The position numbers and the translations under genes are program-made. 64,000 bases of DNA from a virus, in IMG/VR virus record IMGVR_UViG_3300037148_000025, positions 25,415 to 89,414 of that record. The stretch is one strand, 5' to 3'. How positions within the stretch are numbered: position 1 is the first letter of the stretch; every line of letters begins with the position of its first letter. The notes under the pieces are model-generated. The model worked only from the letters and a program-made list of their open reading frames with translations, was not told the DNA's origin and did not search any database. This document shows positions 1 to 64,000 of this stretch, one piece after another.

Positions 1-809
1 TGTTAGAAGCGCCCAAGGTTCCTTCAGATGTGTGGTCGGCACTGTCTGAATCCGAGAAGGCCACAGAAAGTAGCTCCGGTGCTGACTCGCAACTTGTGCA
101 AGGTTCCACAGCAGGTCCAAGATCATCGATGGGGCGCACAGCTACTGGGGCAACTCAGCAAGCAGGTGCAAGTGCAACTCGATTAGATGGTCCTCTGGAC
201 AATTTTATCGAGCAGGTCTTTAAGCCGTGGTTGTACAGACTTGATCAATTAGTGTTCGAATTTTTCTCTGACGATGAAATCTTCCAGATTTTAGGTGTAG
301 AGAAAGGTAAGGACTTCGAATTTGATATGCAGGAATTCCACGATGCAGTAATCGAGTATGAGGTTCTTGCGGGCGCATCGCTGGCAGCGAAGAGAACTAT
401 GAGTCAGTCGATGACCTTGATTACTCAGATTTTTGAGAACCCAACCATTCAGCAGAATCTTGCGGAGATCAATGAAGAGTATATTGACTTTAGAGAAATT
501 CTTAAGATGTGGATGGAAGCGAGTGAGTGGAAGAATTTCAATGATATTGTGAAACCATTGACGCAGGCAATGAAAGCAAAGCAGGCACAAAAATCACAAG
601 CAGCACAACAGCAGGGTAAGCAAGCTACACAATCTGCTATTAGTGCTCAGAATGCTAGTCAGAAAGCGCAGCTTCAAGAGCAATCAATTCAGGGCAGAAT
701 ACAAGAGCGATTGATTGTGGGCGCTGTTTTGAATAGTGCAAAAGGAGAGGCCAACGAGGGTACTCCCGATACGGGGGGTCTTGGTGGTGAAGAACCAACG
801 GTAGAGTAA
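1..809 (+). CDS. Portal protein, C-terminal part (5' truncated by window)
   Basis: Frame is open from the window edge. GxTATG motif and Q/A-rich C-terminal tail are typical of podovirus/P22-like portals. It precedes the scaffold and capsid genes. Confidence 0.7.
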   Translation, partial: LEAPKVPSDVWSALSESEKATESSSGADSQLVQGSTAGPRSSMGRTATGATQQAGASATRLDGPLDNFIEQVFKPWLYRLDQLVFEFFSDDEIFQILGVEKGKDFEFDMQEFHDAVIEYEVLAGASLAAKRTMSQSMTLITQIFENPTIQQNLAEINEEYIDFREILKMWMEASEWKNFNDIVKPLTQAMKAKQAQKSQAAQQQGKQATQSAISAQNASQKAQLQEQSIQGRIQERLIVGAVLNSAKGEANEGTPDTGGLGGEEPTVE

Positions 810-935
810 GTAAACCGAACGGTTACTGTTTAGTTTGTAACCGTTCGGTCCTGAATTAAAATTGCCGTCTCTAAAATAACCGATAAATTGCGATGTTATT
901 CGGCGCAAAGACGGCAGCATTCTTAGGAGAAGAGG

Positions 936-1301
936 ATGATAACAACCGAGAATAATTTGAAGACATATGAGCCGGAGATCAGTCTTTCGGCTCAAGAAAT
1001 AGGCGATTTGTCAGGGATTGTTTATCATCCCGGTTTTGCAGTTTTTCAGAAGATTGGAAAATCGACTGTAGACAGGTTTATCTTGGCGTGGCTCAATCAG
1101 AAGACCGATGCAGATATAATCGAAGCGCACAGATCGGCTAAGGTTGCCGCACAGTTGTACACGATGCTCATTAATCGGATTAATCAGGAAGTGACTGATT
1201 ATCGAGACACGGTAAAGGAAAATAGCAAACCAGTTGATTCTGGTGAATCTTTGGACATGGGAGAAATTGCAGCAGAAGACGTTGGGGAGGCGTTTATCTA
1301 A
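936..1301 (+). CDS. Small conserved protein between portal and scaffold
   Basis: AGGAG/GAGG RBS, 121-aa helical ORF, stop overlaps the next start. Confidence 0.7.
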   Translation: MITTENNLKTYEPEISLSAQEIGDLSGIVYHPGFAVFQKIGKSTVDRFILAWLNQKTDADIIEAHRSAKVAAQLYTMLINRINQEVTDYRDTVKENSKPVDSGESLDMGEIAAEDVGEAFI

Positions 1302-2278
1302 TGGCAGATGAAATTGTAGTAGAGCAGCCTGTAGTAGAGCAGCCTGTAGTAGAGGTTGTAGAGGAGCCTTTGGTAGAGCAGAGGTACACTTATCAGCCCA
1401 AGGATGAAACTGGACGGTCCATAGGTGGGCTTCAAGTAATCAAGTACCATACACAAGAAGAATTAGTAGAGAAGTTCCAAGAGCAGAACACCCTCCTTAT
1501 TCGTAAATTACGTAAAGAGACGCGCAACAATCGTCTTGGCATTCTGGAGGATGAACCTATTTCCGATGATGCCCAACGTTTTACGGGTGCGGTTGAGTTT
1601 AAGCCCCGTGAACTGAGCAATGAGGAGCGTTATGAGATTGCTCATAAACTTTTGGACCCTACCACGGCGTATGAAGCAACAGAGACTTTGATTGAAGCTG
1701 GAGTAGGAGCGCCTCTTAAAGTTATTGGTGAAACTTTACAGGGAGTACAGCAAGATAACATTAAACTTCGTGCAAGAATAGAAGTTGATTCTTTCATTGC
1801 AGAAAACCATGATTATTATAAATGCTCTGAAAATCAGGAAGCAATCATAGCATGGATGCTTCGGTATGATCTTGCCCCAGTTAAAGAGAATTTTCAGAAG
1901 GCATATGACACCCTGAGAGCACAGGGCGTGCTTATTGAGAGCGGTGCCGTTGAGGAGATTCCTGTGGCAGTAGAACCAGTGGTCGTTCCGGTAGTGGAAC
2001 CTGTTGTAGAAGTTGTCCATGAATTGTTACCAGTAGCCGAGATTCCTATCAGGGTTTCAAGTGGGTTGACAAGGGCTAACTCATCAGATGTTGGTGTGGT
2101 TCGTGCTCCCGGAAGCGGGATCGCCTATGAATTTATTCAGGACGGTCAAAAGAAGGTTTTTACCGGACTTGCAGCCGTGCAAGCTATGCCAAGTGACGAG
2201 TATAAGCGTAGACTTCTTACTGACAAGACTTTTGGTGTAGAAGTAGACAAGTTGGAAGCAGCAGCGAGAAAGAGGTAG
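1301..2278 (+). CDS. Putative capsid scaffolding protein
   Basis: Acidic E/V/P-rich low-complexity segments, helical, located just upstream of the capsid gene. Confidence 0.6.
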   Translation: MADEIVVEQPVVEQPVVEVVEEPLVEQRYTYQPKDETGRSIGGLQVIKYHTQEELVEKFQEQNTLLIRKLRKETRNNRLGILEDEPISDDAQRFTGAVEFKPRELSNEERYEIAHKLLDPTTAYEATETLIEAGVGAPLKVIGETLQGVQQDNIKLRARIEVDSFIAENHDYYKCSENQEAIIAWMLRYDLAPVKENFQKAYDTLRAQGVLIESGAVEEIPVAVEPVVVPVVEPVVEVVHELLPVAEIPIRVSSGLTRANSSDVGVVRAPGSGIAYEFIQDGQKKVFTGLAAVQAMPSDEYKRRLLTDKTFGVEVDKLEAAARKR

Positions 2279-2281
2279 GAT

Positions 2282-2719
2282 ATGACAATTCGTGAGTATC
2301 AGGAGAAGGATGCTTGCGCGGTCTGCGCTATAAATCGTGCTTGTTTCAAAGATGCAGAACCAGATTCAGAACTTTTAGAGGATTTGAAGAAGTATAAAAC
2401 GTGGGTTGCTGTGGCAGAAAATGGATATATTCAAGGATTTATCTCTGGACATGTTAAACACGGTATACCATACATCGACAATGTTTCTGTTCTTGAACTA
2501 TATAGAGGAATGGGTATAGCAACAGAACTTATAGAGACGTTTGAAAAGAGTTTTAGTTGGCGGGATAGTCTGGGTAATGGTACGGCGTACTGGCTTCAAG
2601 TAGCATCGGACAATCCGGCGCAAAGGTTGTATTTTGATCTTGGATACAGGGTTGAATCTGTAGACGAGAATTTTTATGGCAGGGGAAAACATGCACTATG
2701 CATGCACAAAACTGCTTAG
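2282..2719 (+). CDS. GNAT (RimI-like) N-acetyltransferase
   Basis: Motif A V..LYRGMGIA, plus NPAQRLYFDLGY and FYG motifs. Confidence 0.85.
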   Translation: MTIREYQEKDACAVCAINRACFKDAEPDSELLEDLKKYKTWVAVAENGYIQGFISGHVKHGIPYIDNVSVLELYRGMGIATELIETFEKSFSWRDSLGNGTAYWLQVASDNPAQRLYFDLGYRVESVDENFYGRGKHALCMHKTA

Positions 2720-2954
2720 CAATAAATTGGTATACGATACGCTTTTTCTATATCGCGTATCATATACATTGGTATCGCAGTGGATTACTGTAGAGCCACC
2801 AAATTAGCGTGAGGGAACTAAAGCCGAAGTCTAGGCTAAAGGCAGTGAAAGCACAGTCGGATTACTGGAGCAATTAACTGACGCAAGGGACTTAAATTCT
2901 TAGTAACTCTTGGAGGAGAAGTTTTAGGAGTTTTTTGTACTAAGGGAAATTACA

Positions 2955-3050
2955 ATGGCTAGTTATTCACCATCAAGTAATGGACAGTCAAATCTGCCTC
3001 AGTCAACGGTCAAGTATTATGATAAAAAGTTCCGCGAGAATCTGAAGGCT
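2955..3050 (+). CDS. Major capsid protein, exon 1
   Basis: AAGGGA RBS, ATG at 2955. MASYSPSSNGQSNLPQSTVKYYDKKFRENLKA ends in U, followed by TAA at the intron start. Not in the ORF track. Confidence 0.85.
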
Positions 3051-3298
3051 TAAAATTTGGGTCTTCTAAAACTTGACTATATCGGTGGAACCGTGCTATA
3101 ATGGACACATTATGGCAGACAATACCGAGGAAAGACAGAATGCTGCAATTAAACAACTTTTCACAACCGCATTCTGAATCCCTAGAGACTAATACGTCAG
3201 GAATTGTAGGAAATTTTACTACGATTAAGATAGAGTCCGATCTGCGTGGTGACATGCAGAGTGAGCCAACAGTGATGTTGGATTCCTAAACACAAATA
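3051..3298 (+). ncRNA. Group I intron 1 in capsid gene (no ORF, about 248 nt)
   Basis: P1 GAAGGCU/GGUCUUC with a U.G at the splice site. P3 CUUGAC/GUCAGG. P7 GAGACUA (3185-3191) pairs with the S element AAGAUAGAGUCC (3227-3238). P9 hairpins present. IGS UUUG pairs with the 3' exon CAAA (P10). An alternative in-frame 3' end at 3292 is possible. Confidence 0.88.
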
Positions 3299-3519
3299 CA
3301 AACACCATTCGTAGCATGTTCCGAACGTTTGGACTTGCCTACAAAGAGTGGTAATCAATATGAACTCTTTATGTATGTACCTATGGCTGCTAACACAACT
3401 CAGACTCTTGAGGGAACTGTTGGGGCAGGTATTTCAGTAAACGTTTTGACTACAACGGCCACCATTGGCGAATATGCAGATTACGCTAACTTTAGCTCGC
3501 TTTCGTTAGCTACGGCGAT
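3299..3519 (+). CDS. Major capsid protein, exon 2
   Basis: QTPFVACSERLDLPTKSGNQ...LEG...TIGEYADYANFS..SLATA, a pattern typical of the N4-gp56/HK97-fold capsid N-half. In frame with exon 1 after splicing. Confidence 0.85.
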
Positions 3520-4503
3520 TAATTAATCGGTTGCCGTTAAATGGTTCTATATCGGTGAACCTCTGCTTAGCAGACAATACCGAGGAAACTTGAATGAAAG
3601 AAAAAACTAAGGCGTATTTAGCAGGATTGTTCGACTCAGAAGGAGATGTGTCTATTAGTAGACATATTTCTAAAGAGAGAACGTACGTTGTTAAAGGTAA
3701 AGAATATACTTACGAAAATTACACTTCATATGGAGTAAGTTTGGCAGTATATAATACATATTTACCTTTAATGAAATATTTAGTTAAGCATTTTGGTGGA
3801 ACATACCGAATGCTACGAAAGGAAACTGAAGTTAGACAAAATGTGTATGCGTGGAAACCGGATGGTTCTAAACATGCACTAAAAGTTCTAAAATTAGTTT
3901 ATCCTTATGTTGCAATTAAGAAGAATCAAGTAAATTTATGTATACAATTTTTAGAACTTGAAGGAGAGACAGTTCCAGAAATTAGAAAAAATTTGTATAA
4001 TGAATGTTTAATTGCAAATTCAAGTTCCGTAACGACTGACACGAACCATATTGTTAAATGGAAAATTAATCTACAAAATGCTTATTTCTCCGCGATTTTT
4101 GATGGAGAGGGAACAGCAGCGGTATACCACGGTCCTACTATTTGGATTGCTAATTCAAATAAAAGCCTTCTGGAAACAGCAAAGATTTTATTTAATGCCA
4201 ATAATGTAACTGGCGGATATAGAAAAAATGCAAAATCAGATAGGTTACCTGAGTATAGAGTTTGCGTTCCTGTAGAGCAAATGGAAAAGTTTATTTTAAG
4301 AATACTCCCGTATTCTACAATAAAGCATGAACAACTTCTTTTGGTACTTGAAGCTTTAAGGGGGGTTTCAAAGGAACGGAAGAAGAAAATTCAAGATAAA
4401 CTTTTTATGATTAAACATCCATTGTCAATAAAGATACAGTCTGGACTCACAAGTGATTGTGAGAATTCTCTAACAGAGATGTTAGAAGATAATAACAATA
4501 TCA
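3520..4503 (+). ncRNA. Group I intron 2 in capsid gene (984 nt, carries homing endonuclease)
   Basis: P1 GGCGAU/GUUGCC with U.G. P3 AUGGUUC/GAACCAU. P6 GGAAACUUGAAU/AUUCAAGUUCC. P7 ACGACUG (4032-4038) pairs with AAGAUACAGUCU (4431-4442). P10 UCG/CGA. A 19-nt stretch is identical to intron 1. Confidence 0.88.
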
Positions 4504-4517
4504 CGACAATACTGTAG
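3594..4517 (+). CDS. Intron-encoded double-motif LAGLIDADG homing endonuclease
   Basis: Motifs YLAGLFDSEG and YFSAIFDGEG, LxPY..IK, basic and AT-rich. Confidence 0.92.
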   Translation: MKEKTKAYLAGLFDSEGDVSISRHISKERTYVVKGKEYTYENYTSYGVSLAVYNTYLPLMKYLVKHFGGTYRMLRKETEVRQNVYAWKPDGSKHALKVLKLVYPYVAIKKNQVNLCIQFLELEGETVPEIRKNLYNECLIANSSSVTTDTNHIVKWKINLQNAYFSAIFDGEGTAAVYHGPTIWIANSNKSLLETAKILFNANNVTGGYRKNAKSDRLPEYRVCVPVEQMEKFILRILPYSTIKHEQLLLVLEALRGVSKERKKKIQDKLFMIKHPLSIKIQSGLTSDCENSLTEMLEDNNNITTIL

Positions 4518-5236
4518 AAAACGTAGCACGTGAACTTGCATATCGTCTTGGCGAATCGCTGAGCGGCCTTGTTCGCGCAACGGCTGACGGTGCGGCAGCG
4601 GTTGATACAAGCGTTCTTACAAAGCTTGCAGCAGGCGCATCACCATCAACCGTATTTACAGCACTGAGTCTTGATCAGATTCGTAATGCTGTGCAGAGTC
4701 TTGCAGGTCGTTCAGTTCGTCCGTTTGACGAAGCAAGCAAGACATTTGTAGGTGTAATTCACCCATTTGCTCTGGGCGATGTTCTAGCTGACGCTACTAA
4801 TAACTCACCTATCGACATCTTGAAGCACACTCCAGTTGGTCTAGCACGTATGGAAGACCTTATTTCTGTTGATTTGACAGAAATGATTGAACTTCCTTCA
4901 ACTGGTGTTCGTTTCTTCCAGACTAACCAAGTTACAACCACACCTAGCTACAATTCTGGCGCTGGTGCATCAATCTTTACTGCTCTTCGTACCTACATCT
5001 TCGGACGTGACGGTATCTTTAGCATTAAGCTTGGAGCACAGGGCGACACAGGCTTTGGCGACGGTGAGTGGAGCAATATTAAGTGTAACGTAGTACAAAA
5101 TGCTGCACCTAGCGTTGCTGATCCTGAAGGGTTGATCCCCGGATGGACTAGCTATCGTGTACATTTCACGACTTCACTTGGTCCTGATACAACAATCAGA
5201 ATCCGTGAGATTGACGCTGCAAGCGCAATTAGCTAA
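4504..5236 (+). CDS. Major capsid protein, exon 3 (spliced product about 349 aa)
   Basis: Junction AT|C GAC gives ATAIDNTVENVARELAYRLGESL... It continues into ORF 4691..5236 (IHPF, GVRFFQT, TYIFG, ADP motifs of N4-gp56-like capsids). Exons total 1050 nt, a multiple of 3. Confidence 0.88.
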
Positions 5237-5254
5237 GGCTAAGTCTAACTAATT

Positions 5255-5282
5255 ATGTGGGAGAGAGAAATTTCTCCCACAT
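5255..5282 (+). terminator. Stem-loop after capsid gene (attenuator or processing site)
   Basis: ATGTGGGAGA...TCTCCCACAT inverted repeat with no U tract. Confidence 0.45.
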
Positions 5283-5300
5283 TATGAAATAGGAGAAAAA

Positions 5301-6287
5301 ATGGGAAACGTACAAGAGTCATATCCGGCTCAAACTACAGGTTTAGGTGTAGCGGCTAAAATCTCTGTTGTAGGTAACTTGGCAGGTGGAAGTTCAGTTC
5401 CGGGATATAACAATGTTGTTCTATCTAAGACTGGTGCTACATATGCTGGAGTAACCTATCCAGAAACATTCCAGCTTAGTCCTAACATTGAAGATGCCGG
5501 TGGAAATGAACTTACGCCGGGCACAGCATATGCTTTGACATCTGTTGCAAGTTCTAGTGGTTCTACTGCGGTGTATACAGGAACAATTGTAGCAGGAGCT
5601 AACGCCCTAGTCGGGAAGACATTCGTTGTTGCAGGTTATGTTGCCGCAGCAAACAATGGAACATTCATCTGTACAGCGAATAATGGTTCTACCACAATCA
5701 CGTTGGAGAATGCAAGTGCTACGTCTGCTACAGCGCAGACAGCAACTGCAACTTCTCAGGAAGTTATTGCAGGTAATGTATACGCTTTAACATCGGCTGC
5801 AAATGCTGTTGGTGCTAATACAGTTTACACAGGAACAGTTGTTGCCGCTGCTCACAGTTTGATTGGTGAAACCTTCGTGGTTGCATCTTTCGGGACTGCG
5901 GCAGATAATGGCACATTTGTTTGTGTGGATAACAACGGAACTACAACTTTAACCCTTGCAAACGCGAATGGCGCAGCGGAGTCGGCTCAAACAGCGACTG
6001 CTACGCAGCAAGTAGCTGTAGGCGAGTATTCACTTACATATGTTGTATATGATTTTAAGACAACTAGCACAGGGACAGACAGCCCCTCAAGCACACCTGA
6101 AGCAATTGTATCAGTTAGTGCAAACGGTCTTTTGACTGCTCTTTATCCGGGCGGGAGTGTGGTAGAAGTATCATACCCAACTTTTGATAATGAGTCTGGT
6201 GTAACCGGGGCAGCATCAGGAAATCCAATGTATAACTTGCCGAAAGACAAGATTTACGCAGAGGTTTCGGTAACCGTATTACCGTAA
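5301..6287 (+). CDS. Virion decoration/structural protein with two internal beta-rich repeats and an Ig-like C-terminus
   Basis: Follows the capsid gene. A/T/G/S-rich, with duplicated YALTS..VYTGT..NNGTF.C units and an SS.PE.IVSVSANGLLTAL..G Ig-like (Big_2) pattern. Confidence 0.6.
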   Translation: MGNVQESYPAQTTGLGVAAKISVVGNLAGGSSVPGYNNVVLSKTGATYAGVTYPETFQLSPNIEDAGGNELTPGTAYALTSVASSSGSTAVYTGTIVAGANALVGKTFVVAGYVAAANNGTFICTANNGSTTITLENASATSATAQTATATSQEVIAGNVYALTSAANAVGANTVYTGTVVAAAHSLIGETFVVASFGTAADNGTFVCVDNNGTTTLTLANANGAAESAQTATATQQVAVGEYSLTYVVYDFKTTSTGTDSPSSTPEAIVSVSANGLLTALYPGGSVVEVSYPTFDNESGVTGAASGNPMYNLPKDKIYAEVSVTVLP

Positions 6288-6310
6288 TCGTTCTAATACT
6301 GGAGGGTATT

Positions 6311-6586
6311 ATGATGACACAAAATGATGACGTAGACAATATGGAAGTTCTACGTCATCACAATCGAGCACTGCGCAATGTTAACAAAAGCTTGCGCAGT
6401 GGTCAGAAAAGTTCTCAGGAACATTCAGATGAGTTGTTTTTGGAACTGTGCAAGTCGGAAACAGACAGTCAGATTGCGATGGAAAAAATCAGAGCGTTTG
6501 GCGGGATAGAATGCGGCTCTGGTGATTATAGTTTTATAGTCGATAAGTGCCTACAAGCCTTAAGCGCCATAGACCAAAGCAAATAA
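6311..6586 (+). CDS. Hypothetical protein
   Basis: GGAGG RBS, 91 aa, in operon. Confidence 0.6.
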   Translation: MMTQNDDVDNMEVLRHHNRALRNVNKSLRSGQKSSQEHSDELFLELCKSETDSQIAMEKIRAFGGIECGSGDYSFIVDKCLQALSAIDQSK

Positions 6587-6612
6587 TCACAGGAAGTTCT
6601 TTAGGAGATAGC

Positions 6613-6798
6613 ATGGCCGGTGAAGGAACTAACTACTTTAATAAAAAGGTTGCACAGTATGAGCCGGTTGTATCTGCGGCTCAGCAAGCAACCGCAAAAC
6701 TTGCAGCGGCAAAACAGGGACTTTCTTTGTTAGGTAAACCTAACATTACTCAGGCAGAAGCAGAAAGTTTAGTTGCTTTGTACGTTCAGGCAGAGTAA
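6613..6798 (+). CDS. Hypothetical protein
   Basis: AGGAGA RBS before ATG 6613. Confidence 0.6.
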   Translation: MAGEGTNYFNKKVAQYEPVVSAAQQATAKLAAAKQGLSLLGKPNITQAEAESLVALYVQAE

Positions 6799-6803
6799 AA
6801 GAC

Positions 6804-6831
6804 GCGGGGCTTCGGCTCCGCGCAAAGTTTT
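6804..6831 (+). terminator. Hairpin with UUCG loop, probable terminator
   Basis: GCGGGGC-TTCG-GCTCCGC followed by AAAGTTTT. Confidence 0.5.
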
Positions 6832-6989
6832 CATATATATGAAAAACCATATGATGTGGATTACTGAGTATGGATTAACATATATATGCTTGCGGTCACT
6901 TAGCCCGCGCAGGCGGTTGACTGCACTGCTTTATTCCAAGGGTCGCGGCCTTTATTTTAGAGCAGACACGTTTTTGCAAGCTGGAGGGC

Positions 6990-7643
6990 TTGATGACAAT
7001 TACACCAGAAGAAGTCCAGAAGCTACAGGGGACACGCCTCGACGCTACGGCACCATGGGACAGCTACAGTGCAGAGTTAGATACTAAGATGACCCCGGAG
7101 TTAGCCGCTCAAGTGGCAGAGTACTCCACAAAGTATTACCAAGATGCTCCATCGAGTAATCAGTCTCAGGAGGTATTGGCAGAGTTAAAAGAAGGAAATG
7201 ACGAGAATGCAAAGCAGTATCAGTGGCTGAAACCGGAAGAGTATGCAGATGTCGAAGCCAGAATCGGTAAGGTAATGACTCATGAGGAGTTCATATATAA
7301 ACTTAGACGAGCCGGTTTAACATGCTTCTATAAGCAGCATCCACAACCGGACAAAGCTGTTTTGTTTGTGTCGCGCACTGGATTTTCTGAAGCTGAAGTA
7401 GCTTGTTGGGCACAAATCGGGCAGATGCCTGAATTATCGATTATGAACTTCGATCGGTATGGTATACCACTTGCAGAGAGGAGACGTGGTTGGCGTACTT
7501 GCCTTCTACAGCTAATGTTGAAAGAAATGATTACAGAGGAGATGGCAAATCGTATATTTGGTAAACCTCGTAGCGATGCGGCGTTTGATAGGTATAATGC
7601 AACGGTACAGGAGATTAGGAAGATTCACACCGGTGTACAGTAA
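6990..7643 (+). CDS. Hypothetical protein
   Basis: GGAGG RBS, 217-aa ORF. Confidence 0.7.
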   Translation: MMTITPEEVQKLQGTRLDATAPWDSYSAELDTKMTPELAAQVAEYSTKYYQDAPSSNQSQEVLAELKEGNDENAKQYQWLKPEEYADVEARIGKVMTHEEFIYKLRRAGLTCFYKQHPQPDKAVLFVSRTGFSEAEVACWAQIGQMPELSIMNFDRYGIPLAERRRGWRTCLLQLMLKEMITEEMANRIFGKPRSDAAFDRYNATVQEIRKIHTGVQ

Positions 7644-7669
7644 TAGATAGAAAAATAGGAGAGGAGACT

Positions 7670-8260
7670 ATGACAAATTTGAATGATATTGCGGGAGATG
7701 TTTCTACACATTCGGCAGAGACACCAAAGCCTAGCAAGAAAATTGATGCTTTGGATGCGGAACTTAAACAACTTGCATTGGAAAATGCAAAGCTTGAACT
7801 TCAGGAGAAAACACTTAATTTACAAGACCTTCAAGAGCGCCTTGCTGAGCGTGGGATGAAGCGTGAAAACAGGCTTCAGCGAAGTGTTATCAATGGTCAA
7901 ACATTGAAGCAGCTTTCCGCAATCGACAAAGCAACACAGAACCGCTGTAACCACAAGAAAGGCGGAAATGGTGCTCAGGGTGTTGTAGGCGGAAAGGGGG
8001 ATGACTCTCAGTACGCCGTACTAAAGCATACGTTTGCTAATGGGGATATGTGGGTTCGCTGTTTACGTTGCGGCAAGACTTGGAAGCCTCCTGTCAGACG
8101 CGCTTATAAGACTGACGAAGCCTATAAGGGAGCATGGGCAGTATATGAGGAAGCTAAGGAATTTCAGACAAGAAATACACCTTCAAGTGCATATTTGTTC
8201 CGCTACTCGGATAATGGAGAGTTTTATAGGGAAGCCACAGAAGCTACAACATTGAAATAA
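7670..8260 (+). CDS. Coiled-coil protein with C-terminal Zn-binding motif
   Basis: Heptad region followed by CNH...H...CLRC. Confidence 0.65.
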   Translation: MTNLNDIAGDVSTHSAETPKPSKKIDALDAELKQLALENAKLELQEKTLNLQDLQERLAERGMKRENRLQRSVINGQTLKQLSAIDKATQNRCNHKKGGNGAQGVVGGKGDDSQYAVLKHTFANGDMWVRCLRCGKTWKPPVRRAYKTDEAYKGAWAVYEEAKEFQTRNTPSSAYLFRYSDNGEFYREATEATTLK

Positions 8261-8272
8261 TAAGGATCAAAC

Positions 8273-9622
8273 ATGGCATCAATAGTTCAAATACCTTTTG
8301 TAACTAGCGCAGGCGGGAACTTCACCTTACCACACACTTTAGGTGTAGTTCCCGGTTCCGTTGTTTTTGAGTTAACCAGTGTAGGAAGTGTTTGGTTTCA
8401 GCCCACACGTTTTGACGCAAACAATCTTTATTTGATAGCATCAGGTGCAGGAGTAACAGGTTATGCTATTGTTTATGCCAGCGGAAGTCCATTTCTTTCT
8501 TCATCTGTTTTTGGAAATTCAACAATCCAGCTTCAAGAAGTTGTAGATGATGCATCTACTTTAGGAGATGTAGCCCCCGCCCTTGCGACGGGTGGATTTT
8601 CTATGTCACCAGCATTATCTATTGCCAATGATGTTATGCAGGCAATTATCAATGGTGGAAATGCAGGTCAAGCATATAACTGGAAGTGGAATCGTTATAA
8701 TCTTCCTACATTCCCAGTAAACAGTGTGCAGCAAGACTACTTTATCCCGAATTTGTTTAATATTGGTTGGCTTGAGAGTGCATGGATGGTAGATATTAAC
8801 CAGACATCGGTTCCTAAGCAGAGATTTCCAATTGAGATCGACAGGGACTTGTTGGTAACTAATAACCAAGGTGGATATACGGCCAAGGTTTCGTGGTTGC
8901 CGAACAGTATGTTGATGACAGGAACATGGGGAGCAGCGCCACAAGGACCAACAGCAGGAAATCCAAGCGGTCAGATTACTGTATCCGGTCCCAGTATGAG
9001 CGGGCAGCAGAATCCGGGTCCGGGTGTAATATATACTAATCCTCTTGGAACTTTGCTTACTCCATATAATGCTACGACTGCAATACAAGACCCCAATGGA
9101 AACTTATGGTGTCTTACAACATATGGAATTTGTGGGAGTGTGGAACCAACGTGGCCTGCCAGTCCTACATATCCTACTTTGCGTAATCCAAATTTGCTTT
9201 CAACAACGGTAACCGATGGAGGTTGTGTTTGGACAGCAATTAATCCGGTTGGTCAAGGTATCAGGGTTAGTCCTACCCCTCCTCAGTCTGGGGTAGTATG
9301 GGTAATACAAGTTGTTGGGCAAATGGTTGCCCCCAGATTCACCAATCTTACACAATATTTGAACCCTCTGCCCGATAATTTTGAGTGGGCTTTCAAAAGT
9401 GGGTTTTTCGCACAATGTTATAGACGAAATCCCGATCCCAAAGTTAGAGCCAGATTTGCTCAAGAGCAGCAACTATGGCTGGAGTCCTTAGATAAGGCTG
9501 TTAGACAGGCAGATAGGGAACCGGATGATTTCGGATTTTATCCGGGAAATGTAGGGGTTATGGACACAGGTTTTGGAATCAATCAGATTACACCCTCACT
9601 TCCGTTTGGACCATGGAGTTAG
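8273..9622 (+). CDS. Head-tail adaptor-like virion protein
   Basis: YNWKWNR..QQDY and C-terminal PLPDNF motifs are shared with the next gene, a pattern of adaptor proteins. Confidence 0.55.
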   Translation: MASIVQIPFVTSAGGNFTLPHTLGVVPGSVVFELTSVGSVWFQPTRFDANNLYLIASGAGVTGYAIVYASGSPFLSSSVFGNSTIQLQEVVDDASTLGDVAPALATGGFSMSPALSIANDVMQAIINGGNAGQAYNWKWNRYNLPTFPVNSVQQDYFIPNLFNIGWLESAWMVDINQTSVPKQRFPIEIDRDLLVTNNQGGYTAKVSWLPNSMLMTGTWGAAPQGPTAGNPSGQITVSGPSMSGQQNPGPGVIYTNPLGTLLTPYNATTAIQDPNGNLWCLTTYGICGSVEPTWPASPTYPTLRNPNLLSTTVTDGGCVWTAINPVGQGIRVSPTPPQSGVVWVIQVVGQMVAPRFTNLTQYLNPLPDNFEWAFKSGFFAQCYRRNPDPKVRARFAQEQQLWLESLDKAVRQADREPDDFGFYPGNVGVMDTGFGINQITPSLPFGPWS

Positions 9623-9641
9623 TAATTTAGTATAAAAACTA

Positions 9642-9685
9642 CGGGAGACGTCTTGGCATTTCGCCCGTCTCCCATTTTTATTTTT
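9642..9685 (+). terminator. Rho-independent terminator
   Basis: GGGAGACG...CGTCTCCC followed by ATTTTTATTTTT. Confidence 0.65.
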
Positions 9686-9702
9686 AGTTGCACGGAGAGG
9701 TT

Positions 9703-10629
9703 ATGGCACTGAGTTCTATAAAATTGATACAGACGCTTGAATGGGCAAAACGCTTTATCTCACAGCGTCCTACAGCATTAGGAAATTTCAATGAGCCTGC
9801 TGTTAGCAGTGCTAATACAGTTCTTCAGACCATTGTTAGTCCTCCATTCTCGTGGCCGTGGAACCGTGCAGTAACCGGGTTTGTTTGTGTTCCGGGACAG
9901 CAGGATTATACCCTGTTTAACTGGCAAGTTGCTACTAATGTATCAGCAGGAACTGTTACAGTGGACAGCAACGGTAATTCACAGATTGTGACCACTGGTG
10001 GAGTTACGGGAAGCACTGCTCCAACGTGGAACCCAACCACAGGACAAGTTACGAACGATGGATCAACCGTGGTTTGGATGAATTCTGGTCCAATCGGTTT
10101 GTCCGGGGGGTCTACAACTTATAATTTTGGTTGGATCGAGACGGCATCCATAAAAGCGACTAATCCGAATACTTCAGCCCAAGAGTGGAAGGAGATCGAA
10201 GTTAAGTTGTGTCTTTCCGCTGAATCTGCGAAATCCAGACCACACGATATTTCGGCACAACTATTTGACTCATTGGGGAACGTAACTTTCAGACTTATGC
10301 CTTGCCCAGATCAGGCATACCCAGTGTCCATCACTATTCAGCAGAAGCCAACATTAATCACAAGTCTTAATGGAACATGGGCACCAATTCCAGACTCGTA
10401 TTCCCATATATATAATTGGGGAATGCTGAGTCTTTTATTTTTGTTCACAGACGATCCCCGCGCTCAGATGGCAGAGCAGAAATTTTTAGCACATATTTTG
10501 AGTTCTAGCCAAGGTTTAACTCAGACACAGTTTAATATTTTCCTGTCTCAATGGCAGACGGTCACAGGGTTGCAGCAGACGCTTCCGGCGTCTAACCAGC
10601 AAGGAATTCAAGGGCGAGGGAGTGTATAA
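9703..10629 (+). CDS. Head-tail adaptor-like virion protein (paralogue of 8273..9622)
   Basis: FSWPWNR..GQQDY, P.PDQAY, PIPDSY. RBS GGAGAGG before ATG 9703. Confidence 0.55.
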   Translation: MALSSIKLIQTLEWAKRFISQRPTALGNFNEPAVSSANTVLQTIVSPPFSWPWNRAVTGFVCVPGQQDYTLFNWQVATNVSAGTVTVDSNGNSQIVTTGGVTGSTAPTWNPTTGQVTNDGSTVVWMNSGPIGLSGGSTTYNFGWIETASIKATNPNTSAQEWKEIEVKLCLSAESAKSRPHDISAQLFDSLGNVTFRLMPCPDQAYPVSITIQQKPTLITSLNGTWAPIPDSYSHIYNWGMLSLLFLFTDDPRAQMAEQKFLAHILSSSQGLTQTQFNIFLSQWQTVTGLQQTLPASNQQGIQGRGSV

Positions 10630-10910
10630 TGTCGCAGGCATCTTTAACTGTCAATACGTTCATAACACCTGATGGAAGTCCTGTTTCTAATGGGTTTATT
10701 CTTATTAGGCTGAGCCAAGATGGGTCTGCATCTGGAGAGCAGATTACAACCCAATTTGTTAGTATTCCTTTGGATGTGAATGGAACTATTATTGGAAGCC
10801 CTGTGTTTTGGGTGAATGCATACATTAGTCCTTCGGGAACGTATTATATACAGTCGGTTTATTCTGCCACGGGACAGTGTGTCTCTGGTCCTAATAGAAT
10901 TACGGTTTAA
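10629..10910 (+). CDS. Small virion protein
   Basis: The whole protein is homologous to the C-terminal domain of 11291..12796 (LSQDG, PSGT.Y, GPN). Confidence 0.6.
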   Translation: MSQASLTVNTFITPDGSPVSNGFILIRLSQDGSASGEQITTQFVSIPLDVNGTIIGSPVFWVNAYISPSGTYYIQSVYSATGQCVSGPNRITV

Positions 10911-10926
10911 GATTATTGGAGAGATA

Positions 10927-11274
10927 ATGAACTGGAAAAAATGGTTAGTATCAGTTTGGAGCGAAGCGGACGGGACAGGGAGTAGCTCCCGACTTATAAT
11001 TTCTTTGCTTGTTTTATTTATTATAACTGTAGGTGTTGGTTTTACCATAGCAGTTCACAAGCACTCCCTAGCAATGAATGATTTTAACAGTTTTCTTGTC
11101 ACTTCTGGGGCTTTTATTGTGACTACTTGTACTCCCTTGTATGCAGTAAATAAGGGAGCAGCAGTCATGAAGGGAAAAACGGATGCAGCGGCCAGCGTAG
11201 CAGCCAATACTTCTAGTGTTCCGGAAGTAAGTGTAATTGCCTCTGGTAATTCCCCTAGTGTGGATGTCAAGTAG
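10927..11274 (+). CDS. Membrane protein, holin-like
   Basis: SSSR motif followed by two hydrophobic helices. RBS GGAGAG. Confidence 0.55.
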   Translation: MNWKKWLVSVWSEADGTGSSSRLIISLLVLFIITVGVGFTIAVHKHSLAMNDFNSFLVTSGAFIVTTCTPLYAVNKGAAVMKGKTDAAASVAANTSSVPEVSVIASGNSPSVDVK

Positions 11275-11290
11275 TTAAAAGGATGTAATT

Positions 11291-12796
11291 ATGTCATTTG
11301 GAATTGTCAAGACGATATTGGTTACCGATCCATCAAATAATGGACCCACTCCTGTTGTATTCGATTTGTCTGGGAATGCGTGGACTAGCGTAGATACAGT
11401 TGATCCATCGGGGGTTGTGCAGGAGTATTCAAATATAGGAAACTTATTGAATACCTACACAATTGACACCGTACCATGGGCAGTTGATTTGAACGGATAT
11501 TTATGGGGAACCGGGCCCGGAGATGCAGTAACAAAATTTACTACAGCGGGTTCCGTTATTGGCACATATTCTGTGGGATCAAATCCATCTCAGTTAGCCA
11601 TTGATTCTTCTAATAATGTGTGGGTGTCGTGTCCGGGAAATCATTTAATCACCGGGGTGGTTACAAAACTATCGAATAGCGGCGTGCTGCTTGGAACCTA
11701 TAATACTGGAAATTGGCCGGGAGGAATCGCCATTGATTCATACCAGAATGTATGGGTTGCCGATTGGACAGATGCACGTCTTCTAAAATTCTCTAATTCA
11801 GGAGTATTGATTGGAACGTATGGTGCTGATTGGGGCGGGGCAGCCTCTAGATTTATTACCATTGCACCAGATGACACTATTTGGTGTACGCAGGATGAAA
11901 ATTATTATGTTAAACATGTTGCAAACGATGGCAGTTTAATTGGCGCTTATTCTATAAATACTGGGGATGGAGTTAAGTTAGATTCTTCCGGAAATGTTTG
12001 GTTTGCATCAAATGGTAGTGGTACGACTAATGTATTTGAGTTATCCAGTTCTGGTGTAGTTATTAATGCATATATTGCGAATTTTATCTCGTCCGGACTT
12101 TCAATTGATTCATCTGGGAATATATGGGTGACTAGTCATTCCGAGGGAGGTTCTACTGTAAATGCAATAACTATTTTAGGGAACAATGGAAACCCTGTAC
12201 TAACTAGCGTAAGTCCTTCTTTTGTGGAAGAAGGAAGCGGAAACACGGTTATTACATTAAGTGGCTCAGGTTTTGTTTCTAACTCTACTGCTTATTTTAA
12301 TTCTACAGCACTGGTTACTACTTTTGTTAGTTCTATCGAACTTACTGCCACGATTCCATCTAGTCTTCTGGTATCCGTGTCCAGCAGTTTGATTTCTGTA
12401 TCTCAGTTGTCGGGAACGAGTAATACAGAACCCTTTACAGTTATTTCAGATCAAGCCAATCAGGTAGTTGGTGGAAATTTTGTAGACTCAGAAGGTAACC
12501 CTTTAGAAAATGGTTTTTTGTTATTTGAATTATCCCAAGATGGAATTGTAAACACATCAACAAGAGTATGTTCTAACTATACTGTACAGATTTCTCTTAA
12601 TTCTTCGGGAAGCATTTCGTCTATCCCGTCATATTTCTTATTTCCTAATGATACTATTACACCATCTGGAACGTTTTATATAGTATCTGCATTTACAGCA
12701 GAAGGGCAAAAAGTCTGGGGTCCGAATGTCCAGAATATATTATCCACACCCTCACCATTCAACGTATCTGCATGGGTTCCTGGACAACTTAATTAG
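11291..12796 (+). CDS. NHL/Vgb-like beta-propeller plus IPT/TIG domain virion protein
   Basis: Repeated (I)D..(G/N)NVW units, and PVLTSVSP...ITLSGSGF...LTATIP (IPT/TIG). Confidence 0.75.
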   Translation: MSFGIVKTILVTDPSNNGPTPVVFDLSGNAWTSVDTVDPSGVVQEYSNIGNLLNTYTIDTVPWAVDLNGYLWGTGPGDAVTKFTTAGSVIGTYSVGSNPSQLAIDSSNNVWVSCPGNHLITGVVTKLSNSGVLLGTYNTGNWPGGIAIDSYQNVWVADWTDARLLKFSNSGVLIGTYGADWGGAASRFITIAPDDTIWCTQDENYYVKHVANDGSLIGAYSINTGDGVKLDSSGNVWFASNGSGTTNVFELSSSGVVINAYIANFISSGLSIDSSGNIWVTSHSEGGSTVNAITILGNNGNPVLTSVSPSFVEEGSGNTVITLSGSGFVSNSTAYFNSTALVTTFVSSIELTATIPSSLLVSVSSSLISVSQLSGTSNTEPFTVISDQANQVVGGNFVDSEGNPLENGFLLFELSQDGIVNTSTRVCSNYTVQISLNSSGSISSIPSYFLFPNDTITPSGTFYIVSAFTAEGQKVWGPNVQNILSTPSPFNVSAWVPGQLN

Positions 12797-12806
12797 GAGA
12801 ATTTAA

Positions 12807-15800
12807 ATGGGTAACAATCTTCAACTAGCTGGAGCGCAAAGTCAGACACAGGTTAAATATAGTCCCCTGTTCGTTTCTCGTTTTTTTAGTGGTATCTGGA
12901 CCAATCGTTCTCCTTTACGTGATGCCACTACTACGCGTTTGATCGAGCATTTTTATGGTCAAGCAGGAGATGCGCTTATTTCTGGTCTTAACGTTGAGAT
13001 TACAAATAAGCTAACCCTAGCCCGTAGACCCGGAACATCTCCGTTGGACAGCAATAGCTATGATTCTCCAGACCGTTTCTATGAGTTTCGTCTTTTTGAT
13101 ACTTCTACAGAGCAAATTAATCTAATGATTGATCAAGCCAATGCTCTGTATTCTTTATACAAAGGAGGAGGGAGTTCTTCATATCCTACATACAATGGGG
13201 TAAAGAGGCTTGTGTTTACCAAGAGTGCAGGGGCAGGACAATCCTATATGCAGTCGGTTGGAAATAGCCTGTATTGGGGAGATGGAGTTGACAACCAGAA
13301 GTGGCTTGAGAGTCTTGTGGTTTGGTCAGATGGTGCCCAATGGAACAGTAGTTCATACCCATATTATACTACTTTTCTGATCGATCCTAATGGAAATGTT
13401 CAACAGTTAGTTCCGATTGCAATTCCGGTTACAGACGTTGCCATTTCCGCAAACGTTCTGACAATCACATCTTCAGCAACACTAACTAGTTTTCTGTCTA
13501 CAGGGATGTATGTATCGTTTCCTGAGAATATGAATGCTACATTTTTAAATAACCAGACCGTTTTGCTTACTGGAGTTACTACCAATACATTTACAGCAAG
13601 TTTCACCAATGTTGATTATGTTGGGACAGAGACTGATATTGATGCCATGCAAGCCTATGGTGGAGTTAATCCGGCATCGGGGTCTACAGTTCCAACGTGG
13701 AGCACTGTTGTTCCATCTAGTTCTAACAATTTTGCCGGTGGAGTAACTTTAGATGGACAGGTTAAGTGGGTTAATCGTGGAAGTGCTGTAAAGAATTGGG
13801 GAATTGCTCCTCCTACTTCTCAGCCTCTTTTTGATCTTGGTGCATCATCTGTTTCGTGGGGAGCGGGCGTTTTCTACTCATTAGTTAGTGTGGTGGTGGA
13901 TTCAAACGGAAATTTGCAGCAGGTTACTACGCCGGGTCTAAGCGGTAGCTCTCAGCCAACTTGGGCAACTACTATTGGTCTTACGACGTCAGATGGTCAA
14001 GTTACGTGGACCATGATTCAAACTGTTGCTTTAGGTGTTCCTAAATCTCTTACTTGGGAACCAAATACAGAGTATACCCAGAGTACTACATTGAATTTGA
14101 CTTCTATTGCGGTTGCAGTAGGTGGAAGTACAGTATACTCCGGTGCGATTACGGGCGGAGCGGATAATGCATTTGTTACCACTCCTCCGACGATGTTTGT
14201 TATTACAGGGGCTATTGATGTTGTAAATAATGGGGTATTTCCTTGTACAGCATCTACTACCACATCTATTACATTAACAAATCCAAATGGAGTGTCTGAA
14301 ACCAGTTCGTCGATTGTGGCAACCATCCAAGGCTCTTTCGTTATTGGCAGTACCTATGGAACAACCGGTAACATCAATTGTCTGTTTATGTTGGGTCAAA
14401 ATACTCAACCAAGTCTTATTGGCAGTGTGAAAGCATATTTATATGCAGGTGTTCATTCTGGAAGTGGCGTTGGACGGTTTACGCTTACACATCCAACAAG
14501 TACATCTAGTGCTCTTGCCAGCACTCTAACTCAAAATAGTTTAGATTTTGCCGGTGCTCCTGAAAGTGGCAGTATGTTTAGTTGGGATAACTTATTTGAT
14601 GATTTCAGTACTTCAGGTGGTGGGGCCAATTTAACATGGGATACTGTTAATGCAGCCGGTGAGGTAGTTAGCTTCAACACCCCATTCTCTAATTTTATTA
14701 ACACCTATGAGTTGATTATTCTTGCAACATTGAATGTTCCAGTAGCCGGTACTTATACTTTTTCCATCAGTCACTACGATGGTATGATATGGGGAATTGG
14801 AAATGGGGCTACATCGACCGGGGGTTCAGGTTATCCTAATAATCAAGGACAGGTTGTTACAGCAGCAGAAGGATACCCTAATTTTGGGGGAACCAACGGA
14901 GGTACTCCGGGTGGAGGAACTTATGACCCGGTTACAAACACATTCTCAGGTTCTGTTGGAGTTACCGATACGTTTCAAGTAACGTTTCCTGCTCCCGGAA
15001 ATTATCCAGTAGAAGTTGATTATAGCTATTGGTATCATGACGGAATGCAGTTAAACGTTATGTGTAATGGCGACATTTTAGCCAATACAAGTGGAGGTTC
15101 TGGAAATCCTACAAGCGGAACAAGCGAACCAATTTGGCCTTCTTGGACAGTATCAAATGCTCCTTTGTATCCCACGGTTACAGAGTCTAGCGGACAGTTA
15201 ACTTGGTATAATCTCGGCCCTGTGACGGATTTTTCATGGGCAGCAAATACAACATTTACATTACCAGATACTACAATTGTAGACCCTAATGGCTATGAGG
15301 AAGCACCATATAGAACTGGTGTTACTGGGGCAATTGCTCCCACATTCTCTACCGGCGCAAACTCGCTTACCTATGATAATCCAAATCTAATTTGGATAAA
15401 TGAGGGTATTGCTGCAACGGTTAAAACTGGAACGTTGAGTACATTTAATGGCGGTTGGACATATTGGGTAGCATTGGTCGATACATTAGATGATACTGTG
15501 TCTAACTGTAGTCCAGCATCTCAGGTAACAGGTAACTTTATCGGTATTAATGGGGTATTTTTGGAACCGGGAAGCGGTTTGCCGGATAAAGCTGTTATAG
15601 ACCCGCAGTCAGATTATGTAGCCATTTTTAGAAGCACAGACGGTCAGTCTGTTCCTCTTTTGATACCGGGCCAGCTTTCTGATTGGACTGTACCATTAAG
15701 TGTATATCTTACTGATGGGTATACCGATAAAACGCTGGATGTAGGCTTGAATAACGAGATATTGGGTGCGATTGATGGAGAGAATACTCCTCCGGGCGCT

Positions 15801-16871
15801 GGAGCAATCAATTTAACTTATCATCTTGATAGAATTTGGTACAGCATTGGAAATGTGGTTTATTGGACGACCGGTCCTGCCACTCCATGCGGAAATGGTA
15901 TAAATGGAACAGCACCATTAAACTTTTCATCTATGCCGTCTCTAGTAAAACGAATTGTTCCTACAGCATCTGGGGCATTTATTTTTACCGTTTCAGACAT
16001 CTATATTATTCAAGGGAACGGAACAGCGCAAAGTCCGATTCAGGGAGCACTTCCTATGGCTCCGGGGGTGGGATTGCTTAGTTATAATGCTTTAGATTTA
16101 CGCGGAACATTAATAGGGTTTTTTACAACAGACAATCAATTTGTTATTTTGAATCCCGAGAATGGTATAAGTTCTGCAAGTTTGCCGATTGGAGATCAGT
16201 TTCGGTTAACGAATGGAAATCCCGGACAGAACTGGAATCCTGCTAATGTATATGTAGCATGGCACGTTGAAGGGGAAGATCAGGCGTGGTATGTGGGAGA
16301 TGGTGCAACAGGTTGGTATAAATTGATGGATACACCGGCTCCTGAAAGCGGAAACACATGGTCGCCTTATTCTATTATCACAGGAGGAGCGGGAGCTATC
16401 CAAAGCGTTGAAGTGACTCCGGGAGTTCATCGTCTTTTAGTTGGACCTACCGGTACAGGAAGTATCACACAGAGAGATTTAACGGTATATTCCGATAGTG
16501 GCACATCATACCCTGCATATGCTACTATTGGTTCAGTGGTATTGGCCCAACCGGGTCAGATTGCTGAAGTAGCTTTTATTACAACAGAGTCTATAAAGGT
16601 TGGTTCTCCTCTTGTGATTGGACTTCTTGTAGACGAGTGTTTACCTTATTATACAGGACCAATTGATATTCTGAAGGTATGGGTAAACGATCCTCCAAAC
16701 TTAAAACCAAGTAGTTCTTTGTACAGTCAGCGTTTCTATTTGTCCGAGTTAAAAGATGAGACGGCGGCGATGCGCCATTGCCAGTTGCAAATCATATTTT
16801 CTCCGTATGATACAGTGGCCAATGAGTTGCTTTCAACAACCATTTTTGGCACTTTTTCGCAAGAATTATAA
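12807..16871 (+). CDS. Large tail nozzle/stabilisation protein with inserted carbohydrate-binding-like domains
   Basis: N-terminal NVEI...L.RRPG like P22 gp10/T7 gp12-type nozzles. PA14/GLEYA-like segment (VPVAGTYTF...DG...GNYPVEVDY) and repeated PTW...DG.V.W units. Confidence 0.6.
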   Translation: MGNNLQLAGAQSQTQVKYSPLFVSRFFSGIWTNRSPLRDATTTRLIEHFYGQAGDALISGLNVEITNKLTLARRPGTSPLDSNSYDSPDRFYEFRLFDTSTEQINLMIDQANALYSLYKGGGSSSYPTYNGVKRLVFTKSAGAGQSYMQSVGNSLYWGDGVDNQKWLESLVVWSDGAQWNSSSYPYYTTFLIDPNGNVQQLVPIAIPVTDVAISANVLTITSSATLTSFLSTGMYVSFPENMNATFLNNQTVLLTGVTTNTFTASFTNVDYVGTETDIDAMQAYGGVNPASGSTVPTWSTVVPSSSNNFAGGVTLDGQVKWVNRGSAVKNWGIAPPTSQPLFDLGASSVSWGAGVFYSLVSVVVDSNGNLQQVTTPGLSGSSQPTWATTIGLTTSDGQVTWTMIQTVALGVPKSLTWEPNTEYTQSTTLNLTSIAVAVGGSTVYSGAITGGADNAFVTTPPTMFVITGAIDVVNNGVFPCTASTTTSITLTNPNGVSETSSSIVATIQGSFVIGSTYGTTGNINCLFMLGQNTQPSLIGSVKAYLYAGVHSGSGVGRFTLTHPTSTSSALASTLTQNSLDFAGAPESGSMFSWDNLFDDFSTSGGGANLTWDTVNAAGEVVSFNTPFSNFINTYELIILATLNVPVAGTYTFSISHYDGMIWGIGNGATSTGGSGYPNNQGQVVTAAEGYPNFGGTNGGTPGGGTYDPVTNTFSGSVGVTDTFQVTFPAPGNYPVEVDYSYWYHDGMQLNVMCNGDILANTSGGSGNPTSGTSEPIWPSWTVSNAPLYPTVTESSGQLTWYNLGPVTDFSWAANTTFTLPDTTIVDPNGYEEAPYRTGVTGAIAPTFSTGANSLTYDNPNLIWINEGIAATVKTGTLSTFNGGWTYWVALVDTLDDTVSNCSPASQVTGNFIGINGVFLEPGSGLPDKAVIDPQSDYVAIFRSTDGQSVPLLIPGQLSDWTVPLSVYLTDGYTDKTLDVGLNNEILGAIDGENTPPGAGAINLTYHLDRIWYSIGNVVYWTTGPATPCGNGINGTAPLNFSSMPSLVKRIVPTASGAFIFTVSDIYIIQGNGTAQSPIQGALPMAPGVGLLSYNALDLRGTLIGFFTTDNQFVILNPENGISSASLPIGDQFRLTNGNPGQNWNPANVYVAWHVEGEDQAWYVGDGATGWYKLMDTPAPESGNTWSPYSIITGGAGAIQSVEVTPGVHRLLVGPTGTGSITQRDLTVYSDSGTSYPAYATIGSVVLAQPGQIAEVAFITTESIKVGSPLVIGLLVDECLPYYTGPIDILKVWVNDPPNLKPSSSLYSQRFYLSELKDETAAMRHCQLQIIFSPYDTVANELLSTTIFGTFSQEL

Positions 16872-16884
16872 TAGGGGTATATAA

Positions 16885-17622
16885 ATGCCAACATTACAGG
16901 AATCTAGCACTAAAAATTTAGATATGAGTAATTATACCCCAGTTACCAATGAGGCTTCTCCTTCTATGGGTATACCGGCTCCATCTGTAAGCGTGGAGCC
17001 GGGAATAAACCCTTTTATGAGATGCCCGTTGCCTTCTCTTGGTCAAACTGACCCTGATTCTCAGAGGCAGTTTTATAAAGGAAGTTCTACTTCACAGACT
17101 AGATTTTTTACTCCTCCTGCACCAGTAAGTGGAAGTGGTACATATGTTACTAACAACTATTCGAATATTTCGAATAGTTCGAGTGGTTCAGGTGGGGGAA
17201 GTTCTAGTGGGGGAAGCGGAGGCAGCATAACGGGAATTACTGTAACACAGGCATCCCTTGTTGCAGCTAGTCTTGGACCCGGAGGTAAGTTTTCTGGGTC
17301 TATTACACTCAGTAAGTCATTCCAGCTTTTAGGATTGACCGCAAGTGCTCCTTGTCGTATTCAAATATATGGTTCACGGGTCGCTCAGCTTGGGGATTTA
17401 TATAGAGGTCTAGATGTTACTCCACCAGCAGGCTCTACTCAGAACATTATCACTGATGTGGTATTAGATACCTCTCCTTATACTTGGACATTTCAGGATC
17501 GTATGGGCTCTAATGGGGAGTCTCCTGTGACTGCAAGGGTATATGTTACTATCACAAATTTAGATATAACTACCGACAATATTACAGTGGGTATTTCATA
17601 CGTTCCATTGGCAACTAGTTAA
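16885..17622 (+). CDS. Virion protein
   Basis: Gly/Ser linker and beta-rich C-terminus, in the tail module. Confidence 0.6.
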   Translation: MPTLQESSTKNLDMSNYTPVTNEASPSMGIPAPSVSVEPGINPFMRCPLPSLGQTDPDSQRQFYKGSSTSQTRFFTPPAPVSGSGTYVTNNYSNISNSSSGSGGGSSSGGSGGSITGITVTQASLVAASLGPGGKFSGSITLSKSFQLLGLTASAPCRIQIYGSRVAQLGDLYRGLDVTPPAGSTQNIITDVVLDTSPYTWTFQDRMGSNGESPVTARVYVTITNLDITTDNITVGISYVPLATS

Positions 17623-17631
17623 GGAGAATTT

Positions 17632-17910
17632 ATGAACCGCGAATGTATAAGTCCGGGTGGAGGAGTATACCCAATCACAGGTGATGCGACTTCAACGGCA
17701 GGTTCTCCTATAGTGAGAGTTGTTGGATTACAGGGAACTCCTGTTGCGAATGCGGGGTTATACTCAGGGCAAGTATTACAATATAGTGCGGACGAAAATT
17801 CATGGGTTCCTGTTTTGGAGGCGCAGATTTTATGCAATGGTGTTGCAATCTCGGATGACCCTAATATTAGTGTGAATGTAGTGAAGCCTGTTCTAGTAAA
17901 TGGAGTTTAA
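17632..17910 (+). CDS. Small fibre-like protein
   Basis: GD.T...P.V.GLQG.PV...GQVL.Y...W.P fibre-shaft motif. AAGGAG RBS. Confidence 0.6.
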   Translation: MNRECISPGGGVYPITGDATSTAGSPIVRVVGLQGTPVANAGLYSGQVLQYSADENSWVPVLEAQILCNGVAISDDPNISVNVVKPVLVNGV

Positions 17911-17912
17911 GT

Positions 17913-18554
17913 ATGTCTATAAATTTGAATAATAATCTTCCTGCTCCCCCAACTGGAGGAACAAATGTAAATTTTCAGGAAGATGGCAGTGGAAATGTCA
18001 GTGCATATGTTGGTCTTGCTTCAAACAAGATTATAACTGCTCCGGTTGTGAAGTCATATGTGCTGTCGGCTGCTGCGACTGCGGCAGGAGGCTCTACGGT
18101 TTATACAGGGACAATTGTTGTTCCTGTAAACAGTTTAGTAGGATTGCTTTTCACAGTTTCCGGTTTCGTAGCCACTCCTGCAAATAACGGTACGTTTCTT
18201 TGCACCGCGAATAATGGGACCACCACAATTACCCTTGCAAATACGGCGGGGGTTTTTGAGGTTCAGGCAGCGGCGGCGATTTCCGGCTCTCTTATCCTTG
18301 ATTGTAGCCTTGGCAACAGCTTCTTTGTTAACGTGACTGCACCTATAACAAGCATGAGTATAACCAACCCGACAGATGGGCAGGAGATTACGATACTCTG
18401 GCAGCAAGATGTTACCGGACACGCTGTAGCAGTTGCTGGTAACCTATTAGGGACATTTAGTGTCACACTCACGGCAAACAAACATAGTTGTTATAAGTGG
18501 ACGTACAATTTAGCGGATACTAATTGGTATTTAATTAATTCTAATAATATGTAA
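17913..18554 (+). CDS. Tail/fibre-associated protein
   Basis: Contains the same VYTGT..NNGTFLC module as 5301..6287, and C-terminal NPTDGQ.I.I...QD.TG. Confidence 0.6.
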   Translation: MSINLNNNLPAPPTGGTNVNFQEDGSGNVSAYVGLASNKIITAPVVKSYVLSAAATAAGGSTVYTGTIVVPVNSLVGLLFTVSGFVATPANNGTFLCTANNGTTTITLANTAGVFEVQAAAAISGSLILDCSLGNSFFVNVTAPITSMSITNPTDGQEITILWQQDVTGHAVAVAGNLLGTFSVTLTANKHSCYKWTYNLADTNWYLINSNNM

Positions 18555-18565
18555 GGAGAAAAAAA

Positions 18566-19315
18566 ATGTCATTTGATAAGATTTTTTATGGACCGCCTAA
18601 TAGTGGTGCTCATGGTATTGGAGCATTAGGAGTAGATATTTCTAGCAAATCGTTGTATGTCTCAACAAGAAACGGTTGGGAACTGGCTGCTTCTGCAAAT
18701 CCACCAATAGCGACTGATTCCGCATTAGGTGTGGTAGAGCCTGATGGGACAACAATTACAGTTACAAGCGGTGGAGTGATTTCAGCCGTTGGCGGCGGGG
18801 GTAGCGGAGCATTGACACAGATCGGGAAGGTTGTGGTTGGTTCTCCTGTCCCAAGTATTGCTTTCAATGCTATACCGGGAAGCTATACTAACCTGCAACT
18901 TATTATCAACGGACAGAGCAGTTCTAACGTCGGTTCACAGGATGATGTTCATGCAACTTTCAATTCCGATAGCAGTGCTGATTATGATATGACATTTCTT
19001 GTGGGCAATGGTAGTTCTGCGGTAAGTTCACAGCTAACTGCTCAAGATTATTTTATTGTTGCTACACTTAATAATGTGGCAACAACAGGAAAAGCGGGGT
19101 GTGTAAACTGCTTAATTTTGTCGTATACAGGGACAGCATTCTACAAAGAGATAATGTGCAATCAGCATTTTTGGAATGCGGGCTCATTTTTGCAACCAAT
19201 GCTAGTTTCTGCGGATTGGAACAGCACGGATGCAATCACCAGTATTTCACTTGTGCTAAATAGCGGTAGCAATTTTGTGGCAGGAACGACAGCGACTCTT
19301 TATGGGATGCAGTAA
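18566..19315 (+). CDS. Tail fibre/receptor-binding-like protein
   Basis: PIAT..ALGVV.PDGTTI shaft repeat and C-terminal AITSISL...F.AGT.ATLYG domain. Confidence 0.65.
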   Translation: MSFDKIFYGPPNSGAHGIGALGVDISSKSLYVSTRNGWELAASANPPIATDSALGVVEPDGTTITVTSGGVISAVGGGGSGALTQIGKVVVGSPVPSIAFNAIPGSYTNLQLIINGQSSSNVGSQDDVHATFNSDSSADYDMTFLVGNGSSAVSSQLTAQDYFIVATLNNVATTGKAGCVNCLILSYTGTAFYKEIMCNQHFWNAGSFLQPMLVSADWNSTDAITSISLVLNSGSNFVAGTTATLYGMQ

Positions 19316-19355
19316 TAATTTTTCAGGATTTCACAGGTAGACCGGGGATTGTAAA

Positions 19356-19919
19356 ATGACAAAATGTAACGTGAACGGAATAAATGAAATCGATTTTACT
19401 TTCCCCGGAGCCAGTGCTGTAACAGTTAATGCCGGAGTTGCATCTCTTACAGTGTCTGAGCCTTCTGGTACTGCAAATGAAGTTATGGCTACACCGAATG
19501 GAAGTTCGGGTGTAGCCTCTTTACGCGCAATAGCTCCTACTGATTTACCAATTGCAACCACTTTAGCATTAGGCGTAGTTGAGCCGGACGGAACGACAAT
19601 TACTATCACAGGCGCAGGAGTTATTTCATCCGTTGGAGGGGGCGGAAGCAGTGTTTCTGTAGTTACCAAGACAGCTAATTATACGGCTGTGAACGGGAAT
19701 CTTGTACTTTGTAACACGACATCTGCAAGCTTCACTGTGACACTTCCTGCTCCTACACTGGATTCTACGGTATCAGTCAAGAAGATTTCAAGTGATGTAA
19801 ATACAGTGACTATAAGCCCGTCTTCTGGTTTGATTGAGGGTGTGGCTACGATGACGATCACAACTCTAGGTGATTGCATGGACCTTGCCGCAGATGGAAC
19901 AAATTTTTGGATTATCTAG
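19356..19919 (+). CDS. Tail fibre-associated protein
   Basis: Same shaft repeat, plus a KTANYT...TVTLP...DGTNFW domain. Confidence 0.65.
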   Translation: MTKCNVNGINEIDFTFPGASAVTVNAGVASLTVSEPSGTANEVMATPNGSSGVASLRAIAPTDLPIATTLALGVVEPDGTTITITGAGVISSVGGGGSSVSVVTKTANYTAVNGNLVLCNTTSASFTVTLPAPTLDSTVSVKKISSDVNTVTISPSSGLIEGVATMTITTLGDCMDLAADGTNFWII

Positions 19920-19933
19920 TCAGGAGCAATTGA

Positions 19934-22300
19934 ATGAGCAACTTTGGCGGAATAAAAATTGAAGATGGAGCAGGGAACCCGATAGTATCGACGAGTGGTG
20001 CGCTTAATGTGAATGTCACAAATTCTTCGACGATTGGTGTACTAACGGCGGAAGCGTCGGGGGGTGCTGCTCCGGGAGCGACTTTCAATGGTTCTACAAA
20101 TATAGCGATTGACTACCACACTGTAGGGGCTGATGTGGCGGGTGCGGCGGCGGCAGTGACGCTGAGCGGTTTAGGGGGAGTTCCAACTAGTACTACGGTC
20201 AATGGTCATGCACTTAGCAGCAATGTCACAGTTTCAGCATCAGATATTACAACGGGTACTTTACCTCATGCACAGTTACCAACACTTTTGTCTGGAGATA
20301 TTCCTGCTAATGCGGCAAACACTTCGGGCACAGCATCCAATCTTAGTGGAACGCCAACTTTACCCTCTGGTACGAAGGCAGCTACACAGACTACAGGTGA
20401 TAATACAGCAGACCTTGCAACCGATGCTTTTGTAAATGCATCCATAACTGCATTGTCTCTTGGAACTGCTTCTACAAAGGCAACATCCTATTTCCAGACA
20501 GCACTTACTAACCCAGTTACAGGACCGGGCAGCGGTGCAACCGTTGGTCATCTAGCAGTTATGGGAAACACTTCAGGGACAAGTATCACCGACGGAGGGG
20601 CAGTTCCTGTAGGAACAGTTACTCTTAGCGGTTCTCCAGTTAGTCCTAATATTGCAGCATTCTCCTCATCTAGTGCAATAACGGCAGCTACTTCAGCCAA
20701 CATCCAGACAGCCATTGGTGCGAGTGTATATGATACCAGTGGAGCAGCAGCTACAGCACAAAGTAATGCAGAAACTTTCGCAGCTAACGCCAGCAATATA
20801 TCGTCTGGCACAGTTGGTATAGCATACCTGCCTACCGGAACTAGTTCAAGCACTGTAGTAAAAGGCGGAACAATTACAGCGGCTGGACCCATTGGAAGCA
20901 CAACAGCAATTCCCATATTAACATATAATGCAGCCGGACAGTTGACGGCGGTAACCACCGCTACCCCCGCCGTGAGTGCAGTTGCTGGTAAATCATTAAC
21001 AGGAAGTGGTGCGTCTATTCCTACGGGTCCAACATCTTCCACAAATGGAGATTTAGTTAGCTTTACTGGTGCAGCGGGTCAGATTGCCGATAGCGGTATT
21101 GTAGCCAGCAATGTTCCCTTGCTTAATGCAGCGAATTCGTTTACCAACGCCGGTACTACTACATTTCAGCAGGGTTCGTCTGGTATCGCCCTTGATGCCA
21201 CGACCCAGACCGTCGGCACGACGTATGGGACTGGGGGGTATTTAATCATCAACGCAGAAGGTCCGACATCGACAACTGGCGCATCAATATTTTTGGGTGG
21301 AAGCGCTCGTAGTGACGCAAATAAAAACGCGATCACGTTCAACGAAAACAACACAGAGTACGCACGGATTGATGGGAATTATACTGGGCATACGGCGGGC
21401 AACGTCGGCATCGGGACGACGGCACCAGGTCAAAAGCTGGATGTTTCAGGCAACATCAATGTAAACACCAACGGCACTCCTGCTCTCATTTCTACTTTCA
21501 AACCAACTTCTACTTCAGGAAACAACATCTTCATCGGTGGAGGTGGACAGAGTTCAGTGTATGACGGCACAAATGTATATACGGGTTCATATAATACGGC
21601 GGTAGGTATGAATGCTCTCCAGTCCAACACGACAGGCTACTACAACTCTGCGCAGGGGGTCGGAGCCCTTTACTCCAACACGACAGGCTACTACAACTCT
21701 GCGCAGGGGGTCAGTGCCCTTTACTCCAACACGACAGGCTACTACAACTCTGCGCAGGGGGCCATCGCCCTTCAATCCAACACGACAGGCTACTACAACT
21801 CTGCGCAGGGGGCCATCGCCCTTCAATTCAACACGACAGGCAGCAGCAACTCCGCGCAGGGGGCCGGAGCCCTTTACTCCAACACGACAGGCAGCAGCAA
21901 CTCCGCGCAGGGGGTCAGTGCCCTTTACTCCAACACGACAGGCAGCAGAAACTCCGCGCAGGGGTACCAGGCTGGCTACAATTCTGATGTCGCACTACAA
22001 ACAATGACCAACAGCACCTTCCTTGGTTATGGTGCTAACTCATCGGTAGACGGAATAACCAACTCAATGGCTCTTGGTAACGGTGCTCAGGTAACGGCAA
22101 GCAATCAGGTAGTTTTGGGAAATAGTGCGGTAACGAAGACGTTATTAAACGGCAACGTCGGCATCGGGACAACAACGCCGAACAGTCCTTTAGCTGTAGT
22201 TGGTCTTCCGTTATATTCAACTAATGCTCTTGCCATAGCAGGTGGACTTGCAGTAGGAGATTTTTACAGAGTCGCTGGTGTAGTATCAGTGGTCTATTAA
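19934..22300 (+). CDS. Tail fibre with trimeric-adhesin-like repeats
   Basis: VNGHALSSNV, two GNVGIGTT motifs and 17-aa ALxSNTTG..NSAQG repeats. Confidence 0.8.
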   Translation: MSNFGGIKIEDGAGNPIVSTSGALNVNVTNSSTIGVLTAEASGGAAPGATFNGSTNIAIDYHTVGADVAGAAAAVTLSGLGGVPTSTTVNGHALSSNVTVSASDITTGTLPHAQLPTLLSGDIPANAANTSGTASNLSGTPTLPSGTKAATQTTGDNTADLATDAFVNASITALSLGTASTKATSYFQTALTNPVTGPGSGATVGHLAVMGNTSGTSITDGGAVPVGTVTLSGSPVSPNIAAFSSSSAITAATSANIQTAIGASVYDTSGAAATAQSNAETFAANASNISSGTVGIAYLPTGTSSSTVVKGGTITAAGPIGSTTAIPILTYNAAGQLTAVTTATPAVSAVAGKSLTGSGASIPTGPTSSTNGDLVSFTGAAGQIADSGIVASNVPLLNAANSFTNAGTTTFQQGSSGIALDATTQTVGTTYGTGGYLIINAEGPTSTTGASIFLGGSARSDANKNAITFNENNTEYARIDGNYTGHTAGNVGIGTTAPGQKLDVSGNINVNTNGTPALISTFKPTSTSGNNIFIGGGGQSSVYDGTNVYTGSYNTAVGMNALQSNTTGYYNSAQGVGALYSNTTGYYNSAQGVSALYSNTTGYYNSAQGAIALQSNTTGYYNSAQGAIALQFNTTGSSNSAQGAGALYSNTTGSSNSAQGVSALYSNTTGSRNSAQGYQAGYNSDVALQTMTNSTFLGYGANSSVDGITNSMALGNGAQVTASNQVVLGNSAVTKTLLNGNVGIGTTTPNSPLAVVGLPLYSTNALAIAGGLAVGDFYRVAGVVSVVY
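21613..21970 (+). repeat. About seven 51-bp coding tandem repeats
   Basis: Recurring CAACACGACAGGC...AACTC(T/C)GCGCAGGGG. Confidence 0.9.
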
Positions 22301-22325
22301 GTTTTTTCAAGAAGTTAAGGAATTT

Positions 22326-22790
22326 ATGATTACGAGTCGGTTTATTAATCCTGATGATTATCCTCTTTTGAAAGAAAGCTTGGCGGCAGACGAATATCAT
22401 AGGAATACTCCGTTGGATTTTTTTATTGAAGCCAACACAGTGTGTTCTGTATTCTCAGATGAAGCTGGTCCTGTTCTATTTGTGAGGGGCCATCCATTGT
22501 TTAACACTGAAGACACTAGTTGGTACATGGTGCGCCTTGACATCCAGTTCTTGAATAACCGAGATGCTAAACGAAACATGAGGGTAATGCTTGAAGGGTT
22601 TCCTATTCTAGAGGCACGAGCTAAAGAGAACGGCTTCAGGGGTTTTCTTTTTGAGAGCATAGTCCCACTTCTCAGAAAATTCTGTATTAAGCGGCTCGGC
22701 TTCGAAGTTTTTGATGAGCAGTTCTTGGTAAAGTATTTACAGGAAGATGCAGTTCGAGAAGTTGACAAAGTGTCAGAGGGTGTGCTATAA
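22326..22790 (+). CDS. GNAT-fold-like protein preceding ejection genes
   Basis: C-terminal AKENGF....ES...L.KFC.KRLGF pattern. Position matches T7 gp13-like acetyltransferases. Confidence 0.45.
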   Translation: MITSRFINPDDYPLLKESLAADEYHRNTPLDFFIEANTVCSVFSDEAGPVLFVRGHPLFNTEDTSWYMVRLDIQFLNNRDAKRNMRVMLEGFPILEARAKENGFRGFLFESIVPLLRKFCIKRLGFEVFDEQFLVKYLQEDAVREVDKVSEGVL

Positions 22791-23488
22791 TGAAAATATA
22801 CAGAAAGTTGGAATACTCGCTAGTCGGTACAGAATACGTTCTTATGAATAGCGAGTGGTTTGATTATTTTGGTCCGGTAGAGAAGATGTGTGGGGCGACG
22901 GCAGCACAGACTGGCATACAAAATTCACAGATTGGTTTTATGAGCCAGTTGCAGTCGCAGGCAAGCACCGTGTTTGGTAATTCTTCTACTGTTTTTAGTA
23001 GTCTAATGAAGACATTTGCCCCAATTGTTCAAGCTGGTCCAGATCAGCAAGGATTTTCTCCGACCTTGAATGCCAATTTGAATTCTCAGGCTATCACACA
23101 AACGGCGCAGGGCTATAAAAATGCTAAAGCAGCTGTAGGCAATGAGGAAGCAGCTATTGGGGGAGGAAACACATCGTTGCCAAATGGGGCGACTATTGGA
23201 GCCGATGTTAACCTTGCATCTAGTGCAGCTAACCAGACATCCTCGGAACTAAGTCAGATCACCCAAGCGAACTATGCACAAGGTAATAAGAACTATACGT
23301 CAGCTGTTGGTGGGGAAGAGGCACTTCCGGGAGTATTTACACCGGCGAGTGGGGCGGCAGGAGAAGCAACCGGGGCGGGTGAAGCGGCAGGTAGCATGGC
23401 TAATCAAATTTCTTCGGAGAATAGCAGTTGGGTAGGAGCAGTAACAGGTGCTCTCGGTTCAGCAGCCGGTGCAGCCGCAAAGATGTAA
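22790..23488 (+). CDS. Ejection (DNA transfer) protein 1
   Basis: N-terminal Y.GPV..C leader, then A/Q/S/G-rich helical sequence with a Gly/Ala hydrophobic end. Confidence 0.6.
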   Translation: MKIYRKLEYSLVGTEYVLMNSEWFDYFGPVEKMCGATAAQTGIQNSQIGFMSQLQSQASTVFGNSSTVFSSLMKTFAPIVQAGPDQQGFSPTLNANLNSQAITQTAQGYKNAKAAVGNEEAAIGGGNTSLPNGATIGADVNLASSAANQTSSELSQITQANYAQGNKNYTSAVGGEEALPGVFTPASGAAGEATGAGEAAGSMANQISSENSSWVGAVTGALGSAAGAAAKM

Positions 23489-23537
23489 AAAGATGTAAGT
23501 TGTTAGTAATATATTAGGGACATTAAGGAAAATAAAT

Positions 23538-26393
23538 ATGCCAACTCCAAGTTCAGCAGTAGTAGATACTCAAGATTCAGCGTCTAGCCCATATCAGGGA
23601 GTGTCAACTCCTCCTCCCGATGGCACGGCGGGAGATGTTGGTAACACATCTGTAGCAACTGCTCCAGCGCAACCGGTGCAAGCTGCACAGCCAACTCAAG
23701 CAGCGCAAGCGACACAGCCAGCGCAGCCAACGCAGGCGACGCAGCCGGGGCAACAGGCACAGCCAGCACAAGACGGCAAACCCTCTCCTGCGTCTAAAAA
23801 CGCTACATCTGTGACTCCTAATGCTCCGGTAAATCCCGCTACTCCTGATCCTTCTCTAGAAGCGTCCAAAAAGACGGCGTCAAGGGTTACAAAAATAGCA
23901 CAAATTTTTACTGGTGGTCCCCGCTATTCCTATACGGTTGATGACTCTGGAAAGACGATAAAAACTGAGGTTCCCGTTAGTGGGAAGCATTTAGGTCTTG
24001 CTATTGCTATGGAAATGTTATCAGGAGCATTTGCAGGATTGGGAGCAAAGCCGGGTCCGAATTTCTTAGGTAACGCTGGAGCAGCCGGTCTTCAAAAAGG
24101 TGAGGAAATTGCAGGTCAGAGACAGCAACAGGATCAAGCAGCACAAAAACAGGCACAGGAAGATTTTGCAAATAAAGCACAAGTGACTGAGACAAACCTT
24201 AGAATGTACTCTATGGCTCGTACTGTGGGGAATATGGAGGAAGAATCAACCGATAAGTATATTGGTCAGTATACTCCAACCTTGAACTTGCTTAAAGAGA
24301 AGGCTCCTAACTTCATCGAAGGTCCGGTTAAGTATAGTGATTTTGCAAAGTACAATGTAACGGCGGATAATGCAATTCCATTTATGCGTGTTGCACGTTT
24401 GGGGTCAGACGGTAAACAGGTGAAGAATGCCCAAGGTGTACCACAATGGGATGTTGATTACTACATTGTGAAACCCGGACTAAAACTTACTAATTTGTTC
24501 ACAAAAGACGACATGGCTACAGCAAAAGAAATGGGATTGTCATGGGCAGGAAACGACTCAGTGATGACATCTCCAATCGAGTTAGCTAATTTCTTAAATA
24601 TTAAGTCAAAGCTTGCTAGCTGGAATGTTGGTAATGCTAAAGTTGCTAGTATGTTTAAAGAGGGAGATGCAGCGGGACAGAATCCTCAAGGAAGTTCGGT
24701 AACTCCTACGAAGTCTCCTGAAATTAAAGACCCAAAAATTTCCTCATTAGCTGAAACAGCGGCTACGACTAATGGAGTTCGTCCCGAATATGTAAAGGCT
24801 TTGATTACACAAGAGAGCCACGGTAATCCGAATGCTGTAAGTCCTACAGGAGCCAAAGGTCTGATGCAGCTTACCCCATCTATGGGAAACTTGTATCCTA
24901 AAAATCCATTTGATCCAGAGCAGAATGTGAATGCTGGTACGGCATACCTTTCTCAATTATTGAAGACCTATAAGGATGATCCTAAAAAAGCTTTTGCAGC
25001 TTATTATAGTGGTCCTTCTGCGATTGGCCCCAATGGAGAAATACAAGATACCGCCCAACACTCTGCGGAAAATACACAGAATTATGTTAATAGTGTGTCG
25101 AGTATGGTTGGTTTGGGAGAGAAACCATCACCTAACCCAAATGCTGTTCCTAATGCGGCCCCGGCTAATAGATTGTCGTTAGAACAATGGAATGCCAAGA
25201 ACCCTACTACAGGTTCAGATATGGAAGCTTTTATGGGAGCTATGAACGGGCTTACATCCGACAAAGCTGATATGATTGGTGACGCACTTGCTCATCTTCA
25301 TTCTACAGGAAATGACTCAGCGGCTAATAATATTGCCGCATTTATGAATCAAGGAAATCCTGATTTTATTCGTGATCACGACGATGCGCTTACTGCGCAG
25401 CGTTTGCAGGAAAAATCTGATGTAGGAGTGAAAGCAGCAGAAGAGAAAGCTAACTTTAAAGCAGCGAGTGATGCAAAAATATCATCTGCTCAGCAGGCAT
25501 TTTTAGTTCCTCCTGATAATTTCAAATTTGATCCTAAAGTTTTTGATATGAATTCCGTTGATGCCAAAGCTGCACTGATTAAGCAGGGAGTCAAGATTCC
25601 GTTTAACTTTGATGCCCTGTGGTTAGTAGGACACCTTAAAGCACCAATAAGCACCATTCTTCCAGTGAGAACAGCGCAGAAATTTTCTCCCAATGAAATG
25701 GATGCTCAAACGGGTGCGTCATACATCAATGAGTTTATTAATCCTGGATATGACCAAAAGAATTATATACCGGCTCAGAAAGTACTTGCTGAGAATGCAT
25801 CTGGAAACTCTAAGAATGGCATGGCTATTCAGAATGCTGGAGTGGCTGCGCAGCATTTAACTAATTTAGAGCAGGCAGCTAGAGCAATGAATGGCGATTT
25901 AACTACAATGCCCTATCTAAACTCCCTAATAAATACTTATCATTTCCAGACCGGCGCATCTCCGGTTGTAATTTATAATGCAATTCTTCCAATTGCAATT
26001 CAAGAGGCCAGCAAGGTAAGTGCAGGCGGGGCGGTTCCATATGAAGATCAGGTAAAGAAGAATGAAGATAACTTTAAGGGTGCTCTTACTTTAGCACAGA
26101 AAGAAGGGGCTATCGAGGCTGTAACTAAACTGATGTATGGAAGAATTAGCGCAATTGATGAAAATACTTATGATATTACTCAGACGCATTTAATCAATGT
26201 TCCCAGTGGAGCAACTAAAATTTTTAAAAACTATGGGTTAGACACGCCGTGGGAGAAAAGCGGGGCCGGGCAACAACAACAATTTAAACCCAATGATACT
26301 TCTCAATATGCACAGATAAGCAAGTCCGGTAAAATTGGCATGGATGGTTCGGGTCATAAGTATATTATCGCAACGGGTCAACCGACGCAGTAA
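23538..26393 (+). CDS. Ejection protein with soluble lytic transglycosylase (SLT) domain
   Basis: QESHGNPNAVSPTGAKGLMQL...FDPEQNVNAGTAYL...AAYYSG at about 24750-25110, and AQP repeats at the N-terminus. Confidence 0.85.
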   Translation: MPTPSSAVVDTQDSASSPYQGVSTPPPDGTAGDVGNTSVATAPAQPVQAAQPTQAAQATQPAQPTQATQPGQQAQPAQDGKPSPASKNATSVTPNAPVNPATPDPSLEASKKTASRVTKIAQIFTGGPRYSYTVDDSGKTIKTEVPVSGKHLGLAIAMEMLSGAFAGLGAKPGPNFLGNAGAAGLQKGEEIAGQRQQQDQAAQKQAQEDFANKAQVTETNLRMYSMARTVGNMEEESTDKYIGQYTPTLNLLKEKAPNFIEGPVKYSDFAKYNVTADNAIPFMRVARLGSDGKQVKNAQGVPQWDVDYYIVKPGLKLTNLFTKDDMATAKEMGLSWAGNDSVMTSPIELANFLNIKSKLASWNVGNAKVASMFKEGDAAGQNPQGSSVTPTKSPEIKDPKISSLAETAATTNGVRPEYVKALITQESHGNPNAVSPTGAKGLMQLTPSMGNLYPKNPFDPEQNVNAGTAYLSQLLKTYKDDPKKAFAAYYSGPSAIGPNGEIQDTAQHSAENTQNYVNSVSSMVGLGEKPSPNPNAVPNAAPANRLSLEQWNAKNPTTGSDMEAFMGAMNGLTSDKADMIGDALAHLHSTGNDSAANNIAAFMNQGNPDFIRDHDDALTAQRLQEKSDVGVKAAEEKANFKAASDAKISSAQQAFLVPPDNFKFDPKVFDMNSVDAKAALIKQGVKIPFNFDALWLVGHLKAPISTILPVRTAQKFSPNEMDAQTGASYINEFINPGYDQKNYIPAQKVLAENASGNSKNGMAIQNAGVAAQHLTNLEQAARAMNGDLTTMPYLNSLINTYHFQTGASPVVIYNAILPIAIQEASKVSAGGAVPYEDQVKKNEDNFKGALTLAQKEGAIEAVTKLMYGRISAIDENTYDITQTHLINVPSGATKIFKNYGLDTPWEKSGAGQQQQFKPNDTSQYAQISKSGKIGMDGSGHKYIIATGQPTQ

Positions 26394-26402
26394 GGAGATT
26401 AA

Positions 26403-29400
26403 ATGGCTGGTCAACAAGTGGTCGAAAAAGGTCCGGGATATACCGTAACAGGAAATCCCGGTGGAATAGATACGGTACATACTGGTTCTGTTATGCCGGG
26501 GGGAGAAGCACAAACTCCCTCCTCTTCTTTGGAAGGTGTTTCTAACCCTCCAAATGAAGGCAATGTATCTGATGTGACTACCCCTGCCAATGAGATGCAG
26601 ACTGGTCCCTCGGTAGATGACAATACATTTGCAGCTAATCCTAGCTATAAACCAAATCCAGAGGACAGTGAGTTTGTATCTAATCCAGCTTACAAACAGG
26701 CAGAGAAACCCAAACCAGCCAGTGAACTTTCCCAAGAGCGCAACGCTGCTTTTGCCAAAGGTGGTGTGTCTGGGAATGCCGAGGGAATTGGGCTAGGTGC
26801 TGCTGAGACTGTTTCAGGAATGGGTGAGACTCCTTTAAAATCAATTGCCACGCTTGATGATATATCATACAACTTGGGTGAGAAGGCCGCTGATACTTTA
26901 GGTATTAAAGACCCTGTGAAACGTGCGGAGTTACACGCAGCATTGCAACCTGTTCTCCCAACATTGCCTGATTTTGCACGTGCATGGTTGCATGAGGTTG
27001 CTGGAGATAATGAACAAGCATCTGGTCCAGAATTGTTAGGTCAAGGTATTTCCAATATCGGTGAGTTCATTCTTGGTGATGAAGCTCTTCAAGCTTTGCC
27101 TTATGCGGTACGTCTTGAGCGTGCTGCAAAAGCCATGAAGACTATTCAAGGCTCTCCACGTCTTGCAAACGCACTGCGAGTTGGTGCGAGGATTACCAGT
27201 CTTGCCGCACTGCATGGAACTGAAGCAGGAGCAGTGCAGGGTGTACAATCTGAATTGCACAACCCCGGAGATCAAGCGGCTGCTTGGAGTTCTGCAAAGA
27301 ACATGGCAATAACGGGTGGATTGCTCGATGCTCCGATGTCAGCTATTAGTTCTGTTATTGGAAAAGGTGGACAGGCAGCTAATACTATAGATGATTTGTT
27401 ATCCAAGGTCGGTGAAGGGACTGGAGCGGGAGAGGCAGGAACTGATATGCGTCCAGTTGAACACTGGAGCTATAAGAAGGGTATGAAGGTTACTGATCCT
27501 AACGCTACGCAAATTGGTAATGGCGCAGAAACAAAACGTCCTGTAGTTCCGGGAACACAGTTCTATGAACCCGGAGTAAAGGAACCTCAGATACAAGCAA
27601 GACCATATAAGTATTCCGGCCAGATCGACTACAATAAGATGTATGATCGAGATGCCGATCCTCTCAACATTCAAACACAGGCGCAGGAACTTACTCAGAA
27701 AAACGGAAAGCCTTTTGGACAAAATGTTGAAGAGTTGATTAAACAAAATGGTTTTGACGGCTATCGTAGTCAAGGGGTTGTAAAGTCTTTTGCCCCTGTT
27801 AATGTCAGTCCTGCGTATAGGGACGAGAAAACGGCATACTCTTTTGTCAGCCCAAATGTTTACGAAAATTTAGGAGGAATAGGAGACGCTCAAAAACAGC
27901 TTTCTTCCAAAGAGCAAGGTCTTACAAAAAACTTGTCTCAACGCTTGTCTGGGATGTTGGGGTTGGATGCTGAAACGAAAGACTCTCTGGGAAATTGGAA
28001 AGATGGAGCGGAAAATTCTACGACAAGTAGGTTTGATCCGAGTACTGACCCCGATGCAGTAGATTATCATACCGCTTTGATGGGGAGAGTAACTAGACAG
28101 AAAGCTGTTATGTCCTTCCATCCCGGAGAAGGAGACGATTCTCTGTTTAGATTTCATGTTCCTTCTTCCGAAGCTGGACCTGCCTCTATTGCCGAAGTGT
28201 TGGACAAGAACGGGATTGAAAATAGAACCTTAATTCCTACTCCGAGCGGATATGATGTTGTAGTATCTAGTACTGGGGGGCAACTTCGTGACGCAGTGAA
28301 ACAGGCTGCTGAGGAAACCGGTGCAGGAAAAGTTTTAGAGCAAACCGGAACCGAGAAAATGTATGGTAGCTGGAATGACCGGGCTGCTGGTCAGGAAAAC
28401 ATTTCGGCAAGAATTGCTGAATTAGAAGCCAAACACCCGGAGTGGGTGAAAATTCGTCACGCCTTTGAAACAGACCCCGACAGTCTTGAATTAACTAAGA
28501 ATCTCCAATTCGCAGAGGGAAAGACCTCTCCCCCTAGAAGTAAGTCTCCTGTTGTTCCTACTCGTGCTAACGTTAACTCTGAATTAGCCTCTAAGGTAAA
28601 TGACGCGTTTGCCCCTCAACGAGAGGCAGCGCAAGAGGCGTTAAATCAGGGAAACGATACTATTTCACAAGCAGGAGAGATTGGGAATGACCTTGCACGA
28701 AATGCACCGACCGCATCCGAGATAACTCAATCAGCGCAGAAGTATGCTAAAGATGCACATGATGCTTTAGGGACAAATTATCAAGCACAGGCCGGTGCTA
28801 TTAAAAAGGCAGCAAGCGGGACTACTGTTGATTTTGCAGGAAGCCCTTTGCAGAAAGCGGCTCAGACGATTGCGCAAGGTGGTCAAGATTCCGCTGCTCC
28901 TCTGGATCAGGCTTTTTCAGTTACTCGTCCCGGCTCAGCAAAGGCCAATGCGTTAGTCGATGCACTTTCAGATACCGAAGGAACACTGGGTATAAATGAT
29001 AAGGGAGAACCGACACAGCTAACTGCCGATCATCTTCTTTTTTATGAGAAAAAAATAAATAAGTTGATTCGTAATACCGGGTGGATGACAGATGAGCAAA
29101 ACGCAGATCGTGACATCTATTTCGAATTGAAGGATGGTATACATGACACTCTTCAACAATTAGCTGAGAAATCTGGTAAACCAGACTTGGTTAATCAAGT
29201 CACCAAGATGAATACGGATTACAGAAACGGTATTCAACCTTATCAGAACGCAGATGTTAAGGCTGCTTTACAAGGTAATAGCAATAATATTGCCAAGCGT
29301 TTTATGGGCGGGGAAACAAGCATCAAGGACATCCAGGCATTTAGAAAAGCAATTGGCGAAGAATCTTTTGGAAAATTTTCTGATGATTCATTACAGAGAA

Positions 29401-30287
29401 CTGTAGCAGATTCTGTTGACCCAAAGACAGGGGAACTTAGTTTCCAGAAGTTATTTTCAAACTGGAATAGAATTCCTTCTGAGGTTCGCAAGGAGATGTT
29501 TGGTAAATCTATAAGGGCAGGGGTGCTTCAGGATGCAATTTCTCAGGTGCAGAATGTTAATGCTCTTGGGACAATTCCAAATGCTACAGCAGCATTGAAG
29601 GACATTGATAAATCTATTTCTCAGATACTGGGCAACGGGGATATTACCTCATTACTAAAAGACCCAGAGCGTGTGAAGAATCTTGCCCAAGTTGTTGGTC
29701 CAGAAAATATGGCTGATCTTGGGAAAATGATTATGGCTAATCAGTTGAGAGAAGCCGCAACTACTGCGACTGGAGAAATTGGCGATAAGGTAGATACAAC
29801 AAAGCTATTAGATTTTGCTAAGTCTTTGAAAGATTCCCCAGAAGTAAAGGATGCATTTTTTAGACCTACACCGGAAGCAGTCGCAAATTACAATAAGTTA
29901 ATGGCCGGTCTTCAAAATGTGGATTCCGTTAAGAATGCAGTTAAGTATGGTATACTGGCTCCGTCTCTTGCAGTAGCTGGTGGTATGGCAGGTCATGCGG
30001 TTGGTTCCTATTGGCTTGGTCACACTTTGGCGTATACATTTGCTGGAGTGATGGCAACCATGGCGGGCGAGAGAGCACCAGTTGTCAAGAAAATCTTGGA
30101 AGATGTTGCTAACAGTCCTAAGATGTGGGGGGCGCTCAAGGCTCTTAATAACCCAACCCTGAAAAGCACGTTGGCTCCGGCTGTTGTTGGCACTATTGGA
30201 AAAACTTTTGGTGGTGGTGGGTTTACTAACACTACACCAAACAAGAGTGTCTATGCAGATGCTGCTAACTCATTAGGAGGAAAATAA
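26403..30287 (+). CDS. Large ejection/internal virion protein with inserted ADP-ribosyltransferase-like domain
   Basis: 1294 aa, helical, with hydrophobic segments. Insert HWS...FY...YD..DPL...IKQNGFDGY. Confidence 0.65.
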   Translation: MAGQQVVEKGPGYTVTGNPGGIDTVHTGSVMPGGEAQTPSSSLEGVSNPPNEGNVSDVTTPANEMQTGPSVDDNTFAANPSYKPNPEDSEFVSNPAYKQAEKPKPASELSQERNAAFAKGGVSGNAEGIGLGAAETVSGMGETPLKSIATLDDISYNLGEKAADTLGIKDPVKRAELHAALQPVLPTLPDFARAWLHEVAGDNEQASGPELLGQGISNIGEFILGDEALQALPYAVRLERAAKAMKTIQGSPRLANALRVGARITSLAALHGTEAGAVQGVQSELHNPGDQAAAWSSAKNMAITGGLLDAPMSAISSVIGKGGQAANTIDDLLSKVGEGTGAGEAGTDMRPVEHWSYKKGMKVTDPNATQIGNGAETKRPVVPGTQFYEPGVKEPQIQARPYKYSGQIDYNKMYDRDADPLNIQTQAQELTQKNGKPFGQNVEELIKQNGFDGYRSQGVVKSFAPVNVSPAYRDEKTAYSFVSPNVYENLGGIGDAQKQLSSKEQGLTKNLSQRLSGMLGLDAETKDSLGNWKDGAENSTTSRFDPSTDPDAVDYHTALMGRVTRQKAVMSFHPGEGDDSLFRFHVPSSEAGPASIAEVLDKNGIENRTLIPTPSGYDVVVSSTGGQLRDAVKQAAEETGAGKVLEQTGTEKMYGSWNDRAAGQENISARIAELEAKHPEWVKIRHAFETDPDSLELTKNLQFAEGKTSPPRSKSPVVPTRANVNSELASKVNDAFAPQREAAQEALNQGNDTISQAGEIGNDLARNAPTASEITQSAQKYAKDAHDALGTNYQAQAGAIKKAASGTTVDFAGSPLQKAAQTIAQGGQDSAAPLDQAFSVTRPGSAKANALVDALSDTEGTLGINDKGEPTQLTADHLLFYEKKINKLIRNTGWMTDEQNADRDIYFELKDGIHDTLQQLAEKSGKPDLVNQVTKMNTDYRNGIQPYQNADVKAALQGNSNNIAKRFMGGETSIKDIQAFRKAIGEESFGKFSDDSLQRTVADSVDPKTGELSFQKLFSNWNRIPSEVRKEMFGKSIRAGVLQDAISQVQNVNALGTIPNATAALKDIDKSISQILGNGDITSLLKDPERVKNLAQVVGPENMADLGKMIMANQLREAATTATGEIGDKVDTTKLLDFAKSLKDSPEVKDAFFRPTPEAVANYNKLMAGLQNVDSVKNAVKYGILAPSLAVAGGMAGHAVGSYWLGHTLAYTFAGVMATMAGERAPVVKKILEDVANSPKMWGALKALNNPTLKSTLAPAVVGTIGKTFGGGGFTNTTPNKSVYADAANSLGGK

Positions 30288-30697
30288 TGTTAAGACAAGA
30301 CGACTTTTTGAAAGGGCAACTCGTCATGTATGGCTGGAGAGCAGGGCACAAGTATGGTGGACACCTTGCTTCTACAGCCATAATGAACGTTATCGCAAAC
30401 AGAGTAAAACTTGGTTGGGGGAGTTGGTTAGAAGTTATTCATGACATGCCACTAAAGTCTGCTATCGTGGAAAAATCAGATGAGATGCCTTTGCTTTGGG
30501 ATCCCGTATTCATCAAACTTTTGCACGCAGTGGAAGGGGTGTTTGATTCCTCTTCTCCAGATCTTTCCAATGGGGCAGTTTATTTCGTAGACCTTGCGGA
30601 GCCAGTGACAAACCCGTGGTTTCAGGAGAAAATTTTAGATCATTTAGAAATTCACCGACGAGTAGCTGATCTTAATTCTTTAACATTTTTCGTGTAG
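30287..30697 (+). CDS. Cell-wall hydrolase (SleB/Hydrolase_2-like)
   Basis: AIMNVIANRV...DLSNGAVYF...PWF...LTFF. Confidence 0.6.
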   Translation: MLRQDDFLKGQLVMYGWRAGHKYGGHLASTAIMNVIANRVKLGWGSWLEVIHDMPLKSAIVEKSDEMPLLWDPVFIKLLHAVEGVFDSSSPDLSNGAVYFVDLAEPVTNPWFQEKILDHLEIHRRVADLNSLTFFV

Positions 30698-30720
30698 TAG
30701 TATTTTAATAGGAGATAAAA

Positions 30721-31191
30721 ATGGCAGAGCCTATCACATTAGCGGGTCTTGTACTCGTATATGAGATTGCGAAATATTGGGTGCCTGTGATTGCTCTGAT
30801 TTGGGGAGCATTTAAAGTAGTCACGTGGTCGAAAGAAACTTTAGTATATTTAAAAGAGAGAGTACATTCACTTAATGAAAGCACTAATGGCCTACGAAAA
30901 GATGTAGAAAACCAAACAAATCTTCTTGGTCAGAATTTATCAAAACAGACAGAAATTTTCAGTGATGGTATGGCAAAACAGACGGACATCTTTAGTAAAG
31001 GTACTGCGCAACAAACTGTTGCATTCGTTGCGGAAGTCAAGGAGTTGCGCAGTGATTTGAGGTCGTTTTTACTGCCCACACTTTTCCAGTCTATGCCCCA
31101 AGCGTCTGTGAGGGCGAAGAGTAAACCTACGGTGCAGAAGAGGTCCGCAGCAAAAAAGTCCAAGAAAGGGCTTGACAAGAAGTCTGTTTAG
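30721..31191 (+). CDS. Membrane-anchored coiled-coil protein (holin-like)
   Basis: N-terminal TM, coiled coil and basic C-terminal tail. Confidence 0.55.
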   Translation: MAEPITLAGLVLVYEIAKYWVPVIALIWGAFKVVTWSKETLVYLKERVHSLNESTNGLRKDVENQTNLLGQNLSKQTEIFSDGMAKQTDIFSKGTAQQTVAFVAEVKELRSDLRSFLLPTLFQSMPQASVRAKSKPTVQKRSAAKKSKKGLDKKSV

Positions 31192-31200
31192 TGCTACAAT
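31172..31200 (+). promoter_or_regulatory. Sigma70-type promoter
   Basis: TTGACA-N17-TACAAT with TG extended -10. Confidence 0.75.
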
Positions 31201-31237
31201 AAGAACATGATTGAAGTTCGGACCAAATCGGAGGAGA

Positions 31238-32446
31238 ATGAGTAAAGTACAGGATACGCAGATTTTGCAGCAGGACGCACTGGTTGAAGATATGCAAAAG
31301 CTTCTTCACAAGCATAAAACCGTAACCAGAGATTTTTACAGGCACCATGGTTCATTCCCGGAGAAGGTATGGAGTGAATCCTTTCCAACATTTAAGGCGT
31401 TTGTAGCAGCGGCTATTCCATCTCAGGAGGAAGAAGTTGTTGATAATAGTTTAGGAGCAAGTGATGAGGCTGTAAAGTCTTTTCAGTATGAAGATGTTCG
31501 ACGTTTACTTCGTGATGGTCCAAGGTCTACAGAGGCTCTCGCGGAAGCTTTGAACTGTTCTCCAGAGCGGGTAGTAGAAGCTATTGAAGAAATGAAAGAT
31601 CGCGGTGCAATGTTGTTCACCACAGTTGGCGGACTTCACAACTTGAATGAAAGTTTTCTGTTAGAACCGGGGAAGAGCGCAGTTCATGGAACCAAGGATG
31701 AGTGGACGCATATTTTTGGATTCACTACAGATAATCATTTGTGCAGCAAACATTCCCGTTTAGATGTTTTAAATGCAGCATATGACCATTTTGAGAATGA
31801 GGGTATTACTACTGTTTTCAATGCTGGAAACTGGATTGATGGGGAGGCTAGGTTTAATAAGACAGAGTTGATAACTGCTCCCGGAATGGATCATCAACTT
31901 GATTATCTTATTGATAATTGGCCTGTACGAGACGGAATTGAAACTCATTATATTGCCGGTGACGATCATGAAGGATGGTATCAGCAACGTGAGGGTGTAG
32001 AAATAGGGCGTTATCTTCAGATGAGGGCGGAAGAAGCTGGCCGTTATGATCTTAAGTACTTAGGGTATGGGGAGGCCGATGTTGAATTGCAGTTTGGCTC
32101 TGGTTCTTCTGTTATGCGCATTGTTCATCCCGGAGGAGGGTCGGCTTATGCAATCTCATATACTGACCAGAAGCGTGTAGAGTCTTATCAAGGAGGGGAA
32201 AAGCCTCAAGTTGAACTTGTTGGGCACTATCATAAATTCAATTATGGCTATCCGAGGGAAGTTCATACTTTACAAGGTGGATGTACTACTGATCAGTCCA
32301 TGTTTATGCGTAAGAAGAGGTTGCAGGCACATGTTGGATACTCGGTTGTTAAAATTAAGCAGGATGAGCACGGGGCAATTTCTGGTTTTGCCGTTGAATG
32401 GCACCCGTTTTTTGACAGGAAATATTACGAAAAAAGGTTTGTGTGA
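31238..32446 (+). CDS. HTH plus calcineurin-like metallophosphoesterase
   Basis: TDNH, AGNWIDG, GDDHE, HPGGG and GHYH motifs, with an HTH-like segment upstream. RBS GGAGGAG before 31238. Confidence 0.85.
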   Translation: MSKVQDTQILQQDALVEDMQKLLHKHKTVTRDFYRHHGSFPEKVWSESFPTFKAFVAAAIPSQEEEVVDNSLGASDEAVKSFQYEDVRRLLRDGPRSTEALAEALNCSPERVVEAIEEMKDRGAMLFTTVGGLHNLNESFLLEPGKSAVHGTKDEWTHIFGFTTDNHLCSKHSRLDVLNAAYDHFENEGITTVFNAGNWIDGEARFNKTELITAPGMDHQLDYLIDNWPVRDGIETHYIAGDDHEGWYQQREGVEIGRYLQMRAEEAGRYDLKYLGYGEADVELQFGSGSSVMRIVHPGGGSAYAISYTDQKRVESYQGGEKPQVELVGHYHKFNYGYPREVHTLQGGCTTDQSMFMRKKRLQAHVGYSVVKIKQDEHGAISGFAVEWHPFFDRKYYEKRFV

Positions 32447-32638
32447 TGCTGTAGAAAGGGGTACCGTGGGAAACGTAATGAGTATGCAAGCTATTCCACT
32501 ATCACTGGCTGTGCTATGTGTAAACTGTAAAATGGTTTCAGATGCGGTGTGGGCTTGTCCTTCATGTGCTGGAACCGTTCTTATAAATTTGGGCGGTATT
32601 TTGGATCGTGAGGAGAAATCCAAAGAGAGGAGCGATAA

Positions 32639-32821
32639 ATGATGAAAACAGTAGACTTTGATCCCCTAGCAAGCGTTGGAGACATTATTAAAGTTGATGG
32701 TCATAACTATCGAATTACTAAGAAAGTAAAAACAGCCATTGCTGTTGAGCGTTATTATTGGTTCGACAGGCTGTATGACTGGGTTAAAGAAATTGGGGAG
32801 AAAATAGTTGAATATCGTTGA
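32639..32821 (+). CDS. Small hypothetical protein
   Basis: RBS GAGGAG. Paralogous to the next ORF (DGH.Y...AV.RYYW/VRWYW). Confidence 0.55.
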   Translation: MMKTVDFDPLASVGDIIKVDGHNYRITKKVKTAIAVERYYWFDRLYDWVKEIGEKIVEYR

Positions 32822-33014
32822 TTTTCGTCCTAGTTCTCTTTTCTGTAACATTGATGTTCATGAACTATTCATACACGATGATGGTCATAAGTATATGCTT
32901 ATGGCAAGAGATGCTGTAAAAGTATATGCAGTACGTTGGTACTGGTGGAATAATATTTTGGAGAAGATTGCGAGGAGATTTTCAAGATATGCCAAAGAAG
33001 AATGTCAGGATTAG
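32808..33014 (+). CDS. Small hypothetical protein
   Basis: RBS GGGGAG. Paralogue of the previous ORF. Confidence 0.5.
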   Translation: MNIVDFRPSSLFCNIDVHELFIHDDGHKYMLMARDAVKVYAVRWYWWNNILEKIARRFSRYAKEECQD

Positions 33015-33504
33015 TCCAAAGTCGAAAGCAGACGGACCTAATCCTAAGGATGTTATAGGTAGTAAAAAAGTTTCATTGACAAAGCTTCCTGCAATTGCTA
33101 CAGCGTGGGGAGCAATGGCAATGATGGACGGTGCCGGAAAATACGGGCCGTATAATTTCAGGGATAAGTCAGTCCAAGCTAGTATTTATGTTGATGCGGC
33201 GAGGCGTCATCTAGATTGTTGGTTTGAAGGTGAAGAGTGCGCCAGAGATAGCAAGGTTCACCATCTCGGCCATGCGCTTGCTTGTATTGCTATACTTCTA
33301 GACACACAAGCAACCGGGAACTTGATTGACGATAGGCCGTTACTGTATGATGAGGATGGTAATGTAATAGACCCATCATGGTATGCGGATTTTTTAGATA
33401 AGTTAAGTGGAATTATCAAGGAGAATAATGCCAGCAAAATCGAAGGCACAAATAGGGTACATAATGACCCACCAAAAAGAGTTTGGAGGAAAGGAAAAAG
33501 TTAA
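32989..33504 (+). CDS. dATP/dGTP diphosphohydrolase (DUF5664-like)
   Basis: NPKD..G.KK, GA.KYG.YN.R, Y.DAA.RHL..W.EGE..A.DS..HHLGHA motifs. Confidence 0.85.
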   Translation: MPKKNVRISPKSKADGPNPKDVIGSKKVSLTKLPAIATAWGAMAMMDGAGKYGPYNFRDKSVQASIYVDAARRHLDCWFEGEECARDSKVHHLGHALACIAILLDTQATGNLIDDRPLLYDEDGNVIDPSWYADFLDKLSGIIKENNASKIEGTNRVHNDPPKRVWRKGKS

Positions 33505-33672
33505 GAAAGAGTGGCTTGATCCAACAAAGGGCAAAAAGTTACCTAAGAGGGTGAAAAATGGAAAAGCAGTCAAGTAAAGAATATTATGGACCATGGAGCC
33601 AGATTGAAGAGTGGGCTGGTAAGTTATGGGCAGGTAATTTTTTCTTAATGAAGAAACTAGAAGGAGATCGGT

Positions 33673-34464
33673 ATGGTAACACCAGCGGTAACACCAGTAG
33701 TCGTTACGGCGACAAAGGCGGCAGTAGTCACACCAGCAGCACCAGTAGCAGCAGTGGCTAGTCAGACATGGCTTCAAAAACACACTACACTAATTATTGT
33801 TTTTCTAGCTTTAGTCCTAGCAGTGTTTCTTGCTCAGAAATACTTTTCTTATGTTGACGGTGTGGATTCTAAAAAGCAGCAGGTTGCTCTTGCAACCCTT
33901 GCTACACAGAAGACTGCGACTGACCAAGCTTTGTCTCAGGCCGCTACAACCCTAAAGGACTATCAAACGGCATTAAATGCTGAGGTAGTGCAGAATGCAC
34001 AGCTTTCGGCAGCTATTTCTAGCAGGAATAAGGTATTGGTCCAGCAGCAGGCTACAAATGCCACGCTTGCTCCGACGGCTCTTGCAACACATTGGGCAGC
34101 GGACATTAATAAGCCTTCTACAGAAGTTGTCTCGAATATATCAGGGACAACTGTAACAGATGATGCGGCGATAGCAACTGTAAACCAACTTGATTCTGTT
34201 CCGGTTCTACAAGCAAACCTTCAATCGACACAGGCACAGGTGGACGATTTAAATGTGCAATCAGGAAAAGCATCGGCGTTAATTTTGCAAGGACAAACTG
34301 CGGTTACTGATTTAAAGACAGAGTTAGTAGATCAGACAAAATCATGCACGGCACAGGTAAATTCTCTTAAGGCTGCGGCCCGTAAGAGTCGTTTGAAAAC
34401 ATTTGCTTGGGGCTTTGGAACAGGGTTTGTTTCTGGATTGTTTATCGGTCTAAAAGGTCTATAG
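33673..34464 (+). CDS. Membrane-anchored coiled-coil protein (spanin-like)
   Basis: N-terminal TM, long A/Q/T coiled coil and C-terminal Gly-rich hydrophobic segment. Confidence 0.5.
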   Translation: MVTPAVTPVVVTATKAAVVTPAAPVAAVASQTWLQKHTTLIIVFLALVLAVFLAQKYFSYVDGVDSKKQQVALATLATQKTATDQALSQAATTLKDYQTALNAEVVQNAQLSAAISSRNKVLVQQQATNATLAPTALATHWAADINKPSTEVVSNISGTTVTDDAAIATVNQLDSVPVLQANLQSTQAQVDDLNVQSGKASALILQGQTAVTDLKTELVDQTKSCTAQVNSLKAAARKSRLKTFAWGFGTGFVSGLFIGLKGL

Positions 34465-34465
34465 C

Positions 34466-34494
34466 TTGACAGATAAGTAGGTCCGTGGTATAAT
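34466..34494 (+). promoter_or_regulatory. Consensus sigma70 promoter driving tRNA-Ala
   Basis: TTGACA-N17-TATAAT with TG extension. Confidence 0.85.
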
Positions 34495-34509
34495 GTTCTT
34501 AGTGGGAGT

Positions 34510-34585
34510 GGGAGTGTAGCTCAGTTGGGAGAGCGCAAGTTTTGCATACTTGAGGTCGCAGGTTCGATCCCTGTCACTTCCACCA
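34510..34585 (+). tRNA. tRNA-Ala(UGC)
   Basis: Cloverleaf with G3.U70, anticodon loop UUUGCAU, T-loop UUCGAU, A73 and encoded CCA. Confidence 0.93.
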
Positions 34586-34603
34586 AAACTATCAGGGAGA
34601 AGT

Positions 34604-34816
34604 ATGCATAAGCATGTTTTTGACACAAAAGTAGGTTACGAAATGCCGGGACCGCCCTATTACAAAATTCTTATATTTTGTAAGTGTGGTGTGTTTGAAA
34701 CATATGATGTCGTTAGTGGAGAAAGAGGAGCATGGGAAAACCAGAAGAGAATAAGTCGGTACGCTGTACGAGGGTTAGAGACAGGGAAATTCTCGGAGAC
34801 TACTACCGAGATTTAG
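34604..34816 (+). CDS. Small hypothetical protein
   Basis: RBS GGGAG before MHKH. CKCG motif. Confidence 0.45.
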   Translation: MHKHVFDTKVGYEMPGPPYYKILIFCKCGVFETYDVVSGERGAWENQKRISRYAVRGLETGKFSETTTEI

Positions 34817-34970
34817 CTAACAATTATGGTCACTATGTTCCCCATACTAAGAAGGATGGAACAGTAACTGCTCCTGCATTGCAATGGCCTTTCCATCCAG
34901 ACATTTCTGAGTATGAGAATTTGTAGAATTGGTATATGATACGCGTCTTTTACCAACTGGTATTATATAC

Positions 34971-35045
34971 TTCGGGTTCGTTCAATGGTTAGGACACCGG
35001 GCCTTGAACCCGTGAATCGGAGTTCGAGTCTCTGACCCGGAGCCA
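34971..35045 (+). tRNA. tRNA-Gln(UUG), atypical C33
   Basis: U1-A72, G73, CCA. Loop CCUUGAA and T-loop UUCGAG. Confidence 0.8.
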
Positions 35046-35067
35046 GAAAGGACAGCACGGAAGTTAA

Positions 35068-35143
35068 TCCGGGATAGCTCAATTGCTAGAGCATTCGCCC
35101 TGTAAGCGAAAGTGTGAAGGTTGAAGTCCTTTTCCCGGAGCCA
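35068..35143 (+). tRNA. tRNA-like gene, anticodon UGU (Thr) on an Asn/Gln-like acceptor
   Basis: Acceptor UCCGGGA/UCCCGGA-G-CCA. Anticodon stem UUCGC/GCGAA with loop CCUGUAA. Non-canonical D-loop (UGCUA) and T-loop (UUGAAG). Confidence 0.7.
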
Positions 35144-35146
35144 AAC

Positions 35147-35221
35147 ATACTCATGGTCTAACGGCATGATGCACGTCTCCAACACGTTGAGGTTAGGGTT
35201 CGAATCCTTATGAGTATGCCA
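35147..35221 (+). tRNA. tRNA-Trp(CCA)
   Basis: A1-U72, G73, CCA. Loop CUCCAAC and T-loop UUCGAAU. Confidence 0.82.
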
Positions 35222-35274
35222 AATGAACGAACGGTTAGTAGATGATTCAAGATGCCAAATTTTAAGGAGAAATA

Positions 35275-35643
35275 ATGTTTACATACAAACAAAGTACAGG
35301 TGAGTTGACCTTAAATAGTCAGCCATTTGGCAAAGGTTACAGTGGTATGCAGGGTGTTGGATATGATAATCCAGCAGAGCAATTCGTGAAGGATGTAGGT
35401 CCAATTCCAGAAGGTTTTTACACCATTGAAGGACCGCCTTTTAATACCACAGAACATGGTCCATTTGTCATGCGGCTAACACCAGATGCAGCAAACGATA
35501 TGGAGGGACGCAGCGGATTCCTTTGTCATGGAGATAGTGTTGTTCACCCCGGTGCGGCCAGTGAAGGTTGTGTCATTATGCCCCGCTTAGTTCGGGAGGC
35601 TATGTGGAGTTCCGGAGATCGCAGGTTACAGGTTATCGCCTAA
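35275..35643 (+). CDS. DUF2778/Tlde1-like L,D-transpeptidase-fold protein
   Basis: GYSG, GPIP.G.Y.I and GRSGFL.HGD......ASEGC motifs. Confidence 0.85.
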   Translation: MFTYKQSTGELTLNSQPFGKGYSGMQGVGYDNPAEQFVKDVGPIPEGFYTIEGPPFNTTEHGPFVMRLTPDAANDMEGRSGFLCHGDSVVHPGAASEGCVIMPRLVREAMWSSGDRRLQVIA

Positions 35644-35726
35644 CAAGTTGTCAGTAATAGTTTTGTAGAAAAAGCCCACTTCTAACGGAGTGGGCTGTGT
35701 TTTAGTCTAAAAGGGGGTATCAAAAT

Positions 35727-37592
35727 ATGAAAGAGTGGTCAAATCTTTCTAGAATAGTCTATCGCCGGACCTACAGCCGAAGGGATTCTGGAAGTTATGA
35801 GAATTGGGAACAAACAGTTGAAAGAGCGGTTGCAGGAAATGTAAAGGGACACAATGTTCCTGAAGAAGAGATTAAAGAACTAATCAAGTATGCGAATGAG
35901 CGCAAGGCTGGACCGGCAGGAAGAGGCTATTGGTTTTCAGGAGCGCCCGCGCAGGACAGGATTGGTGGGGCAGCTTTAGTGAACTGCTGGTTCTTCACAG
36001 CAGATGATTGGAACAACTTTGTAATAGCGCAGGATTTGCTCATGTTAGGTGGTGGAGTAGGAATGAGTGTTGAGAGCCAGTTTACAAGCAAGCTTCCAAA
36101 AGTAAAGAAAGATGTTCACGTAACTCACAAGGCAACTAAGGATGCGGACTTTATTATTCCTGATTCTAGAGAAGGCTGGTGTGAACTTACGCGCAGGGTG
36201 TTGGAGAGCTATTTTGTTACTGGAAAACCATTCACCTATTCTACGGTCTGTGTACGAGGATATGGGGAACCTATTGTGGGCTTTGGTGGTGTGGCGTCAG
36301 GTCCATTGCCTCTCGTTCGATTCGTTGAGACTTTGAGTGCCATTCTTGTTGCGCGTGGAGGAAAGCACGTTAGGCCGATAGATGCGGCAGATCTTCTTAC
36401 TGCTACTGGTGAGATGGTCGTGGCAGGAAACGTTCGGCGCAGTGCAATCATTATTCTTGGGGATTGTTGGGACAAGGAGTATCTAAAGGCTAAGCGTTGG
36501 GACTTAGGATCGATACCTACTCACCGTAGCTGTGCCAACTATTCTGTGATCTGTGAAGACATTGAAGATTTGCATCCCCTGTTTTGGAAGACCTACGAGC
36601 AGGGAGAAGCTTTTGGGATCGTCAATCGGACAGCAATTCAGAAGTATGGTAGAATGGGGGAACTGAAGCCAGATTCAGCCACAGGCACAAACCCCTGCGG
36701 GGAGGCTACCCTTGAAAATGGTGAGCCATGCAACCTCGCAGAAATTCCAATTTGTAATTTGGAATCTCAAGAGGAGTTTATCAAGGTTTCAAGGCTCATG
36801 TTGAGGTATACTAAGCGTGTGACCATGGAGAAATATCACCATGCTGTGACTCAGGCTGTCATTGAGCGTAACAGGAGGGTAGGAATTGGAATCACCGGAT
36901 GCTTGGCATCCAACCTATTCGTCCCAGAAGTTCTTGACAAAGCATATGCAGCAATTCAGGAAGAAGACCAAAAATACTCTAAAGAATTAGGAATTCCTAC
37001 TAGTAAAAGAACTACTTTATGTAAGCCATCTGGAACTATGTCAAAAGTTATGGATTGTAATGGTTATGAGGGTATACATGCTGCATTTAGTCGATACATA
37101 GTTCAACGTATACGTGTGGCATCCAATGACCCACTGATTCCCCGCCTGAGAGCAGCCGGACATAAGATGGAGCCGGTTCTTCTGTTTGATGGAACGCTTG
37201 ACCAGCAGACTCAAGTAGTAGACTTCTATGTGCAGGCTCCTAATGGCTACCCTGTAGCAGATGAAGACTGGAATACTTGGAAGCAGCTTGATACACTAAA
37301 GTTTGCTCAGAAGCATTGGGCAGACCAAGCAGTTTCTGTAACAGTCTATTATGAACGCACAGATATTCCTAAGATCAAAGAATGGCTAGCACAAAATCTC
37401 AGTTCTGTCAAGTCGATTAGTTTTCTATGCCACAGTGACCACGGATTTAAGCAGGCACCTAAAGAGGCAATCACGGCTGAGCAGTATCAAAAGATGTCAG
37501 CTAAGATTAAGCCGATTAAATTGGATGATGTTGGGGAGGGAAGTATGATCGAAGGTCTGGAGTGTAGTGGGGGAACGTGCCCTGTTCGCTAA
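35727..37592 (+). CDS. nrdJ: Class II (AdoCbl-dependent) ribonucleotide reductase, monomeric RTPR type
   Basis: RTYSR, NCW, VVAGNVRRSA, TNPCGE, PCNL, KPSGT and C-terminal CSGGTCPVR. Confidence 0.93.
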   Translation: MKEWSNLSRIVYRRTYSRRDSGSYENWEQTVERAVAGNVKGHNVPEEEIKELIKYANERKAGPAGRGYWFSGAPAQDRIGGAALVNCWFFTADDWNNFVIAQDLLMLGGGVGMSVESQFTSKLPKVKKDVHVTHKATKDADFIIPDSREGWCELTRRVLESYFVTGKPFTYSTVCVRGYGEPIVGFGGVASGPLPLVRFVETLSAILVARGGKHVRPIDAADLLTATGEMVVAGNVRRSAIIILGDCWDKEYLKAKRWDLGSIPTHRSCANYSVICEDIEDLHPLFWKTYEQGEAFGIVNRTAIQKYGRMGELKPDSATGTNPCGEATLENGEPCNLAEIPICNLESQEEFIKVSRLMLRYTKRVTMEKYHHAVTQAVIERNRRVGIGITGCLASNLFVPEVLDKAYAAIQEEDQKYSKELGIPTSKRTTLCKPSGTMSKVMDCNGYEGIHAAFSRYIVQRIRVASNDPLIPRLRAAGHKMEPVLLFDGTLDQQTQVVDFYVQAPNGYPVADEDWNTWKQLDTLKFAQKHWADQAVSVTVYYERTDIPKIKEWLAQNLSSVKSISFLCHSDHGFKQAPKEAITAEQYQKMSAKIKPIKLDDVGEGSMIEGLECSGGTCPVR

Positions 37593-37602
37593 ACAAAAAA
37601 TA

Positions 37603-37654
37603 AAATACCCCATGTTAGAAGAATGTAACAAACTTCTGACATGGGGTATTTTTT
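37603..37654. terminator. Bidirectional terminator between convergent genome arms
   Basis: AAAATACCCCATG...CATGGGGTATTTTTT with A and T tracts on both sides. Confidence 0.85.
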
Positions 37655-37662
37655 GTGTTTAA

Positions 37663-38028
37663 TTAGTGGTTGATTATCTCTACTACAGTTAACGAGTCTT
37701 TAAGTTGTCCGTAAACATTTGGGGAGACATTTACACACCCCATGGTCACGTTTCTTCGTTGGTCAGGGTCGCCGGAATTTAACCGTTCTTTACGATGCTG
37801 TGCTGGATTACGTAACCACAGTCTGTGAATGGCATATACCCTATCCGGTAATTCGTTGAATACCAGAATGTCTCCACCATATCCGGGAGCCTTAGTCAAT
37901 TTGTGTACCACAGAGAAAACCCCAATTGGCGTTGATCTGCCTACCAGAGCCGGGTAGCAGACTTGTTGCGACTGCTGCGGGGTTTGAAAGCAAATCAGCG
38001 CCGAATAGAGTAGAATCGTGGCAAACAT
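37663..38028 (-). CDS. Exported L,D-transpeptidase (YkuD-fold)-like protein
   Basis: Signal-like N-terminus, ALVG..TP.G.F, and YAIH...TMGCVNV catalytic His/Cys motif. Confidence 0.75.
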   Translation of the reverse strand: MFATILLYSALICFQTPQQSQQVCYPALVGRSTPIGVFSVVHKLTKAPGYGGDILVFNELPDRVYAIHRLWLRNPAQHRKERLNSGDPDQRRNVTMGCVNVSPNVYGQLKDSLTVVEIINH

Positions 38029-38870
38029 TACTGACTAATTTTCTTGTTCTCAGTCATTGGAGCTATTGGAGTTACCGGCACTTCTGTACCCTTTTCGGGT
38101 ACAGTTGACGCCGGAATGGGTACAGGAGATACAGGAGACATAGGAACTACGGGAGCCACTGTCGGAACCTGCCCAATAACTTCTGGAACCGGTACAGCAA
38201 GAGCTAAGCAATCTTCTGTAGTAAGTTTCGCTCGCTTTGCTGCGTTGGTTGAACAGAGTATCTTTGCTGCTGCTGTAAAGTTGTGCATGAGAGCAAAGCT
38301 ACGCGCTGTCTCACGAGAATCGCATCCCTTATCAATCTTTCCCCCACCAAGTGCTGCACCGAAGAAAGGTGAAGACGCACCGGCAGAAAAACTCTTGAAG
38401 CATGGAGCCGTGGGAAACGAGTCTGGAGCATAAGCTATTGGAGTTTGACGCACTTGATTGTACTCCGAAGATATTGTAGTGGAGTTACCCGATCCAGTGC
38501 TGTTGTTTGCAGCGGAAGCTGTACCGCCATTAGCGGTTCCCCCGGTTCCCCCGGTTCCCCCTGAACCGCCCTTAGACACAGACACATTGGTGTTTTGTGA
38601 ATTCCCACTGTTCTTCACAGTCGATTGTGAATCGGATTGTGACTGAGACTGCGAATTCGACTTAGACTGTGAGTTAGCGTTCGAGTCAGAGTTCGAGTTA
38701 GATGTTGACTTGGTGACTGAATTGATTGGCACTGAAACAGTGCTATTGCCTCCAGTAGCCGTGGATGTAGCCGTAGCTGTAGGGGTTTGTGCCACAGCTA
38801 CGGTTGCAAACGCAGAAGTGTTAAAACCAACTGCGAGTGTGAGTGTTAAAATAAACAAAGAGAATTTCAC
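38028..38870 (-). CDS. Secreted Ser/Thr/Gly-rich protein with Cys domain
   Basis: Signal peptide, low-complexity stalk, 4-Cys domain and Pro-rich tail. Confidence 0.7.
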   Translation of the reverse strand: MKFSLFILTLTLAVGFNTSAFATVAVAQTPTATATSTATGGNSTVSVPINSVTKSTSNSNSDSNANSQSKSNSQSQSQSDSQSTVKNSGNSQNTNVSVSKGGSGGTGGTGGTANGGTASAANNSTGSGNSTTISSEYNQVRQTPIAYAPDSFPTAPCFKSFSAGASSPFFGAALGGGKIDKGCDSRETARSFALMHNFTAAAKILCSTNAAKRAKLTTEDCLALAVPVPEVIGQVPTVAPVVPMSPVSPVPIPASTVPEKGTEVPVTPIAPMTENKKISQ

Positions 38871-39505
38871 GCGTTTTCCTTTCCGGTACGTCTATTCTTT
38901 TTAGACCATACCAATGCCAGTCCCAGAAGACCAGTTCCCATAAACAGTAAGGATGAAGGTTCTGGAGTCTGCGTTTGCACAGGATTTATCCCAATAAAAG
39001 TCTGAGGAATTCCGCCCTCTGTCTGGGTTCCATCTACAGGTGTGTAAAGAATAAAATCCACCTTATTTACAGATAACTCCCCGGCAACAGCCGCGTGCAA
39101 CTGAGTTTGTGCGTTTGGTGCGTCGAGCAGCAAAGAAGCAGCATCTGTACTATCAAACAATGACCATGCAGCCAACTGGTCTGCAACGGCATTTCCCGGA
39201 TTGGAAATAGCATCTTGAAGTAGCCAAGCAGCCGCAAGATTATTTAAATTTTCATGAGGTCCAAGTAGTGTAACTTCTGTAGCTGTCCATGATTCTCCGA
39301 AGGTAACATCGTCTGCGAAATTCAGACACATCAGCGCCACATTAGCAGTGTCACCCACAGTAAGATAATATGGATAGGCATAGTCTCCTGCCACTTGGTT
39401 AGAGCCTGCTGTGTTCAGGGTTAAGGTCACAGTATCGGCATTAGCCGACAAAGGAATCGCAAGGGTCATTACCAAAGCGAGCAGTGCAAGAATAATCTTC
39501 TTCAT
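38867..39505 (-). CDS. PEP-CTERM sorting-domain protein
   Basis: Signal peptide ending ANA, and C-terminal TPEPSSLLFMGTGLLGLALVWSKKNRR. Confidence 0.9.
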   Translation of the reverse strand: MKKIILALLALVMTLAIPLSANADTVTLTLNTAGSNQVAGDYAYPYYLTVGDTANVALMCLNFADDVTFGESWTATEVTLLGPHENLNNLAAAWLLQDAISNPGNAVADQLAAWSLFDSTDAASLLLDAPNAQTQLHAAVAGELSVNKVDFILYTPVDGTQTEGGIPQTFIGINPVQTQTPEPSSLLFMGTGLLGLALVWSKKNRRTGKENA

Positions 39506-39520
39506 TTTTTCCTTCCTTTT

Positions 39521-39865
39521 TTAGCGGTTATCTCCACGACTTTTAATCACGCCCCGCTTCTGGCGATCTTGTAGTTTCTCTATGTTCCTAGTCGCAACTA
39601 CGGCTAGGTCTGTATCCATTTCACTTGCTAAAGCTGCAACATACCACAACACATCTCCCAGTTCCTTGATAAGTTCTTCCTTATCTTCTTTGGACAACTG
39701 CTTCTTGCTTGTGACTCCCTTGTTGCGCCACAGCTTCTTAATCTTGTCAACTGTTTCTCCAGCTTCTCCTGCGAGTCCTAGAGCCGGATAGATCAGGTTA
39801 TTCCCCAAGTCTGGGTACTGTGCAGTCATTAGTGCGGCGGCTTGGTACGAGCTAAGTGTTATCAT
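39521..39865 (-). CDS. MazG-like nucleotide pyrophosphohydrolase
   Basis: LGLAGEAGE..DKIKK...KELGDVLWY...N.EKL.DR. Confidence 0.9.
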   Translation of the reverse strand: MITLSSYQAAALMTAQYPDLGNNLIYPALGLAGEAGETVDKIKKLWRNKGVTSKKQLSKEDKEELIKELGDVLWYVAALASEMDTDLAVVATRNIEKLQDRQKRGVIKSRGDNR

Positions 39866-40097
39866 TGTGTTCTCCCAGTGTGCTCCCATGTATCCAAACA
39901 ATCTTTCCATCTTCTCGAAGATAAACAGCACCCCCACTAGTCAGCAGGAAATCCTTGAGTTGAGATATAGTAAGGTCATCTGGGGCAACAATAAATCCCT
40001 CTAGGGGACTTATACTCTCAAGAGTCCATATACCGGTGTCCATGTAGTCTGTGTATTGTCCAATGATAACGTCACTCGTAATGATAGCGTTACTCAT
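39852..40097 (-). CDS. Hypothetical protein
   Basis: Overlapping start/stop in operon. Confidence 0.55.
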   Translation of the reverse strand: MSNAIITSDVIIGQYTDYMDTGIWTLESISPLEGFIVAPDDLTISQLKDFLLTSGGAVYLREDGKIVWIHGSTLGEHNDNT

Positions 40098-40279
40098 TCT
40101 GGTATCTCCTGAATCCTTTCTATGAGGTCTTCTAATGCGTCCGGTAACGTTGCTCCGAATCCTTCTAGATCATACCTCTCTAGCCTTAAAGCAAGCTTGC
40201 CGTCATATGTCTTAATAGACACTCTAATGTTTTTCTCATCATCAAGTTCCACTATTGCGATTTCTCCAAGATATTTCAT
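40094..40279 (-). CDS. Hypothetical protein
   Basis: ATGA coupling in operon. Confidence 0.5.
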   Translation of the reverse strand: MKYLGEIAIVELDDEKNIRVSIKTYDGKLALRLERYDLEGFGATLPDALEDLIERIQEIPE

Positions 40280-40581
40280 ATTAGCGGTGTCCCCCTTCCT
40301 CCAACAATTTCATCCGGGTTCTTCGGAATGTTTTCAATCATTTTGTACAAATTATACTTATTATCTTTGTCGTTATAGTCTCCGAATGAGTCAATGCTTA
40401 TTTTAATAATTTCCAAAGCAATCCTCATTTTTGCTAGGCGCTGTTTGTTATCCCATGTATCAGGAAGTTTTGTAACAATTATCTCAACACAGATTTCCAA
40501 GGAATCTTGAAGATCGCAGAGATGAGTGTATCGTGTACCAATGTCTTCTAACTTCTTGGTAACTATTTTAGGAGACTCCAT
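40276..40581 (-). CDS. Hypothetical protein
   Basis: AGGAGG RBS before MESPK. Confidence 0.55.
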   Translation of the reverse strand: MESPKIVTKKLEDIGTRYTHLCDLQDSLEICVEIIVTKLPDTWDNKQRLAKMRIALEIIKISIDSFGDYNDKDNKYNLYKMIENIPKNPDEIVGGRGTPLI

Positions 40582-40810
40582 TTTCCTCCTTAGGCTCCTC
40601 TTTCTTAACCTTAGTACGCCGTACCTTACAGCCCTTCCCACACTGCCCGCAGTGCCAGCATCCAAGTCCACATTCGCTGAACTTGTTTTCCTTACGATCC
40701 TCCTTGGACCTAACGCAAGGGTCTTTTGTGGCTTTTGCACCACAGCACACGCTCGTGTAGTCGAATACTGCCACACCAGCGAACGGTTGCTTACCTTTCT
40801 GTCTGCTCAC
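40568..40810 (-). CDS. Small Cys-rich Zn-finger protein
   Basis: SVCCGA...C...WHCGQCGKGC. Confidence 0.6.
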   Translation of the reverse strand: MSRQKGKQPFAGVAVFDYTSVCCGAKATKDPCVRSKEDRKENKFSECGLGCWHCGQCGKGCKVRRTKVKKEEPKEENGVS

Positions 40811-40995
40811 TTTGCTTCCTTTCTGTCTGCTCTGTATAGCGTACCTTTAACACGATCCCAGTCTTTTGCCATATTTTGCATTTCGTTCTTGTAGACGGCA
40901 AAATTAAACTTCTGCGACTGGTTATATAACCAATTGCTCATGTGTTGACCAGCAACATAAATTTCATCTGCATCAGCTTTAGTAAGGTTTGGCAT
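40807..40995 (-). CDS. Hypothetical protein
   Basis: AGGAG RBS, coupled. Confidence 0.55.
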   Translation of the reverse strand: MPNLTKADADEIYVAGQHMSNWLYNQSQKFNFAVYKNEMQNMAKDWDRVKGTLYRADRKEAK

Positions 40996-41238
40996 TTACT
41001 CTCCTTTCAACCAGTCGTCTACTGCCTCATACGATCCCCAACATTTAGAAGGAATGTTGTTGTAACAGTATGAGACTATTTCAAATAGACAATGCCTGTT
41101 AACATCATCTGCTCTTGCAAAAGATTCTCTTAAATCATTAGCAAGAACTGCATGAAGAAATCCACCTGTATGGACCCTATGGGTGACATATCTCTGTAAT
41201 GTTTCTACAATATCTTCTGGTGCTTCACGATTATTCAT
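40996..41238 (-). CDS. Conserved phage hypothetical protein
   Basis: GGFL.AVL.NDL..SF.RAD..N...P..CWGS motif. AGGAG RBS. Confidence 0.7.
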   Translation of the reverse strand: MNNREAPEDIVETLQRYVTHRVHTGGFLHAVLANDLRESFARADDVNRHCLFEIVSYCYNNIPSKCWGSYEAVDDWLKGE

Positions 41239-41288
41239 CGTTCTCCTTTCGTGTATACCGTACCAACCATTGTCCATCACTGTTATTA

Positions 41289-41317
41289 AGCCTACCACTT
41301 CTATTCTTTTTTGTCAA
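41289..41317 (-). promoter_or_regulatory. Sigma70-type promoter
   Basis: TTGACA-N17-TAGGCT with TG. Confidence 0.6.
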
Positions 41318-41384
41318 GAGGGAATCTATATATTTTAGAGCCTCTAGGCAGGTTGTGAATTTTTTGATGTATGGCTTTCCGGGT

Positions 41385-42494
41385 TTAAGTTTTGGCATCA
41401 TTCTCCTTTCTCTTTGTCTCTAATGAGGTCTTGATCTCTTCTTGCAACTCTGGAGACAGTTTAACACATTCAACTAGATTTGTCAAGCCCTGTGCAATAT
41501 TTTTTCCTCCCATATAGAACCAAGCCCCTTTTTGTTCGATTACCCCCAGTTTTACAGCATAGGAAACAGAATCTGAGAATGTGTCTATCCCCGATCCGTA
41601 CAAAAGGTTGACAAAGGTTTCATGGAAAGGCACTCCACATTTGTTCTTGGCAGCTTTTATCTTGAGTTGGTGACCCAGTGGCTGATCTTTAGGTCCGATA
41701 ACCTCACGCCTTCGGACATCCAATCTTACCGACGCATAAAACTTAAGTGCCTTTCCACCGGTGGTGACTTCTGGGGAGCCGTACATTACACCAATCTTTT
41801 CACGTAACTGATTGATAAATATAACAGTTACCTTCTTTAAAGATGCCTTTCCTACCAGCTTTCGGCAGGCTTGACTCATAAGCCGCGCCTGTAGCCCCAT
41901 TACGGCTTCCCCCATCTCTCCATCTAGTTCAGCGCGTGGCACAAGTGCAGCTACCGAATCAACAACAATCAGGCTTACACAATCTGAATCGATTAATGCT
42001 TCCACCGTCTCCAGAGCGTCTTCCCCACTACTCGGCTGTGAAACTATTAGCTCGTCCACGTTGACTCCTAACAGAGCCGCATAAGATGGATCAAAAGCAT
42101 GTTCAGCATCAACTAGAGCGCAGACATTTTGAGTGTTGTTTTGCTCTTGTGCTATGATATGCAAGCACAGTGTTGTCTTACCCCCGCTCTCTACTCCGTA
42201 GACTTCTATTATTCTTCCTCTGGGGATACCGCCGCAACCTAGTACATCATAGTCTAGACTGGGCAAACCGGTACTAATGCTAGGAATGGGAACTCCAACT
42301 CGATCCCCAAGTCTTACAATTGACATAGTTGTGTCAAATTGCTTGTTTAAAGCTTTTTCTACTGCTCTTAGTGTAGCAAACTTATCTTCCTTACTCAGAG
42401 TTTTTTCAGGCTCTTTCTTCTTAGATACAGCAACAGGAGCCTTAACTTCAGGCTCCCCTAGAACTGCTGCAAGGTCCATTAATCCTTTACTCAT
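41385..42494 (-). CDS. recA: RecA recombinase
   Basis: GRIIEVYGVESGGKTT, DAEHA, VDSVAALVPRAE, QARLMSQA, INQLREKIGVMYGSPE.TTGG.ALKFYASVR. Confidence 0.97.
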   Translation of the reverse strand: MSKGLMDLAAVLGEPEVKAPVAVSKKKEPEKTLSKEDKFATLRAVEKALNKQFDTTMSIVRLGDRVGVPIPSISTGLPSLDYDVLGCGGIPRGRIIEVYGVESGGKTTLCLHIIAQEQNNTQNVCALVDAEHAFDPSYAALLGVNVDELIVSQPSSGEDALETVEALIDSDCVSLIVVDSVAALVPRAELDGEMGEAVMGLQARLMSQACRKLVGKASLKKVTVIFINQLREKIGVMYGSPEVTTGGKALKFYASVRLDVRRREVIGPKDQPLGHQLKIKAAKNKCGVPFHETFVNLLYGSGIDTFSDSVSYAVKLGVIEQKGAWFYMGGKNIAQGLTNLVECVKLSPELQEEIKTSLETKRKENDAKT

Positions 42495-42954
42495 TAGGTT
42501 CCTTTGCTTCCTCAATTGGTTTTTCTAAATCCTTAAGACGTGCCACAGTGCTCATGAACTTCAAAAAGTTCTTGTAGAATACTTCTCCCTGCAATTGAAC
42601 AATCAACTCAGGATGCCCATTTTGAAAGACTTCATCAGCCGTTTTAACCATTTCTCCATTGTTCTGAAACCATGCCCACCAACAATGTTCACAATTCCTG
42701 TGCTTAGGTTGGCTCTTTAAATCAAGCTTATGATGACATCCCTGCGCCCGTGGGTTATGTACAGTGATTTGCTTCTTGCGAATCTTTCCTATCATCGCTC
42801 TTGATAGCTTGATAGGAGGACGTAGAGGAGCAGGTTCGGCTTTTTCAAGTACAGTCCCATCGCTATCTATGATGTCATAGCTAGGGTACTCTGTCTCAAC
42901 GGTTGTTGTTAAAGTGTTGTCAACAACGTCTACCTGTTCTAGCTCTGGCTGCAT
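42487..42954 (-). CDS. Hypothetical Zn-binding protein
   Basis: CHH...CEHC motifs. Confidence 0.6.
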   Translation of the reverse strand: MQPELEQVDVVDNTLTTTVETEYPSYDIIDSDGTVLEKAEPAPLRPPIKLSRAMIGKIRKKQITVHNPRAQGCHHKLDLKSQPKHRNCEHCWWAWFQNNGEMVKTADEVFQNGHPELIVQLQGEVFYKNFLKFMSTVARLKDLEKPIEEAKEPNE

Positions 42955-43119
42955 AGTTCAACCTCTTCTGGGGTTAGGATAGGGTCCATGAGTCCGTGCT
43001 TCTGGAGCAACATGATCTTCTCTTGCGGGCTTCGTGCAGAGTTGATCTCTTCTAGTGCAGCTTCAAGTCCGTTCTTAATCACAGTCTTCTTAATTACTTC
43101 CATTTTGTTCCTTTCTTTG

Positions 43120-43563
43120 TTAATCACGTTTACGTCGTATTGCCGAAAAATACTTTCTTACAGGAGATATGTCTCTTTCTCTAAAGATTCGTCCAATAAT
43201 TTGTTCTATTTTGTTGCGCTCTCCTTGGTCGAATTTGTAGTAATTATCGTCCTCAGTAATATAAGTAGTATGGAATACAAAAAGGCATTCATCCGGTTCT
43301 CTCCAGCTTCTTGCAAATATAAGCATACCATCAATTATTGCTGCCTCCACATCGCAGAAGAAATCAACTACACTTGGCCTTGCTTCGTTAATAGATACAG
43401 ACGGTGCTTCTTCTTTGCTGGCAACTGAAATAGAACTTCTGTTTTTCAGGTATGAATATTGTCCTTCTATTGGGTCAGGCTTAGCATAGGGATCGCCCAT
43501 GACTTCAGTAAACGCCGATTTATTCTTGGACCATACTTCACTTTGATTTTTTTTCTTTCCCAT
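43120..43563 (-). CDS. Hypothetical protein
   Basis: 147-aa ORF coupled in operon. Confidence 0.6.
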   Translation of the reverse strand: MGKKKNQSEVWSKNKSAFTEVMGDPYAKPDPIEGQYSYLKNRSSISVASKEEAPSVSINEARPSVVDFFCDVEAAIIDGMLIFARSWREPDECLFVFHTTYITEDDNYYKFDQGERNKIEQIIGRIFRERDISPVRKYFSAIRRKRD

Positions 43564-43954
43564 AACTCCCCTGCAATCCTTCCTTCCTCATTTTATTTAG
43601 AACCTTAGCTCTCGCCTTGCTTCCTATTCTTCCCGGTGCCGTGATTACTTCCCTTCCTAAAACTACTGTAAATGGAGGATTCTTTATGTACTCGGCTGCT
43701 GCTAACAATCTATCAACATCGTCTTGAAATATCGCCAAAGCTTTGTTGCAAGTCCAGCAAAGGAGGCCACGAACAAGTCCTTTTTTGTGGCAATGATCTA
43801 CACATAAAATGAGTCCACGTCCTTTTTTGTTGACTTTACGCTTGCAAATAGCACAAGAAAATCCTTGGTATTTGAGTACTTGATTGTATTCGTCTAAGTT
43901 TGTGTTGAATTCCCTTCTTAGTCTTGCGTCTTTTGCTTTTTCCTGTTTAGTCAT
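43538..43954 (-). CDS. Endonuclease VII family protein
   Basis: Q...CAIC...VDHCH..G.VRGLLC..CN..L. Confidence 0.9.
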   Translation of the reverse strand: MTKQEKAKDARLRREFNTNLDEYNQVLKYQGFSCAICKRKVNKKGRGLILCVDHCHKKGLVRGLLCWTCNKALAIFQDDVDRLLAAAEYIKNPPFTVVLGREVITAPGRIGSKARAKVLNKMRKEGLQGSYGKEKKSK

Positions 43955-43961
43955 CCTTTCC

Positions 43962-44561
43962 TTAGTTCTTAAAAAAGTATCCCATATCTATGATCTTTAT
44001 CCTACCGTTTTCGTCAAGTCCAAGATTACCAGAATGTACATCTAGTTCAGAATTTGGTTTTAATTTTTCCACCCTCTTCCATGAAAGTTCAACAATATCC
44101 GATAGCAATAATGCTATTGAGTCCCCAAGCTTTCTAAACTTTGTGTTCAGAATCGGTCTATAGTAGTGTGAGAGTAAAACCCCTGTCTTTGGGTTTATAT
44201 AGTAAAGCTTTGGAAGATATGGTATTAATCTTGCGTATATTCTATTCCTGCTCAATATCTTCTTATACGCTTTATATTCTAGTACAGAATGTTGGCAATC
44301 TTCTTCAAACCCCTCTTCATTGGGGATATGTATAGGAAATTTTACCACAAGAGGAAAATCGCTTAGTTTATAAACTTTTCGATATGCTCCAAGGTCTAGA
44401 AAGCGATTCTTGAATCCAGTTACTCTAAGGATGTCTTTTGGTCTTCGTATATCATACTCTTTGAATGTATATACAACATCCTTCGCTCGTTCGCTCAAGT
44501 AATTTGTACACTGGTTCATATATGTGTCAACGTTAGACAATGATTTCTCCTTCCGGCACAT
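43962..44561 (-). CDS. Protein-kinase-like fold protein (start uncertain)
   Basis: GAYRKVY, VVKFP, E, DVHSGNLG and IIDMG motifs. Confidence 0.75.
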   Translation of the reverse strand: MCRKEKSLSNVDTYMNQCTNYLSERAKDVVYTFKEYDIRRPKDILRVTGFKNRFLDLGAYRKVYKLSDFPLVVKFPIHIPNEEGFEEDCQHSVLEYKAYKKILSRNRIYARLIPYLPKLYYINPKTGVLLSHYYRPILNTKFRKLGDSIALLLSDIVELSWKRVEKLKPNSELDVHSGNLGLDENGRIKIIDMGYFFKN

Positions 44562-46563
44562 CCATTACTGGTAATGTTTCACCAAGAACTTGTTTAAGGT
44601 TGTCGAGGGGTGCTCCCATGGCAGTCAACTGCTTCTCATAACCTACATTTGGATTAGCCTTAGCGTTCATAGCTGCGATCTTCCCTTCTGTAAGCTTGTA
44701 CACTGTACTGGTAGCCCCATTAAAGTACAGGGTGGTTGATCCTCCAGAAGAATATCGAGAGAGTCCTGCACTGACAAGCATCTCTGGGCCGAAAGAGCCT
44801 TCTGTTTGTATAAAACCGCCTTGTGCAAATGTCTCCTTACTGATCTCTCCAGTTTTGTTACGGTTGATGACGAACATGCAGTCGCAGTCTTTGGCGATTT
44901 GACTGGCACCATCGACAGAATCGCTTGTAGCAAGTTTAGTATCTGCGATTCGGTGGGGTTGGAGCAGCCTAATAATTTGACACCCATAATCTTTTCCTAT
45001 CTTGGCAACTCGTTTACTAATCTCGGACAAATGCTGCGTCCGGTTCTTACCTTTGATTGTAGTATCGCATATAAGCTGCAAATTGTCAAGCATAATCCAC
45101 TTGACACCATAGCGCCGGATACAATCAATCATCAGCTTGTAAATGTCTTCCTCGGTTTGGTAGTCCGGGTAGCAGAACAGAAGGTCACCCTCTCGGTTAG
45201 CAATAACTTCCTTGATCTTGGGGATAGCATCCTTGAACTGCTGAGTCAGTGCAAGCTTCTCGTCGTCGTTCTTGGGAAGATTGTCTTCTATGCCACACTT
45301 GTGGCACAACCATTTGCGAACCAGTCTTGCACGGCGCATCTCTAGGCAAATGATTACACCATTGTCTCCATAGGTACTTACCATGTATTCCATCAAGTTT
45401 AGACCAACAGTCGTCTTACCCTGCTTCTCACCTCCCAAAATATCTACGACATCTCCCTCTTCAAACTGTGCTAGTTCTTCTACTAAAGGCCAAACATATT
45501 TTGCACTTGCTCCCTTTTCATTTAATTCGTCTTCAAATTCATCAAGAGCATCTACACTGTTTTTAACACCTTCAACATCGAATAGAGTAGCTTCGTCTCT
45601 TAGTTTATCAAATTTCTCGGCTGTTCCTCCATGGGTAAACCACTCATTTAGGTCTTTACCTTTGCGCTCCTTACCGGTGTCAGTAATAACCACAAAGACG
45701 GGAAGTACAATCTTCCAGCATTTCTCGATACCGATTCGTTTAGCGATCTCTTGAGCAGCATTCTGTCCTACTTTGTCGGCATCGTAGCAGATGTAAACAC
45801 GCTCTACTAGCTCTAATTTTTCAATCCATTCAGCCTTTTTAACGTTGGCTCCCGGCACACCGCAGACATTAATAATTCCCTTGTCCAATGCTGCAATTGT
45901 ATTGCATTCTCCCTCTACAAGAATGATTTCTGAAGTGTTTCCTTGAAGTGCACTAATGTTGTACAGCGTACTGTCCCAACCATGAGGAGCAGCAAACGCC
46001 TTTGGAATCTTCTTTAAATCGTTTGGATCGGGCATTGTGCGATACTTAGCCCACACACAGTTACCATTTAGTAAATAAGGGATGACAAGGGCACGAACAG
46101 AACCTGTTTCCTTGAATGTCTGCTGTGCAAGTCCAAGTTTTTGTTGCTGTATAATTGCAAGTGAGAATCCCCGAATATTCACAAGATAGTCAAGAGCATC
46201 GCTGTCAGCCATTAGTGCCAGATGACACGCTTCTACATCAGGAAGGGGATCAATCTTCTTTTCTTTACTGGCCCACTCGGAAGTTGACGTAATATCTGGT
46301 TTAGCGATTCCCCAGTGCTGTTTTAAAGAATATAAATTTCCTGATTTTCCACATTTTTGACATAAGAATAAGCCGTTGCGTTGTGGACTTTGGCTGCTTT
46401 TTCCATGACATTCTATATAAAAATGACCATAACCAGTCTTATTGCAGAATGGACAAGTTTCTAGTTCCAAATTAGGAGAAGTTCCTAATTTAAAAGTAAT
46501 TCCTCTTTGTATTAGTATTTGCAGAAGTTCAGAACCTTCCATTGACTCTGGTATGTTCAGCAT
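44533..46563 (-). CDS. Primase-helicase (Zn finger, TOPRIM, SF4 helicase; T7 gp4/Twinkle-like)
   Basis: CPFC..CQKC, VEGE, YDAD..G, KDLNE, Walker A GGEKQGKT and LDNL. Confidence 0.92.
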   Translation of the reverse strand: MLNIPESMEGSELLQILIQRGITFKLGTSPNLELETCPFCNKTGYGHFYIECHGKSSQSPQRNGLFLCQKCGKSGNLYSLKQHWGIAKPDITSTSEWASKEKKIDPLPDVEACHLALMADSDALDYLVNIRGFSLAIIQQQKLGLAQQTFKETGSVRALVIPYLLNGNCVWAKYRTMPDPNDLKKIPKAFAAPHGWDSTLYNISALQGNTSEIILVEGECNTIAALDKGIINVCGVPGANVKKAEWIEKLELVERVYICYDADKVGQNAAQEIAKRIGIEKCWKIVLPVFVVITDTGKERKGKDLNEWFTHGGTAEKFDKLRDEATLFDVEGVKNSVDALDEFEDELNEKGASAKYVWPLVEELAQFEEGDVVDILGGEKQGKTTVGLNLMEYMVSTYGDNGVIICLEMRRARLVRKWLCHKCGIEDNLPKNDDEKLALTQQFKDAIPKIKEVIANREGDLLFCYPDYQTEEDIYKLMIDCIRRYGVKWIMLDNLQLICDTTIKGKNRTQHLSEISKRVAKIGKDYGCQIIRLLQPHRIADTKLATSDSVDGASQIAKDCDCMFVINRNKTGEISKETFAQGGFIQTEGSFGPEMLVSAGLSRYSSGGSTTLYFNGATSTVYKLTEGKIAAMNAKANPNVGYEKQLTAMGAPLDNLKQVLGETLPVMDVPEGEIIV

Positions 46564-46641
46564 TTTCCCCTTTTCATCAATCGTTGAAACCATTGTACCA
46601 CAATCCCTAAAAATAGTCAAGGCCGAAGTTAACCGGCCTTG

Positions 46642-47823
46642 CTACTTATTATCCTTTTCTAGAAAAACTTTGCTCACAATCTTCAATTGTGCTCTCCCGA
46701 CGCCGCGAACATGTCTCTCCGGAAACGCTTTGATGACCACGCCTTCTCTCATATTTGTAGCACCATGCACATATGAAATCCCATCAACAATCTTCATAAT
46801 ACCTTCTTTGCTGTATGGAACCTTAAAGAAAAGCATCGGCACAGAGCGTGTCCACAACTGTTGCAGAGTAACACTCTCATCTTCCTTGTCATAGCTGAGC
46901 CAGTGACCATCTGGATGACGCACATCAAAGACGAACAGTTGTGGGTCTTTGCTTCCGTATTCATAGCCCTTTTGGGTAGGAGTTACCTCTCCCCAAAGAA
47001 CGTAGTCCTCATGTGCTCGGCACCATTCTTCAATCCAAGGCTGAGACTTCAGCACCTTCCTAAAGATTGAGTTGGAACTCGGACTTGTCCACTGCTTATG
47101 AGAGCCAGCGTACAGCATACCATCCGTGAAAATAAACCGCGCATTGCTGCCATGAATCTTCTCTGTGACTATGACTGGTTCACCTTCTCGGAAGACGTTA
47201 GGGTAATTTTTCAGAGCATCTACGTCATAAATTGGTATACATAGTTTACCAGCATCTTCTAGGAATTTCTCCTGTCCACGGGTGAAGGTAACATACCGCC
47301 AGATCATCTTAATCCAGCCATTGATAGAGCGCGGCCAACGGCGCTTGCCTCTGGGTGCTGCTCCCTGATCTCCGTCTGTACGTTCTACTCCTTCGTCCGG
47401 GTCATAGTGTGTGATTCCAAGTGTATCAGATACATCTGTTCCTTCACGCCAGTCAGACTCTACAAACTGTCTAGTTAAGGTACTGTCTACCAATTCATCA
47501 AAATCGTACACTGGCATAAGCAGTCCTTCAGACCACTCGCCACGGAACTTACGAACAGTAATTCGACGCCTTCTGTCAGAGATAGGGGCATCAGAATTAA
47601 TAGGGTCTACATAACTTTCCCAGATAAACCTGAAAGATTCTGTTTGTGGTACGACCGAATCTGGTTGAATGTAAACTGCGAACTCTCCAACCTTAAACTG
47701 TCCTTTTTTGGACACAACTTGATATTCACCTATAGGAATTATCTCTAACGTGTCCGCGTTGGTGTGAGGCAGAACCTCCTTCACAACCACAATATTTGCT
47801 TGATGATTAGCTTTCTTCTCCAT
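46642..47823 (-). CDS. RNA ligase, DRB0094/Rnl2-like with N-terminal OB-like domain
   Basis: PH.NAD.LE, YI.PDS, F(R)G..SEGL, TEKIHGSN, GEV, FVFD and REGVV..K. Confidence 0.9.
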   Translation of the reverse strand: MEKKANHQANIVVVKEVLPHTNADTLEIIPIGEYQVVSKKGQFKVGEFAVYIQPDSVVPQTESFRFIWESYVDPINSDAPISDRRRRITVRKFRGEWSEGLLMPVYDFDELVDSTLTRQFVESDWREGTDVSDTLGITHYDPDEGVERTDGDQGAAPRGKRRWPRSINGWIKMIWRYVTFTRGQEKFLEDAGKLCIPIYDVDALKNYPNVFREGEPVIVTEKIHGSNARFIFTDGMLYAGSHKQWTSPSSNSIFRKVLKSQPWIEEWCRAHEDYVLWGEVTPTQKGYEYGSKDPQLFVFDVRHPDGHWLSYDKEDESVTLQQLWTRSVPMLFFKVPYSKEGIMKIVDGISYVHGATNMREGVVIKAFPERHVRGVGRAQLKIVSKVFLEKDNK

Positions 47824-47824
47824 C

Positions 47825-48022
47825 TTAGTCCCATCCTAAATTTTTTGAGGCGTGAACCCATCCATCGGGATCGGCACTACGTTTCTCTGACATTACTTTC
47901 GCAAAATAGTTCCCCCGGTCCGAGTCCCGGAAATAAGGGTCTCCAATAGGAGAAAACCTCCATTTTCCTAGAAGCACCACTAAACTAGCCTCATCAATCC
48001 ACTTTTTTTCTTCCTGTGTCAT
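47825..48022 (-). CDS. Hypothetical protein
   Basis: LL.KWRF.P.GDPYF...G.YF motif, with RBS. Confidence 0.65.
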   Translation of the reverse strand: MTQEEKKWIDEASLVVLLGKWRFSPIGDPYFRDSDRGNYFAKVMSEKRSADPDGWVHASKNLGWD

Positions 48023-48162
48023 CCTCTCTCCTTTTTGATGATACGTAGACAGCAGGCCAGTACACTAATCGCCCACATATTAACCGTTGTACCAGCGTAG
48101 GTACGGTAGCACCTACCATGATGGGAGCGATCACGGTAGCACTTACGATTGAACCATGCCAT
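48019..48162 (-). CDS. Small ORF, 47 aa (not in ORF track)
   Basis: AAGGAGG RBS. MAWFNRKCYRDRSHHGRCYRTY..., with TGA overlapping the next ATG. Confidence 0.5.
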   Translation of the reverse strand: MAWFNRKCYRDRSHHGRCYRTYAGTTVNMWAISVLACCLRIIKKERG

Positions 48163-48190
48163 TATTGACCTCCTTAAACATTGCATTCGG

Positions 48191-48391
48191 TTAGATATAA
48201 AAAAGAACCGTTACCCCTTTGTCTGTGAGACGTACTTTCCCGCCAGATGCTCCAGCGTGCTTTTCCATTAGCTCATCAGGAATCATGTCGAGGAACGGCC
48301 AGACTTGATCAGATACTGGCGTCCATCCATCGGTGTCCGCGTCTCGGCTGCACAACTTCATAAGGTACTTCGCGTTAACGTCAAGAGCCAT
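48191..48391 (-). CDS. Hypothetical protein
   Basis: GGGAGG RBS. Confidence 0.6.
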   Translation of the reverse strand: MALDVNAKYLMKLCSRDADTDGWTPVSDQVWPFLDMIPDELMEKHAGASGGKVRLTDKGVTVLFYI

Positions 48392-48418
48392 GCGTTTCCT
48401 CCCTTCGCTGAATCTTCA

Positions 48419-48697
48419 TTAGTTTACCCCTCCTGCTGCTGCTGGATGAAACATAATAATAGCAGCCTCTGTCATCATATATCCATGGACTACACGTTCG
48501 CAGTCCTTAAATTCCTCTGATATATCAGTAAGAAAGCCCATCTCGACTATATCATCAAGGTCTGCCAATGCAGCGGAATTTTGACGCTTCGCTTCAGCGG
48601 GGTCGGACTCAAGGGGTTCTTGGATAAGAACGATTGGACTGCCAACCTCTATCATTTGCTGTAGAATATCAAACTGAATTCTGCTTAACTCTCTCAT
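48419..48697 (-). CDS. Hypothetical protein
   Basis: AAGGA RBS before MRELS. Confidence 0.55.
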   Translation of the reverse strand: MRELSRIQFDILQQMIEVGSPIVLIQEPLESDPAEAKRQNSAALADLDDIVEMGFLTDISEEFKDCERVVHGYMMTEAAIIMFHPAAAGGVN

Positions 48698-48777
48698 TTT
48701 GTTCCTTTCTTTGCATTGGTGTTTATTCTCTTGCATGATGTACTTCGGTTTGGTGCGATAGTGCACCTGTTAGGATG

Positions 48778-49017
48778 CTACCAAGAGAACGCTTTAGCTA
48801 TCCTACGGTTCTCTTTTGCTCTCTCCTTAAGAGTCTCTTGAACTCTTCGCCACGCTCCGAGCCATAATTCCGACTCCCGCAGCCTTGTTTTGTCCATGTC
48901 TACCAATTTGCGAGTAGACTCGTCACCTGCCCAAATGTATCCCCGCGTTGCAGTACCGATACCCCTTTGAGACCATGCGTTAGGGTACACTTGTAAGACT
49001 TTCTCTTTGCTTGTCAT
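48778..49017 (-). CDS. Hypothetical protein
   Basis: AGGAG RBS. Confidence 0.6.
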   Translation of the reverse strand: MTSKEKVLQVYPNAWSQRGIGTATRGYIWAGDESTRKLVDMDKTRLRESELWLGAWRRVQETLKERAKENRRIAKAFSW

Positions 49018-49029
49018 GGTTGTTAGCTC

Positions 49030-50679
49030 CTAATTCCCTTTCTTTGCTATAGCCGCTTTGATAAGACTGTCGGCTTTCCCTTTACTTAAATCATTCGGAA
49101 TTTGCTTCCCCTTGTAGAATTTCCTTACTGTCTTCATCTGTTTTGGAGTAGCCGGTTCATCTCTCCAGTATGCATCACGGACAACGAGTGTCAAAGACTC
49201 TGGTGAAATCTTTCTCACCAAATCATCTGCCGCAGAGAAGGCAGCGTCCATGCTGTCCCTCTCTCCTTTATATCTCTTACCTTTTATACTAGCACATAAT
49301 TCATATTTGTCAAGCAAATTCTGCGACATCCTGATAAAATCTTTGTTGGGCAGCATAAGAATGTATCCACCGCCAATGGACGGGTGCCAAACGAACTCGC
49401 TATTTGCCTCGACTTCGGGCAGGAATTTTACTTCAAACAGGTTAACTTCTTCAACAAAAGCATTGATCTTGTCAATGTCTTTTAGTGTTGTGAAGTCCAG
49501 ATTAGCAAATTCGGCCTGCTTCTCCTCAATAAGTTTACAGGAACCCACTAGAGAGCGCCCGTGCAGGTCTAGGTTTCTAGGCATCCCTAATAGAGTTGGA
49601 AGCGTAACTAGGTTATGTCGGTGTGTTGCATCCACTACATCAAGAACTATACAGTCCTTCTTTAATGGGCTAAGACGCGTCCCGCGCCCCACTCTTTGCG
49701 AGAATACTACTCCGCTCTTTGTAGGAGCAGCTAGAATTACACAGGAAATGGTGTCAAGGTCAAATCCCTCTACGAGCAACTGAGCGTTAAATAGAACCTG
49801 AATCTTGCCGTCTCTAAACTTTTGAATCTTGTCGTGCCTATCCGGGTCTGTTCCCCACACTGCTTCAGCGTTGATACCACTTGCTACAAAACATTCAGCA
49901 AGAACTTGAGAATGCTTAATATCTACTCCAAATCCTATTGCCTGCCGTCCATCGCAATGTTTCTTATAAGAATCAACTACTAGTTGGTTACGCGCAGGAG
50001 TGTTGACTGTATCAGCAAGTTCTTCTTGATTGAAGTCTCCCCCACTTGTACTAACTTCATCAAGGGATGTGTCTGTGTTTACTCGTAACCCTTTAATGTC
50101 TACTAGCCAGCCGTCTTCAATTGCCTGTCTTAGAGAATAGGTGTAGGAGATTGTTTGGTACAACGTACCAAGCGGCTGTCCGTCCCCTCTAAACGGAGTG
50201 GCAGTACACCCTAGTAACAAACGTTTGTCACCATCTTGTAGGAGGTTTGCGGCCTCATACACGTTCATGTAACTTTGAGCAATAGAGCGATGTGCTTCGT
50301 CTACCACCCACTTGTCGAAGTTTTGGAAGTTGAATCTCTTTATTCGCTCAGTATTCTTTCTTCCTAAGGTTTGCACACTTGCAATAATAACGTCTGCATC
50401 TGGGTCTGCGTATGACGTACCCGCTTCAATATGAATCTTTAAATGTGGGTTACGTTGTGTAATCTTTCTGTATGCTTGTTGCGCCAGTTCGTCCCTATGA
50501 AGTAACACAATTTGTTGCCCCGAAAGAATGTCTTTTACTTCTTCCGGAAGATGCGCGAAAACTTCCGTCTTTCCTGTGCCCGTCCCCATGCACAAAATCT
50601 GCCGGACTTTACCAGCAGAGTAGTGTTCACGAATTTTCGCAATCGCTTCTTTTTGATACGGTCTTAGCATGGCTTCCAA
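49030..50679 (-). CDS. SF2 DEAD/DEAH-type helicase (Irc3/YejH-like)
   Basis: LRPYQ, GTGKT, DEAH, TATP.R.D, EGFD, QRVGRGTR and C-terminal AT.KQ. Confidence 0.93.
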   Translation of the reverse strand: MEAMLRPYQKEAIAKIREHYSAGKVRQILCMGTGTGKTEVFAHLPEEVKDILSGQQIVLLHRDELAQQAYRKITQRNPHLKIHIEAGTSYADPDADVIIASVQTLGRKNTERIKRFNFQNFDKWVVDEAHRSIAQSYMNVYEAANLLQDGDKRLLLGCTATPFRGDGQPLGTLYQTISYTYSLRQAIEDGWLVDIKGLRVNTDTSLDEVSTSGGDFNQEELADTVNTPARNQLVVDSYKKHCDGRQAIGFGVDIKHSQVLAECFVASGINAEAVWGTDPDRHDKIQKFRDGKIQVLFNAQLLVEGFDLDTISCVILAAPTKSGVVFSQRVGRGTRLSPLKKDCIVLDVVDATHRHNLVTLPTLLGMPRNLDLHGRSLVGSCKLIEEKQAEFANLDFTTLKDIDKINAFVEEVNLFEVKFLPEVEANSEFVWHPSIGGGYILMLPNKDFIRMSQNLLDKYELCASIKGKRYKGERDSMDAAFSAADDLVRKISPESLTLVVRDAYWRDEPATPKQMKTVRKFYKGKQIPNDLSKGKADSLIKAAIAKKGN

Positions 50680-50921
50680 TTTTTCACTCTGGTAAACCTT
50701 ACTCGTAGATTGTTTTCCAGAATTCCTTCTACTGTTATTAATAGTTTATGGTCATGCACTGCCCTATGACAACATGCGCAAAGTGTCAGCAAATTGCTCA
50801 ATTCATCCTTACCTCCTTGCGATCTATATATCACATGATGAGGATGAACTCCATTCCGACCATTGCAGTGACGGCATTTGTGCCCATCACGCTTAAAACA
50901 GGATAGGTATATAGGCAGCAT
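50664..50921 (-). CDS. HNH endonuclease
   Basis: RD...C..C...HH..YRSQGG.D..SNL.TLC..CH...H. Confidence 0.9.
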   Translation of the reverse strand: MLPIYLSCFKRDGHKCRHCNGRNGVHPHHVIYRSQGGKDELSNLLTLCACCHRAVHDHKLLITVEGILENNLRVRFTRVKNWKPC

Positions 50922-50944
50922 AGATGTTCCAGAAGTAATGCAAA

Positions 50945-51661
50945 TTAAGAATCAGTCGTAGCATTTTCCTCCTCTACTTTTTCGTCTCCGGGTTCCTCGG
51001 CACTGGTCAGATACTCTATTGCTATTACCTCCAAGGCCGATCCATCGCTGGCATCTTGGCTAATACCTTCTGCATCCTTGCTTACTGATCCAATGTGCTT
51101 TTTGGCGAGGTCAAGAGCCGGACGTACTACATTTTCTAATACCGACTGCTTGACTGAGAAATGTAGAAACACCAAATTGTTCTCACCTACCAGCCCTTTA
51201 AGTGTACGGACGTGTTGCTGAATCTCCTCGAAGGTCAGTCCTTGACCTTTTTCTATAAACCCTATGACAAAAGACTTAATAGGAACTACTTCCTTTGTTT
51301 CCGGGTTGACCCACTCATCGTTGATATTCAAACTACAAATCTCTCGCAGCTTTGCTACTCCCAGAGGTTCGTACTTCTCTCTGTTGAACCCTAGAGCGTC
51401 CATAACTTCGTTCATGCGGGTAAGGTATTGAGCCTTACGGGGCTTGATTTCTAGTGTCTGAATAAATGCATTAAACGTCTCGTAGCCTTCATAGTACCCG
51501 TTCTTCTTAACTGAGTATAACAGGTCAGCGATGTCAAATGCACTTGTGTTAACCTTCTTTATCAATTGTTCGAGTTGCTTTCTTACTTTTGCCGATTCTC
51601 CTGCTACTTTCTGTCCTACTATAGCCGTAGGATCGGTAACCTCTTCTGTAATAATATCCAT
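50945..51661 (-). CDS. Hypothetical protein
   Basis: 238 aa, AGGAG RBS. Confidence 0.7.
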   Translation of the reverse strand: MDIITEEVTDPTAIVGQKVAGESAKVRKQLEQLIKKVNTSAFDIADLLYSVKKNGYYEGYETFNAFIQTLEIKPRKAQYLTRMNEVMDALGFNREKYEPLGVAKLREICSLNINDEWVNPETKEVVPIKSFVIGFIEKGQGLTFEEIQQHVRTLKGLVGENNLVFLHFSVKQSVLENVVRPALDLAKKHIGSVSKDAEGISQDASDGSALEVIAIEYLTSAEEPGDEKVEEENATTDS

Positions 51662-51679
51662 GCTTCTCCTGTTAATATC

Positions 51680-51907
51680 TTAATTAGAAATCGTAATTGC
51701 CATTTCTTTCGGTGCTAGATACAGATCATTAGTGTGACTGTAAGTAGTTGAAACATAGTTGTTATTAAATACAAGAACTGTTCCGTTCAGTTTGGTAAAT
51801 AACAATCCCTTACTTCCCATGGATGTACTTGCATAAACTTTTCCTTCTTCCATATCTTCTACGCTAAGCATTTTTAACTTTTGTGTAACGTTTCCTACTG
51901 TTATCAT
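51680..51907 (-). CDS. Hypothetical protein
   Basis: AGGAGGAG RBS. Confidence 0.6.
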   Translation of the reverse strand: MITVGNVTQKLKMLSVEDMEEGKVYASTSMGSKGLLFTKLNGTVLVFNNNYVSTTYSHTNDLYLAPKEMAITISN

Positions 51908-51940
51908 TGCTCCTCCTTTCTTCTTAATTAGATTATCCTT

Positions 51941-52342
51941 TTAGAATCCGCTATCTCTCATAGCTTTCAAAAACCTATTTATGCTGTCATAGTGGTACAC
52001 ATTTTTCAAATAATGAAAAACATTTTCTTTTGGTCCGACTGTATAAATTGGTTTTCCTTTGGCAAGGGCATACCCAAACTCAACATGCCGCCCGCCCCGC
52101 ACAGTTCCCACAAGAGGGTCTTCTGAAAAGAACACCATGATGTCTGCCGCATCTATGTCCTCTAAGTCAATACGAGCAGTGGTCTTATAAAACTTCTTAG
52201 AGTGCTGTCCCATTTGACTATTTAGCGGCTCATTTTCATCTAGCCATCTAGATGTAATAACTATCCCTGCTTCTTCAAGGTGTTCTTTGAAAATACGAAG
52301 TTCATCCCGTCTTTTATACATTGCCGCAAGATAAGCTTTCAT
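51941..52342 (-). CDS. Nucleoside 2-deoxyribosyltransferase-like protein
   Basis: YLAA, DLEDI..AD, GG..VEFGYALA.GKP and N(V)FH. Confidence 0.8.
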   Translation of the reverse strand: MKAYLAAMYKRRDELRIFKEHLEEAGIVITSRWLDENEPLNSQMGQHSKKFYKTTARIDLEDIDAADIMVFFSEDPLVGTVRGGRHVEFGYALAKGKPIYTVGPKENVFHYLKNVYHYDSINRFLKAMRDSGF

Positions 52343-53382
52343 TTTCCCCTCAAGTTTCCTACTACTCTCCAGATTGCGTCTTGATGTTTTCCAGAAATTC
52401 CTGTGTCCATCATGGCAAAACAAACTGGAGCGTATACCTTGTTCTCAGGCAGGTTAAAAAACTCTGCAAACTCTTTTCGTAGAGTAAATTCTACCAATGC
52501 TCGTTTAACAAGTTCTGCTGAATGCTTCCTTACTGCCTCATACATATCATCTATAACCGGAAGATTTAGCTTCGCCAGTTCAATATCCTCATAGAACTTT
52601 TTACGAGTTGTAAGGAAACTGGGATGCTTAATCTTCAACTTCAGCGGAGCGTGCACCGGTATAGCATACGTGGCTACATAACCCTCATGTCCAGGTCTGT
52701 CTATCTCTATTGCATCTTTTAAAGGAATACAATACCTTGCTGTGACAGAAATACCATTAAGTAGAGCATAGTCTAACATATCCTTATAGTTAAGTTCCTC
52801 CCCAGTTTCTTTGTTTATCAAAGCAAGAAGTACCAAACCATCTGCCGGATAGGTGATACAGTGCGGTTGAATGTCTTGACAAATCATTTCAAATATGGGT
52901 GTATAACCTATGGGCCATACAAAATTACTAGGTCTGTTAATTATTCCATAAGAAAGATTACCTTGAAACCATTCTTTTGCCCACTTTGCATGTACAGAAC
53001 TGAAGGAACCTTTGCTGGCAATTCCCCACTCTCCTTTATAGTTCCAGAAGATTCCCAGATTACCGTTGATCTTCTCTGTGATAGTAGGGGGGCCGTAAAG
53101 CTTCTCAATAGATTCGACATTGCGTCCGTAGGTTTCTTCCTGTCCTTCTGTTTCATAGGCGAAAAACTTCTCAAATGGGCGAGCTATGATCTTGTCGGTG
53201 TCATTCTCCACAATCAATCCACGACACTTCTTGGTAACAGAGTCCCATATATTATCGTAGACTGCCCTACGTCCATAGCAGTAAAGAGATAGGGGCAAAT
53301 CAGGATGCTTGTTCCTCATCACAAGCCCTAGCTTGAGATAATTAGCGAGTTTGTCGGTATCCAAGTAGTCTGATAGATTCAT
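52339..53382 (-). CDS. RNA ligase, T4 Rnl1-like
   Basis: CRGLI..ARPF.KFF, EKINGNLG, SKGSF.S, FE, EGYV and KIK. Confidence 0.88.
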   Translation of the reverse strand: MNLSDYLDTDKLANYLKLGLVMRNKHPDLPLSLYCYGRRAVYDNIWDSVTKKCRGLIVENDTDKIIARPFEKFFAYETEGQEETYGRNVESIEKLYGPPTITEKINGNLGIFWNYKGEWGIASKGSFSSVHAKWAKEWFQGNLSYGIINRPSNFVWPIGYTPIFEMICQDIQPHCITYPADGLVLLALINKETGEELNYKDMLDYALLNGISVTARYCIPLKDAIEIDRPGHEGYVATYAIPVHAPLKLKIKHPSFLTTRKKFYEDIELAKLNLPVIDDMYEAVRKHSAELVKRALVEFTLRKEFAEFFNLPENKVYAPVCFAMMDTGISGKHQDAIWRVVGNLRGK

Positions 53383-53392
53383 TGTCTCTCCA

Positions 53393-53803
53393 TTACGAGC
53401 TAAACTTACCATCCGGCTTAACCGGTGGGTTATCTTCTGCTCGACACTTTGCTTTGTCATCTACGAGTAGTTTTGCCAAATCTACAACACCAAAACTTAT
53501 CTCTATGTCGCGTGTCGTGTTAGCATCTGAAGGCATACTCACATACACATGAGAAAATTTTACTAAATCTTCTTTAAGTGCGTCTGAAATTGTATCTATT
53601 GATGGATCATGGCAGTCCATCCTAGAGTAGACTGCCATTACACTATTCAGTGTATCAAGAGATTGATCGAATTCCTGTTGATATGTTAGCGGTTGAGCCT
53701 TCGGCGGAGCCGTCTTAAGCGGAACCGTATTAGGGTTTCTAGCATCTGCAACGTGTGTTGCACAGAGTAATCCTAAAACAACTATGCCGATAAGTGTTTT
53801 CAA
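53393..53803 (-). CDS. Exported hypothetical protein
   Basis: N-terminal signal peptide. Confidence 0.6.
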   Translation of the reverse strand: MKTLIGIVVLGLLCATHVADARNPNTVPLKTAPPKAQPLTYQQEFDQSLDTLNSVMAVYSRMDCHDPSIDTISDALKEDLVKFSHVYVSMPSDANTTRDIEISFGVVDLAKLLVDDKAKCRAEDNPPVKPDGKFSS

Positions 53804-54660
53804 AATGGTATATCCTCCTCAAGTTCTTTCTCATAAACCGCATCTACAGGAGTAGCATTAACTGTGTTAACTGGCGGTGCCGATTCAATCATGGCAGGCG
53901 CTGTCCTTGTCTTGCTAGCGATAAACTGCAAGTAAATCTCGCCAAATGCCTGACGTTCATCATCTGTCACTCCCTTGAAGTCAGAGAAGGTAGGTATATA
54001 ATACGCATACTTTCCTTTCTGTACAAGTTTTGTAGACAACTTAAAACGAATGTCAAAGATGTTTGAATTTTGTCCTTGAGCATTGCGCATAGCTAGAGTA
54101 CGTGCAAGATTCTGCATTCCTGCTTCAAACGGAGCCTTGGCATCGGAACGAATAAACATGCGCAGCGGCAAACGGTAAACAGTGTCCAATAACACTGCAT
54201 AGTAAGAAGACTCACATTGCGGAATCAGACTCTTATTAGTCTGACCGTTGTGTGCGTCCTTGTATTCACGCCATGCTGTCCAATCTTGCCGTGGGCAGTT
54301 AGCGCAGTGTACAGCTTGAGGAACCTTAGCTTTGGCATCGGGTACGATCAAGTCGCGGCTGAAGCACATGAGGTTCTCCAAAGTCCTGTTCATCTCACCC
54401 GCACTTCCTATGTAATACTGACGCTGTTCCGTGGGCATCACAAGAAGAGTTACGAACATCTCTGTAAACTGATCTCCAGTTTCAATGATGCGGAGATTGC
54501 CCTTGATTGCATCGGCTACTTGACTGCTCGGTTGAACAATTGATATAGTCGCTGGCTTCAAAGAAAACAATTTGCTAGAAAAATCGATTCCAAGACCTCC
54601 CGGTTGGATTGCGCTTGGTTCGTTGTTTAATACTGTAAGTGCTGTTGCGTCTGTGCTCAT
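53800..54660 (-). CDS. Putative ssDNA-binding/annealing protein
   Basis: C.S.D...P...C..CP...W...C motif and acidic EEDIPF tail. Next to the exonuclease. Confidence 0.6.
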   Translation of the reverse strand: MSTDATALTVLNNEPSAIQPGGLGIDFSSKLFSLKPATISIVQPSSQVADAIKGNLRIIETGDQFTEMFVTLLVMPTEQRQYYIGSAGEMNRTLENLMCFSRDLIVPDAKAKVPQAVHCANCPRQDWTAWREYKDAHNGQTNKSLIPQCESSYYAVLLDTVYRLPLRMFIRSDAKAPFEAGMQNLARTLAMRNAQGQNSNIFDIRFKLSTKLVQKGKYAYYIPTFSDFKGVTDDERQAFGEIYLQFIASKTRTAPAMIESAPPVNTVNATPVDAVYEKELEEDIPF

Positions 54661-54778
54661 TCTTCTCCTTTATGTTACTTCTGCATAATACTTTACTGAC
54701 ATTTGATCCCGCTCCGGGGCAGGAAGTCAACCACCCTAACCTTCCTGCCCCCGCTTGTTAATCTTGATCTACTGGTAC

Positions 54779-54807
54779 AGTATACCATACTCCTCAATTT
54801 TTGTCAA
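54779..54807 (-). promoter_or_regulatory. Sigma70-type early promoter
   Basis: TTGACA-N17-TATACT, with TGG upstream and GTAC downstream of -10. Confidence 0.8.
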
Positions 54808-55090
54808 GCACTTTCTTCTCAGGTTCTGTTAAACGTTTACGAATAAGTTCCTCAACTTCAAACGCAGAACAGCATTTAACACCCCATCCGTCTATATGAT
54901 TGGGCATTTCTGTAAGTTTTATCGAGGCAACTAGCCTTTTGATTTTCTCATTTGCTTCAGCAAGTTTCTTCTCAAAATAAAACACTTCAAAATCCTCGTC
55001 GGATGTTCCTATAAGCCGCGCTTCTTCGTCTCGCTTTGCTACTTCCATCTGCAACTCTTCAATTGACATAGTTTTTCTCCAATCTTCCAA
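54794..55090 (-). CDS. Hypothetical protein
   Basis: ORF between two promoters. Confidence 0.5.
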   Translation of the reverse strand: MEDWRKTMSIEELQMEVAKRDEEARLIGTSDEDFEVFYFEKKLAEANEKIKRLVASIKLTEMPNHIDGWGVKCCSAFEVEELIRKRLTEPEKKVLDKN

Positions 55091-55099
55091 TCCGAGTAC

Positions 55100-55128
55100 A
55101 GTATACCAAGTACCAAGACATTTGTCAA
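55100..55128 (-). promoter_or_regulatory. Sigma70-type early promoter
   Basis: TTGACA-N17-TATACT(GTAC). Confidence 0.8.
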
Positions 55129-55135
55129 GACTTAT

Positions 55136-56338
55136 TTATCGATCTAACAAGAAATTTAGCCCTTTTATCAACTCCGGCGATACTCCGGCTGATTTCTTCT
55201 CCAGCTTGGCAAGCTTCTTTGAAAACTTTTTGTCTACTATCTCTTGCAGTTTCTTAGACTTCTCTTCTTGAACCTGTCCATATTTCTTCGTGCAGAACTC
55301 GCACCCGGCTCCTCCGTTGCATGTGGGCTTCCGTGTGCCCTTATATCGGTCAGAAGCCTTGCATTTGACAGATTCCGCCACGGCACGAGCCTTTTTCTTA
55401 GCGGCTCTCTTCTCTCCACGAACCATATCCTTGAACTCTTTTGTACGATTTTCAACTACATCTACTGCCCGTCTCAGTTTGAGGCAGCAAAGGAATGCCT
55501 TCCAGTCATCCTTGTATGTTTCCGGTCCTAAATGCCACGCCTCAAACTGTGCATCATCCTTCCCCAGTCTGACTACCCACCTGTCCTTAACGTGCTCTCC
55601 TGTCTCCTCTTCATAAGCCTCCTCGTATGCTGCCGTCTGGAACAGGAACTCAACGTAAAGATAGTTGCTCGTCTTCCAGTCGATAAGGGTTAGATGATTC
55701 TTGTACTTATGCTTGCAGCAAAGTGGATCGTTGCATGAGTCGGTGAGACACATACCATCCATTGTTCCCGCAAACTTGTGCTTACGGCTGTATACTTTAC
55801 GCTCAGTGCTGAGCCAGCGAACATTGTGTTTAACCATCCAGTCCAGTGCTGCTAGACAAGCATTCTTGGCTCTCTCGTCTATTGGCATGTTCTCTGTTAT
55901 TTGTGTGAGTAATGGTTCATCTTTTTCTAACGTTGCTTTAATATAGCTTTCAATCCAGTTGTGTGCAATGTGCCCAATTGCACCTGCCTCTTCCAGCTTC
56001 TCTTTGTGGGCAGTCTTTGCTTCCTCAATGATCTTCCTAATATCTTCTACAGGAATAGTAATATCAGTTGAGTCCACATGAATGTATGGTTCTAATTTGT
56101 TATTAATCTTTTGGGACATCATCTTACAGGCCCAAGGAATTAGCACAATTGACTTGTCAACAATGTGACAAATCGACGTTACTCCGTTCTGTACTTCTAA
56201 GCCATCTGGTGTTACTAACAAGTAAACATGGTCAGCGGGATCATAGCGAAGTGTGACCCGTCCTTCATAGAACATATACTCCTCTGTAATCCCACCGAAT
56301 TTTTGTATGAATTCTTCTACTTGTGCTTCTTCACTCAT
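55136..56338 (-). CDS. PD-(D/E)XK exonuclease (Cas4-like/RecE-type)
   Basis: GVTSI, G..AH.WIE, E.KVYS...FAGT.D, IDWKTS and Q.AAY. Confidence 0.85.
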   Translation of the reverse strand: MSEEAQVEEFIQKFGGITEEYMFYEGRVTLRYDPADHVYLLVTPDGLEVQNGVTSICHIVDKSIVLIPWACKMMSQKINNKLEPYIHVDSTDITIPVEDIRKIIEEAKTAHKEKLEEAGAIGHIAHNWIESYIKATLEKDEPLLTQITENMPIDERAKNACLAALDWMVKHNVRWLSTERKVYSRKHKFAGTMDGMCLTDSCNDPLCCKHKYKNHLTLIDWKTSNYLYVEFLFQTAAYEEAYEEETGEHVKDRWVVRLGKDDAQFEAWHLGPETYKDDWKAFLCCLKLRRAVDVVENRTKEFKDMVRGEKRAAKKKARAVAESVKCKASDRYKGTRKPTCNGGAGCEFCTKKYGQVQEEKSKKLQEIVDKKFSKKLAKLEKKSAGVSPELIKGLNFLLDR

Positions 56339-56355
56339 AATTTCCTCAGCTTCGT

Positions 56356-56541
56356 TTATTGATCCATCGGCTTTACATCACCAATCGGAATGTTGATGTG
56401 CTTCGTTGCATCCAAGAATGGGAGGATACGAGCCAGCCCTTTCTTAACTTCTGAAAGAATACCTAGCCTCCATCCATTCCTATAGTAGTAAACGTAACCG
56501 TTAAGTACCAAGCCTTCTGGCAGAGGGTCTTTACTCTTCAT
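56356..56541 (-). CDS. Small hypothetical protein
   Basis: Coupled ORF. Confidence 0.5.
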   Translation of the reverse strand: MKSKDPLPEGLVLNGYVYYYRNGWRLGILSEVKKGLARILPFLDATKHINIPIGDVKPMDQ

Positions 56542-56849
56542 TCGGTTACCTCTTCTAGAGGCAGTGTCTCTTGGATGCGTCTGCTCAGCCTTACACCATC
56601 CTCGAATACTCGTTCGGCACGCTTAAATCCCCTTATCCAAAAACTTCTCCACGGCTGTTGTGGGTAAGGATTGTTGTAGAACTTTACGTCGATCTTGAAA
56701 GCGTTCTCTCCACTCTTAGTGATATTCGCCTCGGTGTAGTGCGGGTAGGGAGGAACGGGACGCTGTACTTTCATGCTGCGAAATGGATTGTTAGCCGGTT
56801 TGTCAAACGGTTTATACTTTTTCATATGAACCCTTTCTTGGTTCTTCAT
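56538..56849 (-). CDS. Hypothetical protein
   Basis: G..AF...NPY....W..GF motif. Confidence 0.55.
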   Translation of the reverse strand: MKNQERVHMKKYKPFDKPANNPFRSMKVQRPVPPYPHYTEANITKSGENAFKIDVKFYNNPYPQQPWRSFWIRGFKRAERVFEDGVRLSRRIQETLPLEEVTE

Positions 56850-56866
56850 ACATTGTACTACGGTTG

Positions 56867-57334
56867 TTAGTTAAAGTCAAGAATCTCAAGCATGCTGCCA
56901 GCGCCAGAGGTTGTCAGCTTGTTATCTAAACTATTCGACAATTCGTTTACCTGCAAGACTCCTATACAACGGGCATCTGGAGCAAACTTATGAATAGCTT
57001 TCTGTATGTTCGTTGCCGTCTCTCCGCTCGATATAAGGTCATCCACTATAACATACTTCTTACATGCTCTGTTTCCTTCTACCCTATGAGAAGAGTGGCA
57101 ATTTCGTGTAGACTTTCTCACCATAATCAAGGGCTTATTGATCCGACTGGCAATCGCTGGAGCAATTAGTGCTCCCGACATCCCAGTAAATGCTATGCTG
57201 TCGAATTCTTTTGCATACTTTTTTAAAACTTTTGCCGCCAAGACATATCTATTTTTAGCTGCAACTGGATCGAGATAATACTTCAGGTAGTCACAAGTTT
57301 GGTACTCGGGAACATGTTTTGTAGTCTTTTTCAT
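56867..57334 (-). CDS. Type I phosphoribosyltransferase
   Basis: VRK loop and PRPP-binding VIVDDLISSGET. Confidence 0.9.
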   Translation of the reverse strand: MKKTTKHVPEYQTCDYLKYYLDPVAAKNRYVLAAKVLKKYAKEFDSIAFTGMSGALIAPAIASRINKPLIMVRKSTRNCHSSHRVEGNRACKKYVIVDDLISSGETATNIQKAIHKFAPDARCIGVLQVNELSNSLDNKLTTSGAGSMLEILDFN

Positions 57335-57852
57335 ACAACTGCTCCCGCAAATGCTTTGCTGGCACTTTCGTCAGATTCTTGCAGATACGCTCCTGTGCTG
57401 CCAATGTTCTTATGTCCCAGATACTGCCTTACTCTCTGAATGCCTATCTTGTCGATAGCAACCATCGCACAGGCATGTTTAAGAGCATGGGGGTGTAGTT
57501 TGTGCTTCGGAATCCCGGCACGCTGTCCGGCTCTTTGAAACATATTGTACACCCCAAATCTGGTGATTTTGAACAAACGCTCTTTAGACCCAAGAGTACC
57601 AAGAAGTTTGGTTAGACCTTCATACTCATCTAAATCAGGATCAGGGTGCTTAACGAACGGCTGGATAGTTTTAAGAGAACCTTTCAATCGTTGTACTCTC
57701 ACATAACCATCACGAATATCTTCTCCAGTAAGGTTTATTAGCTCCGACACTCTTAGCCCGTGGAGAAAACCCATTTTGATAAGCAACTTCCAGCGTTCGT
57801 TAGGAACCTCATGGATGAGCGCCTTGATCTCGATTGGAGTTAGTGCCTGCAT
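57331..57852 (-). CDS. Minimal tyrosine recombinase (catalytic domain only, FimB/XerC-like)
   Basis: HGLRVSEL, RLKG, HPHALKH, LGH..I.ST..Y. Confidence 0.9.
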   Translation of the reverse strand: MQALTPIEIKALIHEVPNERWKLLIKMGFLHGLRVSELINLTGEDIRDGYVRVQRLKGSLKTIQPFVKHPDPDLDEYEGLTKLLGTLGSKERLFKITRFGVYNMFQRAGQRAGIPKHKLHPHALKHACAMVAIDKIGIQRVRQYLGHKNIGSTGAYLQESDESASKAFAGAVV

Positions 57853-57878
57853 ATTACCCTTTCTTGTTACTGGTTCGG

Positions 57879-58097
57879 TTAGTTGTTAATAGCGTTTGAA
57901 CCGCTTTTGAAAATAAACCCACACAAAATGTTAAGCCAAAGAGCCTTCCAAAACGTCAAAGCAGGAATTCCAAACAGGTAAATCAGCACAGATTGTGTAA
58001 ACAGATAATTGACAATTAGCATGACCGGAAGTGCAAGGATTATTGCAACTACAACCACAAATGCCAACAACAAAATCGCGCCTAACAAAATCTTCAT
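57879..58097 (-). CDS. Small membrane protein
   Basis: Hydrophobic 72 aa, AGGAG RBS. Confidence 0.7.
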   Translation of the reverse strand: MKILLGAILLLAFVVVVAIILALPVMLIVNYLFTQSVLIYLFGIPALTFWKALWLNILCGFIFKSGSNAINN

Positions 58098-58149
58098 CGG
58101 TTCTCCTTTCTTGGTAAAGTTTTATGGATATGTATTTTCACACGTCCTT

Positions 58150-58686
58150 TTATCCGGGGAAAGATTCCACTGTAACACGAACAGTGCGTCCCTCAGAGCG
58201 GTTATTTTCTGCTCTCTTCTCCTGCTCAAGCAGTTCATTGACGTGTGCAATCTCTGCAAGAACAGTATCACGAAAATCTCCGTTGCACGCCTGTGTTGCC
58301 GAAACCCAATCTTCCCCAACTGTAGAAGGTGCGTCCAACCATTCTGACAAAGGAATATAGGCCAATTTTACATGTGGGAACTTATAACCAATGTTGAGAA
58401 TGTTTTTACGGACAAGTAATACCGAATTTTTATTTCCAGTATCAATGTTCTTGTCAGTAATAAATAGAAAGTTAGTCTCTGGCTTAGCTTCAGAAATTAC
58501 ACGAGGAAAGTAGTTATCCTCATCCGTAGTGCTGAAACCATAGGTGTTATCAGGGTTAGGATTATCTGAATGGATTGAAAATGTAGATACATCTCCCGGC
58601 CATTCTGCTTCACTAGTGAAAAAATCTGCTTCTTCTTCTTCTGTCATTTGTGCCTTCGCAAATCTTCCTTGTGCATCTCGTGTCAT
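58150..58686 (-). CDS. Hypothetical protein
   Basis: AAGGAG RBS and N-terminal RD..GRF motif. Confidence 0.65.
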   Translation of the reverse strand: MTRDAQGRFAKAQMTEEEEADFFTSEAEWPGDVSTFSIHSDNPNPDNTYGFSTTDEDNYFPRVISEAKPETNFLFITDKNIDTGNKNSVLLVRKNILNIGYKFPHVKLAYIPLSEWLDAPSTVGEDWVSATQACNGDFRDTVLAEIAHVNELLEQEKRAENNRSEGRTVRVTVESFPG

Positions 58687-58740
58687 ATTTTCTCCTTCTC
58701 CTTTTCTCAGTAATACTTTAGTACCAAATGCTTTTTCTAC

Positions 58741-58826
58741 TCTGCCATACTGCTCTAGTCCAGTAACCGAAAAGTTACTAGCGGTTATTCCCTGACGGGT
58801 CTGGCGAACTAAAACAGTATGGCAGA
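58741..58826 (-). ncRNA. Putative structured RNA (long stem with three-way junction)
   Basis: UCUGCCAUACUG/CAGUAUGGCAGA, extended by UUUUAGU/ACUAGAG wobble pairs that only work on the - strand. Confidence 0.55.
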
Positions 58827-58832
58827 TTTCTA

Positions 58833-59219
58833 TTAAACCTTACGCCACACCCTAACACCCTGAGTGGAGCCATCGGTGTTTTCATTGCGAAGCGTAACCT
58901 TAAACCCATTCCGATAGGCATAGGTTCTAATTGAAGCGGTGACATTCTTGAACTTATCGGGAGACGCGGGAACCAAGAATGAATCTTTGGAACCTGCTAC
59001 CAGAACATTGATAGGATAACTCAGCTTGGACCCACGGCCCGTGCGCTTAGGAATATCCACGCTGGCGAAGATAAACTCTTCACCGGTTGGTGATGCGCTC
59101 GTTGTTGGAGTTGCTGTAAATGTTTCAGGGACAACTTCTTCCCCCGGCACTTCGGGAGTAGGCTGTTCCTTAATGACTACATCTGAATCGCTGAATGCCT
59201 TCATTGTCTTTTTGCTCAT
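58833..59219 (-). CDS. Small putative DNA-binding protein
   Basis: IP.R.GRG..YP...L..G.DSF.VP...GVRVWR. Confidence 0.65.
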   Translation of the reverse strand: MSKKTMKAFSDSDVVIKEQPTPEVPGEEVVPETFTATPTTSASPTGEEFIFASVDIPKRTGRGSKLSYPINVLVAGSKDSFLVPASPDKFKNVTASIRTYAYRNGFKVTLRNENTDGSTQGVRVWRKV

Positions 59220-59274
59220 AAATCTTTACACCCTTTCTGTGCCTATCCCCTAAGCACCCTTCTGATTCTAGTAC

Positions 59275-59303
59275 AGTATACCACGTTTGTCCTGCATTGT
59301 CAA
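59275..59303 (-). promoter_or_regulatory. Sigma70-type early promoter
   Basis: TTGACA-N17-TATACT(GTAC). Confidence 0.8.
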
Positions 59304-59590
59304 GTCTTTTTTCGATTATATCCAGAAAGTTGTTCTGCCAACTCACGATCAAGAAGTACATACAGCTTGGGGCGCGGGTCGCTAGAATCAGTGAAATACT
59401 TAAACTCTTCCTCATCATAACAGAATGCAGCAGCTTCAAACATTCCGTTGTCAACTACTACAATAAGTGCCTTGCCTTCTGGTATATCGCTGTAGGCTCT
59501 TGGTGAATATTTTAGGACAATTCCATCCCATTCAGCGGCAATCGTTGCCGCTTTGCCAAAATTTCCTTTTGTCTCAATATAGTATCCCAT
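59300..59590 (-). CDS. Conserved phage hypothetical protein
   Basis: MGYYIET...VVDNG.FEAA..CYD..E...F...D.RP. AGGAG RBS. Confidence 0.7.
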   Translation of the reverse strand: MGYYIETKGNFGKAATIAAEWDGIVLKYSPRAYSDIPEGKALIVVVDNGMFEAAAFCYDEEEFKYFTDSSDPRPKLYVLLDRELAEQLSGYNRKKT

Positions 59591-59629
59591 AGATTTTCTC
59601 CTTTCCGTTTGTTTCCTTGCCATTGACTA

Positions 59630-60583
59630 CTACAGCTTCCAACCATACAGGCTACCGCCAACCTTCAAACCATTCGGGAGTTCCTTGAGGCCCGTGCAAC
59701 CGTAGAGAGACAGGTAACCGCCAACCTTCAAACCATTCGGGAGTGCCTTGAGGCCCGTGCAACTGTCGAGACACAGGCTACCGCCAACCTTAAAACCATC
59801 CGGGAGTGCCTTGAGGCCCGTGCAACCGAAGAGAGACAGGATACCGCCAACCTTCAAACCATCCGGGAGTTCCTTGAGGCCCGTGCAACCGTAGAGAGAC
59901 AGGTGACCGCTAACCTTCAAACCATCCGGGAATGCCTTGAGGCCCGTGCAACCGAAGAGAGACAGGTCACCGCTAACCTTCAAACCATCCGGGAGTGCCT
60001 TGAGGCCCGTGCAACCGCAGAGAGACAGTTTACCGCCAACCTTCAAACCATCCGGGAGTTCCTTGAGGCCCGTGCAACCGTTTAGATACAGGTCACCGCC
60101 AACCTTCAAACCATCCGGGAGTGCCTTGAGGCCCGTGCAACCGTCGAGAAACAGGTAACCGCCAACCTTCAAACCATCCGGGAGTGCCTTGAGGCCCGTG
60201 CAACCGTCGAGAAACAGGTAACCGCCAACCTTCAAACCATCCGGGAGTGCCTTGAGGCCCGTGCAATCGTAGAGAGACAGGTCACCGCCAACCTTCAAAC
60301 CCCTTTTGAACCGTTCCTGTAACGCCTCTCTAGTACGGGTTTCGCACGTTACCGCATCAAACCAACCCGGCATTATATCCTGATCGACTTTGTATTGCCA
60401 AGACGCAAAGTCCATCAAATCGGTTACGTTTTTTGTAGGCGATACTTCCACTCGAAGAACATTGGGACCGGCTACACCGTCTGCGTGAAGTGAATTCTCA
60501 CTGATGATGTCCTCGTGAGAATCACTCTCGTCGCACCAAAAAATCGAATCTTTCGTTAGTACAAAGCTTGCGAAGTTGCACAT
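59630..60583 (-). CDS. Leucine-rich-repeat protein A (10 x 21-aa LRR)
   Basis: About 96-aa N-domain followed by xLxLxGCTGLKxLPxGLKVGG repeats. Confidence 0.92.
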   Translation of the reverse strand: MCNFASFVLTKDSIFWCDESDSHEDIISENSLHADGVAGPNVLRVEVSPTKNVTDLMDFASWQYKVDQDIMPGWFDAVTCETRTREALQERFKRGLKVGGDLSLYDCTGLKALPDGLKVGGYLFLDGCTGLKALPDGLKVGGYLFLDGCTGLKALPDGLKVGGDLYLNGCTGLKELPDGLKVGGKLSLCGCTGLKALPDGLKVSGDLSLFGCTGLKAFPDGLKVSGHLSLYGCTGLKELPDGLKVGGILSLFGCTGLKALPDGFKVGGSLCLDSCTGLKALPNGLKVGGYLSLYGCTGLKELPNGLKVGGSLYGWKL

Positions 60584-60602
60584 TGTTTTTCTCCTCTCAA
60601 TT

Positions 60603-60631
60603 ACTCTACCAAATCTTTGTTAGTTTGTCAA
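60603..60631 (-). promoter_or_regulatory. Sigma70-type promoter of LRR-A
   Basis: TTGACA-N17-TAGAGT with TG. Confidence 0.65.
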
Positions 60632-60716
60632 GTAAAAAATGAAAAATAACTCAATCTCTCGGCCCTTGTAGAATGCCTTGTAGCCATAGGTGTGTCCCTG
60701 ATTAGTTACCAGTATC

Positions 60717-60935
60717 TCAGTCATGGCGCTCTCCAAATGACTTGATCTCATACTCCCGGCAATAGCATACTCCGTCTTCTACAGCAGCCGGATCATTAGT
60801 AAAGACAGTGTAGATTGCTTTGTTAGCTGAGTCATAACGAACGCTCTTGATAGTTCCCAGTACATCGATACTAAAAATGATTACTCGATCACCGGGCAAA
60901 AACGTTGTTGACTTGTCCACTAATGTTTGTGTCAT
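60717..60935 (-). CDS. Small SH3-like hypothetical protein
   Basis: F.PGDRV...G.I..V pattern. Confidence 0.55.
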   Translation of the reverse strand: MTQTLVDKSTTFLPGDRVIIFSIDVLGTIKSVRYDSANKAIYTVFTNDPAAVEDGVCYCREYEIKSFGERHD

Positions 60936-61264
60936 TACTCTACCTCCACATATTCATCGCACAGTGTGAGTACCGCATCATAGCCCCTAGACTGTGCAGC
61001 CTTGTGCATGAACTCTTTGGCCCGTGAAGGTAAACCGGCTTGCTTAAGCGTACGGTTTACACGAGCAATGATAGAGAACACGTTGCCATCTTCGCCCACT
61101 AGCTTACAGGGCGGTTTCTCCCCGGCAATGCGCCTTCTTGCTAACTCTTTCCCAAGAACTTCTATGGCCCGTGTGTCTTCTCGGTCCATAGCATTCGCGT
61201 ATTCTCCAGACAGACGGTCCTCAGACCATGTGTCTATGTAAATGTAATAGCTCAAATCCGTCAT
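60935..61264 (-). CDS. Conserved phage hypothetical protein
   Basis: KP..KLVGEDGNVFSII.RV...L..AG motif. Confidence 0.75.
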   Translation of the reverse strand: MTDLSYYIYIDTWSEDRLSGEYANAMDREDTRAIEVLGKELARRRIAGEKPPCKLVGEDGNVFSIIARVNRTLKQAGLPSRAKEFMHKAAQSRGYDAVLTLCDEYVEVE

Positions 61265-61309
61265 TCTCTGCCTCTTTCAAGTACCAAAACGGTTATAGAG
61301 ATTGTTTTA

Positions 61310-61495
61310 CTACGTTGCTGGATATTTCGGCGCTTCGATTGCTTCCAAGTCGGCCAAATATGCCTTAGCACTGGCAATGCGATTGGAAAGTTTAAGACGC
61401 TTGGTGTAGTTTGTTTCGGTTGATAGTGTATTGGTGTCCCGTGCGATTTCTGCACGGAAAAAGTCGGGCGTGTATGCCGGTAATCCAATGTTCAT
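61310..61495 (-). CDS. Hypothetical protein
   Basis: GAGGA RBS. Confidence 0.5.
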   Translation of the reverse strand: MNIGLPAYTPDFFRAEIARDTNTLSTETNYTKRLKLSNRIASAKAYLADLEAIEAPKYPAT

Positions 61496-61551
61496 TTTGT
61501 CCTCTCAGTTCTTGGTAAAATGTTGTGGAGACTTTCAGTCTCGTTGCTGCG

Positions 61552-61800
61552 TTAGATGAAAAGAGTGTCAGCGTGGAAGTGAAGGATTAAAATTGATTCT
61601 TGCTTGTTTGCAACCTTGACCTCTTGTGCAATTGTCTCAACTACTTCGGGACCAACGTTCACAAGGTCGATTGCAAGGCTGTCTTCCCACTCTCCCTTGT
61701 ACATTCCGGAACCATACGTCAAGGTTGCTCCCATAACGTGACGTGCAAGAATAGCTTCAATCGAATCACGGTTTACATCTTCGGTTAGAATTCTGTACAT
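61552..61800 (-). CDS. Hypothetical protein
   Basis: G.T...G.G.YKG..E.S...IA..VK..NKQESIL motif. GGAG RBS. Confidence 0.65.
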   Translation of the reverse strand: MYRILTEDVNRDSIEAILARHVMGATLTYGSGMYKGEWEDSLAIDLVNVGPEVVETIAQEVKVANKQESILILHFHADTLFI

Positions 61801-61825
61801 CTTTTCTCCAATCAGAAAGCTTACT

Positions 61826-61930
61826 TGCTCTCCCATAGCCGCTCCTAGATGTGTTTAAGTAACGCTGCATTGGAATTCAATCCGTCTTTAGGCGTCACCG
61901 CATTACCATTAGAGCGGCTATGGCAGAGCA
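61826..61930 (-). ncRNA. Putative structured RNA (long stem enclosing a multibranch domain)
   Basis: UGCUCUGCCAUAGCCGCUC/GAGCGGCUAUGGGAGAGCA (18 of 19 paired), with inner GUAAUGC/GCGUUAC. Confidence 0.55.
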
Positions 61931-61966
61931 CGTGTGTCTTACTCTGCCAGTTGTCTTACTTCTCCG

Positions 61967-62218
61967 TTAGGTTACAAAGAACCGTGTAGGCTTAGTTTCA
62001 GACTTTTCAGCCGTCTTCGCTTCGGCCTGTTCGATGTTATACTCGGCCTGTGCCATCTGGTCAAGTACCTCAGCGTTTGCGGACAATGCTTCTTTAGCAT
62101 CTTCCAGAGAATTCGTGTATATGCCAGCTTCTAGCATGTCCTCTTCTAGCTTAGTGACTGCCAGAAGTGTAATCTGTGCGAGTATTGCTAGCATCCCCAG
62201 TTGTCCAGAACGTTTCAT
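61967..62218 (-). CDS. Hypothetical protein
   Basis: AAGGAG RBS. Confidence 0.6.
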   Translation of the reverse strand: MKRSGQLGMLAILAQITLLAVTKLEEDMLEAGIYTNSLEDAKEALSANAEVLDQMAQAEYNIEQAEAKTAEKSETKPTRFFVT

Positions 62219-62295
62219 GATCTCTCCTTTTCGGTTTGTACTGCGTTAACTTTTCCTTACATTCAAAGTGTCTCACACTTTGTAAAACTTGTCAA

Positions 62296-63069
62296 GTTTG
62301 TTTCCTTGCCATTGACTACTACCTCTTCCAACCATACAGGTTACCGCCAACCTTCAAACCCTTCGGGAGTGCCTTGAGGCCCGTGCAACCGTTGAGAGAC
62401 AGGCCACCGCTAACCTTCAAACCATCCGGGAGTGCCTTGAGGCCCGTGCAACCGTCGAGAAGCAGGTCACCGCCAACCTTCAAATCATCCGGGAGTGTCT
62501 TGAGGCCCGTGCAACCGTCGAGAGACAGGCTACCGCCAACCTTCAAAACATCCGGGAGTGTCTTGAGGCCCGTGCAACCGTCGAGACACAGGTAACCGCC
62601 AACCTTCAAACCATCCGGGAGTGCCTTGAGGCCCGTGCAACCGTCGAGATACAGGTAACCGCCAACCTTCAAACCATTCGGGAGTTCCTTGAGGCCCGTG
62701 CAACCGTTTAGATACAGGCTACCGCCAACCTTCAAACCCCTTTTGAACCGTTCCTGTAACGCCTCTCTAGTACGGGTTTCGCACGTTACCGCATCAAACC
62801 AACCCGGCATTATATCCTGATCGACTTTGTATTGCCAAGACGCAAAGTCCATCAAATCGGTTACGTTTTTTGTAGGCGATACTTCCACTCGAAGAACATT
62901 GGGACCGGCTACACCGTCTGCGTGAAGTGAATTCTCACTGATGATGTCCTCGTGAGAATCACTCTCGTCGCACCAAAAAATCGAATCTTTCGTTAGTACA
63001 AAGCTTGCGAAGTTGCACATTGTTTTTCTCCTCTCAATTACTCTACCAAATCTTTGTTAGTTTGTCAAG
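62296..63069 (-). repeat. LRR cassette copy B
   Basis: Direct repeat of 59607..60632, bounded on both sides by CTTGACA. Confidence 0.92.
62319..63020 (-). CDS. Leucine-rich-repeat protein B (6 x 21-aa LRR)
   Basis: N-domain identical to LRR-A, with a different repeat number and variable residues. Confidence 0.92.
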   Translation of the reverse strand: MCNFASFVLTKDSIFWCDESDSHEDIISENSLHADGVAGPNVLRVEVSPTKNVTDLMDFASWQYKVDQDIMPGWFDAVTCETRTREALQERFKRGLKVGGSLYLNGCTGLKELPNGLKVGGYLYLDGCTGLKALPDGLKVGGYLCLDGCTGLKTLPDVLKVGGSLSLDGCTGLKTLPDDLKVGGDLLLDGCTGLKALPDGLKVSGGLSLNGCTGLKALPKGLKVGGNLYGWKR

Positions 63070-63080
63070 CACTTTTTTGA

Positions 63081-63584
63081 TTATTCTTCAACAATTTTTT
63101 CGTCGTCGAATTCATCAAGTGGGCCATTATACAGAATTGCGTTTGAAGCGTCCGGGGCGTTGTCATAATTTTGTGCCTCGATTTTAAGAAAGAGTGTCCC
63201 TGCGCTCATGTAAAGACGGTAGATATATTCTTGTCCAGCATCTTTTGTCCGTGGAGAATAAAGGTAAATGCCGTTCAAACCGTCTTTAAGACCTTTTACA
63301 AGAGTTGCTGCCAAACAATTGATACCATTAGCAACCCGTTTTGTCTCGAAGGGGTGATCTGGATGATTCGGTTTATCATTCAAAAGATGTGCGTAAGATT
63401 CTCGCCCACATTTTGCACAGACCGCATCGTCGCCGGAAAAACCGTTTGTAATCTTGTAACCTTTGAGCAGGTTAAACAAATCCCTGCCCATACCGGAAGG
63501 GTAGCCATCAAACTGTCTGTACAAACACAGAAAAGGTGCGGCTTTCTCAGTTTCACTTACATAAACTAGACTACGTGTTCCCAT
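63081..63584 (-). CDS. Conserved phage hypothetical protein
   Basis: MGTRS...YRQFDGYP.G.G..L...EY.Y motif. Confidence 0.75.
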   Translation of the reverse strand: MGTRSLVYVSETEKAAPFLCLYRQFDGYPSGMGRDLFNLLKGYKITNGFSGDDAVCAKCGRESYAHLLNDKPNHPDHPFETKRVANGINCLAATLVKGLKDGLNGIYLYSPRTKDAGQEYIYRLYMSAGTLFLKIEAQNYDNAPDASNAILYNGPLDEFDDEKIVEE

Positions 63585-63625
63585 GATTTTTCTCCTCTGT
63601 TGGATTAATTTTTCCTTACATTGTT

Positions 63626-63653
63626 AGAGTAGCACGGTTATAGAATCTGTCAA
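63626..63653 (-). promoter_or_regulatory. Sigma70-type early promoter
   Basis: TTGACA-N16-TACTCT. Confidence 0.5.
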
Positions 63654-63862
63654 GCACTATTTTCAATTTCCCTCTTTGTGGAAATGTGTAAAACTTTTAA
63701 TCTTCTAAAACTGTATCTTACAAGTACCAAGACAATTCTCTATAAACTATTACTGACACTTTGAAACCATTAAGTACCAAGAGAGTTGCTTATAGGAAGT
63801 TACTGATCTTGAGAGTATACCGGTGCGGCTCCGTATGGGGTTGATCTGAGGGTGTATCTATG

Positions 63863-64000
63863 CCGGACGCGCTACAGGCTAACGTCGTGCCTTGCCCATG
63901 ATGGTTTACCACCATCCACGGTCCCGGACGCGCTACAGGCTAACGTCGTGCCTTGCCCATGATGGTTTACCACCATCCACGGTCCCGGACGCGCTACAGG
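63863..64000. repeat. Perfect 61-bp tandem repeat (at least 2.3 copies, truncated by window)
   Basis: CCGGACGCGCTACAGG... starts at 63863, 63924 and 63985. Confidence 0.95.

Follow-up and report, generated by a model that had tools for sequence, protein, structure and literature searches.

A capsid gene in three exons

The window analysed here, i.e. the whole stretch of 64,000 nucleotides (positions 25,415 to 89,414) of the virus record IMGVR_UViG_3300037148_000025, belongs to an uncultured phage with a complete, podophage-like genome of 89.4 kb from peat. The phage is present in 14 DNA data sets, and the closest relative in culture is a phage of the acidobacterium Tunturiibacter. Positions 2955 to 5236 hold a gene whose coding sequence is split by two introns:

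2955..3050, plus strand: capsid exon 1; 96 nt, 32 codons, 3' end AAG GCU; collinear with homologues; RNA contigs end or join at 3050
3051..3298, plus strand: intron 1; group I, 248 nt, without an open reading frame (ORF), last base A3298
3299..3519, plus strand: capsid exon 2; 221 nt, 73 codons plus 2 nt, 3' end GCG AU; collinear with homologues
3520..4503, plus strand: intron 2; group I, 984 nt, with an endonuclease ORF, last base A4503
3594..4517, plus strand: predicted LAGLIDADG homing endonuclease ORF in intron 2; 307 aa, stop 14 nt into exon 3
4504..5236, plus strand: capsid exon 3; 733 nt, i.e. 1 nt, 243 codons and the stop TAA; RNA contigs begin or join at 4504

Upon translation the three exons (96 + 221 + 733 nt = 1050 nt) provide a single frame of 349 codons and a stop. 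A preliminary description of this DNA had proposed the same joining of 2955-3050, 3299-3519 and 4504-5236 into a 349-aa protein, and the product was indeed collinear with uninterrupted homologues of 343-344 aa. The peptides expected from an alignment with such intron-less homologues, ENLKAQTPF and ATAIDNTVE, were found across both junctions. The uninterrupted homologues cross junction 1 as FRENLKAQTPFVACSE and junction 2 as SLSLATAIDNTVENVA, and their DNA has no extra base at either site.

Exon 3 encodes a product that shares 77-88% identity with more than 400 homologues; with the Tunturiibacter phage Tunturi_3, the identity to the major head protein is 83.5%. The annotation of Tunturi_3 and the gene order are consistent with a capsid identity. 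An AlphaFold model of the capsid protein (pLDDT 88.5, pTM 0.83) has the HK97 fold and matched the structures of Moo19 (E = 3.5e-13) and of the N4 capsid protein (E = 1.3e-12). Among the PDB matches listed, all were capsid proteins of phages or archaeal viruses. The product, previously called only capsid-like, is an HK97-fold, N4-like major capsid protein, given that solved N4-type capsids match the model and that the cultured relative annotates a major head protein. With the gp56-type capsids of Escherichia phage N4 (TIGR04387; PDB 9e99, 9d7z) it has the HK97 fold in common, and its best structural matches are solved N4-like capsids, whereas the similarity in sequence is weak (13-14% identity in the structural alignment) and the length is 349 aa here versus about 400 aa there. 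When TIGR04387 (N4-gp56 capsid) was searched against one uninterrupted homologue, the score of 41.9 bits (E = 7.5e-11) lay below the curated equivalog cut-off of 60, so that the protein is a relative of the N4-gp56 family and not a member by the NCBI threshold. A megablast search against GenBank phages gave no match, and Pfam and PHROGs searches returned nothing for the capsid exons.

Exon joining in environmental RNA

The preliminary description had named spliced RNA as a check. The joints 3050 to 3299 and 3519 to 4504 were found in contigs from four peat metatranscriptome runs of four studies, without mismatch and without ambiguity of position. They skip exactly 248 nt (intron 1) and 984 nt (intron 2), each in four runs; one contig comprises exon 1 and exon 2, another exon 2 and exon 3. 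The RNA depth was 23-190 on the exons compared to 0-33 on the introns, with the exons about 5-10 times deeper in all four runs. Both introns are excised from environmental RNA at the predicted sites, which restores the 349-codon frame.

The splicing evidence consists of assembled contigs rather than raw reads, and RNA libraries can contain DNA, such that an intron-less but otherwise identical strain, present as DNA or as RNA, is formally conceivable. The exon-exon contigs would then stem from contaminating DNA or from the mRNA of a co-occurring intron-less variant, and the introns described here would be unspliced or spliced elsewhere. Metagenomes hold many strains, related capsid sequences are present in the same runs, and relatives with an unsplit gene are frequent (50 of 75 loci). 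We nevertheless regard this explanation as highly improbable. The joined contigs match the exons of the window without mismatch over up to 2.6 kb and carry the allele GCU-CAA (hyphens in sequences mark splice junctions), which is associated with the intron and rare among uninterrupted alleles (4 of 50). The difference in depth between exons and introns recurs in every run. Furthermore, a capsid intron incapable of splicing would be lethal; this genome, however, is complete and was found repeatedly in DNA.

Unspliced RNA carries a stop one to three codons past each 5' splice site. This agrees with the earlier statement that both introns begin with UAA and place an in-frame stop within two codons of the exon: in intron 1 the UAA is directly in frame, while in intron 2 (AU-U AAU UAA) the stop is the second whole codon past the split codon.

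Structure of the two introns

A search with the group I covariance model Rfam RF00028, which had also been suggested, placed intron 1 at the threshold: 50.3 bits, where the gathering score is 50, with E = 8e-10 calculated over the whole window. Below this score, at 28.8 bits (E = 1e-4), the model also matched the 3' part of intron 2. In intron 1 every helix from P1 to P10 pairs, including the P3-P8 core:

P1, 3044-3050/3060-3066: 7 bp including U3050.G3060; the 5' strand is the last 7 nt of exon 1
P10, 3056-3059/3299-3302: CAAA/UUUG
P3, 3072-3077/3196-3201
P4, 3082-3087/3123-3128
P5, 3095-3103/3108-3116: paired by hand
P6, 3129-3131/3179-3181 and 3136-3143/3169-3176
P7, 3187-3190/3234-3237, with G3185-C3238: GACU/AGUC
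P8, 3204-3209/3219-3224
P9.0, 3240-3241/3296-3297
P9, 3242-3248/3253-3259
P9.1, 3266-3271/3276-3281

P2, P5abc and P7.1/7.2 are absent from the introns. Other phages carry an intron with an ORF at the same site, and intron 1 is its ORF-less derivative.

In its 5' and 3' modules intron 2 is a close copy of intron 1, and its 3' module (4430-4503) scored 73.7 bits with the model R1:

P1, 3512-3519/3530-3537: 8 bp including U3519.G3530
P10, 3527-3529/4504-4506: CGA/UCG
P4, 3552-3557/3578-3583: assigned from near identity to intron 1
P5, 3563-3566/3570-3573: assigned from near identity to intron 1
P7 5' strand, about 4364-4367, and P3 3' strand, about 4374-4377: tentative placement, inside the ORF
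P7 3' strand, 4438-4441
P9.0, 4444-4445/4501-4502
P9, 4446-4463
P9.1, 4469-4486

For the centre of intron 2 (P6', P7 5' strand, P3'), where the Rfam score was below threshold, no convincing drawing was obtained. By its sequence the ORF at 3594-4517 is a LAGLIDADG homing endonuclease: it contains two motifs (LAGLFDSEG and FSAIFDGEG) and matches Pfam PF14528 (E = 1.3e-8, 35.4 bits, above the cut-off of 22.5) as well as PHROG 5046 (E = 1e-27). A search for its relatives returned only two distant matches of 25-31% identity. The ORF spans the 3' half of the ribozyme and overlaps P7', P9, P9.1 and the 3' splice site.

Terminal A in place of omega-G

The terminal guanosine, omega-G, is taught as universal among group I introns and as a requirement of their mechanism, an assumption also built into intron databases and search tools. 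In mutant studies of model introns a change of omega-G to A is reported to cripple exon ligation. Neither of the two introns ends in omega-G; the last bases are A3298 and A4503, a feature on which the preliminary description made no remark. The terminal A is fixed in position because the RNA joints are unambiguous, the homologues are collinear, and P9.0 and P10 pair. The same-site introns of L013, L017, L019 and L028 likewise end in AAAUA-CAAAC. In the alignment the column of the terminal A coincides with the omega-G column of sister introns, 70 nt past J8/7.

P9.0, which precedes the terminal A, covaries: it is Watson-Crick paired in all six A-ending introns, in the versions AU:AU, GU:AC and UC:GA. 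Paired cells make up 96.6% of the 3' module, where both sides change in 13 of 15 pairs. L013 and L028 have a P10 of 6 bp in their same-site introns. At the 5' splice site both introns have the exon-end U that forms the U.G pair of P1. Intron-bearing alleles read GCU-CAA, as required by P1 and P10, and the same holds for 4 of the 50 uninterrupted alleles; the exon-end codon is GCU where an intron is present and mostly GCG or GCA where it is not.

Introns with a terminal A are present at at least four sites and also in a capsid gene of only 39% identity. A-ending and G-ending sister introns have an equal core and an equal range of ORF types. One of the G-ending sisters, at site 164 of L040, is 254 nt long. 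Two types of P7, a G-C pair with a bulged A and an A-U pair with a bulged C, were each found with A-ending as well as G-ending introns, such that one core type serves both ends.

We also considered splice sites with a U before and a G at the end of the intron. For intron 1 the sole in-frame option (3051/3312) removes the conserved QTPFV; for intron 2 either a conserved D is altered or the exon ends in A. All such sites are contradicted by the RNA joints in both introns. A putative A-specific signature in P7 and J7/9 (GAGACU/AGUCC together with GAYC) was likewise discarded: L024_s89 has the signature with omega-G, and it is absent from L013_s96 and L062_s159 despite their omega-A.

Introns and short insertions in related capsid genes

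About one third of the related phage capsid genes contain introns (50 of 75 loci are uninterrupted), which occupy at least nine sites within the first 106 codons; the comparison drew on IMG/VR loci. Related capsid genes (L040, L041, L055, L024, L059) also hold insertions of 40-49 nt that lack a core but have P1, P10 and a terminal G. Nearby introns might act in trans to remove these core-less insertions. Judged by their sequence, translational bypass seems less likely than RNA removal, since the stop does not lie next to the take-off codon and a bypass would cost one Tyr. A pattern scan for the 40-41-nt mini-insertion recovered only the three known capsid contigs; its other seven matches were unrelated.

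Discussion

The most plausible reading, to which we assign a probability of roughly 85%, is that an N4-like capsid gene is interrupted by two mobile, mutually related group I introns, each excised at the RNA level by the usual two-step mechanism, with a terminal A replacing omega-G. The introns interrupt the gene after codon 32 and within codon 106. In both, the 5' splice site is set by P1 with its U.G pair, and the 3' splice site by the 2-bp P9.0 immediately ahead of the terminal base and by P10 to the first 3-4 exon bases. A free nucleoside would attack the 5' splice site in the first step; in the second step the upstream exon would attack the bond after the terminal base. The terminal A would thereby sit where omega-G normally does, in a guanosine pocket of otherwise usual build, held mainly by P9.0 and P10. 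The identity of the gene, the class of the introns, the joints in RNA, the terminal A and the covariation are observed here; we infer that the introns splice themselves without protein, that G is the cofactor, and that the A is accommodated in this manner.

For the one natural omega-A intron known, splicing is believed to depend on atypical processing; a protein helper might likewise be required here. Removal at the observed sites would in this case depend on assistance in the second step, provided by a phage or host protein (a LAGLIDADG maturase-like activity or a chaperone) or in trans by another ribozyme. In favour of a helper counts that omega-G is regarded as essential for the second step (PMC8146996, PMC6545197). 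Intron 1 is without ORF, but it lies only 221 nt from intron 2 on the same transcript, and the core-less 40-49-nt insertions of relatives would be removable only in trans, unless they are bypassed. We still consider a helper unlikely, as A-ending and G-ending sisters share their core and range of ORF types, and as ORF-less A-ending introns stand alone at their site in L028. One could also imagine that the specificity of the pocket itself has changed, so that adenosine or ATP would replace guanosine at the start of the reaction and the intron would close with A. Both steps use one pocket in known group I introns, and the terminal A has been kept at several sites and in a distant capsid gene, which would fit such a change. 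It appears very improbable, however, given that the guanosine-reading G-C pair of P7 is retained (GACU/AGUC) and that the neighbouring P7 bases occur with A-ending and G-ending introns alike.

Two introns in a capsid gene had been called uncommon. Introns in phage capsid genes are documented, and their location by itself is thus uncommon but not new. Mycobacteriophage LittleE (Cluster J) carries a group I intron in its major capsid gene that is spliced efficiently late in infection (PMC3706429). As in LittleE, an endonuclease-bearing intron splits the capsid gene and the spliced protein is collinear with intron-less relatives. LittleE has a single intron with U before and G at its end, whereas here two introns are present, both ending in A, and they come from a family that occupies at least nine sites of the same gene in related phages. 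Several group I introns per phage gene and exon-bridging RNA reads are also described for Twort orf142, with three introns (PNAS 1999, cited in PMC6669764), and for the intron-rich Jug phages, for which splicing was checked by metatranscriptomes and terL, nrdD and DNA polymerase are the genes named (PMC12880540). No non-G intron ends are known to us from these papers (PMC6669764, PMC12880540).

Among the papers searched for an omega-A in introns of phages or bacteria none described one, which is no proof of absence. The only precedent found is the mitochondrial ND5-717 intron of corals and sea anemones: in sea anemones and mushroom corals its last base is A, and transcripts with perfectly ligated exons occur (PMC8146996, PMC6545197). 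Like ND5-717, the phage introns are natural group I introns that end in A instead of omega-G. ND5-717, however, is an obligatory, vertically inherited organelle intron with whole genes in P8, which splices poorly and in some species by back-splicing. The phage introns are in contrast small and mobile (LAGLIDADG ORF), occur beside G-ending sisters with the same core, and are apparently well spliced.

About one quarter of the best protein matches are truncated calls of 245-298 aa. Gene callers break intron-bearing capsid genes, so that in annotations of soil phages the principal structural protein is under-reported. That introns have so densely colonised the first 106 codons of one capsid gene makes it a good natural setting in which to study how homing sites are chosen and how introns recombine.

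On balance, the data lean towards a mobile phage group I lineage that has dispensed with omega-G, in which one core ligates after A or G and in which P9.0 and P10, rather than guanosine recognition, choose the 3' site. A-ending introns with G-ending sisters of the same core offer direct access to the question of how strictly the second step requires guanosine. Another question to which they speak is whether, as has been proposed for the coral intron, an A end suppresses side reactions such as hydrolysis at the 3' site and the formation of circles. If this view is correct, the small (231-248 nt), naturally paired A- and G-ending introns would constitute a test system, and the terminal guanosine would be dispensable for group I catalysis in nature.

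Capsid gene and joined reading frame

In the ORF list, 2955-5236 contains only fragments. Joining its exons, as the preliminary description had proposed for a three-exon capsid gene, gave a frame of 1050 nt that encodes 349 aa and has a single, terminal stop:

2955-3050, plus strand, capsid exon 1
3051-3298, plus strand, intron 1 (248 nt)
3299-3519, plus strand, capsid exon 2
3520-4503, plus strand, intron 2 (984 nt)
3594-4517, plus strand, LAGLIDADG endonuclease ORF, 307 aa, two LAGLIDADG motifs, passes Pfam PF14528
4504-5236, plus strand, capsid exon 3

The codon split between exons 2 and 3 takes its first two bases from exon 2 and the third from exon 3. Early in-frame stops were confirmed for both introns: an in-frame UAA opens intron 1, and intron 2 begins AU|U AAU UAA. 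Intron-less homologues are, as anticipated, collinear across the two junctions (...FRENLKAQTPFVACSE... and ...SLSLATAIDNTVENVA...), and their DNA continues through both intron sites. When a junction solver maximised similarity to the reference, just two solutions remained per intron: 3050|3299, or C|...U after shifting by 1 nt, for intron 1, and 3519|4504 or 3520|4505 for intron 2.

The gene product is the major capsid protein. Exon 3 alone has 437 homologues, mostly of 343-344 aa, some of which carry the source label N4-gp56 family major capsid protein. The gene of Tunturiibacter phage Tunturi_3, a cultured podovirus relative (97.6 kb, Acidobacteriota host; PMC11924767), is 83.5% identical and annotated major head protein. 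Both genomes share the order portal, two unnamed genes, acetyltransferase, capsid. TIGR04387 matched an uninterrupted homologue at E = 7.5e-11, under the curated cut-off. The best structural matches of an AlphaFold model (57 diverse homologues as input; pLDDT 88.5) were solved capsid proteins of N4-like phages (E = 3.5e-13), followed by HK97-fold capsids only. On the model, intron 1 falls in the N-terminal arm, and intron 2 immediately precedes residues 109-139, which form the long spine helix.

Gene calling has truncated many of the database homologues that are 245-298 aa long (P0008, P0010, P0011, P0014, P0028 and ~30 others): they begin at whichever Met or alternative start codon comes first past an intron, one of them even on the intron's last UUG. 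The N-terminus of this capsid family is therefore under-represented in public protein sets. Directly 3' of the capsid stop lies a perfect hairpin without a U run (5245-5280, AUGUGGGAGA...UCUCCCACAU); RNA contigs continue past it into the next gene. The window also carries a cluster of four tRNA genes (34510-35218; Rfam RF00005, 46-67 bits).

Splicing in environmental RNA

The stretch is contained in 14 DNA data sets and 6 metatranscriptomes, all from peat. Joints were read on the RNA side, from contigs of four runs from four studies. Each of the four runs contained both predicted joints, 3050->3299 (skipping 248 nt) and 3519->4504 (skipping 984 nt), without any base ambiguous between the sides and with zero exon mismatches. 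Exons 1 and 2 occurred together in one contig; another, of 2.6 kb, ran from exon 2 through exon 3 into the region downstream. Depth in the RNA runs was 23-190 for exons versus 0-33 for introns. Formally, the joined contigs could stem from an identical intron-less strain, as the joints were read in assembled RNA contigs. The joined form does have the GCU|CAA allele, however; this allele accompanies the intron, and just 4 of 50 uninterrupted relatives share it.

Group I introns and their endonuclease

Both insertions are group I introns. The proposed match to group I covariance models held for intron 1 (Rfam RF00028 on 2955-3259, 50.3 bits versus a gathering score of 50), but for intron 2 it reached only 28.8 bits, in the 3' core. 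In intron 1 all helices could be drawn and paired (P1, P3, P4, P5, P6, P7, P8, P9.0, P9, P9.1, P10; P5 by hand), with U3050.G3060 in P1 and GACU/AGUC as P7. The 5' side of intron 2 has a P1 of 8 bp with U3519.G3530, a P10 of 3 bp and a P4-P5 near-identical to that of intron 1. Its 3' module (J8/7-P7'-P9.0-P9-P9.1-tail) can be matched column by column to intron 1 and to eight introns of related phages; 96.6% of cells are paired versus 24-48% in a control with slid partners, and both sides change in 13 of 15 pairs. A model of this module matched the whole 89-kb genome exactly twice, at the two introns. A convincing fold of the middle of intron 2, within the ORF, was sought and not obtained.

The endonuclease ORF starts in the P6 loop of intron 2 and extends across P7', P9, P9.1 and the 3' splice site to a stop 14 nt inside exon 3. 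Sister introns have LAGLIDADG-like ORFs of 167-260 aa, many of them using the UAA in the conserved tail CCUAAACA as their stop. The intron of the related locus L013, at the site of intron 1, spans 1202 nt and has a 260-aa ORF; by this comparison the 248-nt intron 1 is an ORF-less derivative of an ORF-bearing intron. An 11/12 match to a sigma-70 promoter inside intron 1 (3073-3102; TTGACT, 18 nt, TATAAT, with TG) overlaps conserved P3 and P5 sequences and is therefore probably just a reflection of the ribozyme consensus.

Terminal A in place of omega-G

By the RNA joints, intron 1 ends with A3298 and intron 2 with A4503, in place of the usual G (omega-G). No G lies between the in-frame stop of the tail and the exon start in either intron. 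G-ending 3' sites were rejected, as they would delete or change conserved residues. Same-site introns of four related loci (L013, L017, L019, L028) also terminate ...AAAUA|CAAAC, and further A-ending introns occur at CDS positions 276 (L039, L040, L041, L062) and 159 (L062). In a 109-kb phage (L129), whose capsid gene is only 39% identical, the NLKA| site is likewise occupied by an intron, and there is no G in the vicinity of that intron's 3' end. A-ending and G-ending introns alike end 69-71 nt past the J8/7 start, terminal A and omega-G sharing one alignment column; the two are positionally homologous. The two bases preceding the terminal A pair with two J7/9 bases (P9.0) in 6/6 A-ending introns, in three compensatory versions (AU:AU, GU:AC, UC:GA). 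P10 comprises 4 bp in intron 1, compared with 6 in L013 and L028.

P7 retains its G-C pair. Beside it, pair and bulge covary between two forms, GAGACU/AGUCC and ACGACU/AGUCU, each found with A-ending and with G-ending introns; one core thus serves either terminal base. The sequences show no change in the guanosine pocket of A-ending introns. Splicing would follow the ordinary two-step mechanism, the terminal A being positioned by P9.0 and P10. A single natural precedent was found, the mitochondrial ND5-717 intron of hexacorals, for which omega-A and correctly ligated exons are reported; its authors suggested that hydrolysis at the 3' site and circularisation are suppressed by the A (PMC8146996, PMC6545197). 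Our literature search found no report of omega-A in phage or bacterial introns.

Introns across related capsid genes

The capsid gene is interrupted in 25 of 75 informative IMG/VR relatives, at CDS positions 63, 69, 89, 96, 159, 164, 267, 271 and 276; the window adds 317. More distant capsid genes have several introns each. Up to seven matches to the 3'-module model lie within 3.4 kb in L090:2481-5869 and L092:4067-7455, an extreme load for one gene; these phages (106-kb and 80-kb contigs) have a capsid homologue 42-53% identical. Two ribozyme types occur, the window's type with LAGLIDADG ORFs and a second, at site 69, with endonuclease VII-like ORFs. In L062 the site-159 and site-276 introns have one and the same A-ending tail, pointing to recombination among introns of a single gene.

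Core-less insertions were also seen:

L040:3788-3828, L041:3788-3828, L055:3813-3852, insertion of 41 or 40 nt after codon Tyr21, frame shifted
L024:~195-243, and the same place in L059, insertion of ~49 nt after ...UUCUACGAU

The 40/41-nt insertion lacks the ribozyme core but retains the terminal G, as well as P1 (GAAGUAU/GUACUUC, whose U.G lies at the junction) and P10 (UCAUA/UAUGA, 5 bp); full-size group I introns lie downstream in the same capsid genes. The insertion may have arisen by deletion and be removed in trans, or it may be bypassed in translation. The ~49-nt insertion has the guide sequence UUGUCGUAG of full-size site-69 introns and ends ...AAUAAUG; 20 nt beyond it lies a G-ending intron of 663 nt (CDS position 89).

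The capsid gene, described at the outset as an uncommon intron location, is indeed uncommon but not new, since a capsid-gene intron was documented in LittleE (PMC3706429). PMC6669764 cites introns in JCL1032 late genes and three in one Twort gene, and PMC12880540 describes Jug phage introns validated by metatranscriptomes. What is new is the non-G intron ends, for which both the RNA joints and the sister introns that end in G provide support.

Follow-up and report, generated by a model that had tools for sequence, protein, structure and literature searches.

Group I introns are treated as universally ending in a guanosine, the omega-G, and annotation uses this base to delimit them. Two natural exceptions, both isolated, were found in the literature. 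One of them, from Coxiella burnetii, is reportedly a single intron located in the rRNA gene of one bacterium that still splices without a terminal G. The other, the hexacoral mitochondrial intron ND5-717, carries a terminal A in place of the G and has perfectly ligated exons in vivo according to RNA sequencing (PMC8146996; PMC6545197). This organellar intron is obligatory and strictly vertical, harbors a giant P8 insertion and splices less efficiently, with back-splicing in some taxa (PMC8146996; PMC6545197). The Coxiella element is described by Raghavan et al. (2007, J Bacteriol 189:6572) as a 23S rRNA group I intron devoid of the canonical omega-G. A preliminary description of the DNA analyzed here had presented it as the known omega-A exception, which has to be amended, as ND5-717 is also an omega-A intron. 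As a terminal A is already on record in ND5-717 and the loss of omega-G in Coxiella, the trait itself is not new. Been and Perrotta in 1991 and Michel et al. in 1989 are said to have dealt with an engineered Tetrahymena ribozyme that combines an A-U pair at the guanosine site with a terminal A. Among phages, group I introns were described in capsid and tail genes of Cluster J mycobacteriophages (PMC3706429), and orf142 of phage Twort carries three introns, as cited in PMC10136302. The introns reported below, which are presumably self-splicing, resemble the self-splicing introns of Cluster J and Twort in lying in late phage genes, some of them with homing endonucleases and several per gene. To our knowledge, no Cluster J or Twort intron has been reported to lack omega-G. 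Full-text literature searches yielded no account of a phage intron with omega-A.

The two introns considered here lie in a 64,000-nt stretch of viral DNA (hereafter the window; positions 25,415 to 89,414 of IMG/VR record IMGVR_UViG_3300037148_000025) that belongs to a complete phage genome of 89,414 bp with direct terminal repeats. They interrupt a major capsid gene of the N4-gp56 type (2955-5236 of the window; all features of this gene are on the plus strand), which is thereby split into three exons. Exon 1 (2955-3050) is taken from the ORF list; its 32 codons, the last two being AAG GCU, correspond to residues 1-32 of uninterrupted homologues and stop at an RNA joint at 3050. Exon 2 (3299-3519) is defined by the alignment of homologues and by an RNA contig (run X16) in which 2963-3050 is joined to 3299-3519. 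Exon 3 (4504-5236, up to the stop codon) is defined by homology, with 84-87% identity to the nearest capsid homologues, and by RNA contigs that pass from 3519 to 4504 and extend beyond 5300. Eight uninterrupted homologues (343-347 aa) aligned across both gaps give the mature protein junctions FRENLKA^QTPFVAC and SLATAI^DNTVENV (the caret marks the junction).

Intron 1 (3051-3298) is an ORF-less group I intron of 248 nt whose last base is A3298, as delimited by Rfam, the RNA joint, the covariance model R1 (see below) and the MFE fold. It matches Rfam Intron_gpI (RF00028) with 50.3 bits for a gathering score of 50 (E = 8e-10), and its MFE fold, with a z-score of -4.83, recovers P1, P4, P5, P6a, P8, P9 and P9.1. 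In the sequence, P1 pairs 3044-3050 (GAAGGCU) with 3060-3066 (GGUCUUC), including the U3050.G3060 wobble, and P10 pairs the guide 3056-3059 (UUUG) with 3299-3302 (CAAA); an automatic P1/P10 search gave a 6-bp extension plus the U.G pair and a P10 of 4 bp. According to Rfam and the family alignments, P7 (3185-3238) consists of G3185-C3238, a bulged A3186 and the pairing of 3187-3190 with 3234-3237, so that the guanosine-binding pair G3187-C3237 is a canonical G-C; P3' (3196-3201) and P8 (3205-3209/3219-3223) lie inside it. In the 3' tail (3239-3298), covariation defines J7/9 (G3239), P9.0 (A3240-U3297 and U3241-A3296), P9 (3242-3259) and P9.1 (3266-3281), the latter two with a GUGA loop each. 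The tail ends with a CUAAAC motif (3285-3290), seen in the sequence, and the omega A3298, given by the RNA joint.

Intron 2 (3520-4503; 984 nt) belongs to the same group I family, carries insertions in P6 and P8 and has A4503 as its last base (RNA joint, family alignments and R1). Its P1 pairs 3514-3519 (GGCGAU) with 3530-3535 (GUUGCC), including U3519.G3530, and its 3-bp P10 pairs the guide 3527-3529 (UCG) with 4504-4506 (CGA), both being found in the sequence and by the P1/P10 search. The family alignments locate the P7 5' strand (4034-4038), P3' (4043-4048, pairing with 3542-3547) and the P7 3' strand (4437-4441), with a canonical G-C guanosine-binding pair (G4034-C4441). Alignment and pair counts place P9.0 (G4444-C4502 and A4445-U4501, next to the omega A4503; also supported by the model match), P9 (4446-4463, GUGA loop) and P9.1 (4470-4485, GAGA loop). 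In the alignments, intron 2 has its P3-P6 block, its P7 and its P9 domain in common with family members. The 19-nt identity between the two introns (3115-3133 and 3570-3588) and the matching P9 hairpins noticed in the preliminary description are present, the identity lying within the P3-P6 block, but they do not mark omega-A introns: they are family-wide and also found in omega-G members. A search of 3480-4540 against Rfam at a permissive threshold did not detect intron 2 and returned a chance miRNA as sole match, because P6 and P8 are occupied by an ORF (3594-4517; 307 aa; ORF list and Pfam) predicted to encode a LAGLIDADG homing endonuclease. This ORF matches LAGLIDADG_3 (PF14528) with 35.4 bits for a cut-off of 22.5, and its N-terminal part matches LAGLIDADG_1 (PF00961) weakly (17.4 bits, under the cut-off of that family). 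It extends over the 3' half of the core of the ribozyme, and its last 14 nt lie in exon 3. The phage introns of this family are optional and mobile, some of them with a LAGLIDADG gene.

All donor/acceptor pairs that preserve frame and length were scored against the uninterrupted homologues. On coding alone, two solutions tie for each intron, with the exon end and the last intron base at U3050/A3298 or C3049/U3297 for intron 1 and at U3519/A4503 or U3520/C4504 for intron 2. The choice between them comes from RNA. The region 2900-5300 is present in 14 DNA runs from peat metagenomes, which contain 98-100% of the sampled words, and in six peat metatranscriptome runs, and RNA joints were taken from contigs assembled from four of the latter, which cover the exon joints at steady state. 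In all four RNA runs, 3050 is joined to 3299 (248 bases skipped, the skipped piece starting with TA and finishing with TA) and 3519 to 4504 (984 bases skipped, starting with TA and finishing with CA). The joints read GGCU^CAAACA and GGCGAU^CGACAA, and are flanked by up to 88+221 and 221+797 letters, respectively. As no base can be assigned to either side at any of them, their positions are unambiguous, and they choose among the coding ties, giving A3298 and A4503 as last bases. In other RNA contigs, 3299-3519 is fused to 4504-5300 and beyond with no mismatch. Therefore, both introns end in A, as proposed in the preliminary description on the basis of the P10 pairings UUUG/CAAA and UCG/CGA, of the reading frame and, for intron 2, of the P1 U.G pair, these helices fitting in the sequence, and both are precisely removed in natural infections, as seen in the assembled RNA contigs. 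In most cases, spliced contigs exceed intron-bearing ones in depth, by about 2-fold to more than 20-fold; the joined contigs reach a depth of 130-160 in runs X15-X17, compared with 0-33 for intron-bearing contigs, and the depth of intron 1 in X16 is 0 for about 130 in the flanking exons.

That the true terminus would be a G, with both junctions shifted, is the outcome that the preliminary description had itself put forward against an omega-A, citing 4505. A G does lie 2 nt downstream of A4503, and a G directly follows the A in relatives with introns at sites q53 and q92 of the capsid gene. However, ending intron 2 at G4505 demands a 5' site after A3521 and replaces an invariant D by N, and more generally such shifts would alter either conserved residues or the frame; inspection of 3282-3311 found no G, i.e. 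none in the 17 nt upstream and 13 nt downstream of the intron 1 junction. With unambiguous RNA joints at both sites, this reading is extremely improbable. Another way to explain the joined contigs is that no splicing occurs and that they derive from alleles of this phage strain that lack the introns, present in peat either as DNA or as transcripts. Uninterrupted capsid genes are indeed common among relatives, and DNA can occur in RNA libraries. Yet the joined contigs match the window without any mismatch over up to 221+797 bases, whereas the joined 30-mers were not found in 196 viral loci, the nearest sequences being 5-7 mismatches off, and the 14 DNA runs carry 98-100% of the words of the intron-bearing form. 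A search of JGI metagenome contigs gave no match for the joined junction-2 30-mer, nor for the unspliced 3' boundary 30-mer used as a control, so that this collection does not cover the genome and its negative result carries no weight. Furthermore, the X16 profile across intron 1 is the opposite of a carry-over of DNA from the known genome, and both introns would have to be absent exactly at the sites defined by P1 and P10. Intron-less alleles are thus a very improbable source, and the reading that is retained is the splicing of both introns after an A.

Apart from their last base, the two elements have the attributes of group I introns. The P3-P8 core is recognized by Rfam in intron 1 and by the shared family core and R1 in intron 2. 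Both have a guide and a U.G wobble at the 5' splice site, exactly where the RNA joints start, and both keep the G-C guanosine-binding pair of P7 that the preliminary description had reported, in the same columns as their omega-A and omega-G relatives. P10, with 4 bp in the first intron and 3 bp in the second, and P9.0, with 2 bp in each, are present, and exons are precisely ligated in the contigs assembled from the four RNA runs. The terminal omega-G is absent from both according to the RNA joints and protein homology; as it is also missing in two other natural introns, the A counts against the qualifier "canonical" and not against "group I". Both elements are therefore true group I introns and belong to a single mobile family of phage introns.

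Relatives were collected from IMG/VR as 80 loci identified by their capsid protein and at least 116 identified by a 16-nt core motif, and the family spreads over more than 116 IMG/VR contigs. Among the matches listed, 45 unique capsid-gene introns were placed by protein homology; they occupy at least 12 sites, and a single gene can hold up to four or five of them. The capsid genes of these relatives are an intron hot-spot. Two sequence families, A and B, can be distinguished, the former including both introns of the window. The last base is A in 15 of the 45 introns and G in the rest, among the matches listed; for five of these 15, the junction after A is the single best-scoring one. All 15 belong to family A and are distributed over six sites (q32, which is that of intron 1, q53, q92, q106, which is that of intron 2, q188 and q190), while the eight mapped introns of family B all end in G, again among the matches listed. 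At q32, the omega-A introns of loci L013, L017/L019, L028 and L102 terminate in AUA^CAAAC, as intron 1 does. The comparison is closest at q53, where the omega-A introns of L062, L096 and L184 have the 5' exon, P1 with its U.G, the guide and a 7-bp P10 in common with the omega-G intron of L051, and differ from it by their terminal base alone; the guide pairing and reading frame shared with L051 fix the site after A. In a tree built from core blocks, the tail being excluded, 10 omega-A introns including intron 1 form a clade (support 95/88), a second group contains four A-ending introns and one G-ending intron, and intron 2 is weakly placed beside the omega-G intron of L055. Parsimony counts four changes between G and A, of which well-supported branches force one. 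These data support the existence of a lineage of omega-A phage introns, as suggested in the preliminary description.

A compensating change that would track omega-A was sought in the P7, J6/7 and J8/7 columns of the family alignments, and none was found. The P7 variants AACGACU/AGUCUG and AGAGACU/AGUCCG each occur with A and with G, which indicates that the guanosine pocket is unchanged. What accompanies the A lies further downstream. The 5' side of P9.0 consists of the two bases that follow the G located after the P7 3' strand, and its 3' side of the two that precede the terminal base. This helix covaries in one register (GAUC/AU, GACC/GU, GAAC/UU, GAGC/CU and, in intron 2, GGAC/UC), with further combinations GUAC/UA and GUGC/CA. 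In family B it does not follow this covariation, GACC being found with CUG in L021 and L048 and GAUC with UUG in L056. In 36 unique 3' domains of standard length, P9 is 99.6% paired and P9.1 97.2% paired, with many compensatory changes; the inner P9.0 pair is AU in 13, UA in nine, CG in four and GC in one, as counted in a fixed register in which 6-nt tails are mis-registered. Of the 3' domains of standard length, 19 have a perfect P9.0, and these end in A (13) or G (six) and never in C or U, which is consistent with a purine pocket. Among the matches listed, both P9.0 pairs are Watson-Crick in all 15 omega-A introns, whose P10 has 3-7 bp (mean 5.5), whereas these numbers are 0-2 for P9.0 and 0-7 bp for P10 in omega-G introns of family A; these sequences being related and not independent events, the contrast is a consistent pattern and not a statistic.

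The covariance model and the tally of terminal bases proposed in the preliminary description were also carried out. The model, R1, was built from the 3' domain and searched over 197 sources. In the window, it matches just 3229-3298 (84.5 bits) and 4433-4503 (60.2 bits), and these ends are exactly the RNA-mapped sites. Over all sources it gives 118 unique matches, 56 of which have both P9.0 pairs and end in G (26), A (22) or C/U (eight). At least four of the eight C/U-ending matches are alignments shortened by an extra hairpin; in the shortened matches (L108/L124 at q188, L141/L041 at q55, L104/L184 at q53 and L062 at q53), the ends mapped by homology lie downstream and are A or G.

Taken together, these data make it probable that both introns undergo ordinary two-step group I splicing with an A terminus, the 3' site being set by P9.0 and P10. 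The process could be viewed as follows: an exogenous guanosine held in the unchanged G-C site of P7 would attack after the U of the P1 U.G pair (U3050 or U3519), and the freed 5' exon would then attack the phosphate following the terminal A. This A would sit weakly in the purine/guanosine pocket. P9.0, formed by J7/9 and the two bases preceding the A and stacked on P9, would position the 3' splice site, together with P10, whose 3-7 bp join the internal guide to the start of the downstream exon. As an A is expected to bind the guanosine pocket poorly, the 3' site would be held mainly by these two helices. The whole would then amount to helper-free RNA catalysis with guanosine as first nucleophile, P9.0 and P10 compensating for the weak A.

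With an unchanged G-C pocket, ligation that is efficient and needs no helper is unexpected a priori, since the replacement of omega-G by A in the Tetrahymena ribozyme is said to impair exon ligation severely. The second step might depend on a helper: the ribozyme would carry out the 5' cleavage, and perhaps hydrolysis at the 3' site, and exon joining would require a protein, such as a host factor, the LAGLIDADG protein in the role of a maturase, or a phage RNA ligase that would close the nick kept together by the guide. The phage does encode an Rnl2-like and an Rnl1-like RNA ligase (about 46678-47181 and 52780-53229, both on the minus strand; gene search), intron 2 carries the LAGLIDADG ORF, and the splicing of the hexacoral omega-A intron is less efficient than that of a neighboring canonical intron (PMC6545197). 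However, the Rnl2-like gene is found in four and the Rnl1-like gene in all of five complete relatives, four of which lack the family-A intron motif and three of which have an uninterrupted capsid gene. The ligases are therefore a feature of the clade without a tie to the introns, and plausibly serve tRNA repair; the two genes pointed out in the preliminary description exist, but the assistance to splicing attributed to them is not supported. Furthermore, intron 1 (248 nt) and the omega-A intron of L028 (231 nt) have no ORF, and the junctions are exact in the four RNA runs, with no alternative joints listed. A helper-dependent second step is thus unlikely, and ordinary two-step splicing remains the preferred reading. 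The suggestion that slow exon ligation acts as a timer of capsid synthesis is likewise left without support, because spliced RNA predominates in these contigs, which reflect a steady state and not kinetics.

Like the Coxiella intron, the phage introns are natural, belong to the bacterial world and lack a terminal G; as far as was compared, they are not related to it in sequence. Unlike in Coxiella, the trait spans a mobile family located in protein-coding genes, where omega-A introns and their omega-G siblings can occupy the same sites. They share with ND5-717 an omega-A and accurately ligated exons in RNA but are optional and mobile, with spliced RNA being dominant. The engineered Tetrahymena ribozyme reportedly shows that the terminal base and the P7 pocket work as one recognition unit and that A is usable as a terminus; the pocket of that ribozyme was altered to suit the A, whereas that of the phage introns is G-C in every omega-A member. 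As far as the literature was searched, four features are new: the occurrence of omega-A in phages, the presence of two omega-A introns in one capsid gene with RNA-supported accurate removal, the alternation of A and G within one mobile family with an identical catalytic core, and the constant association of the A with a covarying P9.0. Omega-A is common here, as it ends about one third of the homology-mapped capsid introns among the matches listed and 22 of the 56 R1 matches with a paired P9.0. The omega-A and omega-G siblings that have the same core are a natural matched set for separating the shares of the guanosine pocket and of P9.0/P10 in the choice of the 3' site. Intron-mapping rules that demand a terminal G will misplace phage exon boundaries.

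The terminal A might also be a selected feature and not a tolerated defect, which we consider quite doubtful. In one version, the G-C pocket would read the A only when it is protonated at N1, and exon ligation would be pH-sensitive; this would link cases from acidic niches, namely Coxiella and these peat phages, whose nearest cultured relative infects an acidobacterium. In another version, the A would suppress guanosine-dependent hydrolysis at the 3' site, circularization and reverse splicing in a very highly expressed late gene. If A were selected, recognition by P9.0 and P10 alone would be a general and evolvable substitute for omega-G.

A megablast search of 2900-5300 against the phage collection gave no match. 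The nearest cultured relative is the Tunturiibacter phage Tunturi_3 (97.6 kb), whose host is an isolate of Acidobacteriota from Finnish soil. Its capsid gene has the same neighboring genes, shows 83.5% identity over exon 3 and is annotated as a single uninterrupted CDS of 1032 nt. Being cultured and having an intron-less capsid gene, Tunturi_3 is a possible experimental entry point.

The capsid gene of the window's phage group is a hot-spot for introns. Among the viral loci L001-L196, which carry related capsid genes or the core motif of family A (the group I intron family to which both introns of the window belong), at least 12 insertion sites are found in this gene, at about residues 23/24, 32, 53, 55, 89/90, 92/93, 106, 188, 190, 293-297 and 317-320 of the protein, and a single gene can harbour as many as four or five introns (see for example L102:3290-7040, L119:4651-7915 and L091:6159-9716).

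The introns of family A have a CUAAAC motif (window 3285-3290 in intron 1) that is nearly invariant at the equivalent place in the relatives and lies 6-7 nt upstream from the 3' splice site, a feature common to the members ending in A and those ending in G. Three 3' domains from viral loci (L024:857-926, L059:3478-3547 and L163:2542-2611) combine a GAUC J7/9 with a tail ending in ..AUG, the omega-G version of the ..AUA that closes intron 1; these domains would be useful as matched controls for this intron. In intron 2, a LAGLIDADG ORF (window 3594-4517) starts in the P6 loop, spans P7, P3', P8, P9 and P9.1 and stops 14 nt into exon 3. Therefore, the same bases serve as coding sequence and as ribozyme core.

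A second intron family, the compact family B (L021, L032, L050, L024:997-1220 and L017:1628-1824), is found in the same capsid genes. Their core reads ACUCUGAUUGACU...GAGAGACUAAG...AUAGUCCGAAC, they do not follow the P9.0 covariation of the family A type, and each of the eight members mapped by homology has a terminal G.

The closest cultured relative of the window's phage is the Tunturiibacter phage Tunturi_3 (PP885686.1, 4284-9997), which infects an Acidobacteriota from Finnish soil, shares the acetyltransferase-then-capsid gene order and has an intronless capsid gene. Given this relatedness, host and gene order, peat Acidobacteriota are the probable hosts of the window's phage. This phage also carries minus-strand genes encoding Rnl2-like (window ~46678-47181) and Rnl1-like (~52780-53229) RNA ligases and four plus-strand tRNA genes (34510-35218). 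As both ligase genes are kept in intron-free relatives, their conservation suggests a role in tRNA repair or counter-defence rather than in splicing.

Outside this group, at least 11 matches to the 3'-domain covariance model, some with a predicted terminal A, lie within about 7.5 kb (2684-10029) of an AT-rich viral contig of 73.8 kb (L194), which suggests that an unrelated phage contains a stretch very rich in introns.

What the first reader, a model, noticed from the sequence alone, without database searches (positions are those of the whole stretch)
59607..63069. Duplicated LRR cassette with VLR-like hypervariable repeats: candidate phage diversifying receptor system
Seen: two genes have identical promoter, RBS, about 96-aa N-domain and 3' tail, but 10 versus 6 copies of a 63-bp LRR unit. 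Synonymous sites across the 16 units are almost invariant. The three x positions of xLxLx vary widely: position 1 GAC/TAC/AAA/CAC/ATC/AGC/GGC (AAC in the cap), position 3 TCT/TTT/TAT/TGT/CTT, position 5 TAC/GAC/AAC/TGC/TTC. Established: these residues form the concave ligand-binding face of LRRs, as in lamprey VLRs. Inference: repeat shuffling or gene conversion between the copies generates a combinatorial library of early-expressed binders, probably against host defence proteins.
Basis: partly seen in the sequence, partly recalled or inferred. Interest (0 to 1): 0.85.

Follow-up and report, generated by a model that had tools for sequence, protein, structure and literature searches.

The report
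Phage hypervariable LRR binder gene pair
An uncultured peat phage carries two copies of a gene that joins a conserved, unstudied head domain to a leucine-rich-repeat rod whose predicted binding face differs from repeat to repeat. The diversity is inherited and comes from recombination and selection, not from an antibody-like programme, and the same head occurs in about a thousand phage and prophage protein clusters.

Summary
Two cassettes on the minus strand (59607-60632 and 62296-63069) share an identical sigma-70-like promoter, RBS, first 300 coding nt and 23-nt tail. They carry 10 and 6 units of a 63-bp LRR repeat. Across the 16 units pS is 0.015 and pN is 0.116; at codons 7, 9 and 11 pN is 0.42 and pS is 0.005. 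AlphaFold gives a confident LRR solenoid (pLDDT 90; Z 18.4 to a solved 21-residue LRR).

The duplication is real: contigs from three independent peat runs join both cassettes to unique flanks. The order of units inside gene A cannot be verified.

The complete 89-kb genome has no reverse transcriptase, deaminase or silent donor cassettes, so DGR- and VLR-type programmes are excluded. Relatives in metagenomes show unit gain and loss and block swaps between the copies. Gene B, however, is identical on 11 contigs, so change is slow and inherited.

New here: the 94-aa head (Cys2, His23, Glu46 invariant; no known fold) defines about 955 protein clusters. It is fused to many different near-identical hypervariable repeat scaffolds (8/9-aa and 19-21-aa periods). 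The closest analogues are TALEs, fungal NLR repeats with high internal conservation, and the Flavobacterium LRR loci. The target and the head's activity are unknown. The scan has noted similar phage LRR and octapeptide families on other DNA.

The parts
59607..60632 (-). Cassette A (1026 bp): promoter, RBS, gene A and shared tail
   Evidence: Limits of identity with cassette B. It is 252 bp (4 x 63) longer than cassette B.
60603..60631 (-). Sigma-70-like promoter of gene A: TTGACA, 17 nt, TG-n-TAGAGT
   Evidence: Only two exact copies exist in the 89-kb genome.
60302..60583 (-). Gene A head domain (residues 1-94). Cys2, His23, Glu46, Pro49, Pro72 and Trp74 are invariant in the family.
   Evidence: AF2 pLDDT 94.2. 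No significant fold match was found.
59672..60301 (-). Gene A LRR array: 10 units of 63 bp (21 aa); units 2 and 3 are identical
59630..59671 (-). Gene A C-terminal cap (13 aa, ends GWKL) and stop codon
59607..59629 (-). 23-nt tail shared by both cassettes; it holds the ATG of the next gene (59300-59623)
62296..63069 (-). Cassette B (774 bp): promoter, RBS, gene B and shared tail
63040..63068 (-). Promoter of gene B, identical to that of gene A
62739..63020 (-). Gene B head domain, 100% identical in DNA to that of gene A
62361..62738 (-). Gene B LRR array: 6 units of 63 bp
   Evidence: This exact protein is seen on 11 contigs.
62319..62360 (-). Gene B cap (13 aa, ends GWKR) and stop codon
60633..62295 (-). 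1.66-kb spacer with about five small ORFs of unknown function. It is not part of the duplication and is replaced by unrelated DNA in a sister lineage.

Best explanation
Each gene encodes a small cytoplasmic two-part protein. The first part is a conserved 94-residue head of unknown fold with a candidate Cys2-His23-Glu46 active or metal site. The second is an LRR solenoid whose concave sheet shows three hypervariable residues per 21-residue unit. That is 30 such residues in A and 18 in B, and 69% of them are Tyr, Ser or Asp, which gives a custom protein-binding surface. Shown: the fold, the positions of variation, the excess of amino-acid-changing differences, and the lack of any dedicated mutator. 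Inferred: the arrays evolve by ordinary homologous recombination among the near-identical 63-bp units. This recombination causes unit gain and loss, block exchange between the two copies and between co-circulating strains, and gene conversion that keeps head and promoter identical. Diversifying selection keeps the three face codons different. This is inherited diversity of the TALE or fungal-NLR kind, not a per-infection programme. More speculative: the array aims the head, as an enzyme or as an adaptor to a conserved host machine, at a variable host or rival-phage protein early in infection.
For: LRR fold: AF2 pLDDT 90.3. VIA-align gives Z 18.4, rmsd 2.1 A over 152 residues to the LRR protein 8z5u_0, Z 16.4 to the XopL LRR, and Z 11.8 to the SspH1 LRR. 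phmmer gives E 2.8e-19 to 8z5u and 1.3e-11 to the RPP1 LRR. Selection signature: pN/pS is about 8 overall and about 88 at codons 7, 9 and 11, and variation is clustered there with P=0.0014. Face composition: D 11, Y 11 and S 11 of 48 residues, with only one Lys and no Arg. No mutator: no RT, no deaminase, no unit copies outside the two arrays. Recombination: P0123 is A units 1-2 joined to B units 3-6. P0124 is A units 1, 2 and 10. P0001 carries sister-lineage units in front of B units 3-6. Sister-lineage arrays differ by insertion and deletion of whole units. Conversion or recent duplication: related 88-90-kb phages also have two paralogs 1.5-2.8 kb apart, but in G003 they are only 60% identical in head DNA and have different promoters, against 100% here. 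In the sister lineage both cap types (GWKL and GWKR) carry the same five lineage-specific head substitutions. Family: the head finds 955 clusters at E<=1e-3 and always starts at residue 1. Cys is at residue 2 in 139 of 149 representatives. 100 of 136 have C-terminal tandem repeats with periods of 8, 9 or 19-21 aa, against 0 of 136 shuffles. An excess of pN over pS between units recurs in several relatives. Early-region context in a cultured phage: the Edno5 LRR gene lies between cI and exo/recT.
Against: Gene B's array is identical on 11 contigs, so turnover is not fast. The variant arrays come from short metagenome contigs and may be partly chimeric. Illumina assemblies are known to fail on such repeats (PMC12222747). 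pN/pS between repeat units is not a standard test, since units are not independent lineages and conversion confounds it. Some relatives show no excess: L008, L016, L025, L050 and Edno5. Surface exposure of the HV residues is inferred from strand geometry; I could not measure it on coordinates. Nothing shows binding, a target or any activity of the head. The head has no fold or family match. The supposed position near a genome end is not real: the 127-bp 'DTR' lies inside a 61-bp tandem array and looks like an assembly overlap. RNA-library contigs cover the region but do not prove transcription.
Confidence: 0.6

Rival explanations
1. Programmed diversification: a DGR-like adenine mutagenesis, or VLR/vlsE/pilS-like copying from donor cassettes, rewrites the arrays during the phage's life.
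Against: The complete genome has no reverse transcriptase and no cytidine deaminase. There is no template or silent unit outside the two expressed arrays. The codons AAA, CTT and CTA do not fit adenine mutagenesis. Gene B is identical on 11 contigs. Relatives use W, R, E and K codons freely at variable positions.
Confidence: 0.04
2. Neutral history: a very recent repeat expansion plus a local mutational hot spot, with no selection on a binding face.
For: The repeats are young (pS 0.015), and slippage or unequal exchange alone explains changes in copy number.
Against: 17 of 18 variable columns change the protein, and they cluster in three alternating codons of the beta-strand. The same positions vary in distant homologues with other heads. 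The Tyr/Ser/Asp bias is paratope-like.
Confidence: 0.07
3. The protein is a plain stoichiometric inhibitor or decoy. The head is only an N-terminal cap or oligomerisation module with no activity of its own.
For: LRR solenoids need caps. The head's last helix runs straight into unit 1. Many phage anti-defence proteins are simple binders (general knowledge).
Against: The same head sits on structurally unrelated scaffolds: LRR, 8-aa beta-solenoid and helical repeats. It keeps invariant polar residues Cys2, His23 and Glu46 and the near-invariant Asp-Gln-Asp, and it always starts at residue 1. This is more than a cap would need.
Confidence: 0.2
4. A TALE-like nucleic-acid reader: each unit reads a base through its three variable residues.
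For: It has a modular one-unit, one-code architecture as in TALEs. The LRR part is basic overall (pI 8.5-8.8).
Against: The variable face is acidic and aromatic (11 Asp, 1 Lys and 0 Arg of 48). The basic charge comes from the invariant Lys3 and Lys17, which are off the face. The 21-aa LRR pitch does not match a DNA or RNA step (established LRR geometry).
Confidence: 0.04
5. The arrays as printed are partly assembly artefacts: the duplication is real, but the unit order and number are wrong, above all in gene A.
For: A units 2 and 3 are identical. Other assemblies give 3 units, or 5 units plus a frameshift. k=31 contigs all break in the arrays. The 127-bp terminal overlap points to a short-read assembler. 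Such repeats are known to defeat Illumina assembly (PMC12222747).
Against: Gene B was assembled identically 11 times. P0122, from a 44-kb contig, reproduces A units 1-5. Every unit is in frame and intact.
Confidence: 0.2

Closest known systems
Fungal NLR sensor repeats with high internal conservation (Podospora HET-E/HET-D WD40; PMC12222747, PMC4986451)
   Same: The units are near-identical in DNA and kept so by concerted evolution. A few fixed codons per unit are hypervariable, under diversifying selection and on the interaction surface. Repeat number and order change by unequal exchange within and between paralogs. Short-read assemblies fail on them.
   Different: Those are WD40, ANK or TPR repeats in eukaryotic NOD-like receptors that trigger cell death. 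Here it is a 21-aa LRR behind a 94-aa head in a phage, and no NTPase is present.
TAL effector repeats of Xanthomonas
   Same: Tandem units are almost identical in DNA, with variation confined to fixed codons. Paralogs differ in unit number and order.
   Different: TALE units are 34-aa helical and read DNA bases. Here the fold is an LRR and the face is acidic and aromatic, which suits protein binding.
Flavobacterium psychrophilum tandem LRR protein loci (Altae-Tran et al. 2020, PMC10392669)
   Same: Prokaryotic LRR genes with 2-14 units, hypervariable positions on one face, and strain-to-strain recombination without mobile elements.
   Different: Those are secreted cell-surface proteins with T9SS signals, up to 19 genes in tandem with gene fragments between them. 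Here there are two intact cytoplasmic phage genes with a conserved head and their own promoters.
Lamprey variable lymphocyte receptors
   Same: An LRR scaffold with variable concave-face residues and a variable unit number.
   Different: VLRs are assembled somatically from hundreds of silent cassettes with an AID-like deaminase. This genome has no cassettes and no deaminase.
Bacterial short-unit LRRs: the 8z5u LRR protein of a polar flagellar motor, XopL, and IpaH/SspH LRR domains
   Same: The same LRR class by sequence and fold (E 2.8e-19 and Z 18.4; Z 16.4; Z 11.8). Some database homologues of the array carry a NEL E3-ligase domain.
   Different: These genes have no NEL, XL-box or secretion signal. 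The partner domain is the unstudied Cys-His-Glu head.
Edwardsiella phage Edno5 gene 0047 (cultured lambdoid phage)
   Same: A phage early-left-operon gene with seven near-identical 20-aa LRR units that vary at the same x positions of xLxLx.
   Different: It has a different, short N-terminus and a 75-aa C-terminal domain. Its units carry synonymous differences (pS 0.19 > pN 0.12).

Membership tests
Leucine-rich repeat superfamily | Repeating LxxLxLxx(N/C)xxL core motif of 20-30 residues | tested here: met
   Every one of the 16 units reads V-G-G-x-L-x-L-x-G-C-T-G-L-K-x-L-P. Pfam LRR_EndoS scores 34.9 bits for A (cut-off 27.9) and 27.7 for B, just under the cut-off.
Leucine-rich repeat superfamily | Solenoid fold with one short strand per unit forming a parallel sheet | tested here: met
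   The AF2 model (pLDDT 90.3) has periodic strands at the Lx of xLxLx. Z is 18.4 to 8z5u_0, 16.4 to XopL and 15.5 to SHOC2.
Leucine-rich repeat superfamily | Significant sequence similarity to solved LRR domains | tested here: met
   8z5u E 2.8e-19, RPP1 E 1.3e-11, SspH1 E 2e-4.
Repeats with high internal conservation and hypervariable sites (TALE / fungal NLR type) | Units more than 80% identical in DNA within a gene | tested here: met
   92% and 91% matches; pS 0.015.
Repeats with high internal conservation and hypervariable sites (TALE / fungal NLR type) | Variation confined to a few fixed codons, with an excess of replacement changes | tested here: met
   At codons 7, 9 and 11 pN is 0.42 against pS 0.005; clustering P=0.0014.
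Repeats with high internal conservation and hypervariable sites (TALE / fungal NLR type) | Alleles and paralogs differ by gain, loss and shuffling of whole units | tested here: met
   Shown by P0001, P0123, P0124, P0125-P0130 and L159. Caveat: these are short-read metagenome assemblies.
Repeats with high internal conservation and hypervariable sites (TALE / fungal NLR type) | Hypervariable residues lie on the ligand-binding surface | tested here: inconclusive
   Inferred from their alternation with the core Leu8 and Leu10 in the modelled strand and from general LRR geometry. No coordinates or complex were available.
Diversity-generating retroelement | Reverse transcriptase in the element | tested here: not met
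   No RVT_1 match at E<=1 in the complete 89,414-bp genome; the controls matched.
Diversity-generating retroelement | Template repeat paired with a variable repeat, differing at adenines only | tested here: not met
   No further unit copy exists outside the arrays. The codons AAA, CTT and CTA do not fit.
VLR-type or cassette gene-conversion systems | Bank of silent donor cassettes next to an expression site | tested here: not met
   Only two copies exist, each with its own promoter. Outside the arrays, blastn of a unit finds nothing beyond 11-13-nt chance matches.
VLR-type or cassette gene-conversion systems | AID/APOBEC-like cytidine deaminase | tested here: not met
   No PF00383 match in the genome; 12 of 14 controls matched.
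IpaH/SspH NEL E3 ligases | C-terminal NEL domain with a catalytic Cys | tested here: not met
   Pfam finds no NEL in A or B. NEL is present only in some longer database homologues, such as P0006.
Listeria InlJ-type 21-residue cysteine-ladder LRR (a lead from earlier scan reports) | Specific similarity to InlJ (PDB 3bz5) | tested here: inconclusive
   3bz5 is not among the sequence hits or the 50 best structural rows. Other internalins appear at Z of about 11.6-11.8.
Head-domain family (unnamed; MC-x-x-ASFVLTKD ... DSH ... DQD) | About 90-aa domain at residue 1 with Cys2, His23, Glu46, Pro49, Pro72 and Trp74 | tested here: met
   All six residues are present in A and B and invariant in a 125-sequence alignment. 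The family has 955 clusters.

The most novel reading that the evidence does not exclude
The head is a universal effector or adaptor module. It could be a small Cys-His-Glu enzyme that needs its free N-terminal Cys, or a dock for a conserved host machine such as a protease. Phages would then aim it at fast-evolving host or rival-phage proteins by plugging it onto interchangeable hypervariable solenoid scaffolds (LRR, octapeptide beta-solenoid, helical repeats). That would be a phage counterpart of F-box/LRR substrate receptors, and a natural, evolvable 'binder plus warhead' platform spread over about a thousand protein clusters.
Probability: 0.25. Interest if true: 0.88.

Novelty: new variant of a known kind. 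Interest (0 to 1): 0.7.

Why it matters
If the reading holds, phages own inherited panels of custom protein binders, built on the same evolutionary principle as TALEs and fungal immune receptors. These binders are tied to a conserved and wholly unstudied head domain. That gives a concrete handle on phage-host or phage-phage arms races in soil Acidobacteria and gut Clostridia. It also defines a new protein domain with a probable active site, and offers several natural, compact repeat scaffolds (8- to 21-residue units) with known variable positions for binder engineering. I found no paper that describes the head family or its link to hypervariable repeats.

Tried and rejected
I could not fetch the DNA of the closest variants (P0001, P0003, P0123-P0130). 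The viral and metagenome scans left the nearest relatives out, and only L159 was usable.
- Read laying served only k=31 contigs. The arrays are shattered, and 'other letters' inside them are cross-mapped units, so no population variant calls were possible.
- The single joint 60624->62289 in run X2 is not a deletion. It is the sister lineage's junction of the B tail with a reused promoter.
- Head-domain identification failed everywhere: Pfam, PHROGs, NCBIfam and PADLOC, PDB sequences, Foldseek PDB (best E 0.86), VIA-align wide (best Z 4.5, RNase-PH-like, below the noise level), BFVD (only two uncharacterised family members) and the ESM Atlas (scores 0.85).
- The shufflon or integron idea is rejected. 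The 173-aa tyrosine recombinase at 57331-57852 is syntenic in only one related phage (L011) among about 140 loci.
- No RecT or ERF annealing protein is encoded in the genome.
- The pattern scan with the wide alignment A3 failed for lack of a conserved 7-mer.
- 'Near the genome end, hence early' is rejected. The 127-bp terminal repeat is an overlap inside a 61-bp tandem array, and the minus-strand block continues across it.
- Literature searches found no description of the phage family.


Full report
**What is there.** On the minus strand lie two genes: A (59630-60583, 317 aa) and B (62319-63020, 233 aa). The 49 nt before the ATG and the first 300 coding nt are identical in the two copies. The upstream stretch carries a near-consensus promoter, TTGACA, 17 nt, TG-n-TAGAGT, found only at these two places in the genome. 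Identity returns in the C-terminal cap and runs 23 nt past the stop codon. They differ in length by four 63-bp units. TRF reports 10.4 and 6.4 copies at 92% and 91% matches. In frame, each protein is a 94-aa head, then 10 or 6 units of 21 aa, then a 13-aa cap.

**Is the variation special?** Among the 16 units, 18 of 63 columns vary and 17 of these change the amino acid. Seven of the 18 lie in the nine bases of codons 7, 9 and 11 (P=0.0014). Pairwise Nei-Gojobori values are pS 0.015 and pN 0.116 overall. At the three codons they are pS 0.005 and pN 0.42; elsewhere pS 0.016 and pN 0.057. The 48 hypervariable residues include 11 Asp, 11 Tyr and 11 Ser, with a single Lys and no Arg. This make-up is typical of protein-binding paratopes and unlike a nucleic-acid reader.

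**Is it an artefact?** The window is the right-hand 64 kb of an 89,414-bp IMG/VR record. Fourteen DNA runs and six RNA runs from peat and permafrost, dated 2020-2025, hold the stretch. In three DNA runs, separate contigs join A's 3' end, A's promoter, B's 3' end and B's promoter to their unique flanks without a single difference. The two cassettes are therefore real.

The inside of the arrays cannot be checked with k=31 contigs. Gene B's exact protein occurs on 11 contigs. Gene A is assembled elsewhere as 5 identical units plus a frameshift (P0122) or as 3 units (P0124). The figure '10' should therefore be treated as provisional. Repeats of this kind are known to defeat Illumina assembly (PMC12222747).

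**Fold.** AlphaFold2 with 28 relatives gives pLDDT 90.3, with one short strand at the Lx of each xLxLx. The array is an LRR:
- Z 18.4 (rmsd 2.1 A, 152 residues, 36% identity) to the LRR protein in the flagellar-motor entry 8z5u;
- Z 16.4 to the XopL LRR, 15.5 to SHOC2, 14.0 to RPP1 and 11.8 to SspH1;
- phmmer E 2.8e-19 to 8z5u and 1.3e-11 to RPP1.

Residues 8 and 10 are the core leucines, so residues 7, 9 and 11 must point out of the concave sheet. This is inferred from geometry; I had no coordinates.

**No diversifying machine.**
- The complete genome has no reverse transcriptase and no cytidine deaminase.
- It has no unit copies outside the two expressed arrays, and no RecT or ERF.
- The NNC/TNT/NNC look of the variable codons has exceptions: AAA, CTT, and CTA linked to AAC.
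- Relatives use Trp, Arg, Glu and Lys codons freely at variable positions.

DGR-, VLR- and pilS/vlsE-type mechanisms are excluded.

**Evidence for recombination.** The 90%-identity clusters around gene B and a sister lineage hold informative variants:
- P0123 is A units 1-2 followed by B units 3-6.
- P0124 is A units 1, 2 and 10.
- P0001 has two sister-lineage units in front of B units 3-6.
- The sister-lineage arrays differ from one another by whole units: NYD-SSC-YYD-DLD, NYD-SSC-DLD, and NYD-SSC-DSD-GSY.

In that sister lineage, proteins with the A-type cap (GWKL) and with the B-type cap (GWKR) share the same five head substitutions. This points to homogenisation of the head within a genome. 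Locus L159 shows the sister lineage keeps the same layout: B-like gene, tail, 1.5 kb, next LRR gene. Its spacer DNA is unrelated, and the same promoter also drives another gene there.

Related 88-90-kb phages also have two paralogs 1.5-2.8 kb apart. In G003 the heads are only 60% identical in DNA and the promoters differ. The perfect identity here is therefore a recent conversion or re-duplication, while the arrays have stayed different. All these variants come from short-read assemblies and need long-read confirmation.

**The wider family.**
- The array module has more than 1,100 homologues joined to many other domains, including PcfJ-like, DUF6745 and NEL E3-ligase domains.
- A cultured lambdoid phage, Edwardsiella phage Edno5, has seven 20-aa units that vary at the same positions. 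Its gene lies between cI and exo/recT.
- The head alone finds 955 clusters at E<=1e-3, always from residue 1. Cys is at residue 2 in 139 of 149 representatives.
- In a 125-sequence alignment Cys2, His23, Glu46, Pro49, Pro72 and Trp74 are invariant. Ser22, Trp62, Asp67-Gln68-Asp69, Arg83 and Arg85 are nearly so.
- 100 of 136 representatives carry C-terminal tandem repeats: period 8 aa in 52, 9 aa in 14, 19 aa in 10 and 20 aa in 7. None of 136 shuffled controls does.
- The scaffolds are of unrelated kinds: LRR-like, Gp5_C/FapA-like beta-solenoids, helical 'AAWDAARD' repeats, and pentapeptides. Each has two or three variable positions rich in Tyr, Asp, Trp, Arg, Cys and Gly. One subgroup has a non-repeat DUF6273-like tail.
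- Relatives lie on 151 IMG/VR stretches and in 64 species genomes. The closest are in Acidobacteriia; many are in Clostridia.
- pN exceeds pS between units in several relatives (L014, L015, L032, L034, L085) but not in all.
- The head folds with pLDDT 94.2 into a small alpha/beta domain. It has no significant match in PDB by Foldseek or VIA-align, in Pfam, PHROGs, NCBIfam or PADLOC, or in the Atlas. BFVD returns only two uncharacterised phage proteins.

**Context.** The genes sit in a minus-strand block of small unknown ORFs with several host-type promoters. Nearby are an exonuclease, a PRTase and a catalytic-domain-only tyrosine recombinase. The recombinase is syntenic in only one relative, so no link to shuffling is proposed. 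The host is probably an acidobacterium: the primase/helicase is 54% identical to that of Tunturiibacter phage Tunturi_3, and the samples are peat. The 'direct terminal repeat' is 127 bp inside a 61-bp tandem array, and the minus-strand block continues across it, so nearness to a genome end means nothing.

**Verdict.** The best reading is an inherited pair of custom LRR binders. Their scaffold is kept uniform by recombination, and three face residues per unit are kept different by selection. This is the principle known from TALEs, fungal NLR repeats with high internal conservation (PMC12222747, PMC4986451) and the Flavobacterium psychrophilum LRR loci (PMC10392669). Here it occurs in a phage, behind a conserved head that looks catalytic or adaptor-like. 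'Against host defence' is plausible but untested.

Other windows of this scan have yielded similar phage LRR families and paired octapeptide solenoids. I did not test those reports. They agree that such sets are inherited and that their targets are unknown.

Noticed in passing
window 63863-64000 (and the first bases of the genome record): A perfect 61-bp tandem repeat (at least 3 copies across the junction) holds the record's 127-bp 'direct terminal repeat'. The terminal repeat therefore looks like an assembler overlap at a collapsed tandem array, not a physical genome end. The array could be iterons or a packaging site.
   Followed up: partly
window 57331-57852 (-): A 173-aa tyrosine recombinase that consists of the catalytic domain only (Pfam Phage_integrase E 8e-19), with no N-terminal DNA-binding domain. 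It lies next to a 155-aa phosphoribosyltransferase. The pair is syntenic (54% and 38% identity) right after the head-domain gene in the related 89.8-kb phage of locus L011.
   Followed up: partly
L159:229-282 and window 60580-60633: In the sister lineage, the same promoter and 5' leader that drive the LRR genes stand directly after the B-type tail and drive an unrelated gene. The promoter-leader is thus a reused module, and the 1.5-kb spacer between the two LRR genes is non-homologous between lineages.
   Followed up: partly
L040-L081 (e.g. L058:4001-4765): A large, very uniform subgroup of the head family in 80-165-kb gut-type phage or prophage records has a non-repeat, weakly DUF6273-like C-terminal domain of about 160 aa in place of a repeat array.
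   Followed up: partly
L182:2935-3678 (Edwardsiella phage Edno5, gene 0047): A cultured lambdoid phage carries a 247-aa protein with seven near-identical 20-aa LRR units that vary at the xLxLx positions. The gene lies in the early-left operon between cI and exo/recT. It is annotated only as hypothetical and is a ready experimental handle.
   Followed up: partly
window 62895-63027 and 60458-60590: In every peat run laid, a second head allele with 9 differences in 133 bp occurs at about the same depth as the window's allele. Head-region depth is several-fold above that of the unique flanks. The cassette is therefore carried by more genomes in these samples than this phage alone.
   Followed up: partly
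P0006, P0037, P0044, P0070, P0080 (homologues of the array): Some bacterial proteins join the same short-unit LRR to a NEL (IpaH/SspH-type) E3-ligase domain. One is on a 1.28-Mb contig from an NCBI genome.
   Followed up: no
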